A DNA stretch of 64,000 nt from a phage. The notes under the pieces are model-generated. The model was given only the letters and a program-made list of their open reading frames with translations, was not told the origin of the DNA and ran no database searches. Where the stretch lies: sequence record PZ496581.1; one strand, written 5' to 3'. The stretch's first letter is position 1; each line of letters begins with the position of its first letter. Shown here one piece after another: positions 1 to 64,000 of the stretch. The position numbers and the translations under genes were made by a program.

Positions 1-172
1 TACCAAGGTTATCGTCGGTATTGAACAGTTTACCAGGAGAAATAAATTTTTCGTCCTGAATCATTTTTAAAATATGTTCTAATGGAAGGTTATATTTTTG
101 GGCAAAATAAGGAAGTCCAGATTGCCAGCTTAAACATACACCATCAATATCAGTCAAAATAGTAGGCTTCAT
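1..172 (-). CDS. Partial CDS (N-terminus only; continues beyond window start): HAD-superfamily hydrolase-like
   Basis: ATG at 172 overlaps stop of 169..636 (ATGA); translation MKPTILTDIDGVCLSW... carries a DxDGV HAD motif-I-like signature. Confidence 0.4.
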   Translation of the reverse strand, partial: MKPTILTDIDGVCLSWQSGLPYFAQKYNLPLEHILKMIQDEKFISPGKLFNTDDNLG

Positions 173-636
173 AAAGAGTCTCTTAATAGGTTTAACACGT
201 CAATAAATTCATCTTCAGTTAGTATTGTATCATCTTTTGTTAGGTGGCTGGCCATGCTGTGCTTCAAAATTTTTCCTTTAGAGGCTTGTAAGGCATCACG
301 AAACCCCTTGTTTTGGATCGCGGCTTCAAAATATGCATTTGTGTATAATTCTTTCCACGCTTCGGAGTATCTTGAAAATGGAACTCCTAACCAGAAGAGA
401 GTCCCACTGTCCTGAGCTCTTGCGTAAGACCTTCCAGCTTGCTGTGCAGCCAATCCAGACAACCCAAATATACGTCTTTGTTGTTCAACATTTTTCACCT
501 TACATCCTTGGAGAAATCCTTCAAGACCTCCGAATTGAATACCATCCATAACAAAAGGCCATTGAGCAAAGTTACTTAATGCACATGACGGCCATTTGAA
601 ATTACTTCTTATTTCTAATTCAGACATCTTTAACAC
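169..636 (-). CDS. Hypothetical early protein (155 aa)
   Basis: Track ORF on the early-gene strand, tightly packed with neighbours; no motif recognised. Confidence 0.5.
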   Translation of the reverse strand: MLKMSELEIRSNFKWPSCALSNFAQWPFVMDGIQFGGLEGFLQGCKVKNVEQQRRIFGLSGLAAQQAGRSYARAQDSGTLFWLGVPFSRYSEAWKELYTNAYFEAAIQNKGFRDALQASKGKILKHSMASHLTKDDTILTEDEFIDVLNLLRDSL

Positions 637-838
637 TTATAATTTCAACATCAGCCCAATGTCCGTATCCAGGTATACGGTCTTCGATAGATAAATTTCT
701 GTCATTTTTAGGCATTTTAATTGACGTAACGTATGGTTCTAAACGGTTTTCCGCGTAATATGGAAAAACGTCGGTTACACGATAAGTAACTTCAATCATT
801 TCCGTACCAAACAATTTCTGGATTAATTTATTCAACAT
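620..838 (-). CDS. Hypothetical small protein (72 aa)
   Basis: Track ORF filling the gap on the minus strand; short overlap with the downstream gene. Confidence 0.35.
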   Translation of the reverse strand: MLNKLIQKLFGTEMIEVTYRVTDVFPYYAENRLEPYVTSIKMPKNDRNLSIEDRIPGYGHWADVEIISVKDV

Positions 839-1025
839 GTTTCAACCCTTTAATAGGAGATAACTCTTTACCCATACGTATGTCAGAAGTCCCATCAACC
901 CATTGAACAGCATACGCTTCATTGATAATTCCAGCGGCAGTTTTAAATTCGTTGAGAACTTTAAAAATCATCCCAGGAATTCCAACACCTTTTAATTGGA
1001 CTGTTTGTGCTATTAAAAATTTCAT
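828..1025 (-). CDS. Hypothetical small protein (65 aa)
   Basis: Track ORF on the minus strand. Confidence 0.35.
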   Translation of the reverse strand: MKFLIAQTVQLKGVGIPGMIFKVLNEFKTAAGIINEAYAVQWVDGTSDIRMGKELSPIKGLKHVE

Positions 1026-1079
1026 ATTTTTCCACTTACTAAAGAAATCATTATACTCTAATCCGTCCTTGGATGTACA

Positions 1080-1694
1080 CTACTTAATGAAATTAATTTC
1101 TACCGGATGAACAACAGGTTGAGCAGTGATATATTGAGTAATTGCTTTCATGACTAGAGCTTCAGAACCAGGATTTTTCTCAACGAATTCACGTGCTAGG
1201 TTATGAGCTTCGAGTTCACTCAATAAACCGGAACGCTGGCATCCACGGTCTTGAGTACCCTGTTCAGATAAAAGGACTACTACATATTTTTCATCGTCGT
1301 AGGGCTTAGCCAGTTGAGCAAATGTTCCTTTACTTCCAAAAGGAGAGTTATGTCGCCACATCACGCCGTGAGGAGTTTCAACCTTCGTATATTCGTGCGG
1401 TCCATTTTTCTTAGTTTCTTGATGTGGAACTTCATAGACCTTAGGGTTAGGACATTCAATAAAATGCTCATCTAAATCGGTCGAGAATATTAAAGTAAAA
1501 CAATTACTGAATTTACCAACACCGGCCTGATAAATTTTACCTTCAGAAGTTCTAATTTCACAAACTGAGCCGGCATCAGTAACTTCTAAAACTTCAAAAG
1601 GCTCAATAAGGTCATATGAGAACATGTTTTTAAGGCGTGGAGTAATATCCCCATTTTTAAAATTCATTTTATAAAAAGTATTAACTTTAAACAT
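1080..1694 (-). CDS. Hypothetical protein (~204 aa; start moved to MFKVNTF)
   Basis: Track ORF 1080..1724; the first 10 codons overlap the hairpin at 1707..1722, so the internal ATG is preferred. Confidence 0.5.
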   Translation of the reverse strand: MFKVNTFYKMNFKNGDITPRLKNMFSYDLIEPFEVLEVTDAGSVCEIRTSEGKIYQAGVGKFSNCFTLIFSTDLDEHFIECPNPKVYEVPHQETKKNGPHEYTKVETPHGVMWRHNSPFGSKGTFAQLAKPYDDEKYVVVLLSEQGTQDRGCQRSGLLSELEAHNLAREFVEKNPGSEALVMKAITQYITAQPVVHPVEINFIK

Positions 1695-1706
1695 AATTTC
1701 CTCAGT

Positions 1707-1722
1707 GGGAGCCGAAGCTCCC
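1707..1722 (-). terminator. UUCG-tetraloop hairpin (RNA stability/terminator-like element)
   Basis: gggagc-cgaa-gctccc; reads GGGAGC-UUCG-GCUCCC on the minus-strand RNA; intercistronic. Confidence 0.35.
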
Positions 1723-1729
1723 AATTAAT

Positions 1730-2095
1730 TTAGATATCAAATTCGTTAAGAACTACATCAAAGATTGCTTCGAGATGTTCAGGTTTAGCTCGGTTACTCA
1801 GGATATGACGAATCCAAGTTTTAACCAGAAGTTTACGATTAACACCATTCCAGCAAGGATGAGTACCTAAATCACGCTGACGGAAATCATCATCTAATGC
1901 AATTTTAAAATTTGAACCTTCCATCGTGATTGAAACCGTGATACCATTTTCAAATCGCATATAAACGTAATTAGGAGTCATGCACTGTTCGATTTCACAA
2001 ACTGTACCGTTTTCGTGTTTCCATAAGCAAATAACTTCAGAAGAACCAGCAATACCGTTAGAAACATATTTACGTTCGAAGTTGGTGTAGTTCAT
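1730..2095 (-). CDS. Hypothetical protein (121 aa)
   Basis: Track ORF; shares a CMTP-containing segment with 2170..2538, suggesting local paralogy. Confidence 0.5.
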   Translation of the reverse strand: MNYTNFERKYVSNGIAGSSEVICLWKHENGTVCEIEQCMTPNYVYMRFENGITVSITMEGSNFKIALDDDFRQRDLGTHPCWNGVNRKLLVKTWIRHILSNRAKPEHLEAIFDVVLNEFDI

Positions 2096-2136
2096 TTTAT
2101 TCTCCAGATGTTTAAGTTGTTTGTTGGTACAGGTCT

Positions 2137-2165
2137 ATAATAACATAACCTGTACCAAAGTAAAC
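2137..2165 (-). promoter_or_regulatory. T4-type early promoter (-35 GTTTAC, 17-nt spacer, -10 TATTAT)
   Basis: Read on minus strand; -10 lies inside the inverted repeat ggtacaggt/acctgtacc (2126..2156); ~40 nt upstream of the ATG at 2095. Confidence 0.4.
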
Positions 2166-2169
2166 TGTT

Positions 2170-2538
2170 TTATGCAACTTTAATCCAATTGTCTAAATTT
2201 AAAACACCTTTGGCTTTCATTTTTTCTATCAGGTTATCTGCTGTAATGCGTCCATTTTGATACCATGTAACATCTTCAGAGTAACCAGTTTCTTCGTCAA
2301 CATATGTTTCTGAACGAATTTTACCGGTAATAATAGTTTTTAATTCGTATGTGTCACCTGTGAAAAAGTTTGCTAACACAATTTTCCAAGAGAAATCATC
2401 AGAAGGACCTTCAGGGGTCATACAACCTACGAACTCAAATTGCTCTTTGTATAACATCCACTGGAATTCTTTAATTTCGATAGCTTTATAACCATCGTGG
2501 TCTTTACATTTGATGTATGAGTTCAGATTGATTTTCAT
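2170..2538 (-). CDS. Hypothetical protein (122 aa)
   Basis: Track ORF; CMTP segment shared with 1730..2095. Confidence 0.5.
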   Translation of the reverse strand: MKINLNSYIKCKDHDGYKAIEIKEFQWMLYKEQFEFVGCMTPEGPSDDFSWKIVLANFFTGDTYELKTIITGKIRSETYVDEETGYSEDVTWYQNGRITADNLIEKMKAKGVLNLDNWIKVA

Positions 2539-2645
2539 TTTGTTCTCCAGGTTGTTTTATTGATTAGATGGTACAAGTCTATAGTAACACATCCTACAGG
2601 AGAGTAAACATCTTTTTAAACTTTTTCTGCCCTAAACGCACAAAA

Positions 2646-2663
2646 GGGAGACCGAAGTCTCCC
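2646..2663 (-). terminator. UUCG-tetraloop hairpin (terminator-like)
   Basis: gggagac-cgaa-gtctccc; weak U-tract follows on the minus RNA; immediately downstream of the small basic ORF. Confidence 0.4.
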
Positions 2664-2668
2664 TAAAA

Positions 2669-2848
2669 TTATGCAACAACCTTTCCAAAACGAGAAGCAT
2701 CATCTCGAAGAACTGCACGTGCTCTGCGCATGATCTTCTCAACTGTTTGATTAATACGAGAGTTCGACCCACGCTTGTATCCAGCGCGTTTAGAGGTACC
2801 ATCAACTTTCTTTTCAACTGCTTTCTTTGCTTTAGCTTGTTTTGCCAT
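2669..2848 (-). CDS. Small lysine/arginine-rich protein (59 aa), not in the ORF track
   Basis: Hand translation MAKQAKAKKAVEKKVDGTSKRAGYKRGSNSRINQTVEKIMRRARAVLRDDASRFGKVVA; ATG at 2848, stop before the hairpin. Confidence 0.45.
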   Translation of the reverse strand: MAKQAKAKKAVEKKVDGTSKRAGYKRGSNSRINQTVEKIMRRARAVLRDDASRFGKVVA

Positions 2849-3143
2849 TATAAATTCTCTTTAAATGAAAATGCAGGACTTATTGACATTGCCTGCGCAA
2901 GCCCTCAAGGGGAACATAGGTTTTGGATATTTAACGACAGGATAACCATAAACCCGTCATCATACCAACCACGACTTAGACAGATAACCTTTTTCTGACG
3001 CGTGATAGTACAAAATACATTCAAGAGGTACACCGTAAAACTGCCGGGGCCTTAAAACTATAATGATTCGCAAATCATTAATCAGACAGTTCGACGGCTC
3101 CTCGATTTTCTAGCCGCACTTAAGGTAGCGAATCACCTAAAAC

Positions 3144-3392
3144 TTATTTAAGGGTAATAACAAAATGACGTACTGCTTTACGAGCTGCAGAAGCCAAAGG
3201 CTTAGCATATTTCAGTTCATCTTTTGCTTCCAGTTCAGAGGCCAAAGCTGCCTGTACCGGGTTCAGATGTTTGAAATAATGCAGGATTTCCAGTGCTTCG
3301 GCTTCAACATCAATCGACGCGCCGTAGTTTTCGTGACCGTTATTCCATGCGTTTCGTTGCAGTTCAAGAGCGTGTTGTAATTGTTTAATCAT
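3144..3392 (-). CDS. rIII: rIII lysis-inhibition accessory protein (82 aa)
   Basis: Length and sequence recalled as T4 rIII-like; sits beside gene 31 as in T4. Confidence 0.75.
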   Translation of the reverse strand: MIKQLQHALELQRNAWNNGHENYGASIDVEAEALEILHYFKHLNPVQAALASELEAKDELKYAKPLASAARKAVRHFVITLK

Positions 3393-3516
3393 TTTAAATT
3401 CTCAATTCGAGATAATATTTAGTAGCCACGTTCGTCTGAATTTCACCTTCTTTCGACAAGTCTCTCAGTTGTAGGCTACCGCTTAGAAGAGTGTTCTCTT
3501 CATATAGTTATTTATA

Positions 3517-3849
3517 TCACTTATAAAGACACGGAATAGCTTTATAGTGGCATGTTACGAATTTCTGTTTAATTTCTTTAGGTTGTTTAAGTCCCAAAGC
3601 CACAAATGGATGTGGAACATTTCGAATTTGTCCAACTGGTAGTGGAGTCAAATCACCGACTTCAACAAAACCTTCAGGAACATCAGGACCTACAGAATGA
3701 ACTACACATAGTTCAGGAACTTCACCTTGAACACGTTTACCAATCACAAGTCCTGATTCGGTAACTTCTTCATCACCTGCTTGAGCGGGTTCAGAAACCA
3801 GAATGACATATTCACCAACAGCACGAATTGGGAGTTGTACTTCAGACAT
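3517..3849 (-). CDS. 31: gp31 co-chaperonin (GroES-like), 110 aa
   Basis: [34 protein letters not shown]... is near-identical to remembered T4 gp31. Confidence 0.9.
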
Positions 3850-3906
3850 CTTATTTCCTTGTTGTTTGACGATAGATTAATAATACCATACTATTCGTAA
3901 AGCATA

Positions 3907-4203
3907 TTACATAAGAAGCAAACGTTCTACCGGAGTACCATCAACCGAAATTACTTTATCAAGGCGGAAAGAACGCCACTGACCTAACTTGGTATCGAAT
4001 GCTCGAACTGATTCACGAGGTTCAGAACGAACTTCTGTTGCCGGATTGTTATTTTCATATTTGACTTCAAGTTCATCACGAGAAGCAAACATCGTACGAA
4101 CATCACCGTTAGCCTTTTCAAACACAACACAATGAACGCCTACAGACAGAATAGTTTTAATACGTTCACGAAGAACCATAGTTTCTTGTTCAGTTAAAAT
4201 CAT
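3907..4203 (-). CDS. Hypothetical protein (~98 aa)
   Basis: Track ORF 3907..4215; internal ATG chosen to limit overlap with the cd stop. Confidence 0.4.
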   Translation of the reverse strand: MILTEQETMVLRERIKTILSVGVHCVVFEKANGDVRTMFASRDELEVKYENNNPATEVRSEPRESVRAFDTKLGQWRSFRLDKVISVDGTPVERLLLM

Positions 4204-4204
4204 A

Positions 4205-4786
4205 TTATTCACCACAAAAGTTTCGAATTTGTTCCCAATTCAGAGAACGAAGATTATTACGAGAGTACTGAATTACTTCAATACCGGCTTGTTTTAGAAT
4301 GTCTGCCCAATTTTCAGGAGATCGGTCATATAATTCTGCATATACAACCTTTTTAATACCTGACTGTGTAATAGCTTTAGTGCAATCAGGGCACGGAGAA
4401 AGCGTAGTATATAACGTAGCACCTTCAATAGAATTACCTTTACGAGCTGCAAACAAAATTGCATTCAATTCAGCATGGATTTCGTTATTAGCAGACCATG
4501 CACTATGAGCGGCCCGATGTTCTTTAGCCAAAACAAAATTATCCACCCGTCCAAATGCTGTAGTGCCTTCTTTATGCCCAGCAACGATGTCCGGGCTTGG
4601 TTTATTCTTCAACCAACCGTTTTCGGATGCATGTTCGCAACAGTTTGTACCACCGGCCGGGCTACCGTTATACCCAGTAGAAATAATGCGCCCATCTTTT
4701 TCAATGACGGCACCAACTTTCCATGAACAACATTTTGATTCTTGAGAAATCAGATATGCAATCTGAAGGTATGTGCTAGCTTTCAT
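4205..4786 (-). CDS. cd: dCMP deaminase (193 aa)
   Basis: Zinc-dependent deaminase motifs HAELNAI and PCPDC; same length as T4 Cd. Confidence 0.85.
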   Translation of the reverse strand: MKASTYLQIAYLISQESKCCSWKVGAVIEKDGRIISTGYNGSPAGGTNCCEHASENGWLKNKPSPDIVAGHKEGTTAFGRVDNFVLAKEHRAAHSAWSANNEIHAELNAILFAARKGNSIEGATLYTTLSPCPDCTKAITQSGIKKVVYAELYDRSPENWADILKQAGIEVIQYSRNNLRSLNWEQIRNFCGE

Positions 4787-5778
4787 TATTGAACCTTATT
4801 AATATGAGTTAACAGCTCTTTAGTTTGTTCCCAACTGATGCACGCATCGGTAACGGAAACGCCATAGGACATATTATCAGAAATTTTTTGATTTCCTTCA
4901 TGTAGGAATGATTCTATCATAATTCCTTTGACCAAATCATTAGCTGCTAAATTTTTACCAATACCAATTTGATTGCTATAATGCCCATCAGCGTTTGCAT
5001 GGCTACAGTCAACCATTACATAATGATTCAGACCTACTGCCCTTGCTTTGTTAGAAGCTTCTTGAATATCAGAAGAATGATAGTTCGGGCCGTTGGTCCC
5101 GCCACGCAATACGATATGCGTATTCTGATTACCTTCAGCTTCAACAATGCCTACAGTACCATCGACGTCCATACCCATATACCGATGAGGCCAGGCGGCA
5201 CTATACATCGCGTCTGTAGCTACTTTAATAGAACCATTGGTTGCGTTCTTGAAGCCTACGCACATCGGTAGACCTGAAGCAATTTCACGATGTGTCTGAC
5301 TTTCAGTCGTACGGGCGCCAATAGCAACCCATGAGAAAATACCAGAAAGATACTTAATCGTGAATGGGTCTAATACTTCAGTTGCTAATGGAAGTCCCAT
5401 ACGTAGAAGTTTACGACACAATGTTCGTGCAACTATAAGACCGTGGTTCATATCAAAACTTCCGTCAAGATATGGATCATTTACAAGACCTTTCCAACCT
5501 ACGGTAGTTCGAGGCTTTTCAAAATAAACGCGCATCACTAACAGAACATTAGGAAGACGAGTTTGAAGTTCAGCCAAACGTTTGCCGTATTCAACAGCAG
5601 CAATAGGGTCATGAATTGAACAAGGACCTACAACAATAAGTTTGCGTGGGTCTTCACCGTTCATAATCGAATTAACTTGTTCGCGATGAGAAGCCACTTG
5701 TGATGCGTAAGCTTCCGACAAAGGAATAATCTCAGCCAGTTCTTTTGGAGAAATAAGTTTTCCGACGACAGGTAACAT
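4786..5778 (-). CDS. 3-deoxy-D-arabino-heptulosonate-7-phosphate (DAHP) synthase, class I AroG/F/H-like (330 aa)
   Basis: Conserved blocks LIVVGPCSIHDP, RVYFEKPRTTVGWKGL, GARTTESQTHRE, CVGFKN, LRGG..PNY, SHAN, ESFLHEGNQ match E. coli AroG from memory. Confidence 0.85.
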   Translation of the reverse strand: MLPVVGKLISPKELAEIIPLSEAYASQVASHREQVNSIMNGEDPRKLIVVGPCSIHDPIAAVEYGKRLAELQTRLPNVLLVMRVYFEKPRTTVGWKGLVNDPYLDGSFDMNHGLIVARTLCRKLLRMGLPLATEVLDPFTIKYLSGIFSWVAIGARTTESQTHREIASGLPMCVGFKNATNGSIKVATDAMYSAAWPHRYMGMDVDGTVGIVEAEGNQNTHIVLRGGTNGPNYHSSDIQEASNKARAVGLNHYVMVDCSHANADGHYSNQIGIGKNLAANDLVKGIMIESFLHEGNQKISDNMSYGVSVTDACISWEQTKELLTHINKVQ

Positions 5779-5898
5779 AACAATCCTTAGGAGATATAAA
5801 CAGATTCTGATTCAACAATACCTTTAACCGGATTAGACAGGCTAAGTTGGTAGTGCTCAGATTTATGACCATTCTCGATAGTAATTAGATAGCTCTCA

Positions 5899-6135
5899 TT
5901 ATAGTGTTCCATATACTCGAGTTGCTTCAACTAAACCGTCACTGCCTAATTTAAGGCTAGTAATCTGGTCACCATCTTTAGGATTAACGATTATGAGAAA
6001 AGAACGTGGAGATTCTTGAATAACTCGTAATGTTGCATCCTGGAAACGTTCAGACACTTTATTGATGAGTGCTTGAGCAAATTCTTTTACTTTAATCTGA
6101 AATTCGTGTACTGTAATTGGGTTTTCACTTAGCAT
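5899..6135 (-). CDS. Hypothetical protein (78 aa)
   Basis: Track ORF with its own early-type promoter upstream. Confidence 0.45.
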   Translation of the reverse strand: MLSENPITVHEFQIKVKEFAQALINKVSERFQDATLRVIQESPRSFLIIVNPKDGDQITSLKLGSDGLVEATRVYGTL

Positions 6136-6164
6136 TTCGATTTCCTCATTGTGTTGGTAGAGTC

Positions 6165-6194
6165 ATAGTATCACAACTCTACCATGTTGTAAAC
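6165..6194 (-). promoter_or_regulatory. T4-type early promoter (-35 GTTTAC, 18 nt, -10 TACTAT) inside an inverted repeat
   Basis: -10 lies in the loop of ggtagagt/actctacc (6156..6183). Confidence 0.4.
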
Positions 6195-6196
6195 CA

Positions 6197-6472
6197 TTAA
6201 ATTGCTTTGCATTCAATTTTTTGTGTACCGAAATTGATATCACATTGGATAACTAAATCGCCGTCAAGATCAAATACCACGATGACGTGTGCAGACCCAG
6301 GGAGAAGAGTAATAGCAATAGAATCTACTTGGTCTGGGAGCAAAGCATTGAGTACATGAGTTACTTGAGCATGAACTCTGAGTTCGGCTGCATTATCAAG
6401 CACTTCAAACATATTATTAGCAATAATCTGACTGAAGACTACCTTTACAATTTCAGAATAAGTTGGGAACAT
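6197..6472 (-). CDS. Hypothetical protein (~91 aa; start at MFPTYSEIV)
   Basis: Track ORF 6197..6532 trimmed to an internal ATG to avoid overlap with 6480..6704. Confidence 0.4.
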   Translation of the reverse strand: MFPTYSEIVKVVFSQIIANNMFEVLDNAAELRVHAQVTHVLNALLPDQVDSIAITLLPGSAHVIVVFDLDGDLVIQCDINFGTQKIECKAI

Positions 6473-6479
6473 AATTACC

Positions 6480-6704
6480 TCAGTGTACAGTGTGCACTTT
6501 AACTCGAACAACAAATCGCTCGGTTGGTTCACCTACAGGAACAAACTCTACATGATATTCACCTTTGTAACGAGTATTCAGATCATTACGAATTCCTGCG
6601 AGTTTGTTGATTAATGTAGGACTCATATTAAGTCCCACTAGTTTACGAAGCATTTTGTATGCTTCATCTTCGATTTCATGATGTTTATCATACATAGTTT
6701 TCAT
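6480..6704 (-). CDS. Hypothetical protein (74 aa)
   Basis: Track ORF, minus strand. Confidence 0.45.
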   Translation of the reverse strand: MKTMYDKHHEIEDEAYKMLRKLVGLNMSPTLINKLAGIRNDLNTRYKGEYHVEFVPVGEPTERFVVRVKVHTVH

Positions 6705-6875
6705 TTAACCATTCAATTGCTTGGTCAACACTATCGAAAATAGCACCATCCAAACGTTCTTCATGCTCATAGTCCAGCACATCAATACCGAACTGTCCAT
6801 TTACTAAAGGCCAGGCTACAAACAAATATTCTTTATGCTGTTCGATGGCCTCAATCACTTCATATAATCGTTTCA

Positions 6876-6876
<1 letters not shown>
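6688..6876 (-). CDS. Hypothetical protein (62 aa)
   Basis: Track ORF; start overlaps the pseT stop. Confidence 0.45.
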
Positions 6877-7962
<1,086 letters not shown>

Positions 7963-7963
<1 letters not shown>

Positions 7964-8262
7964 TATTTTATTCCTAAGAAAGTTTCAAGAATACGAATGT
8001 TATGCTCGCGCCGGTCTTTATTAATTTCAGCAACGTTTTTATTAATTGACGTACTTCTAACGTTTGAAGAAATAAATTTAATCATATGACTTTTGAGTTG
8101 TTGCAAATCCAACCCTTTTTCTTTAGCAGCTTTACGAAGAGCTTTACCTGCTTCATCTAGTGCCTTTGCTGCATCTTTGTCATAATCTACAAGTGTCATT
8201 CCACGGCAGATATCAATATACTCATCAGACCGTTTGATGTAATTCTCTAGTAATGTTTTCAT
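7963..8262 (-). CDS. Hypothetical protein (99 aa)
   Basis: Track ORF with promoter module upstream. Confidence 0.45.
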
Positions 8263-8290
8263 TTAGATTTCCTCAATTATCCATAGGAGC

Positions 8291-8320
8291 ATTATACTCT
8301 GCTCCCGAGAGTTTGTAAAC
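8291..8320 (-). promoter_or_regulatory. T4-type early promoter (-35 GTTTAC, 18 nt, -10 TATAAT) inside inverted repeat ggagca/tgctcc
   Basis: Read on minus strand, ~30 nt upstream of the ATG at 8262. Confidence 0.4.
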
Positions 8321-8544
8321 TATTTTACTAAAGATTCAATATACTCATGAAGAGCTTTAGTCGCTACTGCCCACTTATTCTGATATTCATTTTTCAGATT
8401 AGCACGAGACTGAACTAACAAGCGGTCATTAGTCGGAGGCAAAGATTCTAATCGTTGAATCTGGCGTCCATAAATCATAGCCGCCATTTCAGATTCATAG
8501 ATAAGCCCTTTAATGTATTCATGCTGTTCTTTAGTCATTGGCAT
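8320..8544 (-). CDS. Hypothetical protein (74 aa)
   Basis: Track ORF. Confidence 0.45.
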   Translation of the reverse strand: MPMTKEQHEYIKGLIYESEMAAMIYGRQIQRLESLPPTNDRLLVQSRANLKNEYQNKWAVATKALHEYIESLVK

Positions 8545-8825
8545 TTTTCCTCTTTTAAACCACTACGATAATAACATAACATAGTCTTCTGGTCATGTAT
8601 ATATCTTTTTACGTCGTTTAACCAGATACGAAATTCTTGAGAGTCTTCAAATGGCATTCCAACCCACGGATTACCATCAATAACCTTTACTTGCCATTTC
8701 TGGTTATATTCAACAATAGATTCTGGCCATGGCGGATGTAAAGTTTCTTTAGGGCTTAAGGGCACATCCTGGGCACATCCAGCCAAAATACCAATAGATA
8801 ATACAACTGCGGTTAATTTAATCAT
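8535..8825 (-). CDS. Lipoprotein; candidate outer-membrane spanin subunit (96 aa)
   Basis: Signal peptide with lipobox LAGC; 4-nt overlap with the upstream TM/coiled-coil gene; lies upstream of pseT where T4 carries its spanins. Confidence 0.5.
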   Translation of the reverse strand: MIKLTAVVLSIGILAGCAQDVPLSPKETLHPPWPESIVEYNQKWQVKVIDGNPWVGMPFEDSQEFRIWLNDVKRYIHDQKTMLCYYRSGLKEEKCQ

Positions 8826-9178
8826 TCTGAGAGCTTCCTGAGGTCTTCTGCAAAGGAATCGAAGGACCTGTTGATTTGTTTTTCGACCAATCCTGGCTTA
8901 CTTGCCACCACGTTCTTCTTCTTCGAATCCTGACGGAGCTTTTCATTTTCGGCCTTAAGTTGGTCAACTAAAACACGGTTCTTATAAGTCATTTCTTCGA
9001 TTGACTGATATTGAACCTTGAAGTCGTCTAATACTTTAGCATTGTTTTTAGCGGCCTCTTTGACAGAAGCTAATTCAGTATTCAACGAATCAACTTTGTT
9101 GTTTAAGACAACTATTGTTACCGTAGAAACTAGAGCAAAAGCTGCTACTATAGCATAAATCGGATTTACTTTAAGCAT
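8822..9178 (-). CDS. N-terminal TM plus coiled-coil protein; candidate inner-membrane spanin subunit (118 aa)
   Basis: Hydrophobic N-terminus (PIYAIVAAFALVSTVTIVVL) followed by a charged helical region; overlaps the lipoprotein gene. Confidence 0.45.
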   Translation of the reverse strand: MLKVNPIYAIVAAFALVSTVTIVVLNNKVDSLNTELASVKEAAKNNAKVLDDFKVQYQSIEEMTYKNRVLVDQLKAENEKLRQDSKKKNVVASKPGLVEKQINRSFDSFAEDLRKLSE

Positions 9179-9666
9179 GTTTTAATAATCTCAATGATTT
9201 CATCTCGGGATAATCCATTGATAAGAACGGTTTTCAAACCATCACACTGGATTTTGTACGATTCAAACAATACACACAACTCTTCTGCTGTATGATACGG
9301 ACTTGAAATTCCGAGGCGGTTGAATTTGTCGGTAAGAGGGTCGCAAATAATGTAGAATTTTATACCTGCGATATGTACGTTTGGTTGACTAATATTAATG
9401 AACACATTAGCGTCATATTTAGTCAAATTGTTTTGAAGAAATTCTACCATGGCATTAACTGCTTCCGGCATCGCTTCGCGTTTCTCTTCAGCGTATCGGG
9501 TGGAATACTCTTTTTGTTTTACTTTCTTTTTAAGATTTTTGGCCAGTGTAACACGTAGGTCAGTAAGATAACCAACTGGACGTCCCTTCTTAAAGACCCG
9601 GATTCCGTCAGTTGTGTCTCCAAAAGCGGTTACGACCATATCGTTAGTAATCAATTGCATATTCAT
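9166..9666 (-). CDS. Hypothetical protein (~166 aa; start at MNMQLITN)
   Basis: Track ORF 9166..9729; its N-terminal extension is the reverse complement of the promoter module, so the internal ATG is preferred. Confidence 0.45.
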   Translation of the reverse strand: MNMQLITNDMVVTAFGDTTDGIRVFKKGRPVGYLTDLRVTLAKNLKKKVKQKEYSTRYAEEKREAMPEAVNAMVEFLQNNLTKYDANVFINISQPNVHIAGIKFYIICDPLTDKFNRLGISSPYHTAEELCVLFESYKIQCDGLKTVLINGLSRDEIIEIIKTCLK

Positions 9667-9696
9667 AATTTTCTCCTCGTGTTGTTGATAAAAGCC

Positions 9697-9726
9697 ATAG
9701 TAACACCATCCTTGGTGTTTGTAAAC
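9697..9726 (-). promoter_or_regulatory. T4-type early promoter (-35 GTTTAC, 18 nt, -10 TACTAT)
   Basis: Palindrome caccatccttggtg lies in the spacer; -35 overlaps the stop of gene 63. Confidence 0.4.
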
Positions 9727-9728
9727 CA

Positions 9729-10862
<1,134 letters not shown>

Positions 10863-10902
10863 TCAGTTAGTTTTTTAAATTGTACCACAATCCTTGTGGT
10901 GT

Positions 10903-10934
10903 GTAAACTACTTTTTCTTATGTTGGATATTCCA
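10903..10934 (-). promoter_or_regulatory. Candidate early promoter for gene 63 (-35 GTTTAC, -10 TACAAT)
   Basis: Palindrome ccacaaggattgtgg lies in the spacer; position relative to the denA stop is approximate. Confidence 0.3.
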
Positions 10935-11318
10935 AGGCGGGTTGAACTTTTTGATAAAAAGCGGTTCTTCAAGGTCCATTGTTGCGATGGTCATTGAACC
11001 AAGTTCGTTGGTGACTGAAAGGTCAAAACATTGGCGGGCCCAGAATTCAACCTTTTTGCCTTGCATTAAGGCATCCAAAATCATAAGTGATTTTCTTGAA
11101 TCTGAAGTCTGGTCTTTTCGATTTATGGCTGTTCGATAATAGTTAATGCGTTTCTTTAAATTCTTGGTTTTACCAATATACACAAGTTCGTCATCTATAG
11201 CAATAGCGTATATGACATTTTTCTTATTAGGGACATCAACTGTTTTAATTGTTGCATCTTCTAATAGCTCCAATTCTGTATATTTAATAAAGGAATATTC
11301 GGCGGCAATATCTTTCAT
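10908..11318 (-). CDS. denA: Endonuclease II (GIY-YIG-like), 136 aa
   Basis: VIYAIAIDDELVYIGKTKNLKKRINYYR GIY-YIG-like core; same length and position (beside nrdB) as T4 DenA. Confidence 0.8.
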   Translation of the reverse strand: MKDIAAEYSFIKYTELELLEDATIKTVDVPNKKNVIYAIAIDDELVYIGKTKNLKKRINYYRTAINRKDQTSDSRKSLMILDALMQGKKVEFWARQCFDLSVTNELGSMTIATMDLEEPLFIKKFNPPWNIQHKKK

Positions 11319-11326
11319 AATAAAGT

Positions 11327-11340
11327 GGGACCGAAGTCCC
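11327..11340 (-). terminator. UUCG-tetraloop hairpin
   Basis: ggga-ccgaag-tccc between the nrdB stop and the denA start. Confidence 0.35.
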
Positions 11341-11344
11341 GTCC

Positions 11345-12523
11345 TTAGAAATATTTTTTGTATGAATTGATTACATTTTGGTCTACATCATTATCAATTT
11401 GTGCGACAAGATAAGAACTGATTTCAACTTCCTGAGGAGCTGCTTGAACTAAATCAGAGTTCAGATATTCACGAATCCAAGGATACGGATGCTTGGTCGG
11501 AGCATCAGTGATTGGGCATGGCAAACCACACTGTTTCATACGAGACACAGTCAAGTAATCAACAAAAGCACACATACTCTGTGTATTGATACCTGGGCAT
11601 GTACCGTCTTTAAAGAGGTGTGCAGCCCATTCCTTCTCTTGACTATTTACTTCCATAAAAATGTCAACTGCTTCTTGTTCACATTCTTTAGCAATTTGAA
11701 CCCACTCATCGCCATCAGTACCAGATTGAAGTTGACGGATGATGTACTGAGTACCCTTGAGGTGGAGTTGTTCGTCACGAGCAATGAACTTCATAATCTT
11801 TGCATTACCTTCCATAATTTCCATATTTTTATGGAAGTTGAAAGTACATGCAAATGATACGTAAAAACGAATAGCTTCTAAGGCGTTGATAACATGCAAA
11901 CAGAGGTAAAGAGATTTCATTAGCTCACGCTTCCAATATGTCTCATGCTCAATAGCATCTTCAATAACGTCTTCGTCTGCATTAATTTCTTTTTGGTATT
12001 CGATATCAGCTTTAGCATTTTCCCAATAACGAGTTTTAACCAAGACATCATCGTAATAGCGACCAATAGATTCAGCGCGTTTCATGATTGCTTCGTCTAA
12101 TACAATCTCATCAAATACCTTAGATGGGTCCGTATAAAGATTTCGCATAATATGAGTATACGAACGAGAGTGAATAGTTTCACTGAATGTCCATGTTGCA
12201 ACCCACGTATCTAATGAAGGGTCAGAAATCAGTGCCATAAGTACCGCAGATGGGGCCCTGCCTTGGATAGAATCTAATAATGATTGATACTTAAGATTGT
12301 TTGTAAAGATGTCCTGTTGGAACTGAGGAAGCTTATTGAACTGCGCAGAGTCCAACATCAAGTTTACCTCTTCGGGACGCCAGAAAAATGACAAGGATTT
12401 TTCTATAAGTTCTTCAAAAACTTTATGACGCTGAATATCATACCGTGCGAGGCCAAGACAAGAACCAAAGAACATCGGTTCATTCAAAACATCGACTTGT
12501 TGTGTGTTAAAAACTGTACTCAT
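11345..12523 (-). CDS. nrdB: Ribonucleotide reductase small subunit (392 aa), intronless
   Basis: Continuous ORF of full NrdB length, adjacent to nrdA; no intron-sized gap. Confidence 0.85.
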   Translation of the reverse strand: MSTVFNTQQVDVLNEPMFFGSCLGLARYDIQRHKVFEELIEKSLSFFWRPEEVNLMLDSAQFNKLPQFQQDIFTNNLKYQSLLDSIQGRAPSAVLMALISDPSLDTWVATWTFSETIHSRSYTHIMRNLYTDPSKVFDEIVLDEAIMKRAESIGRYYDDVLVKTRYWENAKADIEYQKEINADEDVIEDAIEHETYWKRELMKSLYLCLHVINALEAIRFYVSFACTFNFHKNMEIMEGNAKIMKFIARDEQLHLKGTQYIIRQLQSGTDGDEWVQIAKECEQEAVDIFMEVNSQEKEWAAHLFKDGTCPGINTQSMCAFVDYLTVSRMKQCGLPCPITDAPTKHPYPWIREYLNSDLVQAAPQEVEISSYLVAQIDNDVDQNVINSYKKYF

Positions 12524-12578
12524 TATATTTTCTCACTTAGTTATTAACTCATCCATGAGTAAATTATAATCAAAAGTC

Positions 12579-14834
12579 TTAAAGCTTACAAGCAGAACAA
12601 TCTTCAGCTTTAGGTGTTTCTAATTCATAGTCATCTGTACCTGACCCATCACGAGTGTTATGATAGTAGAGATTTTTTCCGCCAAAGTACCAGAAGTAAA
12701 GCAGATCGTCAAGCATTACTGACATTGGCACTTTACCTTTCTCAAACACTGCAGGGTCATAGTAAGTATTAGCAGAAGCAGATTGGCACACCCATTTCAA
12801 CATGATAGCAACTTGGGTCAAATAAGGTTTATTACCTTTCTTAGCAAGTTTCCACGCATAGTCGTAAAGACTCATGTTATGTTCTATATTAGGAACAACC
12901 TGACGGAAGTTGCCTTCTTTAGATTCTTTAATACTCACTGGACCACGCGGCGGTTCAATCCCGTTTGTAGAGTTTGATACTTGACTGCTTGACTCACAAG
13001 GCATGAGTGCAGACAACGTTGAGTTACGAATTCCATGTTCTTTGAGTTCAGCTCGAAGTTCTTCCCAATCACATACGTAGTTCGGGGCTGCGATTTGGTC
13101 AATCTTTTTATTGTACCAGTCGATAGGTAATTCGCCTCTAGACCATTTAGTGTCTGAATAATACTCGCAACATCCTTTTTCTTTGGCGAGTTTGATTGAT
13201 GCTTTGATAAGGCCATATTGCAATCTCTCAAACAATTCATGAGTCAAATCGTTAGCGTCTTCATATGAAGCAAAGTTAGAAGCTAACCATGCAGCATAGT
13301 TCGTAACACCAACACCAAGATTACGACGCTTTTTAGCTTTTAAAGCTTCTGGAACCGGATAATCTTGATAGTCTAACAGGTTATCAAGTGCACGTACTTG
13401 TACTTCAGCAAGTTCATTAATTTTATCTTGGTCTTGCCAATCAAATTTATCCAATACAAAAGCAGATAATGTGCATAAACCAATTTCAGCATCAGGACCA
13501 TTCACATCATTAGTTGGAATAGCGATTTCACAACATAAGTTACTCTGACGAATTGGAGCTTTTTCACGAATAAATGGAGTGTAGTTATTCGTGTTATCAA
13601 CAAACTGTGGATAAATTCGAGCGGTGCCAGAACGTTCAGTCATGAACAATTCAAAGAGTTCTAGTGCTTTGATTCTTTTCTTTCTGATTGTCGGGTCTTT
13701 TTCAGCTTTCTCATAAAGCTCACGGAATTTATCTTGATCTTCAAAGAACGAGTAGTATAGTTCGCCTGACATTTCATGAGGGCTAAATAAAGTAATATAA
13801 TCATTTTTACCAAGACGTTCCATCATAAGGTCATTAATCTGAATTCCGTAGTCCATATGTCGAATACGGTTTTCATCCACGCCTTTGTTATTTTTCAGAA
13901 CTAATAGGTTCTCTACTTCTAAGTGCCACATCGGATAATACGCTGTAGCAGCACCACCACGAATACCACCTTGAGAACAAGATTTTACTGCAGTTTGGAA
14001 ATGTTTCCAGAATGGAATAACACCCGTATGTCGAACTTCACCCATACCGATCTTAGAACCTTCTGCACGAAGCATACCAACGTTGATACCGATACCAGCT
14101 CGTTTAGAAATATATTCAATAATTGATGCTGAAGTTTTGTTAATAGATTTTAACGAATCACCGGCTTCAATAACTACACAACTAGAGAACTGGCGAGTCG
14201 GAGTACGAGCACCTGCCATAATTGGAGTAGGCAATGAAACTTGATGAGTAGAAACGGCGTCATAAAAACGAATAATATGTTTCAAACGGTCATGAGTTTC
14301 GTCTTGGTGTAAGGCCATGCCAATAGCCATGATAGCAAACTGTGGAGTTTCATAAATCTTCCCAGTTGTTTTATCTTTAACTAGATATTTTTCTTTAAGC
14401 TGCATAGCACCAGCATAAGTCAGGTCAAAGTCTCGTTCATGTTTAATCTGTGAATCGAGATAAATGATTTCTTCTGCTGAATATTGAGACAACAGCTCAG
14501 GGTCATATTTGCCTTCATTAACACAGTAAGAAATATGGTCGATAAAAGCAGGCGGTTCAAACTGCCCATATACATCTTTACGAAGTGCAAACATTAGCCC
14601 TTTGGCGGCGACATACTGATAATCAGGTTCTTCGACAGAAATCGAGTTAGCTGCAACTTTAATACAAATCTTCTGAATATCTTTGGTGCTCATACCATCG
14701 ACAAGATGGGTCTTAATTTCTTCGTACAATTCATATGGGTCAATTTGTGTTCCTTCACATTGCCAAGTTAAGACTTGAATAATTTTCTGTGCATCAAAAT
14801 TTTGGGATACACCACTGCTCTTAGTTACTTGCAT
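12579..14834 (-). CDS. nrdA: Ribonucleotide reductase large subunit (751 aa)
   Basis: Class I RNR length and active-site region NLCCEIAIPT; T4 gene order. Confidence 0.9.
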   Translation of the reverse strand: MQVTKSSGVSQNFDAQKIIQVLTWQCEGTQIDPYELYEEIKTHLVDGMSTKDIQKICIKVAANSISVEEPDYQYVAAKGLMFALRKDVYGQFEPPAFIDHISYCVNEGKYDPELLSQYSAEEIIYLDSQIKHERDFDLTYAGAMQLKEKYLVKDKTTGKIYETPQFAIMAIGMALHQDETHDRLKHIIRFYDAVSTHQVSLPTPIMAGARTPTRQFSSCVVIEAGDSLKSINKTSASIIEYISKRAGIGINVGMLRAEGSKIGMGEVRHTGVIPFWKHFQTAVKSCSQGGIRGGAATAYYPMWHLEVENLLVLKNNKGVDENRIRHMDYGIQINDLMMERLGKNDYITLFSPHEMSGELYYSFFEDQDKFRELYEKAEKDPTIRKKRIKALELFELFMTERSGTARIYPQFVDNTNNYTPFIREKAPIRQSNLCCEIAIPTNDVNGPDAEIGLCTLSAFVLDKFDWQDQDKINELAEVQVRALDNLLDYQDYPVPEALKAKKRRNLGVGVTNYAAWLASNFASYEDANDLTHELFERLQYGLIKASIKLAKEKGCCEYYSDTKWSRGELPIDWYNKKIDQIAAPNYVCDWEELRAELKEHGIRNSTLSALMPCESSSQVSNSTNGIEPPRGPVSIKESKEGNFRQVVPNIEHNMSLYDYAWKLAKKGNKPYLTQVAIMLKWVCQSASANTYYDPAVFEKGKVPMSVMLDDLLYFWYFGGKNLYYHNTRDGSGTDDYELETPKAEDCSACKL

Positions 14835-14921
14835 ATATTCCTCAGTATAGGTTGATAGACATTACTCCAAACGGGATAGTATTTATCCCGTTAATTTATT
14901 ATACACTTTTAAACTGAAGCG

Positions 14922-15176
14922 TTAATTATCCTCAGCAATAATTTCTTCGTATTCTTTAGGTGTCAAGACTGTGATATCGAAATAAACCAATGGTTCTTTT
15001 TCCATACCGTAACCACCACAAAATTCACGATATTCATAAATTCGTTCATGTGAATAACAAATGAATCGTTCACCTTTAACTGTGATTTCACTATTCGGTG
15101 AAGGGATATCTAGTTCGGTAGGATTTTTCATTTCAAAAATTGTGGTGCCATATGAATTAATAAAACGTAAAATCAT
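14922..15176 (-). CDS. Hypothetical protein (84 aa)
   Basis: Track ORF between td exon 2 and nrdA. Confidence 0.45.
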   Translation of the reverse strand: MILRFINSYGTTIFEMKNPTELDIPSPNSEITVKGERFICYSHERIYEYREFCGGYGMEKEPLVYFDITVLTPKEYEEIIAEDN

Positions 15177-15488
15177 TTATACCGCCATTTTAGCTTTGAT
15201 AGTTGGATGAGATTCGTAATTTTTAAGAACGAAATCAGAATGTGTCATCGTTCCAGTAACCCAGTCCATTTGGATTTTTGTAGGCCAATTCTCAAAATTA
15301 CTAGGCCAATTAATTTCAAGAGAACATAATTCTTTAGGTTCACGACGAAGAACTTCTTTGCATTGTTCTACATGATTGCTGTAGATATGCGTGTTGCCGC
15401 CTGAGAACACTAAATCACCTGGGATAAGGTTACACATCTTCGCTACAATATGCGTCAAGGCAGCGTACGAGGCAATGTTGAACGGCAG
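15177..15488 (-). CDS. td: Thymidylate synthase, exon 2 (103 codons plus stop)
   Basis: LPFNIASYAALTHIVAKMCNLIPGDLVFSGGNTHIY is the TS C-terminal core; exon begins CUG CCG UUC immediately after the intron-terminal ...AUG. Confidence 0.8.
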   Translation of the reverse strand: MPFNIASYAALTHIVAKMCNLIPGDLVFSGGNTHIYSNHVEQCKEVLRREPKELCSLEINWPSNFENWPTKIQMDWVTGTMTHSDFVLKNYESHPTIKAKMAV

Positions 15489-16504
15489 CATTATGTTCAG
15501 ATAAGGTCGTTAATCTTATCCCGGAATTATATCCAGCTGCATGTCACCATGCAGAGCAGACTATATCTCCAACTTGTTAAAGCAAGTTGTCTATCGTTTC
15601 GAGTCACTTGACCCTACTCCCTAAAGGGATAGTCGTTAGGCATTTATGTAGAACCAATTCCACTTATCAGATTTTACACGGTAAGTAACTAATCCTGATG
15701 AAATTTCAAAATGTCTAGCCGCATCGGCTGCACATTCAAAAATAATCCCATCGCATGAAATCTTTTTGATGTTAGCTGGCTTTTTGCCTTTCATCTTTTC
15801 AGATAGTTTAGTTTTAGTTTTTTCTGAATGTTTGTGATTAAAGAACGGGTTATTTTCACCTGAACGTTTTCGGCACTTTCCACAAGTATCGGCCGAAGAT
15901 GGTATGCGAACACCGCATTTACAAAACTTGTGGTTTTCTGGATTCCATCGGCCATTTTTACTTCCGTGTTTACCATAAAGAGCTTTCCGACCATCAGGAC
16001 CAAGCTTAAGCATCTTAGCTTTAACAGTTTCAGCTCGTTTCTTAGCAATTTCTTCTTTTAATGGATGATTTGAAAGCACATCGCCAAAAGACGCATCAGC
16101 AATATTATATCCATTAATTTTAGAATTTAGCTCTTTAATCCAAAAATTTTCTCGTTCAATAATCAAATCTTTCTCATATGGAATTTCTTCCAGTACAGAG
16201 CATTCAAAAACATTACCATGTTTATTAAAAGACCTTTGAAATTTTATAGAAGAGTGAACACCGTTTTCAAGGTCTTTAAAATGTCTCTTCCATCTTTTCT
16301 CAAAATCTTTAGCACTTCCAACATACACTTTACCGTTTAAAGTGTTTTTAATCTGATAAATTCCGCTTTTCATAAACACCTCTTTTTATATAGAAGTATT
16401 TATTAAAGGGTAGTCCTACAATTTAGCACGGGATTGTCTACTAGAGAGGTCCCCCGTTTAGATAGATTACAAGTATAAGTCACCTTATACCTAGGCCTAA
16501 ATTA
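15489..16504 (-). mobile_element. Group I self-splicing intron in td (1016 nt) carrying a homing-endonuclease ORF
   Basis: Intron 5' end UAAUUUAGGCCUAGGUAUAAGGUGACUUAUACUUGUAAUCUAUCUAAACGGGG closely matches the remembered T4 td intron; exon 1 ends GGU; length matches T4. Confidence 0.8.
15636..16373 (-). CDS. GIY-YIG homing endonuclease I-TevI (245 aa)
   Basis: MKSGIYQIKNTLNGKVYVGSAKDFEKRWKRH... plus C-terminal zinc finger CKCG...CGKC; near-identical to remembered I-TevI. Confidence 0.9.
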   Translation of the reverse strand: MKSGIYQIKNTLNGKVYVGSAKDFEKRWKRHFKDLENGVHSSIKFQRSFNKHGNVFECSVLEEIPYEKDLIIERENFWIKELNSKINGYNIADASFGDVLSNHPLKEEIAKKRAETVKAKMLKLGPDGRKALYGKHGSKNGRWNPENHKFCKCGVRIPSSADTCGKCRKRSGENNPFFNHKHSEKTKTKLSEKMKGKKPANIKKISCDGIIFECAADAARHFEISSGLVTYRVKSDKWNWFYINA

Positions 16505-17878
<1,374 letters not shown>

Positions 17879-17880
17879 AA

Positions 17881-18144
17881 TTATTTCCTCAGATTTTTCT
17901 TAACAACTTTCCAATCAGCTTTAAACGATTCAACATCAGAGTGGTGAATCCAGAATCCTGCACTTTCACCATCTTCGTAGAGTGGACATCCATCACATTC
18001 TTCGTTCCAACCCATTTCACGTAAAGCTTCTTCAGCTTGTTCAAGGAGTTCAGCATCTTTACCAACGATGTTGAAGTACCATTTACCTCTAACTTCAGAA
18101 TCTTTGATGCTCTGGCGTTGCAATCTCATTTTATTCTCCTTCAC
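17881..18144 (-). CDS. Hypothetical protein (87 aa)
   Basis: Track ORF. Confidence 0.45.
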   Translation of the reverse strand: MKENKMRLQRQSIKDSEVRGKWYFNIVGKDAELLEQAEEALREMGWNEECDGCPLYEDGESAGFWIHHSDVESFKADWKVVKKNLRK

Positions 18145-18151
18145 TTTTATT

Positions 18152-18191
18152 TGATAGGGCTACTATAACATAGCCCTATCTTGTTATAAAC
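18152..18191 (-). promoter_or_regulatory. Early promoter module (-35 GTTTAT, -10 TATAGT) with 9-bp inverted repeat gatagggct/agccctatc
   Basis: -10 lies in the hairpin loop; upstream of the ATG at 18144. Confidence 0.4.
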
Positions 18192-18583
18192 TACTTTTTA
18201 AAAGTTTTTTGCAAAAGTTTGATGATTTCGTCGACGTTGGTTTCATCTACGATACAATGTATTTTTGTTACACCTAAAGTTATACCTTCGTTAGTAGGTT
18301 GAGGCTTTACTAAATCTACCTCAGTAAAGTATTTGAACTCGTCAGGATAAATCTCAAAATAAGTTTCAATTTCACCACCGGCAGAACATACAGTACCATC
18401 TTCCATAGTTACACTTACTACGTTTGATGTATCGCTATCATAATCAGGTTCCATTCCGTTTACAACAAAACTGGGCCCATGGAGTTCAATCAATTTTAAC
18501 ATCTTAGCGTTATTGTGTGGTGCTTCTTGAACAAAGTCATCTTTAAATAAAGGGTTAATGATATAAGATTTTCCGATTTCCAT
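18191..18583 (-). CDS. Hypothetical protein (130 aa)
   Basis: Track ORF. Confidence 0.5.
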   Translation of the reverse strand: MEIGKSYIINPLFKDDFVQEAPHNNAKMLKLIELHGPSFVVNGMEPDYDSDTSNVVSVTMEDGTVCSAGGEIETYFEIYPDEFKYFTEVDLVKPQPTNEGITLGVTKIHCIVDETNVDEIIKLLQKTFKK

Positions 18584-18611
18584 TTTGATTTCCTCATGTT
18601 GTTGATAGGTC

Positions 18612-18640
18612 TATACTAACACATCCAGGGAAGAAGTAAA
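18612..18640 (-). promoter_or_regulatory. T4-type early promoter (-35 GTTTAC, 17 nt, -10 TAGTAT)
   Basis: Read on minus strand; ~30 nt upstream of the ATG at 18583. Confidence 0.4.
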
Positions 18641-18672
18641 CAACTTTTTCGGTAATTTACAGATACTCAAAA

Positions 18673-18690
18673 GGGAGACCGAAGTCTCCC
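18673..18690 (-). terminator. UUCG-tetraloop hairpin terminator-like element downstream of gene 32
   Basis: gggagac-cgaa-gtctccc followed by UUUU on the minus RNA. Confidence 0.45.
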
Positions 18691-18696
18691 AATTTA

Positions 18697-19614
18697 TTAT
18701 AGACCAGCTAACAGGTCATCGAGGTCGCCATCATCAGAGGATGAGGTAGAGCTCATGAAGTCATCTTCAGTTTTTGCAGAACTAAAGGCTTCCATGTCTT
18801 TATCAAAATCGTCAAGGTCAGAAGCAACTTTATCTGCAACAGAAGCTGCTGCGGCTGCTGCACCACCAAGAGCGGCAGTACCAAGAGCGGCAGTACCAAG
18901 AACCTTAGCGAAAGATTCATTTAATTTTTCAAAGGATTTGAACTGGTCTTTAGCCGTCAAAGTAGTAAGGTCTACCATCTGGTCATATAGTTCTTTCTGG
19001 AATGCTTCGTCATTAATACGAGGAATTTCAGATTGACCCAAGAATTTAGATTCGTCATAGTTGCTAAAACCTGAAACCTGCTTAGCTTTCAGAACGAAGT
19101 TAGCACCTTCAAACGGACAAGTAACATCAACTGGAGTTTCACCCATTTCGGTATCAACAGCAATCATTGCATTGATTTTGTCCCAAATCTTTTTACCGAA
19201 ACGATATTTAAATACTTTACCTTCGTTATCTGGAGCTTGAGGGTCTTTAACAACCAGAATATTAGCCCAATAAGAAGTTTTACGTTTCAGTTGAGAATAT
19301 TCATTTTTGTTGGTATTGTACAGGTCATTTTTACTAATGTACTGACATACAGGACAAGAGTCATAATCACCATGTGTAGAAGAGCAATTTTCAATATACC
19401 ATTTACCATTTTTCTTGAAACCGTGGTTAACAAGAATTGCAAATGGTAGTGCATCATCAGTTTTTGCTGGCAAGAAACGAATTACCGCTTGACCATTACC
19501 GGATGCATCTAGCTTCAGCTTCCATTCGCCTTTATCTTCTGAAGAGAAACCTTTGTTACCATTCAGTTTAGCCATTTGAGCAGCGAGGTCAGCAGTAGAT
19601 TTACGTTTAAACAT
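18697..19614 (-). CDS. 32: gp32 single-stranded DNA-binding protein (305 aa)
   Basis: Zinc site [16 protein letters not shown] and acidic C-terminus [12 protein letters not shown]; near-identical to remembered T4 gp32, with an extra LGTAA repeat. Confidence 0.9.
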
Positions 19615-19621
19615 GGATTAT

Positions 19622-19735
19622 TACCTTTTATTTAGATTATTTAATTTATTTACAGTTGGTTGCTACGACACTAGTTGGTTGCTACGACACTTATACCTCG
19701 TAGCTGGTATGATTTATTTATAAAGTAATTTTAAC
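19622..19735 (-). promoter_or_regulatory. Gene 32 5' leader: candidate translational operator (structured element plus AU-rich tract)
   Basis: Stem GCUACGA/UCGUAGC, then CAACCAAC, then AU-rich UAAAUAAAUUAAAUAAUCUAAAUAAAAGG before the AUG; contains a 19-bp tandem duplication. Confidence 0.5.
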
Positions 19736-19751
19736 ACACAAGAAATAAAGC

Positions 19752-20405
19752 TTAATACTTACATGATTTGATTGTTTCTATGAACAATTTCTTAGCAGCA
19801 TTTCCATCGATTTGAAGTATTTTTCGATATGCCTTTAATTTGGTAGAATAATTTTGCCAGACTAAATTATCGGTGAGTTCGTCGTGCTTATCTATAATAT
19901 TCAAAAACGAGTCCAACAATAAGAAAGTTTCAAATGAAATTATATTGCTTTGTAGCAATTTAAATATGTAGCTCGACTGAACGTTGTTATTATAATCAAA
20001 TATCTCTTGAAGCGCACTAACTTCAACTTTCTTACTGAAATAGTAGATGTTACGTACGTCTTCAGCAAACGTCTCTTTAGCTTGTTTTAGTCGTCCAATA
20101 TATTCCCTATAGAAAACTAATGCATCAGCGTCTGATATCTCACCAATCCATGCGTCTTGGTTAGCAACTAAGTTGCTTATGAATATCAAGGTGAGTTCCT
20201 TCAATTTATATTTCTCTGATAGTTTTTCAAAGAAATATTTATCTCGGCGTTTTTGATACGCATTATCCGAAACACGCATGCACCAGTTATATTTGATTAC
20301 GTCATACCGACCACCAAAGTGGTTTTTGCACATCAAGTATAGTTTATATACTGATTTACCGTTAATATAACGTTCTCCGTCAGGAGGCATACGTATTTTA
20401 ATCAT
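19752..20405 (-). CDS. 59: gp59 helicase loader (217 aa)
   Basis: MIKIRMPPDGERYINGKSVYKLYLM...KYNWCMRVSD...QSSYIFKLLQSNIISFETF near-identical to remembered T4 gp59. Confidence 0.9.
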   Translation of the reverse strand: MIKIRMPPDGERYINGKSVYKLYLMCKNHFGGRYDVIKYNWCMRVSDNAYQKRRDKYFFEKLSEKYKLKELTLIFISNLVANQDAWIGEISDADALVFYREYIGRLKQAKETFAEDVRNIYYFSKKVEVSALQEIFDYNNNVQSSYIFKLLQSNIISFETFLLLDSFLNIIDKHDELTDNLVWQNYSTKLKAYRKILQIDGNAAKKLFIETIKSCKY

Positions 20406-20740
20406 AATAAGAAATCTAACGTATTAGTTTTTTCACCACGAGCAACTGATGGGCGAAGCATGTTTTCGTCAATTGCTTCGCTTGTAATTTTTTCAACAAT
20501 TCCTGTAGGAATAAATTTAGCAAATTGTGTTTCTGGAATAGAATTTTCTTCCAAGAAAGCAGTTGTTGCTTCTAAATAAGACATACCAAATTGTTCAACC
20601 ATGGATTCGATAATGAATCCGTTTTCTTGTCGGTCAAGCAATTTAGCGATATCATCTTTATCGTGTTTTACTGCTAATTCTTGTTCAGATAAACCGGCCT
20701 CATCAACCGGTTTAATATCACTTAGTGAAAACTGTGTCAT
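20402..20740 (-). CDS. 33: gp33 late-transcription co-activator (112 aa)
   Basis: Length, position between 59 and dsbA, and C-terminal ...TNTLDFLL tail. Confidence 0.8.
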   Translation of the reverse strand: MTQFSLSDIKPVDEAGLSEQELAVKHDKDDIAKLLDRQENGFIIESMVEQFGMSYLEATTAFLEENSIPETQFAKFIPTGIVEKITSEAIDENMLRPSVARGEKTNTLDFLL

Positions 20741-20987
20741 AAAGCTCGACTACCTCTTCGTTTTCAGCTTCAAATTGGTCACGAGCGTCTTTATGATAAA
20801 GAGCTAACAAACGATTAAACATTTTTCCATCGACACCAAGCTCTTCTTTAACACGAGTACGAATGTCTTTAATCAGTTCATTATAACCAGAAATTTTAAG
20901 TTTGTTATCGGAAGCTTCCTTGACTAGTTTAGCCAGTTCTTCACCATGCACATCTTGATTAAATTCAACTGCTTCTTTCTTAGCCAT
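20718..20987 (-). CDS. dsbA: DsbA late-transcription accessory dsDNA-binding protein (~89 aa; start at MAKKEAVEF)
   Basis: Position between rnh and 33; size matches T4 DsbA once the start is moved to an internal ATG. Confidence 0.6.
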   Translation of the reverse strand: MAKKEAVEFNQDVHGEELAKLVKEASDNKLKISGYNELIKDIRTRVKEELGVDGKMFNRLLALYHKDARDQFEAENEEVVELYDTVFTK

Positions 20988-20994
20988 GTTTACC

Positions 20995-21912
20995 TCAGAA
21001 TTCATTAATTACACTTGTTAATTTAGAAAGACCGGATTTTACAAAATATGAATAAATCTTGCCTTTAGGTTGTTGTTTATATGAGTTATAATACTCTATA
21101 ATGGTTGAAGCAATATTATCAGGGATATAATCAAAATCAATGAGAACCAAATTTTCTTGATACCGTTTATATTCTTCTGCACTTAATAATACTTCAGCTT
21201 GAGAACGGTCATTGGCAATTGCTTCAATAATCGTTGTTTTCATGCTCGGAGTTCGTTCACCATCAACTCTGGTAAACCAGAAGTCGCCACGAACTCGAAC
21301 AGATGCAACACCATCCTTACGGTCACCTTTAAGAATTTTAGTCATGCAATCAATTTCAGCAGAACCGTTCTTAATTTTAACCCATTTTTTCTGTGGTGGT
21401 GACCACTGTTTAACGTTAGGATATTTGTGTAATTGTGTAAAGTCACCATCTGATGCAACAATACATACTTTATGTCCGGCTAATGACAAATATTTAGTTA
21501 ATACACCAATATGGTCATCCGCTTCATACTTGTCAATATCCATTACAACGTATGGCATGTATTTCTTAATCTCATCAACAACTTGATGGAGTGCAGTAAA
21601 ATATCCTTCCCAATCCCACTTTGAAGCTTCACGATCGGTTTTACGATTTTTCTTGTAATAGTAAGCAAAGTCCCGACGCCAATAACCTGAAGTAGCATTA
21701 TCCATACACAATACAAATTTTGTATAGCCTTGCTTACGGAACATCACTACGTTTTTACGAATTGAATTCAAGATTACATGGCGAACCATCGGAACAGTAA
21801 TTTTATCACCATCTTCAAAGTTGTTTAATGCGGCTGCCAATGCAATGTTACTAAAGTCGGCAAGTGCAATACCTTCTTTGTAATCTTCATCCAACATCAT
21901 TTCTAAATCCAT
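20995..21912 (-). CDS. rnh: RNase H (5'-3' exonuclease, FEN family), 305 aa
   Basis: Same length as T4 Rnh; divergent from gene 34 as in T4. Confidence 0.9.
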   Translation of the reverse strand: MDLEMMLDEDYKEGIALADFSNIALAAALNNFEDGDKITVPMVRHVILNSIRKNVVMFRKQGYTKFVLCMDNATSGYWRRDFAYYYKKNRKTDREASKWDWEGYFTALHQVVDEIKKYMPYVVMDIDKYEADDHIGVLTKYLSLAGHKVCIVASDGDFTQLHKYPNVKQWSPPQKKWVKIKNGSAEIDCMTKILKGDRKDGVASVRVRGDFWFTRVDGERTPSMKTTIIEAIANDRSQAEVLLSAEEYKRYQENLVLIDFDYIPDNIASTIIEYYNSYKQQPKGKIYSYFVKSGLSKLTSVINEF

Positions 21913-21944
21913 ATGAACCTCTTGTTCAGTTAGTCAACTTGACT

Positions 21945-21974
21945 ATAGTAACACACTCATTTGAAAGCGTAAAC
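21945..21974 (-). promoter_or_regulatory. T4-type early promoter for rnh (-35 GTTTAC, 18 nt, -10 TACTAT)
   Basis: Palindrome agtcaacttgact lies downstream of the -10; back-to-back with the gene 34 late promoter. Confidence 0.45.
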
Positions 21975-21977
21975 TGG

Positions 21978-21985
21978 TATAAATA
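21978..21985 (+). promoter_or_regulatory. T4 late promoter TATAAATA for gene 34
   Basis: Exact TATAAATA ~30 nt upstream of the gene 34 ATG, with an AAAGGA ribosome-binding site between. Confidence 0.55.
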
Positions 21986-22015
21986 AGTATTATTGAAACA
22001 ATAAAGGAAAAACGA

Positions 22016-25000
22016 ATGGCCGACATCAAACGTAAGTTCAGAGCCGAAGACGGTCTGGACGCCGGTGGCGACAAGATTGTTAACGTAGCATTAGCCGACC
22101 GTACAGTAGGTACTGATGGCGTAAACGTTGACTTCCTGGTACAAGAAAACACCGTTCAAGTATATGATTCTACGCGTGGATATAACAAAGGATTTGTTGT
22201 TCTTTATGACAACCGTTTATATCAAGCAATAAATGATATCGTGTCTCCTTCCGGGGCATTTAACCTTTTACAATGGCGTGCAGTTCGTACCGATGCACAA
22301 TGGATAACTGTCGCTTCTGGGACTTATCAACTTTCTTCAGGTGAATCGATTTCGGTTAACACTGGTGCCGGCAATGATATGGTTTTCACATTGCCAAATA
22401 CTCCGGTTGATGGTGATACTGTTGTTTTGGCTGATATTGGTGGAAGAACCGGGACAGTTAAAGTACAGATTAACGCGTCTGTGCAGAGTATTTTAAACTT
22501 TAGAGGTGAACAAGTTCGTACAGTTTTAATGACGCGCCCACGTTCACAACTATTGTTTGTGTTTAGTAATCGTTTGTGGCAGATGTATATTACCGATTAT
22601 GGTAAAGAATCAATCACTGTTACACCTGCGACACCATATCAAGCACAAGCAAATGATTTTATCGTTCGTCGTTTTACTAGTGCAGCACCAATCAACATTA
22701 CACTTCCACGTAATGCTAATAATGGTGATATAATCCACCTAGTTGATTTAGATAAATTAAACCCACTGTATCATACAATTGTTAAAACATTTGATGATAC
22801 AACGTCTATTGGTGAAGTCGGGACTCATATTGCCGAAGGCAGAAATGACTCTGACGCGTTTTTTGTTTTTGATGCTGCAAATAGTTTATGGCGTATATGG
22901 GAAGGCGACCAGAAATCGCGTCTTCGTATTATCCGTGCGGATTCAAATATTCGTCCAAATGAAGAAGTTCTTATTTTTGGCACAAATAACGCTACAACCG
23001 GAACTATTAATCTTACGCTGCCTTCCGGAATTTTGAGTGGTGACAGTGTTAAAATTTCAATGAACTACATGCGTAAAGGCCAAACAGTAAAAATTAAAGC
23101 TGCCAAAGGTGATACAATTGCTTCTTCTGTTGCATTGCTTCAGTTCCCTAAACGTTCTGAATATCCACCTGATGCTCAATGGGTCTCTGTTACTGAACTA
23201 GAATTCAATGGCACTACTTCATATGTTCCTGTATTAGAATTAGCGTATATCGAAGACACCGTTGCTGGTACACGTTATTGGGTTGTGCAACAGAATGTCC
23301 CTACGGTAGAACGTGTTGATGCTGGAACTGATGCTACACGAGCTCGTTTAGGTGTTATTGCTCTTGCTACTCAAGCGCAAGCAAATGTTGATTTAGAGAA
23401 TACTCCAGCTAAAGAAGTGGCTATTACTCCTGAAACGTTGGCAAATCGTACAGCAACTGAAGCTCGACGTGGTATCGCTAAAATTGCTACAACAGCACAA
23501 GTTAACCAGAATTCCACAGCAGCATTTGTGGACGATACTATTGTTACGCCTAAAAAACTAAATGAGCGTACAGCAACTGAAACTCGTCGCGGTCTTGCTG
23601 AAATTGCTACTCAGACTGAAACCGATGCTGGTCTTGATGACACAACGATTATTACACCTAAGAAATTGCAGGCACGTCAGGGTTCTGAAACACTATCTGG
23701 TATAGTTAAATATGTATCAACTACTTCTGCTACTCCTGCTGAAACTCGTGGGGCTGCAGGCACTAACGTTTATAATAAAACCGTAAATAATTTAACTATT
23801 TCTCCTAAAGCCCTTGACCAATATAAAGCAACTTATGCTCAACAAGGTGCAGTAATTTTAGCTGTTGATAGTGAAGTAATTGCTGGACAATCTCAAGCAG
23901 GTTATTCTCATGCTGTAGTAACTCCTGAAACACTACATAAGAAAACTTCTACTGATGGACGTATTGGTTTAATTGAAATTGCTACGCAAGCAGAAACTAA
24001 TGCTGGGACTGATTATACACGTGCAGTAACGCCTAAGACGTTAAATGATAGGAAAGCTACGGAAGGATTATCCGGCATAGCCGAACTTGCTACGCAAGTT
24101 GAATTTGATACTGGAACTGATGATACTCGTATCTCGACTCCACTGAAAATTAAAACTCATTTTGATTCTTCTGACCGTACCAGTGTTAATTCTGATTCCG
24201 GACTTATTGAAGAAGGAACCTTGTGGAACCATTATACTCTTGATATTTCTAAAGCAAATGAAACACAACGTGGTACACTTCGCGTAGCGACCCAGGCAGA
24301 ATCTAATGCAGGAACTTTAGATGATGTTCTTATTACTCCTAAAAAGCTTTTAGGGACTAAGTCCACTGAAACGTCTGAAGGCGTAATTAAGGTTGCTACT
24401 CAGGCTGAAACTGTAACAGGAACTTCTGCTAATACTGCTGTATCTCCTAAGAATTTAAAATGGATTGTCCAGTCTGAACCAACATGGGCTGCTACTACAG
24501 CAATTCGTGGATTTGTTAAAACTTCATCTGGTTCAATTACATTCGTTGGTAATGATACAGTCGGTTCTACCCAAGATTTAGAACTGTACGAGAAAAATAG
24601 CTATGCGGTATCACCATATGAATTAAATCGCGTATTAGCAAATTATTTGCCATTGAAAGCTAAAGCCGTAGATAGTAATTTATTAGATGGACTAGATTCA
24701 TCTCAGTTCATTCGTAGGGACATTGCACAGACGGTTAATGGTTCACTAACCTTAACCCAACAAACGAATCTGAGTGCCCCTCTTGTATCATCTAGTACTG
24801 CTACGTTTGGTGGTTCAGTTTCGGCAAATAGTACATTAACTATTTCTAACTCTGGAACAGCAACTCGTCTGATTTTTGAAAAGGGACCTCAAACTGGAAC
24901 TAACCCAGCGCAGACGATGACTATCAGAGTTTGGGGAAATCAGTTTGGCGGCGGATCAGATACAACACGTTCTACTGTATTTGAAGTTGGAGATGAAACA

Positions 25001-25891
25001 TCTAATCACTTTTATTCTCAACGTAATAAAGCTGGGAATATAACGTTTAGCGTTAACGGTACTGTGATGCCGATAAATGTTAACGCTTCAGGTTCTTTAA
25101 ATGCGAATGGCGTTGCAACATTTGGTAGTTCAGTTACAGCCAATGGTGAATTCATTAGCAAGTCTGCAAATGCTTTCAGAGCAATTAGTGGTGATTACGG
25201 ATTCCTTATTCGCAATGATGGCACTAATACCTATTTTTTGCTAACCCATCCAGGAGGCCAGACTAGTGGATTTAGTGGATTACGTCCTTTAGCTATTAAT
25301 AATGCATCTGGCCAAGTAACGATTGGTGAAGGCTTAATCATTGCCAAAGGTGCTACTATAAATTCAGATGGTTTAACTGTTAACTCGAGAATTCGTTCTC
25401 AGGGCACTAAAACATCTGATTTATACACCCGCGCACCAACATCTGATACTGTAGGATTCTGGTCAATTGATATTAACGATTCAGCCACTTATAACCAGTT
25501 CCCAGGTTATTTTAAAATGGTTGAAAAAACTAATGAAGTGACTGGGCTTCCATACTTAGAACGTGGCGAAGAAGTTAAATCTCCTGGTACATTGACTCAG
25601 TTTGGTAACACACTTGATTCGCTTTACCAAGATTGGATTACTTATCCAACAACTCTAGAAGCACGTACAACCCGTTGGACACGTACATGGCAGAAAACTA
25701 AAAATTCTTGGTCAAGTTTTGTTCAGGTATTTGATGGCGGAAACCCTCCTCAACCTTCTGATATTGGTGCTTTACCTTCTGATAATGCAACAATCGGAAA
25801 CTTGACAATAAGGGATTTCTTAAGGATTGGTAATGTCCGCATTATTCCAGACCCTGTGAATAAATCTGTTAAATTCGAGTGGATTGAATAA
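22016..25891 (+). CDS. 34: gp34 long tail fibre proximal subunit (1291 aa)
   Basis: N-terminus MADIKRKFRAEDGLDAGGDKIVNVALADRTVGTDGVNVDFLVQENTVQ matches remembered T4 gp34; length matches. Confidence 0.9.
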   Translation: MADIKRKFRAEDGLDAGGDKIVNVALADRTVGTDGVNVDFLVQENTVQVYDSTRGYNKGFVVLYDNRLYQAINDIVSPSGAFNLLQWRAVRTDAQWITVASGTYQLSSGESISVNTGAGNDMVFTLPNTPVDGDTVVLADIGGRTGTVKVQINASVQSILNFRGEQVRTVLMTRPRSQLLFVFSNRLWQMYITDYGKESITVTPATPYQAQANDFIVRRFTSAAPINITLPRNANNGDIIHLVDLDKLNPLYHTIVKTFDDTTSIGEVGTHIAEGRNDSDAFFVFDAANSLWRIWEGDQKSRLRIIRADSNIRPNEEVLIFGTNNATTGTINLTLPSGILSGDSVKISMNYMRKGQTVKIKAAKGDTIASSVALLQFPKRSEYPPDAQWVSVTELEFNGTTSYVPVLELAYIEDTVAGTRYWVVQQNVPTVERVDAGTDATRARLGVIALATQAQANVDLENTPAKEVAITPETLANRTATEARRGIAKIATTAQVNQNSTAAFVDDTIVTPKKLNERTATETRRGLAEIATQTETDAGLDDTTIITPKKLQARQGSETLSGIVKYVSTTSATPAETRGAAGTNVYNKTVNNLTISPKALDQYKATYAQQGAVILAVDSEVIAGQSQAGYSHAVVTPETLHKKTSTDGRIGLIEIATQAETNAGTDYTRAVTPKTLNDRKATEGLSGIAELATQVEFDTGTDDTRISTPLKIKTHFDSSDRTSVNSDSGLIEEGTLWNHYTLDISKANETQRGTLRVATQAESNAGTLDDVLITPKKLLGTKSTETSEGVIKVATQAETVTGTSANTAVSPKNLKWIVQSEPTWAATTAIRGFVKTSSGSITFVGNDTVGSTQDLELYEKNSYAVSPYELNRVLANYLPLKAKAVDSNLLDGLDSSQFIRRDIAQTVNGSLTLTQQTNLSAPLVSSSTATFGGSVSANSTLTISNSGTATRLIFEKGPQTGTNPAQTMTIRVWGNQFGGGSDTTRSTVFEVGDETSNHFYSQRNKAGNITFSVNGTVMPINVNASGSLNANGVATFGSSVTANGEFISKSANAFRAISGDYGFLIRNDGTNTYFLLTHPGGQTSGFSGLRPLAINNASGQVTIGEGLIIAKGATINSDGLTVNSRIRSQGTKTSDLYTRAPTSDTVGFWSIDINDSATYNQFPGYFKMVEKTNEVTGLPYLERGEEVKSPGTLTQFGNTLDSLYQDWITYPTTLEARTTRWTRTWQKTKNSWSSFVQVFDGGNPPQPSDIGALPSDNATIGNLTIRDFLRIGNVRIIPDPVNKSVKFEWIE

Positions 25892-25899
25892 GAGGTATT

Positions 25900-27027
25900 A
25901 TGGAAAAATTTATGGCTAAGTTTGGACAAGGATACGTCCAAACGCCATTTTTATCGGAAAGCAATTCAGTACGATTTAAATTAAGCATAGCGGGCTCTTG
26001 CCCGCTATCAACATCTCCTACTTATATTAAGTTCCAGGATAATCCACTCGGGTCCCAGGTTTTTTCCGTTGGATTAAACGTTCGTGTAATAAATCCTACA
26101 ACAGGTGCAGTAGTTGAATCTAAGTCATATAATTTCTCTACTGAAAATGACGCCACGTCAAGTGCATTTGTTACTTTCATGGACACATATGCTTCAAATT
26201 TTATATTTGCTCTTGTTACTAACGCTAAAACAAACTTTCCACCTGAAGTTCTTGCATGGTTTACTAAAGCTGGGAGTTCTGCTATTCCATTAGCTCAACA
26301 AGTTTTAAATATAGTGGACATTTCTTATTCTGCATTTTATATTTCTGGTAAGAATGCTATAGCACTAGAACATATTAAGTATAGTAATAAGAAAACTTCA
26401 ACCGACTATAGTACACCACTTGATGTTGTGTACGACACGATCGATGATATTGGTGCTACCGGCTTCCCTAGTCGTACGTACGAATCGACAGACACATTTT
26501 TATCTGCTGTTGGAGGTACTAATAATGAAATTAAAAGGATGCCTACAACATCCCTTATTACACCTCTCGCTGGGTATAAATTGAAGCCTGGAGATTTCCT
26601 TTATATGAAATTCCAACTAATGGCCGATGCTGATTTGTTAGCACAAGGGACGACACGACTTTCTATTCGTTTCTTTAAATCTTCTTCCACTTCACCTATT
26701 TCATTTAAGGATACAAACTTTGATGGGGTTGCAGGTGAATGGAAGATATATGAAGACTACATAGAAATTCCTGCTGGTGCTGACGGGTTCACGATTTATT
26801 GTTATCGTACAGCTCCAGTCGGGCAAGGTGGATTAAGAAACGTTATATTCACTGAAGTATCATGTAATGGAAGCGTTTCAAAACCTGCTGAGTTTGGTAT
26901 AAATGGTATTCGTGTAAATTATGTTTCAGAGTCTTTAAGTGCCCCAGACATAATGACATTACCTACTCAATCTTCAACTGATACTGGTAAGGTATTTGGA
27001 CAAGAATTTAAAGAAGCATCAGAATAA
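25900..27027 (+). CDS. 35: gp35 long tail fibre hinge connector (375 aa)
   Basis: Position and length within the 34-35-36-37 cluster. Confidence 0.8.
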   Translation: MEKFMAKFGQGYVQTPFLSESNSVRFKLSIAGSCPLSTSPTYIKFQDNPLGSQVFSVGLNVRVINPTTGAVVESKSYNFSTENDATSSAFVTFMDTYASNFIFALVTNAKTNFPPEVLAWFTKAGSSAIPLAQQVLNIVDISYSAFYISGKNAIALEHIKYSNKKTSTDYSTPLDVVYDTIDDIGATGFPSRTYESTDTFLSAVGGTNNEIKRMPTTSLITPLAGYKLKPGDFLYMKFQLMADADLLAQGTTRLSIRFFKSSSTSPISFKDTNFDGVAGEWKIYEDYIEIPAGADGFTIYCYRTAPVGQGGLRNVIFTEVSCNGSVSKPAEFGINGIRVNYVSESLSAPDIMTLPTQSSTDTGKVFGQEFKEASE

Positions 27028-27032
27028 ATTTA

Positions 27033-27050
27033 GGGAGACTTCGGTCTCCC
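27033..27050 (+). terminator. UUCG-tetraloop hairpin (plus-strand orientation) after gene 35
   Basis: gggagac-ttcg-gtctccc followed by a T-rich tract. Confidence 0.45.
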
Positions 27051-27057
27051 ATTTTTG

Positions 27058-27065
27058 TATAAATA
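27058..27065 (+). promoter_or_regulatory. T4 late promoter TATAAATA for gene 36
   Basis: Exact TATAAATA ~25 nt upstream of the gene 36 ATG, ahead of an AAGGAG ribosome-binding site. Confidence 0.55.
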
Positions 27066-27089
27066 TGGTATACATATAAGGAGACAACT

Positions 27090-27752
27090 ATGGCCGATTT
27101 AAAAGCTGGTAGTACAACTGGCGGTGCTGTTATATGGCATCAAGGTAATTTCCCTTTAATGCCAGCAGGTGATGACGTCCTGTATAAAACGTTTAAACTC
27201 TATTCAGAATATAATAAGCCACAAGCTGCTGATAACGATTTCGTTTCTAAAGCAAATGGTGGTACTTACGCTGCAACTGTTCGATTTAATGGAGGAGTAC
27301 ATGTTCCTACTGTAGGTAGTAGTCAACAGTGTGGTGTTTATCCAGGTAACGGTGATGCAGCTACTTTTGATATGGCAAATATTGACATCGTTTCGTGGAA
27401 TGGTATTGGTTTTAAGTCATCACAAGGTTCAGCAGACCGAACTGTTGTAATTAATGCACGCAATGGTGATATTAGTACAAAAGGCGTTGTGACAGCAGTA
27501 GGTCAAATAAGAAGTAATGCAGTTGCTCCAGTTGCAGCGAATGACCTTACTAGAAAAGATTATGTTGATGGACGAATAAATATTGTTACGGATAACGCAA
27601 ATTCCCGTGTATTGCGTTCTGGCGACACCATGACTGGTACTTTAACAGCACCAAACTTTTTCTCACAGAATCCGGCGTCTGAGGCTAATCATGTTCCTCG
27701 TTTCGACCAGATTGTAATTAAAGATTCTGTTCAAGATTTCGGCTATTATTAA
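27090..27752 (+). CDS. 36: gp36 long tail fibre distal connector (220 aa)
   Basis: Length and position. Confidence 0.8.
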
Positions 27753-27760
27753 GAGGACTT

Positions 27761-30700
27761 ATGGCTACATTAAAACAGATACAATTTAAAAGAAGCAAAG
27801 TGGCAGGAGTTAATCCTACTGCAGCACAATTAGCCGAAGGCGAATTAGCGATAAACTTAAAAGATCGAACTCTTTTTACTAAAGATGACCTCGGTAATAT
27901 TATTAGCCTAGGCTTTGCTAAGGGCGGGGATATTAACGGTAATGTAACTCAAAATGGTGATTATTTACAAAACGGCACATATAATCTTAATGGAAATCAG
28001 TTTGTTTATGCAGGAAAATATATTGAATTTTTACCTAAAATAGCTGGTAATGGCGCTTGGGCAAATCAACACCTAAATAAAGCTCCTATCTTTACAGATT
28101 TAAGTTCAACTACTTCTGTTTCAGAATACCATCCGCTGATTAAACAACGCTATAAAGATGGAACTTTTTCTGCTGGTACATTAGTAAACGAAGGTAGTTT
28201 TAAATTCCATTATATTGATGAAACCGGGACTTCAAAATACTGGACTTTTAATAGAAATGGTAATTTCATCGTAGATTCTGGCAATATTGAAGTTCGTGCC
28301 GGTAATATTTCTGCTTCAGGCAATATAAATTCAGCTACTGGGCGAGTTTCGGCTCCTCGTGTCATTACAAAAAATATTAATTTAAGTACAAAGACTTTTA
28401 TTCCTAATAACGACGCCGGGTATGATTTAGTTTCTTTGCCTACTTGGATTTATAATCCGCCGGCAGATGGTTCTGACCGTAATACAAATGGTCTTAACTA
28501 CATTCGTAAGATGAGAGCTTCAAATACTTCTAGTATTTTCCATGAAATAGTTGATTGCCGTTCAGGAAAGCCACAAGAAATTTCTTGGTGGACAGGTGTA
28601 GGCCCGGAATCTTTCCAATGGGCGTTTGATACCTCCGGTCGTATTACTGCAGGTAAATCGATTTCGGTAGGTCTTCCTGATAATGGTACAAATGGACGTT
28701 ATCCTTTAGATTCTGCGATTTCTATAGGTATTGCAATTGGTGATAACGACACCGGTATTAAATGGGTCCGCGACGGTGTTATTGATTTCATGGCTAACGG
28801 TATTTCATCCGCTACCATTTTGAATAACGGTATTAACAGCACTAAGAAATTGATGGTCGGTTATAGCCGCGATTCTGGTACTACTTGGGATTACCCAAAT
28901 AACAACCAAGCAATGTTTACTGCGCGTACCGATGTTGATGGTAATAATAACGGCGATGGGCAAACTCATATCGGTTATAGCAGCAATGCCAAGATGTATC
29001 ACTATTTCCGTGGTACAGGTCGTATGTCCGTTAGTATGGACGATGGACTTCTTGTTGAGCCTGGCATTTTAGATATTAAAACCGGTTCTAATAGCGTTGC
29101 TATTAGAGCAGACGGAACAATTAACTCCACCCAACGTATTTCAATGCGTACGGGCTTGTTTTTAAATGGTGATGATAATACCAATGCTTTGTCATTTAAA
29201 GCGCCTACAGGTGTTGACGGGACAAAAACCATTAACTGGGATGCAGGTACTCGTAATGGTCAGAATAAAAATACTGTAACCATTAAAGCATGGGGTAACT
29301 CATTTAACGCTGAAAAGGGTAATAGAGAAACTGTATTTGAAGTATCAGATTCACAAGGTTATTATTTTTATGCTCAACGTACCAACCCGGCTTCTGGTGA
29401 AACAGTAGGTCCGGTTAACTTTAAATTTAACGGAACTGTCGAAACAGGCCGTATCATAGGCCTTGGTAATATAAGTGCCTCCGGTACAGGTTCTTTTGGT
29501 GGCAATGTTACTATGTCTAACGGTTTGTTTGTCCAAGGTGGTTCTTCTATTACTGGACAAGTTAAAATTGGTGGAACAGCTGATGCATTAAGAATTTGGA
29601 ATGCTGAATACGGGGCTATTTTCCGTAGTTCTGAAGATAAGCTTTATATTATTCCAACTCCACAGAATGCTGGTGAATCAGGTGGTATTTCTAATTTACG
29701 TCCGTTCTATATTACATTAAGTACCGGTAAAGTTTCTATGGATCATGATGTAGATATCGGCGGCGGTAGATTTAAAGTAGAAGCGGCTGGAACTACGGCT
29801 GGTCAACGCATAACAGTAAATATGGCATCAGATGCTATTAGAATAAATGCTCCAACACAAGAGTCTTCTAACTTCATTCAAGGACGTAAAGCAGATGTTC
29901 CGAAATGGTATTTAGGTATTGGCGATGGCGGCAACGTCGTTCGTATGCACAGCTACACATATTCACATGGTATTGCATTAAACTCTGATTCTGTCGATAT
30001 TACTAAACCATTAAAAGTTGGTAATGCTCAATTCGGTACTGATGGTAATATTACTGGCGGTTCTGGTAATTTTGCTAACTTGAATACCACAATAAATAAC
30101 CTTAAGACGGATATTGTCTCGAGTTACCCAATTGGTGCTCCGATTCCTTGGCCTACTGATACACCTCCTGAAGGTTATGCCATAATGGAAGGTCAAACAT
30201 TTGATGTTGGCTTGTATCCTAAGTTAGCTGCGGTGTATCCTTCCGGCGCTCTGCCTGATATGCGTGGTCAAACTATCAAGGGTAAACCATCTGGGCGTGC
30301 TGTATTAAGTACAGAAGCAGATGGTGTTAAGTCACATAGCCATAGTGCAAGTGCATCAAGCACAGATTTGGGTACTAAAAACACATCAAGTTTTGATTAT
30401 GGTACTAAAACATCTTCAAGCTTTGATTATGGTACTAAGACCAGTAATACCACTGGTGACCATAACCATACAGTAAGCGGTACCACTGACGCAGCAGGTG
30501 ACCACCAGCACTCACAGACCGGTCCAAGGGGTCCTAATAATCAACCAACAGGAATATATCCTAATGGATCTACTCAAATTAGCGGAACCCTGGTTGTTGG
30601 TTTTGGCCTAAGCAACGGTGTTGTGCCTGGTACAAGCCAATATATTGCAAAGTCATCGACAGAAGGTAACCATACACACTCTTGGTCTGGTACTACTAGC

Positions 30701-30883
30701 TCTACGGGTAACCATGCCCATACCGTTGGTATTGGTGCCCATACACATACTGTAGGTATTGGTGCCCACTCTCATTCGGTAGCGATTGGTTCTCATGGTC
30801 ATACAATAACTGTAAATGCCACAGGAAATACAGAAAACACAGTTAAAAACGTTGCTTTTAACTATATCGTTCGTTTAGCATAA
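27761..30883 (+). CDS. 37: gp37 long tail fibre distal subunit with His-rich tip (1040 aa)
   Basis: C-terminal HxH repeats GNHTHSWSG...[34 protein letters not shown] and terminal [11 protein letters not shown] as in T4-type gp37. Confidence 0.9.
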
Positions 30884-30889
30884 GGAGAA

Positions 30890-30908
30890 GGGACTTCGGT
30901 CCCTTTTT
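30890..30908 (+). terminator. UUCG-tetraloop hairpin plus T-tract after gene 37
   Basis: ggga-cttcgg-tccc followed by ttttt. Confidence 0.45.
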
Positions 30909-30913
30909 ATAAT

Positions 30914-31465
30914 ATGAAACTCTATCATTATTATTTTGACACTAAAGAATTTTACAAAGAAGAAAATTATAAACCATTAAAAGGCGTAGGATTTCCGGCT
31001 CATTCGACACCAAAAAAACCTTTAGACCCTAAAGAAGGCTATGCTGTTGTATTTGATGAACGTGAACAAGAATGGGTATATGTTGAAGACCATCGTGGAA
31101 AAACAGTATGGACTTATGATAAGCAAAAAATTGTTATTGACACTCCAGGTGCTCTTCAAAATGTTACTACAGAAGAACCTGGCGAATTTGACATTTGGAC
31201 CGACGACGGGTGGAAGGAAGATGAAGCATATAAACGCGTAGTTCAACGTGATAAGAAAATTCATGAACTCTATAAATTATTCAGTGTTTTAAGTTCTCTT
31301 ATTGACGCAGAGGTTGCTAATAGAGAAGAAAAACGAAAATTTAAAGAGCTCAAAAAATTCTTTGCCCTTTTAGAAAAACATGAACATCTTGGCGGCGAAT
31401 TCCCTAAATTCCCTGACCTTGAAAACAAATCTATTGTCAAAGCGATTATAAATATCTTTAAGTAA
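30914..31465 (+). CDS. 38: gp38 tail-fibre assembly chaperone, T4-type (183 aa)
   Basis: MKLYHYYFDTKEFYKEENYKP...FALLEKHEHLGGEFP matches remembered T4 gp38. Confidence 0.85.
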   Translation: MKLYHYYFDTKEFYKEENYKPLKGVGFPAHSTPKKPLDPKEGYAVVFDEREQEWVYVEDHRGKTVWTYDKQKIVIDTPGALQNVTTEEPGEFDIWTDDGWKEDEAYKRVVQRDKKIHELYKLFSVLSSLIDAEVANREEKRKFKELKKFFALLEKHEHLGGEFPKFPDLENKSIVKAIINIFK

Positions 31466-31476
31466 GGAGGTATATT

Positions 31477-32136
31477 ATGGCAACACCAAAAGTGTCATTT
31501 TCGCCTAGTGATATTCTATTTGGGTTGCTAGATCGTATTTTCAAAGATAACGCTACTGGAAAGGTTTTAATGTCCCGAGTAGCGGTAATTATTCTTTTGT
31601 TCCTAATGGCACTAATATGGTACAAAGGAAGTATTTTGCTGGATTATTATGTAAGAGCTAAGTATGATACTTATACTGAAATAATCCAAAAAGAACGAGC
31701 TTTACGTTTTGAATCTGCGGCTCTAGAACAACTGCAAATAGTTCATATCTCATCTGGTGCAGATTTTAGTGCTGTGTATTCTTTCAGACCTAAAAACTTA
31801 AATTATTTTGTCGACCTTATAGCTTATGAAGGCAAACTACCTAGCACAATTTCTGAAAAGTCCCTTGGTGGATTCCCGGTGGATAAAACGGCCAATGAAT
31901 ATATAATTCATTTAAGTGGCCGTCATTTCTCATCTAAATCAGAATTTGCATTTTTGCCTACAAAATCTAAGACTGCCGAACTTTCTTATATGTATAGTTG
32001 TCCATACTTTAATTTGGATAACATCTATGCTGGAACTGTGACGATGTATTGGTATAAGGGGAATAATATACTTGAGGAAGATCGCTTAGCGGCTATATGC
32101 AACCAAGCGGTCCGAATACTAGGAAGGGCTAAATAA
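31477..32136 (+). CDS. t: Holin T (219 aa)
   Basis: MATPKVSFSPSDILFGLLDRIFKDNATGKVL... with a single N-proximal TM segment; ends NQAVRILGRAK as in T4 T. Confidence 0.9.
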   Translation: MATPKVSFSPSDILFGLLDRIFKDNATGKVLMSRVAVIILLFLMALIWYKGSILLDYYVRAKYDTYTEIIQKERALRFESAALEQLQIVHISSGADFSAVYSFRPKNLNYFVDLIAYEGKLPSTISEKSLGGFPVDKTANEYIIHLSGRHFSSKSEFAFLPTKSKTAELSYMYSCPYFNLDNIYAGTVTMYWYKGNNILEEDRLAAICNQAVRILGRAK

Positions 32137-32409
32137 TTAGTTGTTAGAATACATCGCTAAATGACGATAAATATTTTCAAAACCTTCATTGAATTCACTA
32201 ATCAGTGTTTTCTTTTCTTCGGCAGTTAAATTTGTAATTAGTTTTCTAAAAGAATTCTGATTTAGCTGCCGACCATCTTTTTTAATTCCAATCTCATTCA
32301 AGAATCCGATGAAACTTGCTCGGTCTTCAACAATATCTTCCCTAGAGAATTTAATCAAAATAGAAGCAATAGTAATAATTTCACGTACGATTTCAATGTC
32401 TTTATTCAT
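32137..32409 (-). CDS. asiA: AsiA anti-sigma-70 factor (90 aa)
   Basis: MNKDIEIVREIITIASILIKFSREDIVEDRASFIGFLNEIG... near-identical to remembered T4 AsiA. Confidence 0.9.
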   Translation of the reverse strand: MNKDIEIVREIITIASILIKFSREDIVEDRASFIGFLNEIGIKKDGRQLNQNSFRKLITNLTAEEKKTLISEFNEGFENIYRHLAMYSNN

Positions 32410-32455
32410 AACGTTTTATTCATTCCATTTAGTTGATATGGATATAGTACCATTA

Positions 32456-32617
32456 TCAGTGTTGATTGTAAACGGCTTTTTCTACGCTTTTAACGTAATT
32501 GGTATAGTCTTCCTGTTCGTACGAGTGTAAGACCAAGAACAGAACTAATAGTTCATTATAGACTAAAGCCTCACGCTCACGTTCGGCCTCTACTACGTTC
32601 TGAAGATTATGACTCAT
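32456..32617 (-). CDS. Hypothetical small protein (~53 aa; start at MSHNLQN)
   Basis: Track ORF 32456..32671 trimmed to an internal ATG to limit overlap with 32607..32906. Confidence 0.3.
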   Translation of the reverse strand: MSHNLQNVVEAEREREALVYNELLVLFLVLHSYEQEDYTNYVKSVEKAVYNQH

Positions 32618-32906
32618 ATTGTTCCTTATAACTATCAATGTAGTCCTGTATGTCAAAGAATGACATTTCATATTCTAGGACATTAAGAGCCTGTTCTTCG
32701 GTGTAGTCAGAACCAAATACAATAGTGATTTCACCGGGTTTAGAATGACTGAAATCAACACTAAACTCAATTCGAGAACAGACTTCATCTTCCATATCTA
32801 CGATAACACTACGACACACTTCTCGGTTAACCTGATAAAGCTCTGCAAGTTCTTCACATCGAATAACAAGTTCAGTGGCAGGATTTTCTTTTATTTTAGT
32901 AAGCAT
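32607..32906 (-). CDS. Acidic small protein (99 aa); weak positional candidate for an Arn-like anti-restriction protein
   Basis: Strongly acidic (many E/D); next to asiA, where T4 encodes Arn; no sequence match could be verified. Confidence 0.4.
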   Translation of the reverse strand: MLTKIKENPATELVIRCEELAELYQVNREVCRSVIVDMEDEVCSRIEFSVDFSHSKPGEITIVFGSDYTEEQALNVLEYEMSFFDIQDYIDSYKEQYES

Positions 32907-32980
32907 AGTCTTTACCCTTATGTTTTTGTTTGCGTTTAGATTGAAGTTCTGATTTCTTTTTGTCCTTATGGACAGAAGCC

Positions 32981-33208
32981 TTATTGAAATCGTGTTTTGC
33001 TACAAGATTGTTCATAATGATTTATAACCTCATTTAAACATTTATCGGTAAAAGAAAACTTTTTAGCCACAGAACATTCGATAATGTGCTCTTTCAAATC
33101 TTTAGAGTCGGTATATCCCATCTCAGTAATAAAGTGGCGAATTAAAGCTTTATTCTTATCATTAACAGAATTAAAATAATCTGCTTTAGAATCAATTATT
33201 CTCATCAT
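32981..33208 (-). CDS. Hypothetical protein (75 aa)
   Basis: Track ORF. Confidence 0.4.
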   Translation of the reverse strand: MMRIIDSKADYFNSVNDKNKALIRHFITEMGYTDSKDLKEHIIECSVAKKFSFTDKCLNEVINHYEQSCSKTRFQ

Positions 33209-33473
33209 CTAATTTCCTTAATTGATATTGCAACGAGCTAATAATTTCTTCGTTCATTTTAATATACATGTCGCGCAAGAAAGGTTTTAACCCATCACGA
33301 ATAATTGCTAACGTATCACCTTTACATAAATTAACCAAATAAGGATGGTCTAAAGCATCCCAACCAGGCTGATTAGCATACATACCATAGTTTTCTTCCA
33401 TCATATGATTAAGACGTTTGATATCTTGGATACGTGATTCAATAGCATCTTTCTGGAGCTGTTTAATATTCAT
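33192..33473 (-). CDS. Hypothetical protein (93 aa)
   Basis: Track ORF. Confidence 0.45.
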   Translation of the reverse strand: MNIKQLQKDAIESRIQDIKRLNHMMEENYGMYANQPGWDALDHPYLVNLCKGDTLAIIRDGLKPFLRDMYIKMNEEIISSLQYQLRKLDDENN

Positions 33474-33934
33474 TAGTAAAGGTCCTCAGAGTAAAGTTCT
33501 TTTTCATTACCACCACGTTCAATACGTACTTGTCCAGCGTAAGTTGCAATAATCATTGCTTCTTCACGCGTCCAGTAATTAGAGTATTGGTCAATAAAGC
33601 CTTGGTCGTCATCACAAACTTGTTGAGTAACTAATTGAGGTTTAACTACATCTAAAACTTCTGCCATATCTTTAGAATAATGACGAGCACCTGGAATAAT
33701 AAGAGTTCGTCCATCTTTTAATTTAAAACGGTTGGCTGCACAGACAATTCGTCGTTGATACTTTTGGTTTTCATCCCAATACAAAGTCTGCCAACAGATT
33801 TCAGGAACTTCATCTAAAACATTTTGTTCTGTATATTCACCGCCGTAAGAAGCTAATTTAGCAGCCAGACTTTCCGGAGTCTCACGCGACAAAGCTTTAT
33901 CTAACAGAGCTAAACGTTCTTTAAAAGTTTTCAT
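33473..33934 (-). CDS. Hypothetical protein (153 aa)
   Basis: Track ORF; ATGA-type overlap with neighbours; no motif recognised. Confidence 0.5.
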
Positions 33935-34260
33935 TTAAACCATCCTTTAATACGTTGCCAAATAGATTTTTGTGCTTGTTTATTTACACCAATCGAACGA
34001 ATAACCGGTTGTGACTGCTGATATTCTTTATAATCTTCTTTATAGATTTCGTAAGCTGCATCAACAAATGAACTGATCGCTGCCATGTAGTTTTTACGAA
34101 GGCCAAATGGCGCGTCATTATTTTCACGAATAACCATATATTGGCCTGCTTTAATCTTTACAATTGTCCCTAAATAAGCCCCGTGGTACCAAATATCCCA
34201 TCCTTCCTGAGTAGGTTCTGCACATTTACGAAGTTCGTTAATAATATTCAGCTTATTCAT
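33931..34260 (-). CDS. Hypothetical protein (109 aa)
   Basis: Track ORF immediately downstream of motA. Confidence 0.5.
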
Positions 34261-34270
34261 TATGTATTCC

Positions 34271-34903
34271 TCACAGTACGTTAGTTACAAGGGTAATGAT
34301 TTCTTTAGACACATTAGGGAAGTCAATGTAAGTATATTTACCACCGATCTTAATCTTAACATCATTTTCAAGAGAAGTAAACAGCTTTGATTCAGTTTCT
34401 GACATGTTGTATGCAAAGATTCTAAGAGAACCATCTCGACGAATTTCGATCTGACGAATACCTAGAACTCGTTTTGCAAATCGAACTTCCAAGTTACTAC
34501 GGTTTTCACCAATTTCTTTAACTTCAACTTTATCTTTAATATTTTCAAAAACAAAGTTTGCTAATTCATGCATTTCAGGAGTAACTCCACGTGCTTTTCT
34601 AGTGTTACGTTTCTGAAGAAGTTCTGGAGCATTTTCTTGAGCAAATAAGTCTGCAGCTTTTTGGATAATATCCATTGCTTCGCCTGTTGCTACAAGTCCA
34701 TCACCGGATTTTTCGACTAAACCTTTCTTAATCAATACACCAATGTTAGAGTTAACAACCGATGCATTGTATTCCGCTTCCAGAGCTTCACGGACATTGG
34801 CAGCAGTGGTGAAGTTGTTCTTAATGATATAAACCATTATTGCAGCAGTTTTTTCATTCAGAGCGTTTTCAGAAGCTTTGATGATGTAAGTAACTTTAGA
34901 CAT
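34271..34903 (-). CDS. motA: MotA middle-transcription activator (210 aa)
   Basis: MSKVTYIIKASENALNEKTAAIM...NSNIGVLIKKGLVEKSGDGL... near-identical to remembered T4 MotA. Confidence 0.9.
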   Translation of the reverse strand: MSKVTYIIKASENALNEKTAAIMVYIIKNNFTTAANVREALEAEYNASVVNSNIGVLIKKGLVEKSGDGLVATGEAMDIIQKAADLFAQENAPELLQKRNTRKARGVTPEMHELANFVFENIKDKVEVKEIGENRSNLEVRFAKRVLGIRQIEIRRDGSLRIFAYNMSETESKLFTSLENDVKIKIGGKYTYIDFPNVSKEIITLVTNVL

Positions 34904-34940
34904 TTTATTTCTCCAAATTAGTATTTGTTTTGATAGGTCT

Positions 34941-34969
34941 ATAATATCATGTTTGAAGCAAAAGTAAAC
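34941..34969 (-). promoter_or_regulatory. T4-type early promoter for motA (-35 GTTTAC, 17 nt, -10 TATTAT)
   Basis: Near-identical copy of the module at 35263..35291. Confidence 0.45.
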
Positions 34970-35007
34970 TTTATTTTGGGCTCTTTTTCCAAAAGCCCTG
35001 GTAAAAT

Positions 35008-35223
35008 TTACAAACTCATTTCTTTAATAAGGCCAATAAGTTTTGCCTTTTTAGAACGAAGCTTTTCTAAACGATGTCCATTTGAACCGCGAACCACTAA
35101 AGAATTGATTTCAACTTCTAAGAAATTTAATTCTTCAACAAGTGCTTTACGGGGAGCATTCATACCAGGTTTAACTTTACCGAAACGAGTAGTTGTGTTT
35201 TGGGTTAATTTCATTTTAGACAT
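35008..35223 (-). CDS. Hypothetical basic protein (71 aa)
   Basis: Track ORF flanked by two near-identical promoter modules. Confidence 0.45.
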   Translation of the reverse strand: MSKMKLTQNTTTRFGKVKPGMNAPRKALVEELNFLEVEINSLVVRGSNGHRLEKLRSKKAKLIGLIKEMSL

Positions 35224-35262
35224 TTTATTTCTCCAATTTGGTTGTTTTGTTTTGATAGGTCT

Positions 35263-35291
35263 ATAATATCATGTTTGAAGCACATGTAAAC
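35263..35291 (-). promoter_or_regulatory. T4-type early promoter (-35 GTTTAC, 17 nt, -10 TATTAT), duplicate of the motA promoter
   Basis: The ~35-nt core ttgataggtctataatatcatgtttgaagca recurs 320 bp away. Confidence 0.45.
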
Positions 35292-35316
35292 TGTTTTGTG
35301 AGAAAAATGCACAAAA

Positions 35317-35332
35317 GGGAGCCGAAGCTCCC
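35317..35332 (-). terminator. UUCG-tetraloop hairpin downstream of gene 52
   Basis: gggagc-cgaa-gctccc followed by UUUU on the minus RNA. Confidence 0.45.
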
Positions 35333-35408
35333 TAATCATGTTTGTCCAACCAATACAGCCAAATCACTAGTGCAGCTATTGCACCGAGAAATCCTAAGGC
35401 TAGGGCAC

Positions 35409-36734
35409 TCAAAGTGCCTCCAAGTCTTTAGTGTACTCTATCACAACATCAGTAGACTTCCAATACTCATTTTCTTCTTTCTTAGCTTTAGCTTCTTCTG
35501 CTAGTTTACGTGCTTCATCGGAAGTGATATGGAAGATGTTAAGACCTACCAGTTTATCGACATGTTCTTTATACATTTCGATTTGTGCTAGCTCTTCAGT
35601 CAAAGCTTTACGAGTCTTGCCCTGAATCACAATTTCGCCACTGATAACTTTTTTGATGAAGTGTGCCTTAGCAAAAGCAAGTTTAAATGCTTTTTCAGAT
35701 TCAAGGATTTTATTGTCAATACGTTTCTGAACGTAAGTCTTACGGACTTCAACAAAATCTTTGATTAAGTCCACTACGTTATCGTAGACCGCTAATTTAC
35801 CCTTTTCATTAATCACTGTGATGTTTTGTGAACGACGTTCGATGAGACTAAAATCTTTCATGATTTTTTCATGACGTAGCTCTTCATCATCAGGAAGCGA
35901 GTACTCTTTACGGAACTTCACCTTAAACCCAAAGCCGTGTTCACCACAATCATCTTCCCATGAGATTAGACCTTTGTCTTCCAACGGGTCAAGAACCTTA
36001 CTCACATACGTTTCACGGTCGAATTTATATGGGATTTCAGTTATCTGCATTTGAGTGCGAGATGTGAACTTATACGTTCCGTGAATCTCATAACGCCCAT
36101 CAACTTCATGTACTTCACCACGGAATTCCGGGAATTCAACTTTTGGCTTAGTGACATTTTTACCTTGAAGAGCTTGTAATACAGCCTTTTTTACCGATTT
36201 AAAACTATGAGGCAGAATATTTGTTGCGTAACCGGTTGCAATACCAGAGACGCCATTCAAAAGAACTGTCGGAATAATAGGAAGATAGAATTTTGGTGGA
36301 ATGTGTTCTTTATCTTCATGAGCTGGAGCATATTCAGTATCTTTATATACGTTATAGAAATTTTTACTTACACGAGCAAAAATATAACGAGATGCTGCAG
36401 CTTTTTGGACTGTTCGAGAACCAAAGTTGCCTTGGCCATCTAACAGTGGATAGTTGTTGTTCCATGTGTTAGCCATCAATGCACCTGCATCTTGTGCAGA
36501 ATATTCACCATGGTGATAACCTAAATCTGCAACACCGCCTGCAATTGACGCAAGTTTATGAAATTTTTCTTTATTACCACGAGCCAAATCTAACGCACGA
36601 TGAACCACAAAACGTTGAACCGGCTTAAATCCATCAATCATGTTTGGGATTGCACGGTTTTCAACGGTGTACATCGCATATGCTAAGGCTTCGTTATCAA
36701 TAATACTTTTTAGATTACGAGAATTCAATTGCAT
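35409..36734 (-). CDS. 52: gp52 DNA topoisomerase II medium subunit (GyrA-like), 441 aa
   Basis: DGFKPVQRF, catalytic-Tyr region AASRYIFARVS and DGQGNFGS motifs. Confidence 0.9.
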   Translation of the reverse strand: MQLNSRNLKSIIDNEALAYAMYTVENRAIPNMIDGFKPVQRFVVHRALDLARGNKEKFHKLASIAGGVADLGYHHGEYSAQDAGALMANTWNNNYPLLDGQGNFGSRTVQKAAASRYIFARVSKNFYNVYKDTEYAPAHEDKEHIPPKFYLPIIPTVLLNGVSGIATGYATNILPHSFKSVKKAVLQALQGKNVTKPKVEFPEFRGEVHEVDGRYEIHGTYKFTSRTQMQITEIPYKFDRETYVSKVLDPLEDKGLISWEDDCGEHGFGFKVKFRKEYSLPDDEELRHEKIMKDFSLIERRSQNITVINEKGKLAVYDNVVDLIKDFVEVRKTYVQKRIDNKILESEKAFKLAFAKAHFIKKVISGEIVIQGKTRKALTEELAQIEMYKEHVDKLVGLNIFHITSDEARKLAEEAKAKKEENEYWKSTDVVIEYTKDLEAL

Positions 36735-36738
36735 ATTT

Positions 36739-36879
36739 TCACCATATTAATGAACGAATAACCATTATAACATCTGAAATGAAAAGCACTACTTGGATTA
36801 GTCCAAACATCACACCATAGTACAGAACCGTAAGCAACAACAAGAGCCCGAAGGCTCCTGCTAAGATTTTCTTAATCAT
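36739..36879 (-). CDS. Small hydrophobic protein (46 aa), not in the ORF track
   Basis: Hand translation MIKKILAGAFGLLLLLTVLYYGVMFGLIQVVLFISDVIMVIRSLIW; start overlaps the stop of the next small ORF. Confidence 0.35.
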   Translation of the reverse strand: MIKKILAGAFGLLLLLTVLYYGVMFGLIQVVLFISDVIMVIRSLIW

Positions 36880-37025
36880 TACTCGCCTTTTAACACGTTA
36901 AGAAGAGCTAAGACCGCTAAGGTACCTTGTGATACGGCCTGTTGAAATACTGTTGTTTCGCCTGTAACTAAAGTGTTAACGAATAAAAACGACCAACACA
37001 GCAATGCAATAATCCATGCTACCAT
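36879..37025 (-). CDS. Small hydrophobic protein (48 aa), not in the ORF track
   Basis: Hand translation MVAWIIALLCWSFLFVNTLVTGETTVFQQAVSQGTLAVLALLNVLKGE; lies where T4 carries ac/stp. Confidence 0.35.
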   Translation of the reverse strand: MVAWIIALLCWSFLFVNTLVTGETTVFQQAVSQGTLAVLALLNVLKGE

Positions 37026-37077
37026 TTTAATTACCTCAAAAATAAATTAAAGGCCCAACTTAATAGGCCTATATAAA

Positions 37078-37524
37078 TTAGTAACTCTGCAGAATGAATT
37101 TGAAATTATCTGCCAGAAGACGGTTCATTTCAGTGAGTGTTTGATATTCTGATGTATGGTTGCGAGTGAATGCCAGAGCCAATTGTCCTTTACCATAACC
37201 AGTAGTCAGTGGTTTCATGTTCTTAGCTGCAACAAAGATTACATCATATTCAATATTGTTAGTGCCCATGGTACGGGCTAGTTGCGAACGGCCTTGACGA
37301 ATGTGAGAAAGAATTGCATCCAACCCTTGTTTAGAACGTTGACGTCCTACAAAGAATCGTGCTGCTACTTGTCGCCAATCAGATGAACCTTTAACGAAGA
37401 AGTAAAAACCTTCACGAGAACGAAACTCTTTAGAAACTTCAGAACCGTATTCGCCATTACGAACTACTGCAACAACTTCACCGCCAACTGCCAGAAGGTC
37501 TTTACGAGTTAAATATTTGGACAT
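37078..37524 (-). CDS. ndd: Ndd nucleoid-disruption protein (148 aa)
   Basis: [10 protein letters not shown]...[32 protein letters not shown]...[40 protein letters not shown] matches remembered T4 Ndd. Confidence 0.8.
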
Positions 37525-37600
37525 GCTAATTTCCTCAATTGATTAATGTTTTTGTAATCCATGAGAGCATTATACTCTGCTCTCAAGAGTTTGTACAATT

Positions 37601-37801
37601 TTATTCGGCTATATCAGAACGTTCAAAAAGCTCTTCAACAGTTAAACATTCAGTGTCATCTTCAATAAAGAATCGAGTCCAACACGTTGGGGCGATACAG
37701 TTATGAGTTTGTCCGGCGATAGAAGCTACACGAATAAGCTGCTGACCATTATTCAGGACAAATTTTTCACCAATTTCAACATCTTTAAAAAGCTTAGCCA
37801 T
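37601..37801 (-). CDS. Hypothetical protein (66 aa)
   Basis: Track ORF with early promoter module at ~37826..37859. Confidence 0.4.
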   Translation of the reverse strand: MAKLFKDVEIGEKFVLNNGQQLIRVASIAGQTHNCIAPTCWTRFFIEDDTECLTVEELFERSDIAE

Positions 37802-38051
37802 TTTGTGTTCCTCATATTTTGATAGGACTACTATACCATAATCCTACCTTGATGTAAACAATTAAATTACATTAAAATATGTTAAAGCCAACCATGTTCC
37901 AGTGAACGAACATGCGATGTAAAAACCCGTATCACAAATTGTTCTTAGTACAATAAGAAGTGCATTTTTCATAAGTACCTCAATGCAATTGAAAATATTA
38001 TACAAATCATAGGGATACTAAGCAACCATATTCCGATCCACATTTTAGAGC

Positions 38052-38315
38052 TCATATCTCAACTTCCGCGAGTTCCATATATCCTTTGTTGATAACCTCT
38101 TTAAGGTCTTTAGAAAGAATAACACCAAAATGGTCGTTCATATGTCCATTAACCAGACGAGTTATTTCGGATTCAGATGACATATAAGGCACGTCTGAGT
38201 CCCAATGAGATAGACCCAAATGGGTATAAATCATCCCTTCGTCATCTGCAGTGTTGTACATTGAAACAAATTCGCCTGTTACTTTATGTTTTGCGTAGAA
38301 AAATTTAAATTTCAT
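38052..38315 (-). CDS. Hypothetical protein (87 aa)
   Basis: Track ORF; promoter module upstream. Confidence 0.45.
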   Translation of the reverse strand: MKFKFFYAKHKVTGEFVSMYNTADDEGMIYTHLGLSHWDSDVPYMSSESEITRLVNGHMNDHFGVILSKDLKEVINKGYMELAEVEI

Positions 38316-38341
38316 GATGTTATCCTCTTTTAGATAGGACT

Positions 38342-38371
38342 ACTATATCATAGTCCTACTTAGTTGTAAAC
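38342..38371 (-). promoter_or_regulatory. T4-type early promoter (-35 GTTTAC, 18 nt, -10 TATAGT) inside an inverted repeat
   Basis: Inverted repeat taggacta/tagtccta flanks the -10. Confidence 0.4.
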
Positions 38372-38383
38372 ACTTTTATGAAA

Positions 38384-38860
38384 TTAAAGATGAAGATACC
38401 ACCCGTTGTAGTTGCTCTTGCGGACGATTTTCTTTAGGTCTTCATGGTCTCCCACGAACTTTATAGAATAAGAGAAGACGTCAGGTGAGGTTTCTTTGAC
38501 ATCTAATATAATAATGCAATCTGCGACTCGATGATTCAAGAAGGGCCCTATATTGATTCCATTACCACCCGGATAATCACCACTGTATCCTGTGGTAACC
38601 GAAATCCATTTAGAATCTATCTGGTGCGTCTTGACTTCGACACGCAACCCGCAGTATTTAGGATGAGCTAACACATCCCATGCATACGTGTACGGGTCTT
38701 CTACGTCTTCATTACCTTTATTAACATATCCGTCTAGCCAATTTGCTACTACATACTCTGCAAAGACTGCAACCTTACAACGTCGAACAACGTCTTCTTT
38801 TATTTGACCTGGATCTTGTTTCAACGAGTACCGAGCAGTGTCAGCAATCTTCACCTTCAT
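38384..38860 (-). CDS. Hypothetical protein (~158 aa; start at MKVKIADTARY), in the T4 denB position
   Basis: Track ORF 38384..39004; its N-terminal 48 codons overlap 38877..39164 out of frame, so the internal ATG is preferred. Confidence 0.45.
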   Translation of the reverse strand: MKVKIADTARYSLKQDPGQIKEDVVRRCKVAVFAEYVVANWLDGYVNKGNEDVEDPYTYAWDVLAHPKYCGLRVEVKTHQIDSKWISVTTGYSGDYPGGNGINIGPFLNHRVADCIIILDVKETSPDVFSYSIKFVGDHEDLKKIVRKSNYNGWYLHL

Positions 38861-38876
38861 TTCACTAGTCAAAAAC

Positions 38877-39164
38877 TCATTCGACAGGATAAATGTCGGA
38901 AGACTCTTCAGCCTCAACAGCCCCAAGTTCGTCTTTACCATAGATACCTCTGATATGTAGTTCGCCAAAATAAATGCGGTCACCTTCTTCAAGATATTCT
39001 GCATCTACAGGCGGAATTTCAATAACAACTTCGTCGCATTCTAACCAGCCGTAGTGTGCATCGCCAGGATGTTTTACCAATTTAGCACAATAAACTGATT
39101 TACACTTATGATGACCACGAAGATTAGCAATTTTGGATTCTGATACGTCAAATGGATGAATCAT
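38877..39164 (-). CDS. Hypothetical protein (95 aa)
   Basis: Track ORF immediately downstream of rIIB. Confidence 0.4.
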   Translation of the reverse strand: MIHPFDVSESKIANLRGHHKCKSVYCAKLVKHPGDAHYGWLECDEVVIEIPPVDAEYLEEGDRIYFGELHIRGIYGKDELGAVEAEESSDIYPVE

Positions 39165-39184
39165 AATTACCCCTAAAGAAAAAA

Positions 39185-39200
39185 GGGGACCGAAGTCCCC
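39185..39200 (-). terminator. UUCG-tetraloop hairpin plus U-tract downstream of rIIB
   Basis: gggga-ccgaag-tcccc followed by UUUUUU on the minus RNA. Confidence 0.5.
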
Positions 39201-39205
39201 AATTA

Positions 39206-40153
39206 TTATTCTGTAAATAATTCAGTAACGTCTGAAATTACTTCATAACGACAAGTACGCATCTTAGCATCACCATAGTCAACCGGGATGGATACAACAT
39301 CACGTGGATGAACTTTAACTTTCACAACTTTATCTGAGCTTGAACCAAAGTGGCGAATATAAGATTTAGCACAAACGTGGAGACCGCGAGAACAGGTTTG
39401 AGTATCATCGTCGTTAACTCGAGTACGAGGCATTGAAACAACTTTACCTGGGGAGTTATCAAATGTACCACTATAACAGTCTAAATAGTCCTTACGAACT
39501 ACTTTCCACGCATAGAAATGACCATCTTCAGTGATTTCAATATCGTTTGCAACCAAGAAGTCGAATAAACGTTGTACAGCTTTTTCGCTTGGGTTTTCTA
39601 ACAGGTTTTCAAGGAATGGCAGATAGAATTTAAAGTCTTCACCTTTTTCCATGGAATCAATAATACGGTTAACCAGCCCTGAACGAATCTCTATACCTTG
39701 ATAAAATAAACTACCACCTTCAATAGTAACATTACCATCAACAAACTTAGTAATAGCTTTCTTGATGTTAATAAGTTCGACAGCTTTACTAAGGTTTCCT
39801 GCGACCAGATTAGCTTTAATTTCTTCAAAATTTGCATGACTTGATGGAGTCGCATTGTATGCTACGCGTCCTTCAATAATTGAAATAAATTTAGATGACG
39901 CGTTCCATACGATTTCAGGACGATGTCCGCCGATAATAGGTTCATCATTTTCTGGAACTTCTTCGATTACATAAGAGGCATCGTTTGCTTCAGGGACAAC
40001 GCCTTCTGCTTTAAAATTCTTAACAATCTTACGAAGAGTATCTGTTGAAATGTCGAAGTAATCGGCAATTTCTTTACGAGTCCATTTGCCTGATTCAACC
40101 AGGCCGTAAGCTTCTAACTGTTCTTCTTGGGACAAGCATTTAATATTGTACAT
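39206..40153 (-). CDS. rIIB: rIIB (315 aa)
   Basis: MYNIKCLSQEEQ... and C-terminal block SPGKVVSMPRTRVNDDDTQTCSRGLHVCAKSYIRHFGSS match remembered T4 rIIB. Confidence 0.85.
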   Translation of the reverse strand: MYNIKCLSQEEQLEAYGLVESGKWTRKEIADYFDISTDTLRKIVKNFKAEGVVPEANDASYVIEEVPENDEPIIGGHRPEIVWNASSKFISIIEGRVAYNATPSSHANFEEIKANLVAGNLSKAVELINIKKAITKFVDGNVTIEGGSLFYQGIEIRSGLVNRIIDSMEKGEDFKFYLPFLENLLENPSEKAVQRLFDFLVANDIEITEDGHFYAWKVVRKDYLDCYSGTFDNSPGKVVSMPRTRVNDDDTQTCSRGLHVCAKSYIRHFGSSSDKVVKVKVHPRDVVSIPVDYGDAKMRTCRYEVISDVTELFTE

Positions 40154-40162
40154 AATGTTTCC

Positions 40163-42378
40163 TTATTTGGCCGCTTCCACGGCCTTCATGAATTTAACGA
40201 TTTGAGCGACCTGTTCTTTGGAAAGAGTACCACGTCGTCCCATGTATTCTGACACAATATGATAATTGGTTTCGAATTCAATAACCATTTTATCATCATT
40301 ATCGTAAGCATTATCTTTAAGCTTATCGAAAATTTTAGCGCACAATTCTAACTTCCTGTTCAGGTCTCTGTTATCAGCACCTGCGAATCGATTCCATCCC
40401 CAGCGATTATTTACTGTTGAGAGTTTTGCAAAGTCTTTACTGATTTCTTTGTTCTTAGAGCTAAAATACTTACTAAGGAAGTTAAGCTCTTCGTTACGAG
40501 TAATATGATTCAAATAAGGCTGTGCTCTACGACTTGGTGATACATACTCATCATAATCCACTTTATCAATTAGCGTAATATAGTCGTTAATTGATTTTTC
40601 GAACAAGCATTCTACTTCACCAAGTTTACGAACTTTCTTAGCAATCTGTGGACGGACTACAGTGAACTCTTTAATACCTGACAAATCAGCAATACGGGTC
40701 AAGAAATTGGAGTCATAGTTCAACCAACCTTTATCTGCGTCAAGACATTCAGCATTAGAACGATTACGAACTATAGCATAACCTTGGATTTCATCAGCTT
40801 CACTCGCTGGAATAAAGAGATCTTCCGATACCCAAACATCGTTTTCGTTCTTGAAGAAACGATGGGCACTCGGTGATTTAGGGCGAGGCCCATTAGAACG
40901 AGTCTTGACTTCAATCCATGGCTTAACGATTTGTAAAAGCTCTGAAGTCTTGTACATGTTAATGTTGTCGCCATCAAAGATAACTTTAAGGCGTTCCAGA
41001 AGTTTCATTGCATCTTCGTCTGTAGGGTCAACGAATAGTACGCTTTTACCAAAACCGCGTGGAACTTTACCGGTTAATTTAACCTCGTCTTTAGACATTT
41101 CAATTGAATTAAGAGCTCGCATTAATGGAACGCGTCCCTTAACGTCGTCAATAACAATTTCAACGTTTTTAATGTTAATGCCAATCAGGCTATTAATTGA
41201 AATGGTTGTTGATGAGCTACCACTTTCACGAATACGACGAAGACGAGGGGATTCAACGATATCGTATACGACGCCAAGATTACACCACTCAGGCCCCATT
41301 TTAAAACGTTTGTACAACTCGGAATAAGTTAGTTGTTCTTTAGAGTATTTCAGTGATTCAATATTAGACCCGGCCTTTTCCATGTATTTACGAGCGGTAT
41401 AGCCAAGAGAATCAATTTCACGGAACACATGACGTGGGTATTTACAATCAATCCATTTCTTAGAATCTTCAGCGAACAATTTAGCATCGATTTCTGCAAC
41501 ACGTTTATGGATATTTGCTACTGTACGTTTATCAAATGACAATGCTTCACGAGACGGGGCTACATCTAGTTCACCCATAGGGAATTTAATATAAGCTGTA
41601 GTGCATCGCGTCATCATCCATGTTTGTTCTTTAATAACACTTCCGATTGGATATACAATACCACCATAAACAGCCATGATATTACCACGTTCACCCCATG
41701 GAGCTTCCTTGGCCAAATATACATCGTCAAATTCAGGAAAGTATTTAATATCTTTAACACCACGAACTTCTGCAATATCACCTAGAGGACGCATAACATA
41801 TGCAATTTCAGATGCGAACTTTTCAAAATCTTCTGGGTTAACCGGTACAACTACTTCTACACCCGTACGGTCATCGGGGCCCATCTTATCTACAAAGGTT
41901 GGCTTAATTTGTGGACCTGTGTCATCTTGGTAGATTACGTAACCACGAACTTCACCGTTGTGATAAGACGTAAGGTTAAACGTATCGGTATATGCTAGTG
42001 GAGCTTTAGAGCCGAGTCCGAATCCACCAATGAAATCGTTACTCGATGTTTTAGTTGAAGCAAAATATGAGTTATAGATTCCTGGCTCTTCGTCATTACC
42101 TCGAATGGTGAAATCACTCATACCAGGACCAAAGTCTCGAACTACAAAACGCGGGTCTAAACGACCTGGAGCCTGAACAATAAACTTATCAGTGCAACCA
42201 TTAAGAATTTGTCCATCGATACAGTTTGTGATTAATTCACGTACACAAGCCAATTCTTTGTTTGTATAAAGGTCTCATTAGACAAAATCTTATAAACTTT
42301 GCTATTGCCTTGAATAGTGAATGCTGTGCTCTTACCGCCTGAACCAATAATTGTTTCTTTAGCCGTTTCAATAATCAT
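40163..42378 (-). pseudogene. rIIA: rIIA with broken reading frame: 48-codon N-terminal ORF (42232..42378) plus 696-codon remainder (40163..42253) in another frame
   Basis: N-terminus MIIETAKETIIGSGGKS...KILSN then frame break at gaga (plus tctc 42273..42276); the downstream frame reads DLYTNKELACVRELITN...DFGPGMSDF...GGFGLGSK (GHKL-like). Confidence 0.6.
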
Positions 42379-42390
42379 ATTTTTCTCTCA

Positions 42391-42591
42391 TCACAAGTTA
42401 CGTTTAAAAATTTCTGCTACTTCAAGAAGTTCTTCTTTAGTAGCTGTATCGGTTTGTATTTTATATCGAATTTCTTTAAAGCGTTCTTTAAAGGACTCTG
42501 CTGACTCGATATCAAAAAATCTTTGGATAAGCCGGAATTCCCGGAGCACTGCTTTATCAAAAAGTTCCAAGTCCACGTTATATGTTCTCAT
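42391..42591 (-). CDS. Hypothetical small protein (66 aa), rIIA.1 position
   Basis: Track ORF directly upstream of rIIA. Confidence 0.45.
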   Translation of the reverse strand: MRTYNVDLELFDKAVLREFRLIQRFFDIESAESFKERFKEIRYKIQTDTATKEELLEVAEIFKRNL

Positions 42592-42683
42592 AATATTCTC
42601 TTCAGTAGATTCCTAGGGCACTATTACTAAAGACCATATAATCTATCATCTTATGTGTAATAGTGTCTCAGGCTATTCAGGAT

Positions 42684-43784
42684 TTACGCTGTGAAGATTT
42701 TATCCCACATCGCAACAACTGCATCTCGGTTATACTTCTTCCATACTGCTTCAGCACGTTTAACTCGAGCTTCGTATGTGTCAGTGAATTCTAATACAGC
42801 TTTTGTGTAAAGCGCAACTACTTCTTTCTTAGGAGTAGAGGAATCAATTTCTACACGCACAGTATCTGGGTCATATTCGAATGTCGCGTGCGGATAATCC
42901 TTAAAAACTAACTGGATTACAGGGACACCTTTAGAGATGGCTTCAATAGAACTATTCTCTACCGTACCTGTGTCAGGACATGTATTAATAAGTGCTTTAG
43001 CTGTTTTAAGACGTTCCATGATTTCACTGTGTGGAGCATCAATAATAACAGGATATTTAGCTGGTGGTGCCCATTTGCTTGGACAATAACCAATACCATT
43101 TTCGCCTAGTGCTTTAATTGCTTCAAGAGCAACATCAGTGCGACGCATTTTAGTGTCATAACGTTGAGCACTAATAATCAAATCAGTTGCTGGGAGAACT
43201 TCTGGCTTTTCAGTCAAACAAATAACCGGATAATCTTCGGCTTCAAACAACGGATTTGCTCGCCAATAATCATAATCAATTTTGTCAGTCAGACCTGAAG
43301 TCATATAACAATATTTGCGTTCAAATTCACGGAAGGCTTTAGTAGGAGCATAACTCTTACCACCATTCTTATGAATTTGAATAGTCTGGTCCCAAATTTG
43401 AACAATGCCACGAGATACCGGTTCAAATGGTGTTGCCATAAAATTCTTATGAACTTTAGAGAGACCTGCGTCTTTAATTGCCTGAACGGTTAGTTTAGTC
43501 GGTTCCATAGTAACAACAAAATCGTATTCATGGATGCCGGCTAGTTCAACAATCTTACGAGCCATAGTATAACTCATACCTAGACTGAATTTAGTCAGAT
43601 GACCAACAGGATGGTGTGTAACTTTCCAGTCACCAAACGTGTCATTATCAAAGCCGATATAATCAATATCAGCACCGATGGACACAAGATATTTCAACAC
43701 ATTTAAATGTACTGCTTCAAGACCACCTTGTACACGGTCAGGATTAAATGGGACTGCACGAGATGGGATAAACATAACTTTCAT
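42684..43784 (-). CDS. Putative GT-B-fold glycosyltransferase (366 aa)
   Basis: N-terminus MKVMFIPSRAVPFNPDRVQGGLEAVHLNVLKYL and C-terminal E..A.....PVI block typical of GT-B retaining glycosyltransferases; between 39 and rIIA.1, where T4 has none. Confidence 0.55.
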   Translation of the reverse strand: MKVMFIPSRAVPFNPDRVQGGLEAVHLNVLKYLVSIGADIDYIGFDNDTFGDWKVTHHPVGHLTKFSLGMSYTMARKIVELAGIHEYDFVVTMEPTKLTVQAIKDAGLSKVHKNFMATPFEPVSRGIVQIWDQTIQIHKNGGKSYAPTKAFREFERKYCYMTSGLTDKIDYDYWRANPLFEAEDYPVICLTEKPEVLPATDLIISAQRYDTKMRRTDVALEAIKALGENGIGYCPSKWAPPAKYPVIIDAPHSEIMERLKTAKALINTCPDTGTVENSSIEAISKGVPVIQLVFKDYPHATFEYDPDTVRVEIDSSTPKKEVVALYTKAVLEFTDTYEARVKRAEAVWKKYNRDAVVAMWDKIFTA

Positions 43785-43811
43785 AATTAAGCCTTATTAA
43801 AATTAAAATGA

Positions 43812-43827
43812 AGCTCCCGAAGGAGCT
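43812..43827 (-). terminator. UUCG-tetraloop hairpin at the 3' end of gene 39
   Basis: agctcc-cgaa-ggagct. Confidence 0.35.
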
Positions 43828-45644
43828 TAGGACATCCATTCTTTACGAAGTTCTGAATCATCACCCATCAACATTTCAAAGAGTTCTTTCCAATTTTCAG
43901 GAAGTTTAACTACGTCGTACACAGGGTTCTGAATCATTTCACGATATTCTGACTTTTCAAGGGAGCCTAATCCCTTGATGTATCGAATACTATGCTTAGG
44001 CAGTGTATCTTTAACTTCTTCATACTCAGCTACAGTATAAAACCATTTTTGAGTTTTGCCAATTTGTGCAATAATTACAGGCGTTTTAACAAAGCGAATA
44101 CGTCCTTGTTCAAACAATTCAGGCCAATTACTAAAGAAAGCAAGCAAAGCCGGATAGATACTTCCAAGACCGTCGTGATCTGCATCAGTCATAATTGCAA
44201 TATTACGATAGTTCGTATTCTCTGCCTTTTCACCAAGAATAAGACCTGTGATAGCACAGATATCAAAGAGCTCTTTGTTCTTCATCATATCAGCATATGA
44301 CATACCCCAGCTATTCATCACCTTACCACGTAATGGGAATCCGCCGTGTAGTTCACGGTCACGAACATCAATGAGATAACCAATTGCCGAATCACCTTCT
44401 GTTAAAAACAATGTCGTATCTGCATCTTTACCACATTGGTTAGCTTTAATATGCTTATGAACCTTAGCTTTAGTCGCCTTTTTAGCTGCTTTAGTTTCTG
44501 CAGCCTTTTCTGCTGCCAATTTACGAGCTAATGCTGCTTCAACAATAGGCATAATCAAGGCTTCGTTTTTAAGAAGTGCCTGAGCAATTTTCTTAGCATC
44601 TAATTGGATATGATTACGAATATCACCATACGTTGACGTTAAACGTTCTTTAGTCTGAGAATCAAAACGCATGTTGCTCATGTCTCTAATAAACATCAAC
44701 ATTGTGAGGCATTCTTTAACACGAGCTTTAGTGACTTCAATACCCTTATATTTCTTTTTAATACCCGGCAAAAGATGTTCACAGATATCATCCATTACAC
44801 ATTCAACATGATGGCCACCATTTTTAGTATGGATGTTATTCACATAAGTTAAATGACGGAAGCCATCTGGTGATGTTGTGAATGCTATAGAGACTTTATC
44901 ATTTTCTTGAATGATGTTATCTTCACCGAATTGTTTAGCAAATCGTTTAAAATTACCATCAACCTTTTTACCATTAAATGTGAACTTGATATCAGGATAA
45001 ACGACTGCCAATGTTTGAAGTCGGTCTAAAGTAATATCTAAATAAATTTGAGATAAATTATGCTCTTCAAATGAAGTGAAATCAGGAGTGAAGATTACTT
45101 TAGTGCCTTTACCTTTAGATTTCTTAGAAGACCATGATTTGTTTTCCATTCCGTTTGAACAGTTAACAGTGATTTCATTTTCGCCATCTGATGTGATGCC
45201 TGTAAACAACGTAGAGAAGATATTAGTTAAACTACTCCCGACGCCGTTCATACCACCAGTCTTGCGTTCAGAGTCATCACCAAAGTTACCACCAGCCTTT
45301 GGAATAGTCCAGGCTGCTACAGGCCCAGGAATTTGTTCACCCGTTTGGTCGGTAACTAAACCTTGAGGAATACCACGTCCGTTATCTTCCACCGAAACTT
45401 GATTATTTTTAATTTGCACATCAATTTTATTTGCAAACTTAAATGATGTACGAATAGCTTCATCAACCGAGTTGTCAATAATCTCATCGATTAATTTAAC
45501 CAGGCCAGGAACATATTCAACTTGTTGATATTTACCAAACAAAAAACGCTCATGTGCTTCTTTAGCCGAAGAACCAATATACATACCACTACGTTTCTTA
45601 ATATGTTCTACATCTGACAATACCTTAATTTCATTTTTAATCAT
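43827..45644 (-). CDS. 39: gp39 DNA topoisomerase II large subunit (GyrB-like ATPase plus TOPRIM), uninterrupted 605 aa
   Basis: GHKL N-terminus with SGMYIG; TOPRIM LFLTEGDSA; one ORF covers both the T4 gene 39 and gene 60 equivalents. Confidence 0.9.
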   Translation of the reverse strand: MIKNEIKVLSDVEHIKKRSGMYIGSSAKEAHERFLFGKYQQVEYVPGLVKLIDEIIDNSVDEAIRTSFKFANKIDVQIKNNQVSVEDNGRGIPQGLVTDQTGEQIPGPVAAWTIPKAGGNFGDDSERKTGGMNGVGSSLTNIFSTLFTGITSDGENEITVNCSNGMENKSWSSKKSKGKGTKVIFTPDFTSFEEHNLSQIYLDITLDRLQTLAVVYPDIKFTFNGKKVDGNFKRFAKQFGEDNIIQENDKVSIAFTTSPDGFRHLTYVNNIHTKNGGHHVECVMDDICEHLLPGIKKKYKGIEVTKARVKECLTMLMFIRDMSNMRFDSQTKERLTSTYGDIRNHIQLDAKKIAQALLKNEALIMPIVEAALARKLAAEKAAETKAAKKATKAKVHKHIKANQCGKDADTTLFLTEGDSAIGYLIDVRDRELHGGFPLRGKVMNSWGMSYADMMKNKELFDICAITGLILGEKAENTNYRNIAIMTDADHDGLGSIYPALLAFFSNWPELFEQGRIRFVKTPVIIAQIGKTQKWFYTVAEYEEVKDTLPKHSIRYIKGLGSLEKSEYREMIQNPVYDVVKLPENWKELFEMLMGDDSELRKEWMS

Positions 45645-45694
45645 GTTGTCTCCTCGTTATGAAGGTATTCTATCATCCAAAATCTAAAGCAAAA

Positions 45695-45708
45695 AGGGCC
45701 TAAGCCCT
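45695..45708 (-). terminator. Hairpin plus U-tract upstream of gene 39
   Basis: agggc-ctaa-gccct followed by UUUUU on the minus RNA. Confidence 0.4.
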
Positions 45709-46134
45709 TATTTAAATTTAATTTTCTGAAGTGCATCAATTGCAGCCAAACGCCCTTGTTCACTTTTAACTGTAATGACCACATCGCCTGATACGATCAC
45801 CGAACCATCAACAAATTCTATAGAGCCCTTTTTTGAAATCGACAGCTGTATCTGGTTCCGGAACTTCTTCAAAGAATTTAAATTCTGCACCATAAAGCAG
45901 AATATCACCTTGCATACTATGAATAGTTCGGCCATAATCGCCTACGGCTTCTACAGCAATCATCGAAACACCGTAACCAATCATCTCTTCCACAATAAAA
46001 TCTTTGGACAATAAAGTAGTATGCAGATTAGTATTAAGACGTTTACCAGTCGTATTAAGAATTCTCAAGAAATTATCTTCCTGTCCTTTGATAATACGAT
46101 ATTTCTTACCAACTTCAAAACCTTTAAAAGCCAT
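45708..46134 (-). pseudogene. Apparent single gene (~143 aa) split into two overlapping ORFs by a frame change at a homopolymer run
   Basis: ORF 45808..46134 ends 8 codons after the A6 run (plus T6 at 45829..45834); ORF 45708..45935 carries the protein-like C-terminus GSIEFVDGSVIVSGDVVITVKSEQGRLAAIDALQKIKFK in the +1 frame. Confidence 0.4.
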
Positions 46135-46136
46135 AA

Positions 46137-46315
46137 TTAACCCTTCTTAAGTAAGTCGTAAAAACCACCGTTCACATGTTTAGGAGCAGAAACCCGACGA
46201 GTAGACAGACGATGACATTCAGGGCAAACATCGTTTTCTCGTTCAGAAATTCTTTTAATTTTTTCATATTCATGACCACAATCTTCAGATTGACATTTAT
46301 AGTCGTATAACGGCA
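46137..46315 (-). pseudogene. FmdB-like zinc-ribbon protein gene with apparent frame break at an A5 run
   Basis: N-terminus [19 protein letters not shown]; reading the run as A6 restores ...VCPECHRLSTRRVSAP...GGFY (second CxxC half); as written the frame runs into a hydrophobic tail. Confidence 0.35.
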
Positions 46316-46747
46316 TTATTGTTCCTTAAAGTGAGCTTTCAACATTTGATACAAAGACCATGCCTGGTCGTTATTTTCGATAGTAATCGTCATCACCGGA
46401 AATTCAGACAATTCGTCAAGTTCACCAGAATCTTGCTCTTTAGACTCTTGATATGGATTTCCAACTTCGTCAAAGAACTCTGCTTCATTCGTGGAGAGCC
46501 AGATAAAGTTTTCATCAAGGATATCACCGCCTGTTGCGTATCCAACCATGCCAGTAGATGTCACAATTTTAGTAGGACGACCAAGATGGTCAACATCTAA
46601 TACTTTAAATGGTTCCATGCCAAGACGTCGTGCATAAATCCCATTATCAGTGTGGTCTTTAATAAACTCTTCTTGGGCACGTTTATCTTTAAATTGGTAC
46701 CATGAGTTAACGCGGAATTTATTAGCCATTAGTAAGTTTCCTTCCAA
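46316..46747 (-). CDS. Hypothetical protein (143 aa)
   Basis: Track ORF. Confidence 0.45.
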
Positions 46748-47001
46748 TAAGTTGTACCGTTTTCAGTGATTTCACGGAAGATACCATAGATAGGCATTTC
46801 ATCGCCGAGTTTTTCGTAAACGTAAACCACTTCAGTGTAGCATAAAAATTCGGTCCAGTTTTTCTGTACAACAACTAAATCAGGATTAAACAGAACATCT
46901 TCAAACTCATCGATGTTTGAATCAGTAGTTACGTTTTTAATGATTTGACGTTTCATAATATTCTCCTCTTGTTTTGATAGGTCTATAGTATCATAGACCA
47001 T
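46729..47001 (-). CDS. Hypothetical protein (90 aa)
   Basis: Track ORF; promoter module ~46976..47010 upstream. Confidence 0.45.
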
Positions 47002-47013
47002 AGTTGTTGTACA

Positions 47014-47538
47014 TCATTTTAGCAAAATAAAATCAACTTGTTCTGCCAATGAACGTCTGAACATTGATTGACAACTTCCGAGTATGAAATCAGGTGCTTC
47101 ATAGACCGCGATGTAGTATCCTTTAGCTTTCAAGAGTTCAACATCCACCTGGTCATCAAACCATGCATAAACCGCGTCAACACTTTCAAATCCAAAATAG
47201 AACCCTTGAGCCCAATCTTCACTCAATTCAAATGTGTGCTCAATTCTATAGTATCTTAAGATATTTTGTTCAAGGAGTTTGTCTTCATTTACTGTAGGAC
47301 GATTAGGGACGTTATAGTTGTCGCCGTGATGGTAGAAATTACCTGAGATTATTCCATGTTTATCAAGGAACTCCCATGTTTCTTCAGAGTTGTCGGTGCC
47401 CGACCAACCGTATGGTGAGCGAGGTTCTTTATTCCAAGAGGTTTCCCAAATTCTGACGGCTTTACCGTCTTCGATAGCAATTCCTGGTAATGATTCACGT
47501 TGAGTACAAAAACTACGTTCTACGCGGTAAACTAACAT
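47014..47538 (-). CDS. Hypothetical protein (174 aa)
   Basis: Track ORF; its ribosome-binding site lies in the 3' arm of the promoter-embedded inverted repeat. Confidence 0.5.
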   Translation of the reverse strand: MLVYRVERSFCTQRESLPGIAIEDGKAVRIWETSWNKEPRSPYGWSGTDNSEETWEFLDKHGIISGNFYHHGDNYNVPNRPTVNEDKLLEQNILRYYRIEHTFELSEDWAQGFYFGFESVDAVYAWFDDQVDVELLKAKGYYIAVYEAPDFILGSCQSMFRRSLAEQVDFILLK

Positions 47539-47564
47539 ATTATTCTCCTCTGGTTGATATGGTT

Positions 47565-47593
47565 ATAATACCAAAACCAGAGGAGAAGTAAAC
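47565..47593 (-). promoter_or_regulatory. T4-type early promoter (-35 GTTTAC, 17 nt, -10 TATTAT) nested in a 9-bp inverted repeat that pairs with the downstream Shine-Dalgarno
   Basis: 5' arm CUCCUCUGG lies in the -35/-10 spacer; 3' arm CCAGAGGAG (47545..47553) contains the GAGGAG ribosome-binding site of 47014..47538. Confidence 0.45.
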
Positions 47594-47597
47594 AACT

Positions 47598-48017
47598 TTA
47601 TGCGAAAGCAGCTGGGCTATATTTTTTAATTTGGAATTCAGGAACTACCATGAACTGTCCAGCGAAAACGATGTTATAAAGCTTAACACCATCTTCTACC
47701 CAACGGTCGCTAATAAATCCAGCGATTTGCTTAGTTTTCCACGGTGTTCCATCAGTTGCCGCAGCAATAGTGAATTCATGGTCTTTTTCAACAGAAACTG
47801 ATCTGCATAGTCCCCATTTGAACGCTTTTTCTTCTGGTTCAATGAATTGGCTTGAGACATAACCAATGTTACCATCAGCGTCACGAACTTTAACTTCGTT
47901 ACGTCCAAAAACCGGATCACTCACAGAAAGAACTTCAACCAACTTCCCGGCAACTTTAGAGCGAGAAGCAACGGATACATATACATAATCACCTGTAGAG
48001 AGATTTACAATATTCAT
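47598..48017 (-). CDS. Hypothetical protein (139 aa), tandem paralogue of 48027..48491
   Basis: Shared blocks SRSKxAGKLVEV, FKWxLC, GFISDxWVEDGxKLYNIVF with its neighbour. Confidence 0.5.
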   Translation of the reverse strand: MNIVNLSTGDYVYVSVASRSKVAGKLVEVLSVSDPVFGRNEVKVRDADGNIGYVSSQFIEPEEKAFKWGLCRSVSVEKDHEFTIAAATDGTPWKTKQIAGFISDRWVEDGVKLYNIVFAGQFMVVPEFQIKKYSPAAFA

Positions 48018-48026
48018 AATAATTCC

Positions 48027-48491
48027 TTAAGCTTTACGAGGAGACACATAGCGAGTGATTTCAGATTCTTTAACAACTCGGAAGTCACCTAAGAATACGA
48101 TATTGTATAACTTTTCACCATCTTCAACCCATTGGTCACTAATGAAGCCACACATAGTATCAGTTTTGCTTGGATAACCGTATTCGTCGATGTAATCAAA
48201 TTCTTTATCGGTTATAAATTCAACGCCTTTGCAAAGGGCCCATTTGAACTGTGTAGTAGGCTCAACGATATCGCTTGAAGCAAAGTGGGCACTTACACGA
48301 GTTTCCAAAAATTTAGGACTTACGTAAGCGTACTGAGTTTCAGTTTTTCCAGAACTAGGAATGATTCGAACTTTAACTTCTTTAATACGGCCCATGCCAT
48401 TAGTACGAAGTCCTACTACTTCAACCAGCTTTCCTGCAGCTTTAGAACGAGACGCTGTCGATACACGTTTAATTTCACCAATATTAATCAT
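48027..48491 (-). CDS. Hypothetical protein (154 aa), tandem paralogue of 47598..48017
   Basis: See paralogue; own promoter module ~48523..48552. Confidence 0.5.
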   Translation of the reverse strand: MINIGEIKRVSTASRSKAAGKLVEVVGLRTNGMGRIKEVKVRIIPSSGKTETQYAYVSPKFLETRVSAHFASSDIVEPTTQFKWALCKGVEFITDKEFDYIDEYGYPSKTDTMCGFISDQWVEDGEKLYNIVFLGDFRVVKESEITRYVSPRKA

Positions 48492-48557
48492 ATTTTTTTC
48501 TCTCTTTGTTTAAGATAGATTCATTATACTCCAACCATCCTTGGTTGTAAACTGGTT

Positions 48558-49235
48558 TTATCGCTGTTTTACACTTAACGGGTCAGGATTCTCAGGGACA
48601 TCTTCAAGGCCAAGCGCATAACGCTGAGCATATTTTAACATCAAAATATCTTTAGCACAATCATGAATACTATCATGGGCAACGAATCCTTTTAGCGTAC
48701 CCATCGGTAATGGACACATACTTAATCCTCGTGTCAAAGAGTAAGCTTCGATTGCCGTACGAATATCACGTTGAGCCCAGAATTTAACAGGTTCTAATTT
48801 ATCAGTATCAATATCTGGTTCAAGAACACCTTCATCACGATAGAGGTCACGAATCAAATCGACCAAGATCGGGAAGTCAAAGCTCATACCACGGCACCAC
48901 ATCTGTGATTTCCATTGGTCAACTTTATTAGCTCGGCAATAGTCTAAAAAGATTTTAATGCCTTCAAGCGTAGTGACATCGTCTTCAGACGGAGCCAAGT
49001 TTTTACGCGCTTCAACCGATTGTTCTTTCCACCATTTCATAGTTGATTTAGCGAAAACTCGCTTCCCTTTCTGAGAAGCTAAATTAAATTTAATTCGCTT
49101 ACCTCGTTGAACAAGTTCTTCAAATGATTCAACAACTTCAGGGTCGGAATTATATGCAATAACCGCAAGGTCAATAACAGCCGCTTTTGATGTATTGCCG
49201 AATGTTTCAAAATCTATAATAACATCAGTGCTCAT
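48558..49235 (-). CDS. dexA: DexA 3'-5' exonuclease (DnaQ-like), 225 aa
   Basis: Exo I motif IIDFETFG; immediately downstream of dda as in T4. Confidence 0.8.
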   Translation of the reverse strand: MSTDVIIDFETFGNTSKAAVIDLAVIAYNSDPEVVESFEELVQRGKRIKFNLASQKGKRVFAKSTMKWWKEQSVEARKNLAPSEDDVTTLEGIKIFLDYCRANKVDQWKSQMWCRGMSFDFPILVDLIRDLYRDEGVLEPDIDTDKLEPVKFWAQRDIRTAIEAYSLTRGLSMCPLPMGTLKGFVAHDSIHDCAKDILMLKYAQRYALGLEDVPENPDPLSVKQR

Positions 49236-49244
49236 AATTTTCTC

Positions 49245-50558
49245 TCAAATAAAATGGACGTCAAACCGACCACGAGTTGTGCCGACGTACAATAACTGTT
49301 TAGCTAATTCTGAATCAGCATAATGGATACACGGTGTATAAACAAAGGCCGTGTCAACAGACATACCCTGGGCCTTATGGAAGGTTGATACTGGTAGTGC
49401 CTTCACCTTAGTGAACATACGTTTAGCATCCCAGAATTCGCTCCATGGAGCTTTACCGCCTTTATTCCAGAATTTGTATGTTTCTGCGGTCTTAGCCAAA
49501 AACAAATTGAATTTATAAAGCTCTTCTTCAGAAGAAATAACCTTTATATCTTCGCGGATATATTCTTCATCATCCCCATATGTTTCTACTGTAAGATTCC
49601 AGTATCGTATCATATATTCGCCTGAAACACCACGTGCTTTAACGAATGTAGACGTTTCTACAGCATCTCGAATACGAACGAATTGCCCGTTATTGAAAAG
49701 CATTTCGGTCATATTTTTACCATCTAGCTTATATGTCTTAGTAAATGGCTCTTGTAGAACAATGACTTCGTCTTTAATAAATGGTTTTTCTGTTTCAAGA
49801 AGTTTTCGGCGAATAATTGAATTTAACTTATCCACCGACTTATTTGTGAATGCCATCATTCGATTTTCGAAAAGGTCTTCAGGAGTTTTAACGACGTTAA
49901 AATAGTTCATCATATACGATTTAAGGTCTGTATATCCATGAACACCGTGCCCATCAACTACTTTATCGTAAATCCATTTGCCATTACGAATATCAGTCGC
50001 AACATCAATAATTGGTGCATTGCTACGTTTAACTTCTGTAAGGTTGCATTGCACGAAGTCTTTGTGAGTGAAGAAAGGACTTAGATACGCAGTTGATTCG
50101 CCTGGGTCTACCGGTCGAATCTGACATCGGTCACCAATTCCAATTACTGTGCACCATTTAGGGATACTAGCTAACATTATTTTAAACAGAGAACGGTCGC
50201 ACATTGACGCTTCATCAAATAACAGTACACGACACAAGGCTAAGTCGGGAACCTTTTTCTGTTCAAACAATACGTTTTCTTCGTATGTAGTTGGGTTGAT
50301 TTTAAGAATGCTATGAATAGTCGATGCTTCTTGACCCGCAAGTTTGCTTAGAACCTTTTTAGCAGCATGTGTAGGGGCTGCTAAAATAATACCTGATTCT
50401 CCAGAAGAAATAAGGGCTTCAACGATGAATCTAGTAAGGGTTGTTTTACCTGTACCAGCGGGCCCATTAATAGTTACATGATGTTTCTTTTCTTTAATAG
50501 CGTTCATAACAACGTTGAAGGCGTTTTTCTGGCCTTCAGTCAAATCATCAAATGTCAT
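49245..50558 (-). CDS. dda: Dda DNA helicase (SF1), 437 aa
   Basis: MTFDDLTEGQKNAFNVVMNAIKEKKHHVTINGPAGTGKTT... near-identical to remembered T4 Dda. Confidence 0.9.
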   Translation of the reverse strand: MTFDDLTEGQKNAFNVVMNAIKEKKHHVTINGPAGTGKTTLTRFIVEALISSGESGIILAAPTHAAKKVLSKLAGQEASTIHSILKINPTTYEENVLFEQKKVPDLALCRVLLFDEASMCDRSLFKIMLASIPKWCTVIGIGDRCQIRPVDPGESTAYLSPFFTHKDFVQCNLTEVKRSNAPIIDVATDIRNGKWIYDKVVDGHGVHGYTDLKSYMMNYFNVVKTPEDLFENRMMAFTNKSVDKLNSIIRRKLLETEKPFIKDEVIVLQEPFTKTYKLDGKNMTEMLFNNGQFVRIRDAVETSTFVKARGVSGEYMIRYWNLTVETYGDDEEYIREDIKVISSEEELYKFNLFLAKTAETYKFWNKGGKAPWSEFWDAKRMFTKVKALPVSTFHKAQGMSVDTAFVYTPCIHYADSELAKQLLYVGTTRGRFDVHFI

Positions 50559-50866
50559 CGTAAAGTCCCTGCAATTGGAATACTAACAATACGGCCTGTG
50601 TCCAGGATTCGTTGATACAATCTTTGCGTCTCCGCATCTAGTTTAATGTGTTTCATTTCAAGCTTATTAAACCAGAACTTACGCGGAGTTTCGACCATTC
50701 TTAGAACTCCCATTTTTAAATCTGTTTTATACTGTGTTTTCAAAGTATCGAAAACTTTATCTGCAATATCCTTTCTAAAAAATACTGCAGGACGATGCTC
50801 ATCAAGTGGAACCGGGACAGTAAATCCTTCCATATCTCGATAAACTATTGCATATACATAAACCAT
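50555..50866 (-). CDS. Hypothetical protein (103 aa)
   Basis: Track ORF; ATGA overlap with dda. Confidence 0.45.
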   Translation of the reverse strand: MVYVYAIVYRDMEGFTVPVPLDEHRPAVFFRKDIADKVFDTLKTQYKTDLKMGVLRMVETPRKFWFNKLEMKHIKLDAETQRLYQRILDTGRIVSIPIAGTLR

Positions 50867-50868
50867 AA

Positions 50869-51615
50869 TTAACCTTTAATCAGTTGGAATAATGATGCGC
50901 TAAGTGGTAAGCCACGTTTCAATTTTAATTTACCAATGAAACCAATCTTTTCAAAACGTTGCAGACCTTGGATAACTTTATCATATGTATCGAAAAGCGA
51001 TTCAGCGTCAGTTAATTTAGTTTTAGTTTTCCAGTCAGAGCCTTTAAGAAGAACGTTGAGTTTAGTAAGTTCATGGCCTTCTGCTTGATGTGAGCCATTA
51101 ATGCGTGCTTTCAAAGCAACAATTCTAAGTTTAGATTCGTTAGATAAAGGTTGATTTTTCATCATGTTCGCCATATGCTTAACACGATTTTCACGTTTTG
51201 CTCGGATTTTTAAAATAGTGTCATAAACCTTTTTAATTTGGGCCCATTTCTTCTCGTCGAGATTAAGTTTCTCTACTTTACGGGCAGAAGGATTAGCGAT
51301 ACGTCTTGCAATGGCATCACGTTTCCTAATAAGTTCTTCTAATGTTAAATCAGAACGAGCCGTGTTATATTTTTTCTTAACTGGGATAACATTACCTTTA
51401 ATGTAGCCTATATCATTATTAAAACGTTCTAAGGATAATTTCTCACCTTCAACAGAGTTATTAAAAGATTCACCTGAGTAAGCGCAGACCTTTTGATCAA
51501 GAATGTTTTTAAGGTAATTAAAGTCTAAGTTAAAATCCTTAGAGCGTCTCTTCGCAGAAGCTCTGGTGTGGTCAAGACGTCGATTGATTTTGTTAATTTT
51601 ATTATTTGATAACAT
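50869..51615 (-). CDS. Basic protein with degenerate HNH-like segment (248 aa); positional candidate for Srd
   Basis: VCAYSGESF...LSLERFNNDIGYIKGNVIPV resembles an HNH core without the usual Cys/His ligands; lies between dda and the Mod paralogues. Confidence 0.4.
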   Translation of the reverse strand: MLSNNKINKINRRLDHTRASAKRRSKDFNLDFNYLKNILDQKVCAYSGESFNNSVEGEKLSLERFNNDIGYIKGNVIPVKKKYNTARSDLTLEELIRKRDAIARRIANPSARKVEKLNLDEKKWAQIKKVYDTILKIRAKRENRVKHMANMMKNQPLSNESKLRIVALKARINGSHQAEGHELTKLNVLLKGSDWKTKTKLTDAESLFDTYDKVIQGLQRFEKIGFIGKLKLKRGLPLSASLFQLIKG

Positions 51616-51768
51616 AATATTTTCCTCTGTCTTACGGACGTTAAGGTCATTTAGCTGATAAGCTTATAATATCATGCCCTCAGGTAGTGTACACTCTTTT
51701 TTCATAAAATGCTTTAATTTTTTATGTGTTATAATGGTTCTGAGTTCCATCCGGTTATTCCAATTCAG

Positions 51769-52377
51769 TCAGTAACTGACAATAGACAGATTCCAGATTG
51801 TATAACGTCCATCTTGAATAATAGAATCTACACGTAGTGTAGTCCCTATAGGGAGCATAAATTCACATTCGTCAGATATAAGTCTAGCATTAGACCGTCT
51901 TGTCGCTTCAGGGAAAGCTCCATTGAACTCACAAGATGGCGCAGCCAGAATCATGTTAAGCATATGTTCACGGAAGTTGAAAGCAAATGGTGCATCTTTG
52001 ATGCAGAACATATTAAATGTTCCGTAAAAATTATACGAAGCAAAGTTACGTGCTACACCGAACACTGGGCTGAAGCTCATTACTCTGTCAAATTTAATAA
52101 TACTACCAATGCCTTTATCATCGAGTGTGGCCATAGTTTTCTTAGAGATTCCACGATACATTGTCTCAGGAACAGAAGACGACCAATTTCTACGAACAAT
52201 TGCACTTAAATCTTGTTGGATGCTATCGGGCTTGTTTTCCATACACTGCCACAGTACACTTTGTTCAATGTCGCTGAATTGCTCATCGATTTTGTACTGA
52301 AGCATATCTTGATAATCTGGGCATTGAGCACGACGAACCATTTCTTCAATTTCACACTCGTTATACGGCATAAACAT
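51769..52377 (-). CDS. Mod-family ADP-ribosyltransferase-like protein (202 aa)
   Basis: R-S-E style motifs: MYRGI, FSPVFGVARNF, SDECEF; tandem paralogue of 52435..53016; ModA versus ModB not resolved. Confidence 0.6.
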   Translation of the reverse strand: MFMPYNECEIEEMVRRAQCPDYQDMLQYKIDEQFSDIEQSVLWQCMENKPDSIQQDLSAIVRRNWSSSVPETMYRGISKKTMATLDDKGIGSIIKFDRVMSFSPVFGVARNFASYNFYGTFNMFCIKDAPFAFNFREHMLNMILAAPSCEFNGAFPEATRRSNARLISDECEFMLPIGTTLRVDSIIQDGRYTIWNLSIVSY

Positions 52378-52401
52378 TTAGGTTTCTCCTCTGGATGATA
52401 G

Positions 52402-52432
52402 GTCTATAATATCATCGTCCTTGTTGTTTGTA
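52402..52432 (-). promoter_or_regulatory. Candidate early promoter (-35 GTGTAC, -10 TATTAT) with the conserved downstream CCTATCA element
   Basis: Module gataggtctataatatcat upstream of the ATG at 52377. Confidence 0.35.
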
Positions 52433-52434
52433 CA

Positions 52435-53016
52435 CTAAAAATTCAACATTTTCAAATGAATGATTTTGTATAATCGAGATAAAGGGTCATATTCTAAGTC
52501 TTCAATTTCCACAATCTCAAATCGAGAGATACCTGAGACCATGTACTCTTGTTCAGATTCAATCATATCTAGGACATCGATACGAGTTTCTTCCATAACA
52601 TGCTTAGGGTTCTTTCCGGCGAGTACAATGTTAACCATGTTTTGGTAGTAATCAAAAATGAATGGAGCATTCCTGAGACTAAGAATAGTGTACGTCTGAT
52701 ATTCCCATCTCCCGGAGAATTGACGAGCTGTACTGAAATCAGTTGTGAACGATGTTACTCGTCCAGGAGACCAATGGCATCCAACAGAAAGAAGGGAAAG
52801 ACGTTCTACTTCTTCTGGAGTTACACCACGGTAGAGTTCTACTGGTACTGTAGAAGTCATATGCTTACGAACAAGATGGTCTAATTCATAGTGGAAATCC
52901 GGGTCTTCCTTAGAATCGGTGCAAGCCCAGAGAATGTTTTGTTCTTGGCGGGTGAATTTGCTATCAATCAGATTTGTTAGGTATTCACGTTCTTGAAGTT
53001 CAGATTGACATGTCAT
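52435..53016 (-). CDS. Mod-family ADP-ribosyltransferase-like protein (193 aa)
   Basis: R-S-E style motifs: LYRGV, FTTDFSTARQF, ESEQEY; tandem paralogue of 51769..52377. Confidence 0.6.
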   Translation of the reverse strand: MTCQSELQEREYLTNLIDSKFTRQEQNILWACTDSKEDPDFHYELDHLVRKHMTSTVPVELYRGVTPEEVERLSLLSVGCHWSPGRVTSFTTDFSTARQFSGRWEYQTYTILSLRNAPFIFDYYQNMVNIVLAGKNPKHVMEETRIDVLDMIESEQEYMVSGISRFEIVEIEDLEYDPLSRLYKIIHLKMLNF

Positions 53017-53232
53017 GATAGACCTCCATTTAAAGATAAGCCTATCATAACACGAGAGGAGGGAATGTAAACTACTTTTTAAGCTTTCCTACTAAAGGTC
53101 CATCAGGACCAGGTTGTTCTAACATGAATAAGGATGCTTTAAAAAGCAATGTCAACCCTTTCACCATTCGATACCATGTCTCAAAGTCTTTTTCCTTGAT
53201 TTCTAGTAAGAATTTCTCTTTAAATTTCTCTT

Positions 53233-53421
53233 TCATTTCCAAGGACTCCATGGTGGAGGGTCGTCATAATAAGAGGCAAGGTCTTTCAGGGCTTCGACAG
53301 GTAAACTAAAGCCGTGTCGTTGTATAATACTATCTAGTTCATCAACAAGTTCACTACGATGCACTTTAAGAGCCTCAACTTCAGGCTCGTCAAACATACT
53401 CATAAGGTCCATATTATTCAC
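53233..53421 (-). CDS. Hypothetical protein (62 aa)
   Basis: Track ORF. Confidence 0.4.
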   Translation of the reverse strand: MNNMDLMSMFDEPEVEALKVHRSELVDELDSIIQRHGFSLPVEALKDLASYYDDPPPWSPWK

Positions 53422-53878
53422 CTAAATAAAAACTAGGCTGCTCGGAGAATGTTTCTAGCACTACACCTTTTGTCTTAAAAAATTTCCAAATAGCTCGTTG
53501 CAAATGGATTAAATCTGCTAATGATGTAATAAAGTATTTTTTGGCAAAATACTTATGGTCTCGCTTTTCAAACAAGTCTAAACGCTTTTCAGGATTCACA
53601 TAAACGGCATTTTCCGTAGATTCATAACCTAAGTCCTTTATGCCTTCTTCAAGACTAAACGGAGAATTTTTAGAACGAGTAATAGCTCCAACTCGCTCTA
53701 CACGAATTTTGTAACCTTTAGGAATCTGCAATTTGCAGAATTCTTCTACGATATATTGCGGATTATTTAGACTTTTGTTAATGAGGATAGCTATTTCTAG
53801 TGGAGTCTTATCTTCCACTGGTATATGTTTAAATGACTTGGCTTCAAGCAAATACATTTTAAATAGCATAGCATCCAT
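53414..53878 (-). CDS. Hypothetical protein (154 aa), mrh position
   Basis: Track ORF between soc and the Mod paralogues. Confidence 0.45.
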   Translation of the reverse strand: MDAMLFKMYLLEAKSFKHIPVEDKTPLEIAILINKSLNNPQYIVEEFCKLQIPKGYKIRVERVGAITRSKNSPFSLEEGIKDLGYESTENAVYVNPEKRLDLFEKRDHKYFAKKYFITSLADLIHLQRAIWKFFKTKGVVLETFSEQPSFYLGE

Positions 53879-54057
53879 TATAATTTCCTCGATGGTTCAC
53901 CCATATAAAGTTTTACAATACGTTCGCCTTCATCTTCGACGAGCTTTTCTTCATGTTTCTGGAATTCTTTAGCCATATTCTCTTCAAGAACATCCAGCCA
54001 ATCTTCTGGACCGACACCATCGTCCCAGCTTTTAAACCATCTTACCAATCTGTTCAT
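53878..54057 (-). CDS. Hypothetical small protein (~59 aa)
   Basis: Track ORF 53878..54084 trimmed to an internal ATG. Confidence 0.3.
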   Translation of the reverse strand: MNRLVRWFKSWDDGVGPEDWLDVLEENMAKEFQKHEEKLVEDEGERIVKLYMGEPSRKL

Positions 54058-54302
54058 TCGCAGCTCCCTGAGCTTGAACCACAATCAGAATAACTTGACC
54101 CAGAATCACCAGGCCAAGACGATACGTATGAATGATTATAACTTGAAGAGCTTGAAGCATTAACATGTTTTGTTTTTGGACGAACAACTTCTTCCATCAT
54201 TCCGTCACCGATATATTCCCAACTTTTTTCGTGTGTATCAGGAATAGGCATCATACCTTCGCCTGGTTTAACAGCAAACAACTTCTTCAGTATCGTAAGC
54301 AT
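54054..54302 (-). CDS. Hypothetical protein with Ser-rich C-terminal tail (~82 aa)
   Basis: Track ORF 54054..54377 trimmed to MLTILKK; C-terminus NASSSSSYNHSYVSSWPGDSGSSYSDCGSSSGSCE. Confidence 0.4.
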   Translation of the reverse strand: MLTILKKLFAVKPGEGMMPIPDTHEKSWEYIGDGMMEEVVRPKTKHVNASSSSSYNHSYVSSWPGDSGSSYSDCGSSSGSCE

Positions 54303-54495
54303 TAATTGTTCCTCGAACAAAACGAACACCACCATCATCCCAGCGGATTTCGGCATTAAATTTGACGTCTTCACCATCCATCATGAATGAGTGTACGACT
54401 ACATCATCATAATATCCAAGACCGTACTTTAATGAAACTTCTTGAGCAATCAAAGCACCTAATGTGTTATTAGGTTTAATCCAACGATTTAACAT
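54268..54495 (-). CDS. Hypothetical protein (75 aa)
   Basis: Track ORF. Confidence 0.4.
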   Translation of the reverse strand: MLNRWIKPNNTLGALIAQEVSLKYGLGYYDDVVVHSFMMDGEDVKFNAEIRWDDGGVRFVRGTINAYDTEEVVCC

Positions 54496-54561
54496 ATTGT
54501 TCTCCTCTTGAGTAAGTAAGATATCTTAACACAGTTTTTAGTGGTTGTAAACTGTAGAAAC

Positions 54562-54589
54562 AAAAAAAAAGGAATCCCGAAGGATTCCT
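54562..54589 (-). terminator. Intrinsic terminator downstream of soc (UUCG hairpin plus U9)
   Basis: ggaatcc-cgaa-ggattcc followed by nine U on the minus RNA. Confidence 0.55.
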
Positions 54590-54598
54590 TAAATTATT

Positions 54599-54838
54599 TA
54601 ACCATTTACTGGTGTAGGGGTAAACATTGCAGCGTTCTTAGTTTTCCAGTCAGCTGCATCAGAAACTACAGTAGAATAAGCTGCCTTTTCTGATGGAAAG
54701 ATTTGGTAATGAGAATCTGCAATCCGATGTTCGTTTGAATAAATCTCAAACGGCACAGAAACTTCCATACCTTTAACTTCTTTACTTTCACCAGCAGGAT
54801 GCGTAAAGGTTTTGATGTTTACATAACCACCAATAATT
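54599..54838 (-). CDS. soc: Soc small outer capsid protein (~78 aa), no canonical start codon
   Basis: GYVNIKTF...HYQIFPSEKAAYSTV matches remembered T4 Soc; not in the track because no ATG/GTG/TTG precedes the conserved N-terminus; AAGGAG is followed by TTA ATT ATT GGT GGT. Confidence 0.7.
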
Positions 54839-54871
54839 AACTCCTTTGTTGTTTAATTACAGGTGTATTTA

Positions 54872-55087
54872 TTATGCATATTTCTTGTCGATATAAAAAT
54901 GACCACCGCCTTTAACAAAGACCCAGAATAGATTTCTATCGTCTGTATCCCGGCAGTAAAAATCATCTAACCGGAAATAGTTTTCTTCAGGGAATTCAAG
55001 ATGTCGCCCGAGTTCTATCGCATCAGAACCGAACGCTTTAGTAGCGGGACGACCATCATCGTCCCATTTCTTGAAATTGAATTGCAT
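54872..55087 (-). CDS. Hypothetical protein (71 aa)
   Basis: Track ORF; stop overlaps the gene 56 start. Confidence 0.45.
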   Translation of the reverse strand: MQFNFKKWDDDGRPATKAFGSDAIELGRHLEFPEENYFRLDDFYCRDTDDRNLFWVFVKGGGHFYIDKKYA

Positions 55088-55608
55088 TAATAACCTCGGT
55101 CTTGGCGAGCGAAGTTTTCAGCATTCTTCAGATAATACAGTTTGAAGATTTCTTCAGCAGAAAGTCCCAGACCTTGGAACATATTTAGAACGAAATGCAG
55201 AATATCAATCATTTCAAATTTAATTTCAAGCTGGTCTTCAGGAGACAGTTCATCGATACGACGATTTCGATATTCAGCATGTTGTGCTTTCCATGGCTTC
55301 CATACAGAGCTAGCGGCTTTCTCACCATTGCTCATACCGCCAAGTGAAGTCAGCAGTTCACGGAATTCATCATCAATATAATCTTTCTGATTACGCAGCC
55401 AATCAACAACATCGCCAGCAGTAGCCAATTCATCAGGATGTTTGTTATGTTCAGGCTTGTCATTTGCCAGACGAACCTGTAAAGATTTCTGCATATCAAG
55501 CATTACCTGCAGTGGGTCTTTATCTTCGTGAATCAGAGCATTAAAATAAGCTTCTTCTGCTTTATCAACACCAGAAATAAGTTGTGAACATTCGTTAAAG
55601 TGCGCCAT
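55087..55608 (-). CDS. 56: gp56 dCTPase/dUTPase (MazG-like), ~173 aa
   Basis: MAHFNECSQLISGVDKAEEAY...DPLQVMLDMQ...EIFKLYYLKNAENFARQDRGY matches remembered T4 gp56; start moved to MAHF. Confidence 0.8.
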   Translation of the reverse strand: MAHFNECSQLISGVDKAEEAYFNALIHEDKDPLQVMLDMQKSLQVRLANDKPEHNKHPDELATAGDVVDWLRNQKDYIDDEFRELLTSLGGMSNGEKAASSVWKPWKAQHAEYRNRRIDELSPEDQLEIKFEMIDILHFVLNMFQGLGLSAEEIFKLYYLKNAENFARQDRGY

Positions 55609-55696
55609 TATTTTTCCTTTCAATTCAGTATAAGAGAGTTAATTCTAACATTAATTTTATAAAGCGTAATAAATAATAGGTAACTAAGGAGATATT

Positions 55697-55894
55697 ATGT
55701 TTAAACTTCCATCGTTAATCAACGCTATTAAAGGCAATAAAAAGAAAACTGCTATCGCTGCAATAGTTGTAGGTGGCATTATTTCATGGAACTTCGGGAT
55801 TGCACCATTGTTAGTTGCCCATGGTGTTATGGTTCCTTCTGTTCCATTGGATACTGTAGTTGATTTGGCCTTTGCTATTATAGGGCTTGTTTAA
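55697..55894 (+). CDS. Small membrane protein (65 aa) on the opposite strand
   Basis: Strong ribosome-binding site AAGGAG 7 nt before the ATG; two hydrophobic segments; convergent 3-nt stop overlap with gene 61. Confidence 0.4.
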   Translation: MFKLPSLINAIKGNKKKTAIAAIVVGGIISWNFGIAPLLVAHGVMVPSVPLDTVVDLAFAIIGLV

Positions 55895-56913
55895 ATCTTC
55901 GAATAACGAGATAATCTCATTTTAGCATGCAACCCACTTGAAATATTCTGTTTCATATATTCTAAAATTTCTTGTGGTGTTGCATTTTCTTTCATTACCA
56001 TATCATTCACATCCTTTGATCTCCATGGAGCTCGGTCCCAGAACATGACACGTTCGCCTGCATTAACTAATCGCTTCATGCGAGCTATAGTATCCGGATG
56101 CCTAGGTTCATTATCCATTACCCATACCCGACGTTCTTTAAATGGTACCACATCTAAATCTATTGAGCCGCCTGTAATAGCGATTGCATTGGGTATGAAT
56201 AAACTATCAATAGGACCTTCCATTACCCAGACGTCTCCTTCCTTAACACGTTCAACACCATAAATTTTTGTTGCAGATTCAAAAGCTTTAATAGTGATAT
56301 ATTTTTGAGGAGCATCTTTACGAAGTGCACGTCCTTGGAATGACTCGGCCTTCCCATCTTTATTAAAAATAGGAATAACTAAACGCGGTTCAGGAATCTC
56401 TTTCTTATATGTGCCAGGTTGAATCTTGTTGACCAATTTAGGCCATTCTAATGTGAACCATAATCTGTTCCATGATTCTTTAGGAATGCATCTAGACTTA
56501 ACATATTTCACAATAGGATGCTCTTCAGGCAGCTTGTCCAGACGAGAACAAGACGGCAAAGAATTTATAGTCTTTTTTTCCGGCTCCGGCTTAGCTTCAG
56601 GAACCTTTTCAATCTTTGGTTCCATTCTAGCTTTTTCTTTACGAACTTCCATTAGATATTCGCGATAAAGCTCTTCATCATACTCTTTTAAGTATCCGGA
56701 AATTGTATTGTGGTATTGACAGTTATAGCAATGTACATTACCAGGAGTACCGCCATAATACCATCCGCGAGCTTTCATTGCATCTGTCTGGGAGTCGCCA
56801 CAAACTGGACAACGAAACGTTAATTTAAATGTGCTTGAATTATTGATTTGTCTAAAACGAGGGAGGTGAGAAAACGCACGATAAGCAAATTCATTATCTA
56901 TCCATTCAGCCAT
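55891..56913 (-). CDS. 61: gp61 DNA primase (340 aa)
   Basis: Zinc ribbon FRCPVCGDS...CYNCQYH followed by a TOPRIM-like region; length as in T4. Confidence 0.9.
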   Translation of the reverse strand: MAEWIDNEFAYRAFSHLPRFRQINNSSTFKLTFRCPVCGDSQTDAMKARGWYYGGTPGNVHCYNCQYHNTISGYLKEYDEELYREYLMEVRKEKARMEPKIEKVPEAKPEPEKKTINSLPSCSRLDKLPEEHPIVKYVKSRCIPKESWNRLWFTLEWPKLVNKIQPGTYKKEIPEPRLVIPIFNKDGKAESFQGRALRKDAPQKYITIKAFESATKIYGVERVKEGDVWVMEGPIDSLFIPNAIAITGGSIDLDVVPFKERRVWVMDNEPRHPDTIARMKRLVNAGERVMFWDRAPWRSKDVNDMVMKENATPQEILEYMKQNISSGLHAKMRLSRYSKI

Positions 56914-56952
56914 AGTATTCTCCAGAGGCCTTAAATTAATAAGGCCATCTTA

Positions 56953-57447
56953 TCACAACTTATTAATATTTACTTTAATTCGCTTTCTTTTCTTGGAAGG
57001 AATTTGTTCGGGACCTTTATTTACGACTGCACCTGTAGTTGTTCCTGATGCAATAGCTTGAGGACTGCCGCCTGAATCACCAGCAACCATATCCTCAAAT
57101 AAAGGGAGTTCTTTAAATATTTCTTTCTGTTGTTCTTCCGTAATGTTATAGCGTGAAGCTACAGCACTCCAAGCAGACATCATTGATGCCATTCCATTAA
57201 GACCTGGAACAGTGTTCATCATTCGCTTCATTGAACGAACTGAAGCATGAAAAGGTGTATAAGCCGCTTTCTCTTCAGGAGTGGAAGGGCGTTTAAGAAC
57301 ACTTCCACGTTCATCGATGATTTTGGCTTCGTATGCTTTCCATTCGGTAAAAGGTTTTTGCATTAGTCGAATAAACTTATATGCGTAAACAGAATCTATT
57401 GCAGTGTTAATAATACCCATAGGTACCTCCTGAGTATATTTAATCAA
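56953..57447 (-). CDS. Hypothetical protein (164 aa)
   Basis: Track ORF. Confidence 0.5.
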   Translation of the reverse strand: MIKYTQEVPMGIINTAIDSVYAYKFIRLMQKPFTEWKAYEAKIIDERGSVLKRPSTPEEKAAYTPFHASVRSMKRMMNTVPGLNGMASMMSAWSAVASRYNITEEQQKEIFKELPLFEDMVAGDSGGSPQAIASGTTTGAVVNKGPEQIPSKKRKRIKVNINKL

Positions 57448-57637
57448 TTACAAAGATTGCTTTGTCACCATTTATATCTGTGACTTCATATGTAGTGCCT
57501 TCATACTGTGGAATATTCCAAATTACACCGTCATTAGCTTTTACGCTAATATGGCATTGGTGTTTTGAAACAACTTCATAATCTTCAAAACTTGTAAAAA
57601 CACTAATTTTAGAACCAGTGCAAATTGCAGTAGTCAT
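57440..57637 (-). CDS. Hypothetical protein (65 aa)
   Basis: Track ORF. Confidence 0.4.
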   Translation of the reverse strand: MTTAICTGSKISVFTSFEDYEVVSKHQCHISVKANDGVIWNIPQYEGTTYEVTDINGDKAIFVID

Positions 57638-57638
57638 T

Positions 57639-58298
57639 TTAACCTCGATTCATAAATGCATTAAATATTTGGTCATCAACAGAAATTTCTAATTCGACTT
57701 CAATTGCTTCAGCCTTTTCTTCAGGTGGTAATTCGTATCCACACACTACAATTTTTTCATCGATATCAAAATATACAGAAGCAATACGATTAATGTTATT
57801 TTCAGTTAAGTCTAATTCAACATCAACATCTTTTTGGCCTACACTTAGAGGATAACTAATACGGGTTATTTTATTATCTTTAACAAAGAGTCCACCAACA
57901 TACTCTGTACTACGTTTGAAGTTTACACGTTTCCGAATTGAAAGATATGATGCATCTTTACCGTGAGCTCGGCTCATAGCACATAATGAATAGCTAGAAT
58001 AAGAGATGTCAAATCCTACACCTTCAATATGAGCCAACGTGTCATGATTAAACCAATTATAATCATATGCCAAATCCATTATATTGTAATATGTGAAAGG
58101 CACAGGATTAACATCATATGTTGTACCTTTAAAATCTGCCCAGGCAACGATTTCGTTATCTTTAACAATTACAAAAATTACACCGAGATGGTATCCGTTA
58201 TTATTTTCATTCGGCGTTATATTATAACATTGTGCATTAGGAAATTTACCATATTTAAATGGCGCATTTTTGTGCATATAATAAATCATATTATTCAC
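57639..58298 (-). CDS. Hypothetical protein (219 aa)
   Basis: Track ORF. Confidence 0.5.
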   Translation of the reverse strand: MNNMIYYMHKNAPFKYGKFPNAQCYNITPNENNNGYHLGVIFVIVKDNEIVAWADFKGTTYDVNPVPFTYYNIMDLAYDYNWFNHDTLAHIEGVGFDISYSSYSLCAMSRAHGKDASYLSIRKRVNFKRSTEYVGGLFVKDNKITRISYPLSVGQKDVDVELDLTENNINRIASVYFDIDEKIVVCGYELPPEEKAEAIEVELEISVDDQIFNAFMNRG

Positions 58299-58584
58299 CT
58301 GTGATTTCGGTTACGATATCTTTGTTATCGAAATTAGGGTCACAATACAAAACATAGTTGTACTGCATGATACCGCCAGACTTAAGTTGTTCAACAACTT
58401 TATTAACCATATTAGGACGGTCTCGTTTAGTGATGTTCATGATATCAGAGAAGATTTGTTGTTCAACATCTTCTTGATTTGCAGTCATTGACCACTCACA
58501 GAGGTCTTTATCATAACCTGCCGTAACTGGAGCCGGTGCACATGATACTGCAAGTAAGATTGCTGCCAATGATAACTTTTTCAT
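58291..58584 (-). CDS. sp: Spackle periplasmic superinfection-exclusion protein (97 aa)
   Basis: Signal peptide then AGYDKDLCEWSMTANQEDVE...LKSGGIMQYNYVLYCDPNFDNKDIVTEITGE, matching remembered T4 Sp. Confidence 0.8.
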   Translation of the reverse strand: MKKLSLAAILLAVSCAPAPVTAGYDKDLCEWSMTANQEDVEQQIFSDIMNITKRDRPNMVNKVVEQLKSGGIMQYNYVLYCDPNFDNKDIVTEITGE

Positions 58585-58647
58585 TTTAACTCCTTAGTTG
58601 ATTTGATAGGACTACTATACTATAGTCCATCTATAATGTAAACAAGT

Positions 58648-58896
58648 TTATTCTTTTTCGCGAATAATAATTACTTGTTGAGGCTGCTGAGCCGATTTCT
58701 TTTCGGCAACGATAGACCAAATTAAAGTTCCAATCCAACCAACCATCGTCCAGTTAAAGAGTAAAGATACAAAGAAAATTGCTGTTGTGCTTTTTGTGCC
58801 ACGAATAAGTGCGATTACCCAAGGCAACATGTAAATGATGATTGAACCAATACCTGCGATTAAAACTGCTACTGAACTAGCTACGAATAATTCCAT
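58648..58896 (-). CDS. Superinfection-immunity (Imm-like) small membrane protein (82 aa)
   Basis: YMLPWVIALIRGTKSTTAIFFVSLLFNWTMVGWIGTLIWSIV resembles the superinfection-immunity family signature; two TM helices. Confidence 0.5.
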   Translation of the reverse strand: MELFVASSVAVLIAGIGSIIIYMLPWVIALIRGTKSTTAIFFVSLLFNWTMVGWIGTLIWSIVAEKKSAQQPQQVIIIREKE

Positions 58897-58957
58897 GTTA
58901 ATTTCCTCTTGATTTGTTATGTTTATAGTATCTTATTTTAACTTTGGTGTAAACCAA

Positions 58958-59326
58958 TTAATTAAATTTGTTTAAACGTTCAATACACTGGACGTAGTTA
59001 TTCGCGATTTGTTTCTGGGTAGGCTCTTTACCGGTTGTTTCAACATAGCGAATGAATGCGATTTCAGTAGCCTGTAAGCAATGTTCTTTAACGCGTTGTT
59101 CTTTTGACAATGCTACAGTATCAGAGTCACGATAACGTTGAGCATGGGCATCAGCTTGAATCATTCGATTACCTACAGTAACCGGGTCTTCCACTTCAAC
59201 TTTAGGTTGGTCGTACTGTTTAACATTCGGATTGTAAATCAATTGGCCGACGTTATTAGGGATAAAGCCATGGGCACCACATCCGGTTAATCCAAACACC
59301 ATTGCTAAAGCGATTAATTTTTTCAT
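58958..59326 (-). CDS. Lipoprotein (122 aa)
   Basis: Signal peptide with lipobox LTGC (MKKLIALAMVFGLTGC). Confidence 0.5.
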   Translation of the reverse strand: MKKLIALAMVFGLTGCGAHGFIPNNVGQLIYNPNVKQYDQPKVEVEDPVTVGNRMIQADAHAQRYRDSDTVALSKEQRVKEHCLQATEIAFIRYVETTGKEPTQKQIANNYVQCIERLNKFN

Positions 59327-59386
59327 TTCAATTTCCTCTGTAGTTGATAGAAAGATAGTAACACAGTATGTGGTGCTTGTAAACAG

Positions 59387-59644
59387 CTATTTTAAACTTT
59401 TGCGAAATTTGCGTTTTTCTTGACGAATCTGTCGTTTAGTCGGACGTACAGCAAATTTAACGAAGTCCACTTTGCCGTGTGGAAACTTTTCAGATGCTTC
59501 GCAGTCCATCATTAGTTCCCATCCTTCCAGAATAAGAGCTTTCCATTGTGTAGTTGATGCAAATTCGTATGTTGATGGTTTAAACACAGTTGAATACATA
59601 TTATCCTCTGAAATCAGCTTCAAAAACTTTCTCGTCATTAACAA
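59387..59644 (-). CDS. Hypothetical protein (85 aa or shorter)
   Basis: Track ORF; C-terminal basic tail. Confidence 0.4.
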   Translation of the reverse strand: MLMTRKFLKLISEDNMYSTVFKPSTYEFASTTQWKALILEGWELMMDCEASEKFPHGKVDFVKFAVRPTKRQIRQEKRKFRKSLK

Positions 59645-59792
59645 ATGCTTTAACTAATGCTTTGTTCACTTCAGCAAGTTGTACCGTAACCCACTCGATT
59701 TCTTCGCGATCACCTGATAACATGATATCTTTAGTGAACATCTCACCGCTTTTAAACCAACCGATAAAAGTAACTTTAGTTAATTTGCTCAT
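59601..59792 (-). CDS. dmd: Dmd antitoxin (inhibitor of RnlA/LsoA RNases), ~63 aa
   Basis: KVTFIGWFKSGEMFTKDIM...AEVNKALVKAFVNDEKVFEADFRG matches remembered T4 Dmd; start moved to MSKLTKV. Confidence 0.75.
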   Translation of the reverse strand: MSKLTKVTFIGWFKSGEMFTKDIMLSGDREEIEWVTVQLAEVNKALVKAFVNDEKVFEADFRG

Positions 59793-60106
59793 ATTTCCTC
59801 GCAAAATGCCCATTCAGCGTGATAAACTGTAGCACCTTTAGTATTATTCATTTGAACTACGTCTACCGGAGAAATTACTCGATAGAGACGTGGTTCACCT
59901 CCATAAGAGCGTGCTGCTCGTCCTGCATAAATCTTTGCTAAACCGATATCTTCAGTAAAGAATACACGATCCAAGTTTTTCTTACGTCCAGTTTCAGACA
60001 GAACTCCTGTTTCCTCAGGAGGACAAAGCATGTTTTCGATGTTAGCTGAACTACTTGAACCGTGATAAAAAATCTTAAATTCTGCTTTACAATCGATGGT
60101 TTTCAT
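59789..60106 (-). CDS. Hypothetical protein (105 aa) with H-G-S motif
   Basis: Track ORF; contains FYHGSSS; between gene 41 and dmd. Confidence 0.45.
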   Translation of the reverse strand: MKTIDCKAEFKIFYHGSSSSANIENMLCPPEETGVLSETGRKKNLDRVFFTEDIGLAKIYAGRAARSYGGEPRLYRVISPVDVVQMNNTKGATVYHAEWAFCEEI

Positions 60107-60132
60107 TTTGTTCTCCAGTAGTTGATAGGACT

Positions 60133-60161
60133 ATAATAACACAACTACTGGAGAAGTAAAC
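60133..60161 (-). promoter_or_regulatory. T4-type early promoter (-35 GTTTAC, 17 nt, -10 TATTAT) nested in a 12-bp inverted repeat that pairs with the downstream Shine-Dalgarno
   Basis: Arms at 60142..60153 (in the spacer) and 60113..60124 (contains the GGAG of 59789..60106). Confidence 0.45.
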
Positions 60162-60536
60162 TTAAAAACGTAATTTAGATATATCTGCGTTGATTTCGTT
60201 TTGGTTTGCATCGTATGCAATTAAACGAACCGCTTTAGATGGGTCATTCAATGCATAGAAATGATGGAACATTGCTCGAACGATATCACCATTTACGAGT
60301 TCTACCTGGATAGGAGAACCTTTTTCGAGTTGGAAATGTTCATAAGCTTTGATGGTTCGTAGATAATCAAGTTTTTGATTTCCGGCTCCAACTATTTGTA
60401 CGATACGTTTGCCCATGTTTTCCATACGAGATACAATAGTTTTAGGAGCAAGAATAACGTAGGTTGCCAGTGGAGAAACTACTTCAACAGTTGTGTTTTC
60501 GGTGATTGCAGTAAAAATTGCTTGAGACATATTCAT
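60162..60536 (-). CDS. Hypothetical protein (124 aa)
   Basis: Track ORF directly downstream of gene 41. Confidence 0.45.
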   Translation of the reverse strand: MNMSQAIFTAITENTTVEVVSPLATYVILAPKTIVSRMENMGKRIVQIVGAGNQKLDYLRTIKAYEHFQLEKGSPIQVELVNGDIVRAMFHHFYALNDPSKAVRLIAYDANQNEINADISKLRF

Positions 60537-60602
60537 AATGTTTTCCTCTTGGTTGGTGTAAGTACATCATATCATGCCTAGAGGAAGATGTAAACCCCGA
60601 AA

Positions 60603-60618
60603 GGAGACCGAAGTCTCC
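60603..60618 (-). terminator. UUCG-tetraloop hairpin downstream of gene 41
   Basis: ggagac-cgaa-gtctcc; the -35 GTTTAC of the next promoter follows. Confidence 0.4.
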
Positions 60619-60625
60619 TTTTTTA

Positions 60626-62068
60626 TTAAAATTTTAACTCATTGGCTAAGCTATCTAGGTCAGCACGTGTTGCTTTGGCTTTACCTACGCGTTCCGTACG
60701 ATTCACCTCTGCCTGACGCATCTGAGCACCTGCGTTTTCATTTACTGTGTTAGGTGTGTTCATGCCTTCTTGCTCAATCTCAATCCATTTCTGGTTGCCT
60801 TTACGTACACCCATCAGGAATTTATTCCACTTATTCTTATCACCATATCGTGATTTGATTTGTTTGATAAGTTGTTGTTCAGCTTGTGCAAGTTCTTCGG
60901 TTTCAATTACGGCCAACATGAAATCTGCCGTTGCTGGTAAACCTGCTGATTCTGCGATATCACTCATGTTCATATCCGAAGCATCCCATGCTGCACGTCC
61001 TACTTGAGCTGCAGTCCATAGAACCGTTTCAGATTCTACTGCTAATGCACGAAGTTCTTCTGCGATAGCTTTAACTAATGTGTAGCTATTTTCAGTGTAA
61101 ACTCTGATACGACAAGACCCACAAATACCTAAGTAATCAACCATGATTACAGATGGCACAAAGTTCTTCTTAAGTTTTAACTCATTAAGCAATGCACGGA
61201 ATGTATTAGCATTAGCTCCACCAGTAGGATACTGTTTAACTACTAAACGTCCTAATGTGGATTTTGAACGCCATTTTTCCATCTTGGCTTTATATTCAGC
61301 ATAAGATACGTTACCATCATCGATATCATCGAGTGATACGTCAAGCATGTTTGCATCTATACGCTTAGCACAAACTTCTTCAGCCATTTCCATGGAAATA
61401 TAAAGAACATTATGACCTGTTTGAAGATAATCTGCAGCAAGTGAACAAAGGCCTAAAGATTTACCAACGTTAACACCGGCCATTAAAACGTTTAGTGTAC
61501 CTGTTTCAGCACCACCTTTAGTGATTTTATTCAAAATGTTTAATTTGAACGGGACCTTACGTGCTTTATTTAGATAAGAAAGCCAGCGTGCTTCGTAGTC
61601 TTCCATCCAGTCATGTCCAACATAACTATCGAACGAAATTGAAAGTGCTTGACGCATAATATCAGGAATAGCTCCTACGTCAGGCATTTTCTTGTTACGT
61701 TGTTCTGGAGGTAGTTCAGCATTAGACTGAATCTCAATGATTTTGGATGTAGCATTATACATCGCTTTTTGCTGGACATATTTCTCAGTTTCTTTAACCA
61801 ACCATTCATGGTCTTCAGGAGTATCAGCCAATTTTTCAATTAGGTCTGAAGTTCCTTTATATTCGGCTTCAGTTAAAGAACTGTTATCTAAAGCCACCTT
61901 TAACGCATTGATAGATGGCATTGCATTATATTCGTTAACGTGGCTCTTTATAATTTTAAAGACATTTTTTGCCGGTCCACGCTCAAAATACTCAGAATCC
62001 ATATAAGGCCAGACCTTAGAAAAATAAGCCTGGTCATATACGAGATGAGACAAAATAATTTCTACCAC
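60626..62068 (-). CDS. 41: gp41 replicative helicase (DnaB-like), 480 aa
   Basis: Walker A GVNVGKS; N-terminal helical domain; T4 gene order 41-61. Confidence 0.9.
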   Translation of the reverse strand: MVEIILSHLVYDQAYFSKVWPYMDSEYFERGPAKNVFKIIKSHVNEYNAMPSINALKVALDNSSLTEAEYKGTSDLIEKLADTPEDHEWLVKETEKYVQQKAMYNATSKIIEIQSNAELPPEQRNKKMPDVGAIPDIMRQALSISFDSYVGHDWMEDYEARWLSYLNKARKVPFKLNILNKITKGGAETGTLNVLMAGVNVGKSLGLCSLAADYLQTGHNVLYISMEMAEEVCAKRIDANMLDVSLDDIDDGNVSYAEYKAKMEKWRSKSTLGRLVVKQYPTGGANANTFRALLNELKLKKNFVPSVIMVDYLGICGSCRIRVYTENSYTLVKAIAEELRALAVESETVLWTAAQVGRAAWDASDMNMSDIAESAGLPATADFMLAVIETEELAQAEQQLIKQIKSRYGDKNKWNKFLMGVRKGNQKWIEIEQEGMNTPNTVNENAGAQMRQAEVNRTERVGKAKATRADLDSLANELKF

Positions 62069-62077
62069 GATAACTCC

Positions 62078-62440
62078 TTAAAAGAATTTAAATTTTTTCT
62101 TGGTTCGTTCATTAAAAGCTTGTTGTACTTGCATTGTAACACATTTTTCAACATGTGGTGCAAGTTCTGCTTTTCTGTCCTGGTCAAGAACTGCAAAGTC
62201 CATTACGATTTTACCATCAACCCAGTCTAGTTTTGTAATATAGACTATATGATGGGAACCGTCTTCAAGTGTAATCAGAATCTCTTGAATGACATTTTCC
62301 ATTGCTGAACGGATAATTTTAAGAGATTCATTAAACACTCGTTCTTTGCGAATGTCCTCCCCTTCCGAAGAAGGGGATTCATCAACGATTTCTAGATTTA
62401 AATCATCGAGATTATTCATCGAAATCTTCCATTTCGTCAA
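62078..62440 (-). CDS. 40: gp40-like protein (120 aa)
   Basis: Position between uvsX and 41 as in T4; similar size; sequence not independently recognised. Confidence 0.55.
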   Translation of the reverse strand: MTKWKISMNNLDDLNLEIVDESPSSEGEDIRKERVFNESLKIIRSAMENVIQEILITLEDGSHHIVYITKLDWVDGKIVMDFAVLDQDRKAELAPHVEKCVTMQVQQAFNERTKKKFKFF

Positions 62441-63584
62441 GGTCGTTTTCTATATCTGCTGCAGATGGAGCATCAGAAGTTTTAACCGGAACTTTAGTTG
62501 TTGCTTTGCAATTAATAAGGTCGTTAACAGCGTCATCAACTTCTTTAATAGAAGAGATAGCACCTAGTTTATATTTAGTTTCAATTGCATCTCGGAAAGG
62601 TTTGTGTTTAAACAAAGGTCCCCAGAATTCTACACAATCAGTAGCTTTAGCACGCCATGATTTTTCTTCACGAATCATTTCACCTGTTTCTTCGTCAAGG
62701 AATTCGCGAGCATACCAACCGGCTTTAGGCTTAACCACAAAACCGATTTCAGTTGCCATTTCTAACAAGCCACTGAATGGGTCAATACCGCCATCAAAAT
62801 TAACCGTGATCGGGAAAGTAGATTTCTCTTTAACTGTGCGAGATTTTTCTGCTTTCAACGTGAAGTCATAACCGGTCAATTCTGTACCTTCTTTAACCTG
62901 ACGTTTAGAGATAAAAAACACTGTGTTGGCAGAATAAAGAATACCTGTACCACCGCCCATAATCTCTTTAGGATACAATCCGCCAATTTCCATTGCGGTA
63001 TGGTTAATTGCAACACACGGAATATCTTTAATAGTCAGATACGGGGTCACAATACGGAAAAGAGATTTAAGTGCCTTAGCACGAGACATATCACCTACAA
63101 CTTTCTCGTTCAATGCATCTTCAGTTTCTTTCTTAGATGCAGTATTACCGATTGAATCGATAAAGATAATAACTTTATCACCCCGTTCAATCGCGTCAAG
63201 CTGATTAGTCATATCAACTTTAAGTTGTTCGACGGATTGAATCGGAGTATGAACTACACGGTCTAAATCAACACCCATTGAACGAAAATAAGATTCTGAA
63301 GCACCGAATTCTGAGTCATAAAACAAACAGATTGCATCTTTATATTTCTTCATATACGCTGCGACCATAGTTAGTCCAAACAATGTTTTAAAATGTTTAG
63401 AAGGTGCAGCAAAAATAGTCAAGCCTGATTGCAATCCTGCATTCAGAGCACCACCTAGTGCAATATTCAACATCGGAATACGAGTAGGGACTTCATCACG
63501 ATTATTAAACAGCTTAGACTTAGTCAAGTCTGCAGTCATTTTAGAAGTAGAAGCTTTAATCAGACGAGATTTTAAATCAGACAT
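62412..63584 (-). CDS. uvsX: UvsX recombinase (RecA-like), 390 aa
   Basis: MSDLKSRLIKASTSKMTADLTKSKLFNN...IPMLNIALGGALNAGLQSGLTIFAAPSKHFKTLFGL matches remembered T4 UvsX. Confidence 0.9.
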   Translation of the reverse strand: MSDLKSRLIKASTSKMTADLTKSKLFNNRDEVPTRIPMLNIALGGALNAGLQSGLTIFAAPSKHFKTLFGLTMVAAYMKKYKDAICLFYDSEFGASESYFRSMGVDLDRVVHTPIQSVEQLKVDMTNQLDAIERGDKVIIFIDSIGNTASKKETEDALNEKVVGDMSRAKALKSLFRIVTPYLTIKDIPCVAINHTAMEIGGLYPKEIMGGGTGILYSANTVFFISKRQVKEGTELTGYDFTLKAEKSRTVKEKSTFPITVNFDGGIDPFSGLLEMATEIGFVVKPKAGWYAREFLDEETGEMIREEKSWRAKATDCVEFWGPLFKHKPFRDAIETKYKLGAISSIKEVDDAVNDLINCKATTKVPVKTSDAPSAADIENDLDEMEDFDE

Positions 63585-63682
63585 TGTATTTTTCCATAGG
63601 CATCATTATATTTTACTCATGTTTAAAAGATAAGATGATTATATACTAAGGGTTATACAGCATTTAAAACTTTAAATGGCTC

Positions 63683-64000
63683 TTAACGAGCCCATTTGAT
63701 GATTTCTGTAATCAAATCATTACGTTCGCTTGCATTAAATCCTATAACTTTGTTAGCACCATCATGATTAAGTAATTGATACGTTTGGATTTTGTTATGA
63801 ATTGCAAACTCTTCAAAATGTGAAATGACTGTATTAAAACCGAATGAAGACAAAGTAATAAGGTCGTCTTCAAAACTTTCAGTCATTTCGTTACGTGTTA
63901 AAATAATTGTGAACACATCATGGTTTTGGCAAAGACGAACATAATCCTGTTCATAAACGTCAAGAACCGAGTCCGCATCTTGTCGAATACGTCCATAAAC
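63683..64000 (-). CDS. Partial CDS (C-terminal part; 5' end beyond the window), hypothetical
   Basis: The frame of track ORF 63683..63916 stays open upstream to position 64000 with no stop; the GTG at 63916 is probably internal. Confidence 0.4.
   Translation of the reverse strand, partial: VYGRIRQDADSVLDVYEQDYVRLCQNHDVFTIILTRNEMTESFEDDLITLSSFGFNTVISHFEEFAIHNKIQTYQLLNHDGANKVIGFNASERNDLITEIIKWAR

Follow-up and report, generated by a model that had tools for sequence, protein, structure and literature searches.

A small protein encoded between the gene 41 replicative helicase and dmd of an RB69-type phage is probably a minimal, early-made ADP-ribosyltransferase (ART) of the Arr-like kind that acts on a host or host-defence target, and the ORF beside it is probably a separate, mobile early-gene cassette. 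The window, a stretch of 64,000 nucleotides from sequence record PZ496581.1, is of the RB69-type Mosigvirus kind and is 99.1% identical to phage RB69, in which both ORFs lie between gene 41 and dmd and are annotated as "hypothetical protein" (RB69ORF041c and RB69ORF040c, here ORF041c and ORF040c). The locus reads on the minus strand as gene 41 (60626..62068), which forms the upstream boundary of the insertion, ORF041c (60162..60536; 124 amino acids), ORF040c (59789..60106; 105 amino acids), and dmd (59601..59792; 63 amino acids), the last assigned by its RB69 annotation and a Pfam Dmd match (8.9e-22). Both ORFs start with ATG. The ATG of dmd overlaps the stop codon of ORF040c (ATGA) and the GAGG ribosome site of dmd lies within the last ORF040c codons, an arrangement that points to co-transcription and probably to translational coupling. 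The neighbourhood of ORF040c in the window includes Dmd, AdfA, Sp, and Imm.

In T4 (NC_000866), dmd (20371-20553) follows gene 41 (20612-22039) after 58 bp with no ORF between them, and a six-frame search of T4 positions 1-50,000 gave no match to ORF040c. The direct T4-type junction occurs in 501 phage records and the RB69-type two-ORF arrangement in 130, and both ORFs are variably present among T-even phages. An earlier note on this DNA had placed two ORFs in excess of T4 here, and their coordinates, strand, and lengths were as it gave them. Orthologues are not found at this position in all T4-like phages: the T4 junction has none, and the genome position of ORF040c differs by genus, the gene lying elsewhere in KP15, Aeromonas phage 25, and Acinetobacter phage 133. 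Because the position varies among genera, adjacency to dmd indicates no conserved functional link, and the candidate partnership of ORF040c with dmd is weakened. We conclude from their conservation across phage records that neither ORF is a mere chance reading frame.

The ORF040c product (11.8 kDa, pI 6.1) belongs to PHROGs family phrog_2110, which is labelled as of unknown function. The earlier note had called an H-G-S motif (FYHGSSS, present at residues 13-19) reminiscent of NAD-binding ART or Tpt1-like folds, and structure prediction gave an ART fold rather than an unrelated one. The AF2 model (pLDDT 89.4, pTM 0.80) has the split beta-sheet of ARTs, its best match in a Foldseek search of the PDB was Arr (probability 1.00), and in the BFVD viral library it matched a phage protein of 94 amino acids that is labelled an Arr-ms domain (E = 2.7e-8). 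Conserved motifs are Y14-H15-G16-S17, S37-E38-x-G40-R41-K-K43-N44, V48-F49-F50-T51, Y60-A-G-R63, and G69-G70, and these include the NAD+-pocket motifs of the H-type clade, namely, H-G-[ST] in strand 1, aromatic-x-[ST] in strand 2, and a later aromatic residue. We conclude that ORF040c is predicted to be a stand-alone, minimal NAD+-binding ART domain.

Neither the single ORF040c sequence, searched against Pfam, NCBIfam, and the PDB, nor a close-family profile searched against the PDB returned a match, and the link to Arr needs a profile widened with distant relatives, which came from a search of 1.84 billion proteins. When a profile of 47 diverse family members was run against all PDB sequences, Arr-ms (2HW2/9IAF) was matched at E = 2.4e-4 and Arr-2 at 0.021. 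Alignment of the family profile with Arr-2 by hhalign covered 72 columns (probability 94.4%, E = 9.4e-8) and used an Arr-2 sequence that is identical to the PDB chain over residues 15-88, within which the aligned region falls. Individually, 14 of the 47 members matched Pfam Arr-ms (E <= 0.01; best 2e-7), and the only other family matched was DUF5865, by one member (E = 0.0045). Three distant relatives exceeded the Arr-ms gathering threshold of 25 bits (P0149, 29.4; P0132, 27.5; P0129, 26.9). ORF040c of the window is below that threshold and gave no match to Pfam Arr-ms (PF12120) even at E = 1. The alignment pairs H15 with Arr His19 and F49 with Arr Tyr49, has an identity of about 17-25%, and spans ORF040c residues 7-82 only; it ends at residue 81-88 of the 143-150 in Arr and at position 66-67 of 99 in the Pfam model, and ORF040c stops 20 residues further on. 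As judged from these profiles, we conclude that the ORF040c core shares common descent with Arr and that, within the Arr-like (H-type) ART clade, the family is probably a phage-restricted, uncharacterised branch.

One way to read this homology is that ORF040c is a true Arr that modifies rifamycins or a related natural product, such that host RNA polymerase stays usable for the phage. Arr is indeed the only family reached by the sequence profile, and T4-type phages need host RNA polymerase, on which they rely throughout infection. The low identity, however, and the failure of ORF040c itself to match Pfam Arr-ms argue against it, as does the C-terminal third, which is unalignable: Arr is 38-45 residues longer, and the part that completes its rifamycin cleft has no counterpart in ORF040c. 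Moreover, His19, Tyr49, and Asp84 are given as required for Arr-ms activity in the part of PMC13246000 that cites Baysarowich 2008, and of these residues only the histidine is kept in ORF040c, as Tyr49 is replaced by Phe and the Asp84 region cannot be aligned, the nearest acidic position being N88. We conclude that a true Arr is extremely improbable and that the substrate of ORF040c very probably differs from that of Arr.

The ORF040c protein is conserved in 610 phage records, with family members of 96-105 amino acids in T4-like phages of Escherichia, Klebsiella, Acinetobacter, Aeromonas, and Vibrio. Among 222 aligned relatives, the pocket motif H15-G16-[ST]17, F49-x-T51, Y60 is nearly invariant: H15 is kept in 220, G16 and Y60 are each kept in 221, position 17 is S or T, position 51 is T or S, and position 49 is F or Y in all 222 (Phe in 219). 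E38 is the sole universally conserved acid and R41 is also almost invariant. Region 85-93 contains no conserved acid, and position 88, which is Asn in this phage, is Asp in 117 of the 222 (90 of 119 close and 27 of 103 distant relatives). E103 was rejected as a family-wide catalytic Glu, being conserved only in the close T4-like subfamily. Because no conserved acid stands where Arr Asp84 would fall, canonical H-Y-[ED] catalysis by ORF040c is not assured.

ORF040c could instead be a catalytically dead ART-fold binder that serves either as a sponge for immune signals derived from NAD+ or ADP-ribose or as a decoy or inhibitor of a host ART toxin system, for example DarTG. The lack of a universal acid at the canonical strand-5 position, the Phe in place of Arr Tyr49, and the very small size of the protein are consistent with a binder, and the anti-DarT factor AdfA is encoded 1.5 kb away. 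Nonetheless, the near-invariant pocket, together with E38 and R41, and the very slow evolution of ORF040c, which is 82-89% identical between genomes whose adjacent ORF041c shares just 36-54%, are typical of an enzyme. Moreover, the domain is fused serially with other enzymatic domains in polyvalent proteins, and the canonical Glu is dispensable in some ARTs, as mono-ARTs (PARP H-Y-Φ enzymes) and Tpt1 function without it. We consider a dead binder unlikely and favour an ART that would be catalytically active.

Domains of the ORF040c type are also embedded in phage proteins of 870-3924 amino acids, where their neighbours are ART-PolyVal, NUDIX, GNAT, CHAP, and tape-measure domains, and the domain often stands beside ART-PolyVal, as in P0141, P0133, and P0168. 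Giant multidomain phage proteins of this type are a class of injected effector proteins (PMC5512222). The presence of ORF040c-type domains in them supports a role for ORF040c as an effector that is either brought into the host or produced there early.

A different enzymatic reading is that ORF040c resembles Tpt1/KptA and acts on phosphorylated RNA ends to repair or protect phage RNA, in a functional link with Dmd and RNA ligase, which would entail either removal of a 2′-phosphate or ADP-ribose capping of a 5′-phosphate. Tpt1 chains were matched in the fold search and their NAD+ lobe is comparable, but these chains are 177-187 residues long and only 75 residues superpose on ORF040c, which is a single lobe of 105 amino acids. 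The N-terminal RNA-binding lobe of Tpt1, which carries most of the catalytic Arg-His-Arg-Arg tetrad, is absent. Whereas the family profile reaches Arr, no Tpt1 match was found in Pfam for ORF040c or its 47 relatives or in the PDB profile search. Moreover, the ORF040c protein is not basic, and its adjacency to dmd or rnlB is not conserved. We conclude that a Tpt1-like activity is decidedly unlikely and retain the Arr-like ART as the preferred assignment.

The second ORF has a different history. ORF041c (14 kDa, pI 8.0; PHROGs phrog_10668, labelled as of unknown function) is a lineage-restricted, fast-evolving ORFan: it occurs in 135 phage records, 133 at an identity of at least 95% (Mosigvirus type) and 2 below 60%, and a profile search of 5.8 billion proteins gave only 6 clusters. 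Searches of Pfam, NCBIfam, and the PDB returned chance-level matches only, and HSBP1, YmzC, phosphoheptose isomerase (E = 0.08), and dehydroquinate dehydratase (17 bits, against a cutoff of 329) were rejected. The AF2 model, built from a three-sequence alignment, was unusable (pLDDT 36). The fast divergence suggests a binding or inhibitor protein.

The two genes might form one system, for example an enzyme with a regulator, immunity, or targeting partner, as they stand side by side with their order preserved in Mosigvirus, Dhakavirus ABTNLsp5, and four metagenomic contigs, even where ORF041c has diverged to 35-54% identity. However, each gene occurs alone: JS98, KP15, Acinetobacter phage 133, and Aeromonas phage 25 have ORF040c without ORF041c, and two loci with ORF041c homologues (L013 and L014) have no ORF040c-family match. 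The spread is likewise unequal (610 against 135 phage records), each gene has a separate promoter, and the constant feature of ORF041c is not its neighbour but its position immediately after gene 41, whether ORF040c is present or not. A two-gene system is therefore very improbable, and ORF041c was rejected as an immunity or regulator partner. We conclude that ORF041c is more probably an independently mobile early-gene cassette that would have inserted into the same PeSL-rich site behind gene 41.

Upstream of ORF040c, a sigma-70/T4-early-type promoter (60133..60160, minus strand) consists of a −35 element TTTACT (60160-60155), a 16-nucleotide spacer, and a TG-extended −10 element TATTAT (60138-60133). 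A hairpin (60111..60155, minus strand) overlaps it, with the 5′ arm UUCUCCAGUAGUUG (60155-60142) in the promoter spacer and the 3′ arm CAACUACUGGAGAA (60124-60111) holding the GGAG Shine-Dalgarno sequence (60116-60113), 6 nucleotides from the ATG at 60106. The 14-bp stem is perfect (dG −24.7 kcal/mol, z = −5.55; 0 of 200 shuffles fold as well), and at one homologous locus (L009) the stem sequence differs but the pairing is kept (TTCTCCTGGTTAG/CTAACCAGGAGAA). The earlier note's description of a promoter module with an inverted repeat over the ribosome site of the 105-residue ORF was thus borne out. ORF041c has its own early-type promoter (60566..60594, minus strand; TTTACA-17-TATGAT with a TG extension, 10 of 12 matches), and just past the gene 41 stop lies a stem-loop (60600..60621, minus strand) with a 9-bp stem and a UUCG tetraloop (AAAGGAGAC-UUCG-GUCUCCUUU). 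This stem-loop and the promoter that follows appear to form a PeSL-type terminator/promoter cassette; in JS98, an equivalent hairpin after gene 41 is followed by a T-run. A weaker inverted repeat (60543..60586, minus strand; 10 nucleotides, 90%) pairs UUCCUCUAGG in the ORF041c promoter spacer with CCAAGAGGAA over the ORF041c ribosome-binding site, is outside the minimum-energy fold, and is not conserved in homologous loci.

The promoter and hairpin of ORF040c have precedents. The T4-type PeSL promoter consensus is TTTACW-N17-TAYWAT (PMC4122927), and the window contains 15 instances of this pattern (0.95 expected), 14 of them on the minus strand. Like PeSL cassettes (PMC2839356, PMC4122927), the locus combines a TTTAC[AT]-N16/17-TA[TY]NAT promoter of the early consensus type with a stable stem-loop at the promoter, directly ahead of variable ORFans within a plastic region, and a stem between −35 and −10, as at ORF040c, is a described PeSL subclass. 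The ORF040c hairpin differs in having no T-run and shows no sign of the terminator function that has been reported for PeSL stems. We conclude that the ORF040c promoter and hairpin are an already described PeSL-type cassette and not special to the gene. In T4 genes e, soc, 49, and I-TevI, sequestration of the ribosome site is relieved by a proximal promoter (PMC3014915). As in gene e, the Shine-Dalgarno sequence of ORF040c is covered by the 3′ arm, but the relieving promoter is late in the T4 examples and early type at ORF040c.

In the favoured account, ORF040c would head an ORF040c-dmd-61.4 unit whose transcription begins right after infection at the gene's own sigma-70-type promoter. Transcripts from this promoter would lack the 5′ arm of the hairpin, leaving the GGAG site accessible to ribosomes, whereas read-through transcripts from gene 41 and ORF041c would contain both arms and translate ORF040c poorly. 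Early in the infection, the protein would then most likely use NAD+ to ADP-ribosylate a target that belongs to the host or its defences, with proteins, nucleic-acid ends, and small molecules as candidates. Neither a target nor a partner or eraser gene was evident for ORF040c. A role in host takeover or anti-defence is plausible. Arr is, to our knowledge, the one ART that modifies a small-molecule hydroxyl, and a speculative extension that we think unlikely to be correct is that ORF040c-type ARTs act on a specific immune component or small molecule, such as a nucleotide second messenger used in defence or a natural product active against phages, and not on a host housekeeping protein. If so, hundreds of T4-like phages would encode an enzymatic anti-defence factor that has been reused in injected polyvalent proteins. 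Should ORF040c prove ordinary, for example as one more modifier of RNA polymerase, the outcome would still correct the annotation of a gene family widespread in phages.

Viral ADP-ribosylation has its classic model in the T-even phages, with their enzymes Alt, ModA, and ModB, and ORF040c points to a fourth T-even ART, from another clade, of 96-105 residues and unusually well conserved across more than 600 T4-like phages. No publication specific to RB69ORF040c or to Arr-like phage ARTs turned up in a literature search. Being compact and tractable, ORF040c is a candidate through which a new target of ADP-ribosylation in host takeover or counter-defence might be found, and it could be useful for defining the minimal catalytic unit of ARTs.

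Comparison with known ARTs sets ORF040c apart. The T4 enzymes Alt, ModA, and ModB serve host takeover by modifying proteins that include host RNA polymerase, Alt has also been linked to defence evasion (bioRxiv 10.1101/2025.11.20.689424), and all three belong to the R-S-E clade, with lengths of about 200-680 amino acids (PMC5512222). ModA/ModB-like genes are present in the window at 51769-53016, and ORF040c would thus be an additional ART of a different clade. AcrIF11, a phage and plasmid anti-CRISPR ART, ADP-ribosylates Cas8f (PDB 6KYF; PMC12421852), but it has no detectable sequence relationship to ORF040c, and nothing here points to type I-F CRISPR. Arr (PF12120; 2HW2, 9IAF, 9IBA) is a bacterial resistance gene, whereas the ORF040c family is found in phages and in their giant injected proteins. 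Those giant proteins also contain the ART domains of polyvalent proteins (Pfam ART-PolyVal; PMC5512222), from which the ORF040c domain is distinct, being Arr-ms-like where ART-PolyVal is Tox-ART-HYD2-like. Unlike the polyvalent-protein ARTs, ORF040c in T4-like phages is not part of a virion protein but a free-standing, early-type gene.

The window sequence places the phage among the RB69-type T-even phages, genus Mosigvirus, and over positions 59300-60700 it shares 99.1% identity with RB69 (AY303349, 19663-21061). From uvsX to adfA all genes are on the minus strand, in the order uvsX (62412-63584), 40 (62078-62440), 41 (60626-62068), ORF041c (124 aa; 60162-60536), ORF040c (105 aa; 59789-60106), dmd (59601-59792), 61.4 (59387-59599), imm.1 (58958-59326), imm (58648-58896), sp (58291-58584), and 61.2/adfA (57639-58298). 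T4 has only 58 bp between gene 41 and the dmd gene that comes next; such an uninterrupted 41-dmd junction occurred in 501 phage records, and the RB69-type junction with both ORFs occurred in 130. The earlier note had described two extra ORFs between 41 and dmd relative to T4, an observation that was therefore correct in every particular, and the FYHGSSS motif it reported was confirmed at residues 13-19 of the 105-aa product. In the window, the TGA stop of ORF040c and the ATG of dmd overlap (ATGA), and the final codons of ORF040c contain the ribosome site of dmd; thus, ORF040c, dmd, and 61.4 form one tight unit there. The two codons preceding the ORF040c stop, GAG GAA (E103-E104; 59789-59800, minus strand), are also the dmd Shine-Dalgarno sequence, and part of the reason why E103 is invariant in the close family may be this twofold constraint.

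A tblastn search found ORF040c in 610 phage records, mostly at 60-100% identity, from T4-like phages of Escherichia, Klebsiella, Acinetobacter, Aeromonas, Enterobacter, Cronobacter, Vibrio, and others. None of the 140 clusters recovered from 5.8 billion proteins carried a Pfam domain, a few bore the depositor name "ADP-ribosyl transferase," a name also given to the homologue in the phage HX01 RefSeq record, and the PHROGs entry of the family, phrog_2110, is listed as "unknown function." ORF040c is 82-89% identical in genomes whose ORF041c is only 36-54% identical, a contrast typical of an enzyme beside an arms-race protein. Gene order varied: in JS98 (Dhakavirus), which lacks ORF041c, the homologue directly follows 41 and precedes dmd; in Klebsiella phage KP15 it is upstream of srd and rnlB; in Aeromonas phage 25 it is between hoc and 30.6; and in Acinetobacter phage 133 it is among ORFans between 41 and 61.1. 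ORF040c was absent from the T4 41-dmd junction, and no homologue turned up when T4 positions 1-50,000 were searched in six frames with a profile. We conclude that ORF040c is, to judge from its conservation, a real and strongly constrained gene and, as its location varies among phages, a mobile accessory cassette rather than a fixed partner of dmd.

The earlier note had guessed at an ADP-ribosyltransferase (ART) or Tpt1-like fold for ORF040c, and the ART-type structure was borne out by both modeling and profile homology. An AlphaFold2 model built on an alignment of 27 family members (pLDDT 89.4, pTM 0.80) was ordered as a minimal ART core is (strand, helix, strand, helix, then four strands), and Foldseek ranked the rifampin ART Arr first, followed by entries for the RNA 2'-phosphotransferase KptA. 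In a viral structure library, the first match beyond the immediate family (E 2.7e-8, 37% identity) was a 94-aa phage protein annotated with an Arr-ms domain. Neither the single sequence nor the close-family profile matched PDB, Pfam, or NCBIfam. When 1.84 billion representative proteins were searched with a profile, 219 relatives emerged, and the profile of a 47-sequence alignment drawn from them matched Arr-ms (2HW2/9IAF; E 2.4e-4) and Arr-2 (E 0.021) among 177,635 PDB sequences. The program hhalign aligned ORF040c residues 7-82 to Arr-2 (probability 94.4%, E 9.4e-8), and 14 of the 47 relatives individually matched Pfam Arr-ms (best 2e-7), with only one matching another family (DUF5865, E 0.0045). 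The homology stops after strand 3: of the 99 Pfam model positions, the matches cover 1-66/67, and nothing in ORF040c corresponds to the C-terminal third of Arr. We conclude with high confidence that ORF040c has an ART fold and is homologous to Arr.

Conservation was scored over 119 close and 103 distant relatives, and across these 222 sequences the nearly invariant residues were Y14-H15-G16-[ST]17, P29-P30, and T33 in the N-terminal part; E38-x-G40-R41-x-K43-N44 and V48-F49-x-T51 in the middle; and A57, Y60-A61, R63, G69-G70, G91, and V94 later. His19, Tyr49, and Asp84 are necessary for Arr-ms activity according to the passage of PMC13246000 that cites Baysarowich 2008. In the alignment, H15 falls on His19 of Arr and F49 on Tyr49, so that Phe takes the Tyr position. 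The Asp84-equivalent region was not conserved: at position 88 the window phage has Asn, and Asp is present in 90/119 close and 27/103 distant relatives. E103 is invariant solely within the close T4-like subfamily. Thus, the nicotinamide-pocket signature is kept and the catalytic acid is not fixed by sequence. Among universally conserved acidic residues, the sole candidate for the catalytic acid is E38, within an E-x-G-R motif common to ORF040c and Arr (FEAGR/FEDGR). The Tyr49-to-Phe change and the unconserved Asp84 region set ORF040c apart from Arr itself, so that it should not be classed as an Arr, and it should not be filed as Tpt1 because it has neither an RNA lobe nor a sequence match to Tpt1. 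ORF040c is instead an uncharacterized branch, carried by phages, within the Arr-like ART clade, and our confidence in its enzymatic activity is only moderate because the canonical acid is missing.

Two adjacent ModA/ModB-like ART genes (51769-52377 and 52435-53016, minus strand) adjoin srd (50869-51615); both matched phrog_832, "RNA polymerase ADP-ribosylase" (E about 1e-38), and neither matched Pfam at E 1e-3. The window phage has ModA/ModB-type ARTs, so ORF040c is an additional ART of another clade. ORF040c is a candidate that lends itself to the search for a new target of ADP-ribosylation in host takeover or counter-defense.

ORF041c gave no family or structure match and no confident model, and it formed only six clusters among 5.8 billion proteins. 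Phage records containing it numbered 135, of which 133 were ≥95% identical (Mosigvirus type) and 2 were <60% identical, one of these being Dhakavirus ABTNLsp5. In every locus examined it was directly downstream of gene 41. It was followed by ORF040c in ABTNLsp5 and contigs L009-L012, directly by spackle in locus L014, and by an unrelated 253-aa ORF without an ORF040c-family match in the metagenomic T4-like contig L013 (951-1712, plus strand). The other genes that follow it in L013 and L014 argue against ORF041c being a partner of ORF040c; with a constant place after 41 and a changing downstream neighbor, it is therefore an independent cassette at the same insertion spot. ORF041c diverges fast but conserves an N-terminal helix and FHHFY motifs, with which a protein-binding inhibitor would be compatible, though this is only a guess.

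Host-interaction genes are abundant around ORF040c, including Dmd, spackle, Imm, and 61.2, which is anti-DarT factor A (AdfA; 57639-58298, minus strand; Pfam AdfA E 3.8e-118). With Arg at residue 164 (212-aa numbering), the window AdfA is the RB69-type allele, reported not to neutralize DarT1 unless mutated to His (PMC11825919). The superinfection-immunity genes imm and imm.1 (58648-59326, minus strand) lie between sp and 61.4 here and between genes 42 and 43 in T4; they have been relocated into the 41-61 plastic region. Small ORFs between 61.1 and 61.2 (56953-57637, minus strand; RB69ORF032c/033c) are likewise extra relative to T4, in which 61.1 abuts 61.2. Salmonella phage ABTNLsp5 (locus L008) has a 64-aa ORF between the ORF040c homologue and dmd (3754-3948, plus strand), named "translational repressor protein" by its depositor, and a 46-aa ORF after dmd, which shows that the 41-dmd junction keeps gaining small cassettes.

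ORF040c was also found, as the earlier note had claimed, to have its own promoter sequence, TTTACT-16-TATTAT with a TG extension, and an inverted repeat covering its ribosome site. The 5' arm of the perfect 14-bp stem (60155-60142) lies inside the promoter spacer, the 3' arm (60124-60111) includes the GGAG ribosome site 6 nt 5' of the ATG, and the predicted fold was stable (dG -24.7 kcal/mol, z -5.55). A transcript begun a few bases past the -10 box would necessarily lack the 5' arm, and upstream read-through RNA would contain both arms. Upstream of ORF041c, a UUCG-tetraloop hairpin directly follows the gene 41 stop and precedes TTTACA-17-TATGAT; a weaker anti-Shine-Dalgarno repeat at ORF041c was not conserved in homologous loci. 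We infer the transcription starts and the ribosome-site gating from these sequences. In the diverged locus L009, the ORF040c stem differs in sequence but keeps its pairing and still covers the ribosome site; the stem is weakened in other homologous loci and is elsewhere in the promoter in KP15 and Aeromonas phage 25. The T4-type consensus is TTTACW-N17-TAYWAT (PMC4122927), and the window has 15 copies of TTTACW-N16-18-TAYWAT where 0.95 would be expected, 14 of them on the minus (early-gene) strand (e.g., 2581-2608, 47565-47592, and 60133-60160). Several of these spacers hold inverted repeats, and at least three start with (T)CTCC, which could serve as an anti-Shine-Dalgarno arm in the way seen at ORF040c; this suggests that a promoter/ribosome-site-masking design recurs. 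The gating logic would be that demonstrated in T4 for genes e, soc, 49, and I-TevI (PMC3014915). The layout, in which the stem lies between -35 and -10 and variable ORFans come downstream, is one described subclass of promoter-early stem-loop (PeSL) cassettes (PMC2839356), and the regulatory module is already known.

Many ORF040c relatives are domains within very large phage proteins. The domain was found with ART-PolyVal in P0141 (3735 aa; domain at 1326-1421, ART-PolyVal at 1496-1660), P0168 (1955 aa; ART-PolyVal before, NUDIX after), and P0133 (354 aa; ART-PolyVal before); with GNAT and Toprim in P0178 (1046 aa); with a tape-measure domain in P0153 (3924 aa; domain at 590-696); with CHAP in P0181 (2892 aa); and with DUF7178 in P0154 and P0138 (530 and 475 aa). 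Another such protein, P0149, is encoded amid phage replication genes. P0168 and P0141 thus carry two different ART-fold domains in tandem, and the NUDIX domain after the pair in P0168 may mean that ADP-ribose derivatives are made and processed in a coupled fashion. The giant proteins are "polyvalent proteins," which have been proposed to enter together with the invading DNA and to disarm or reprogram the host (PMC5512222), and the shared domain is the chief argument from context for an action of ORF040c on the host early in infection. The best explanation of ORF040c is a minimal, probably active Arr-like ART produced early in infection, with the same module also at work in injected phage effector proteins. 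Compared with the HYD2-type ART described in polyvalent proteins (PMC5512222), the Arr-like domain is a second, distinct ART module. We conclude that ORF040c is an uncharacterized addition to a known kind of ART and nothing categorically new.
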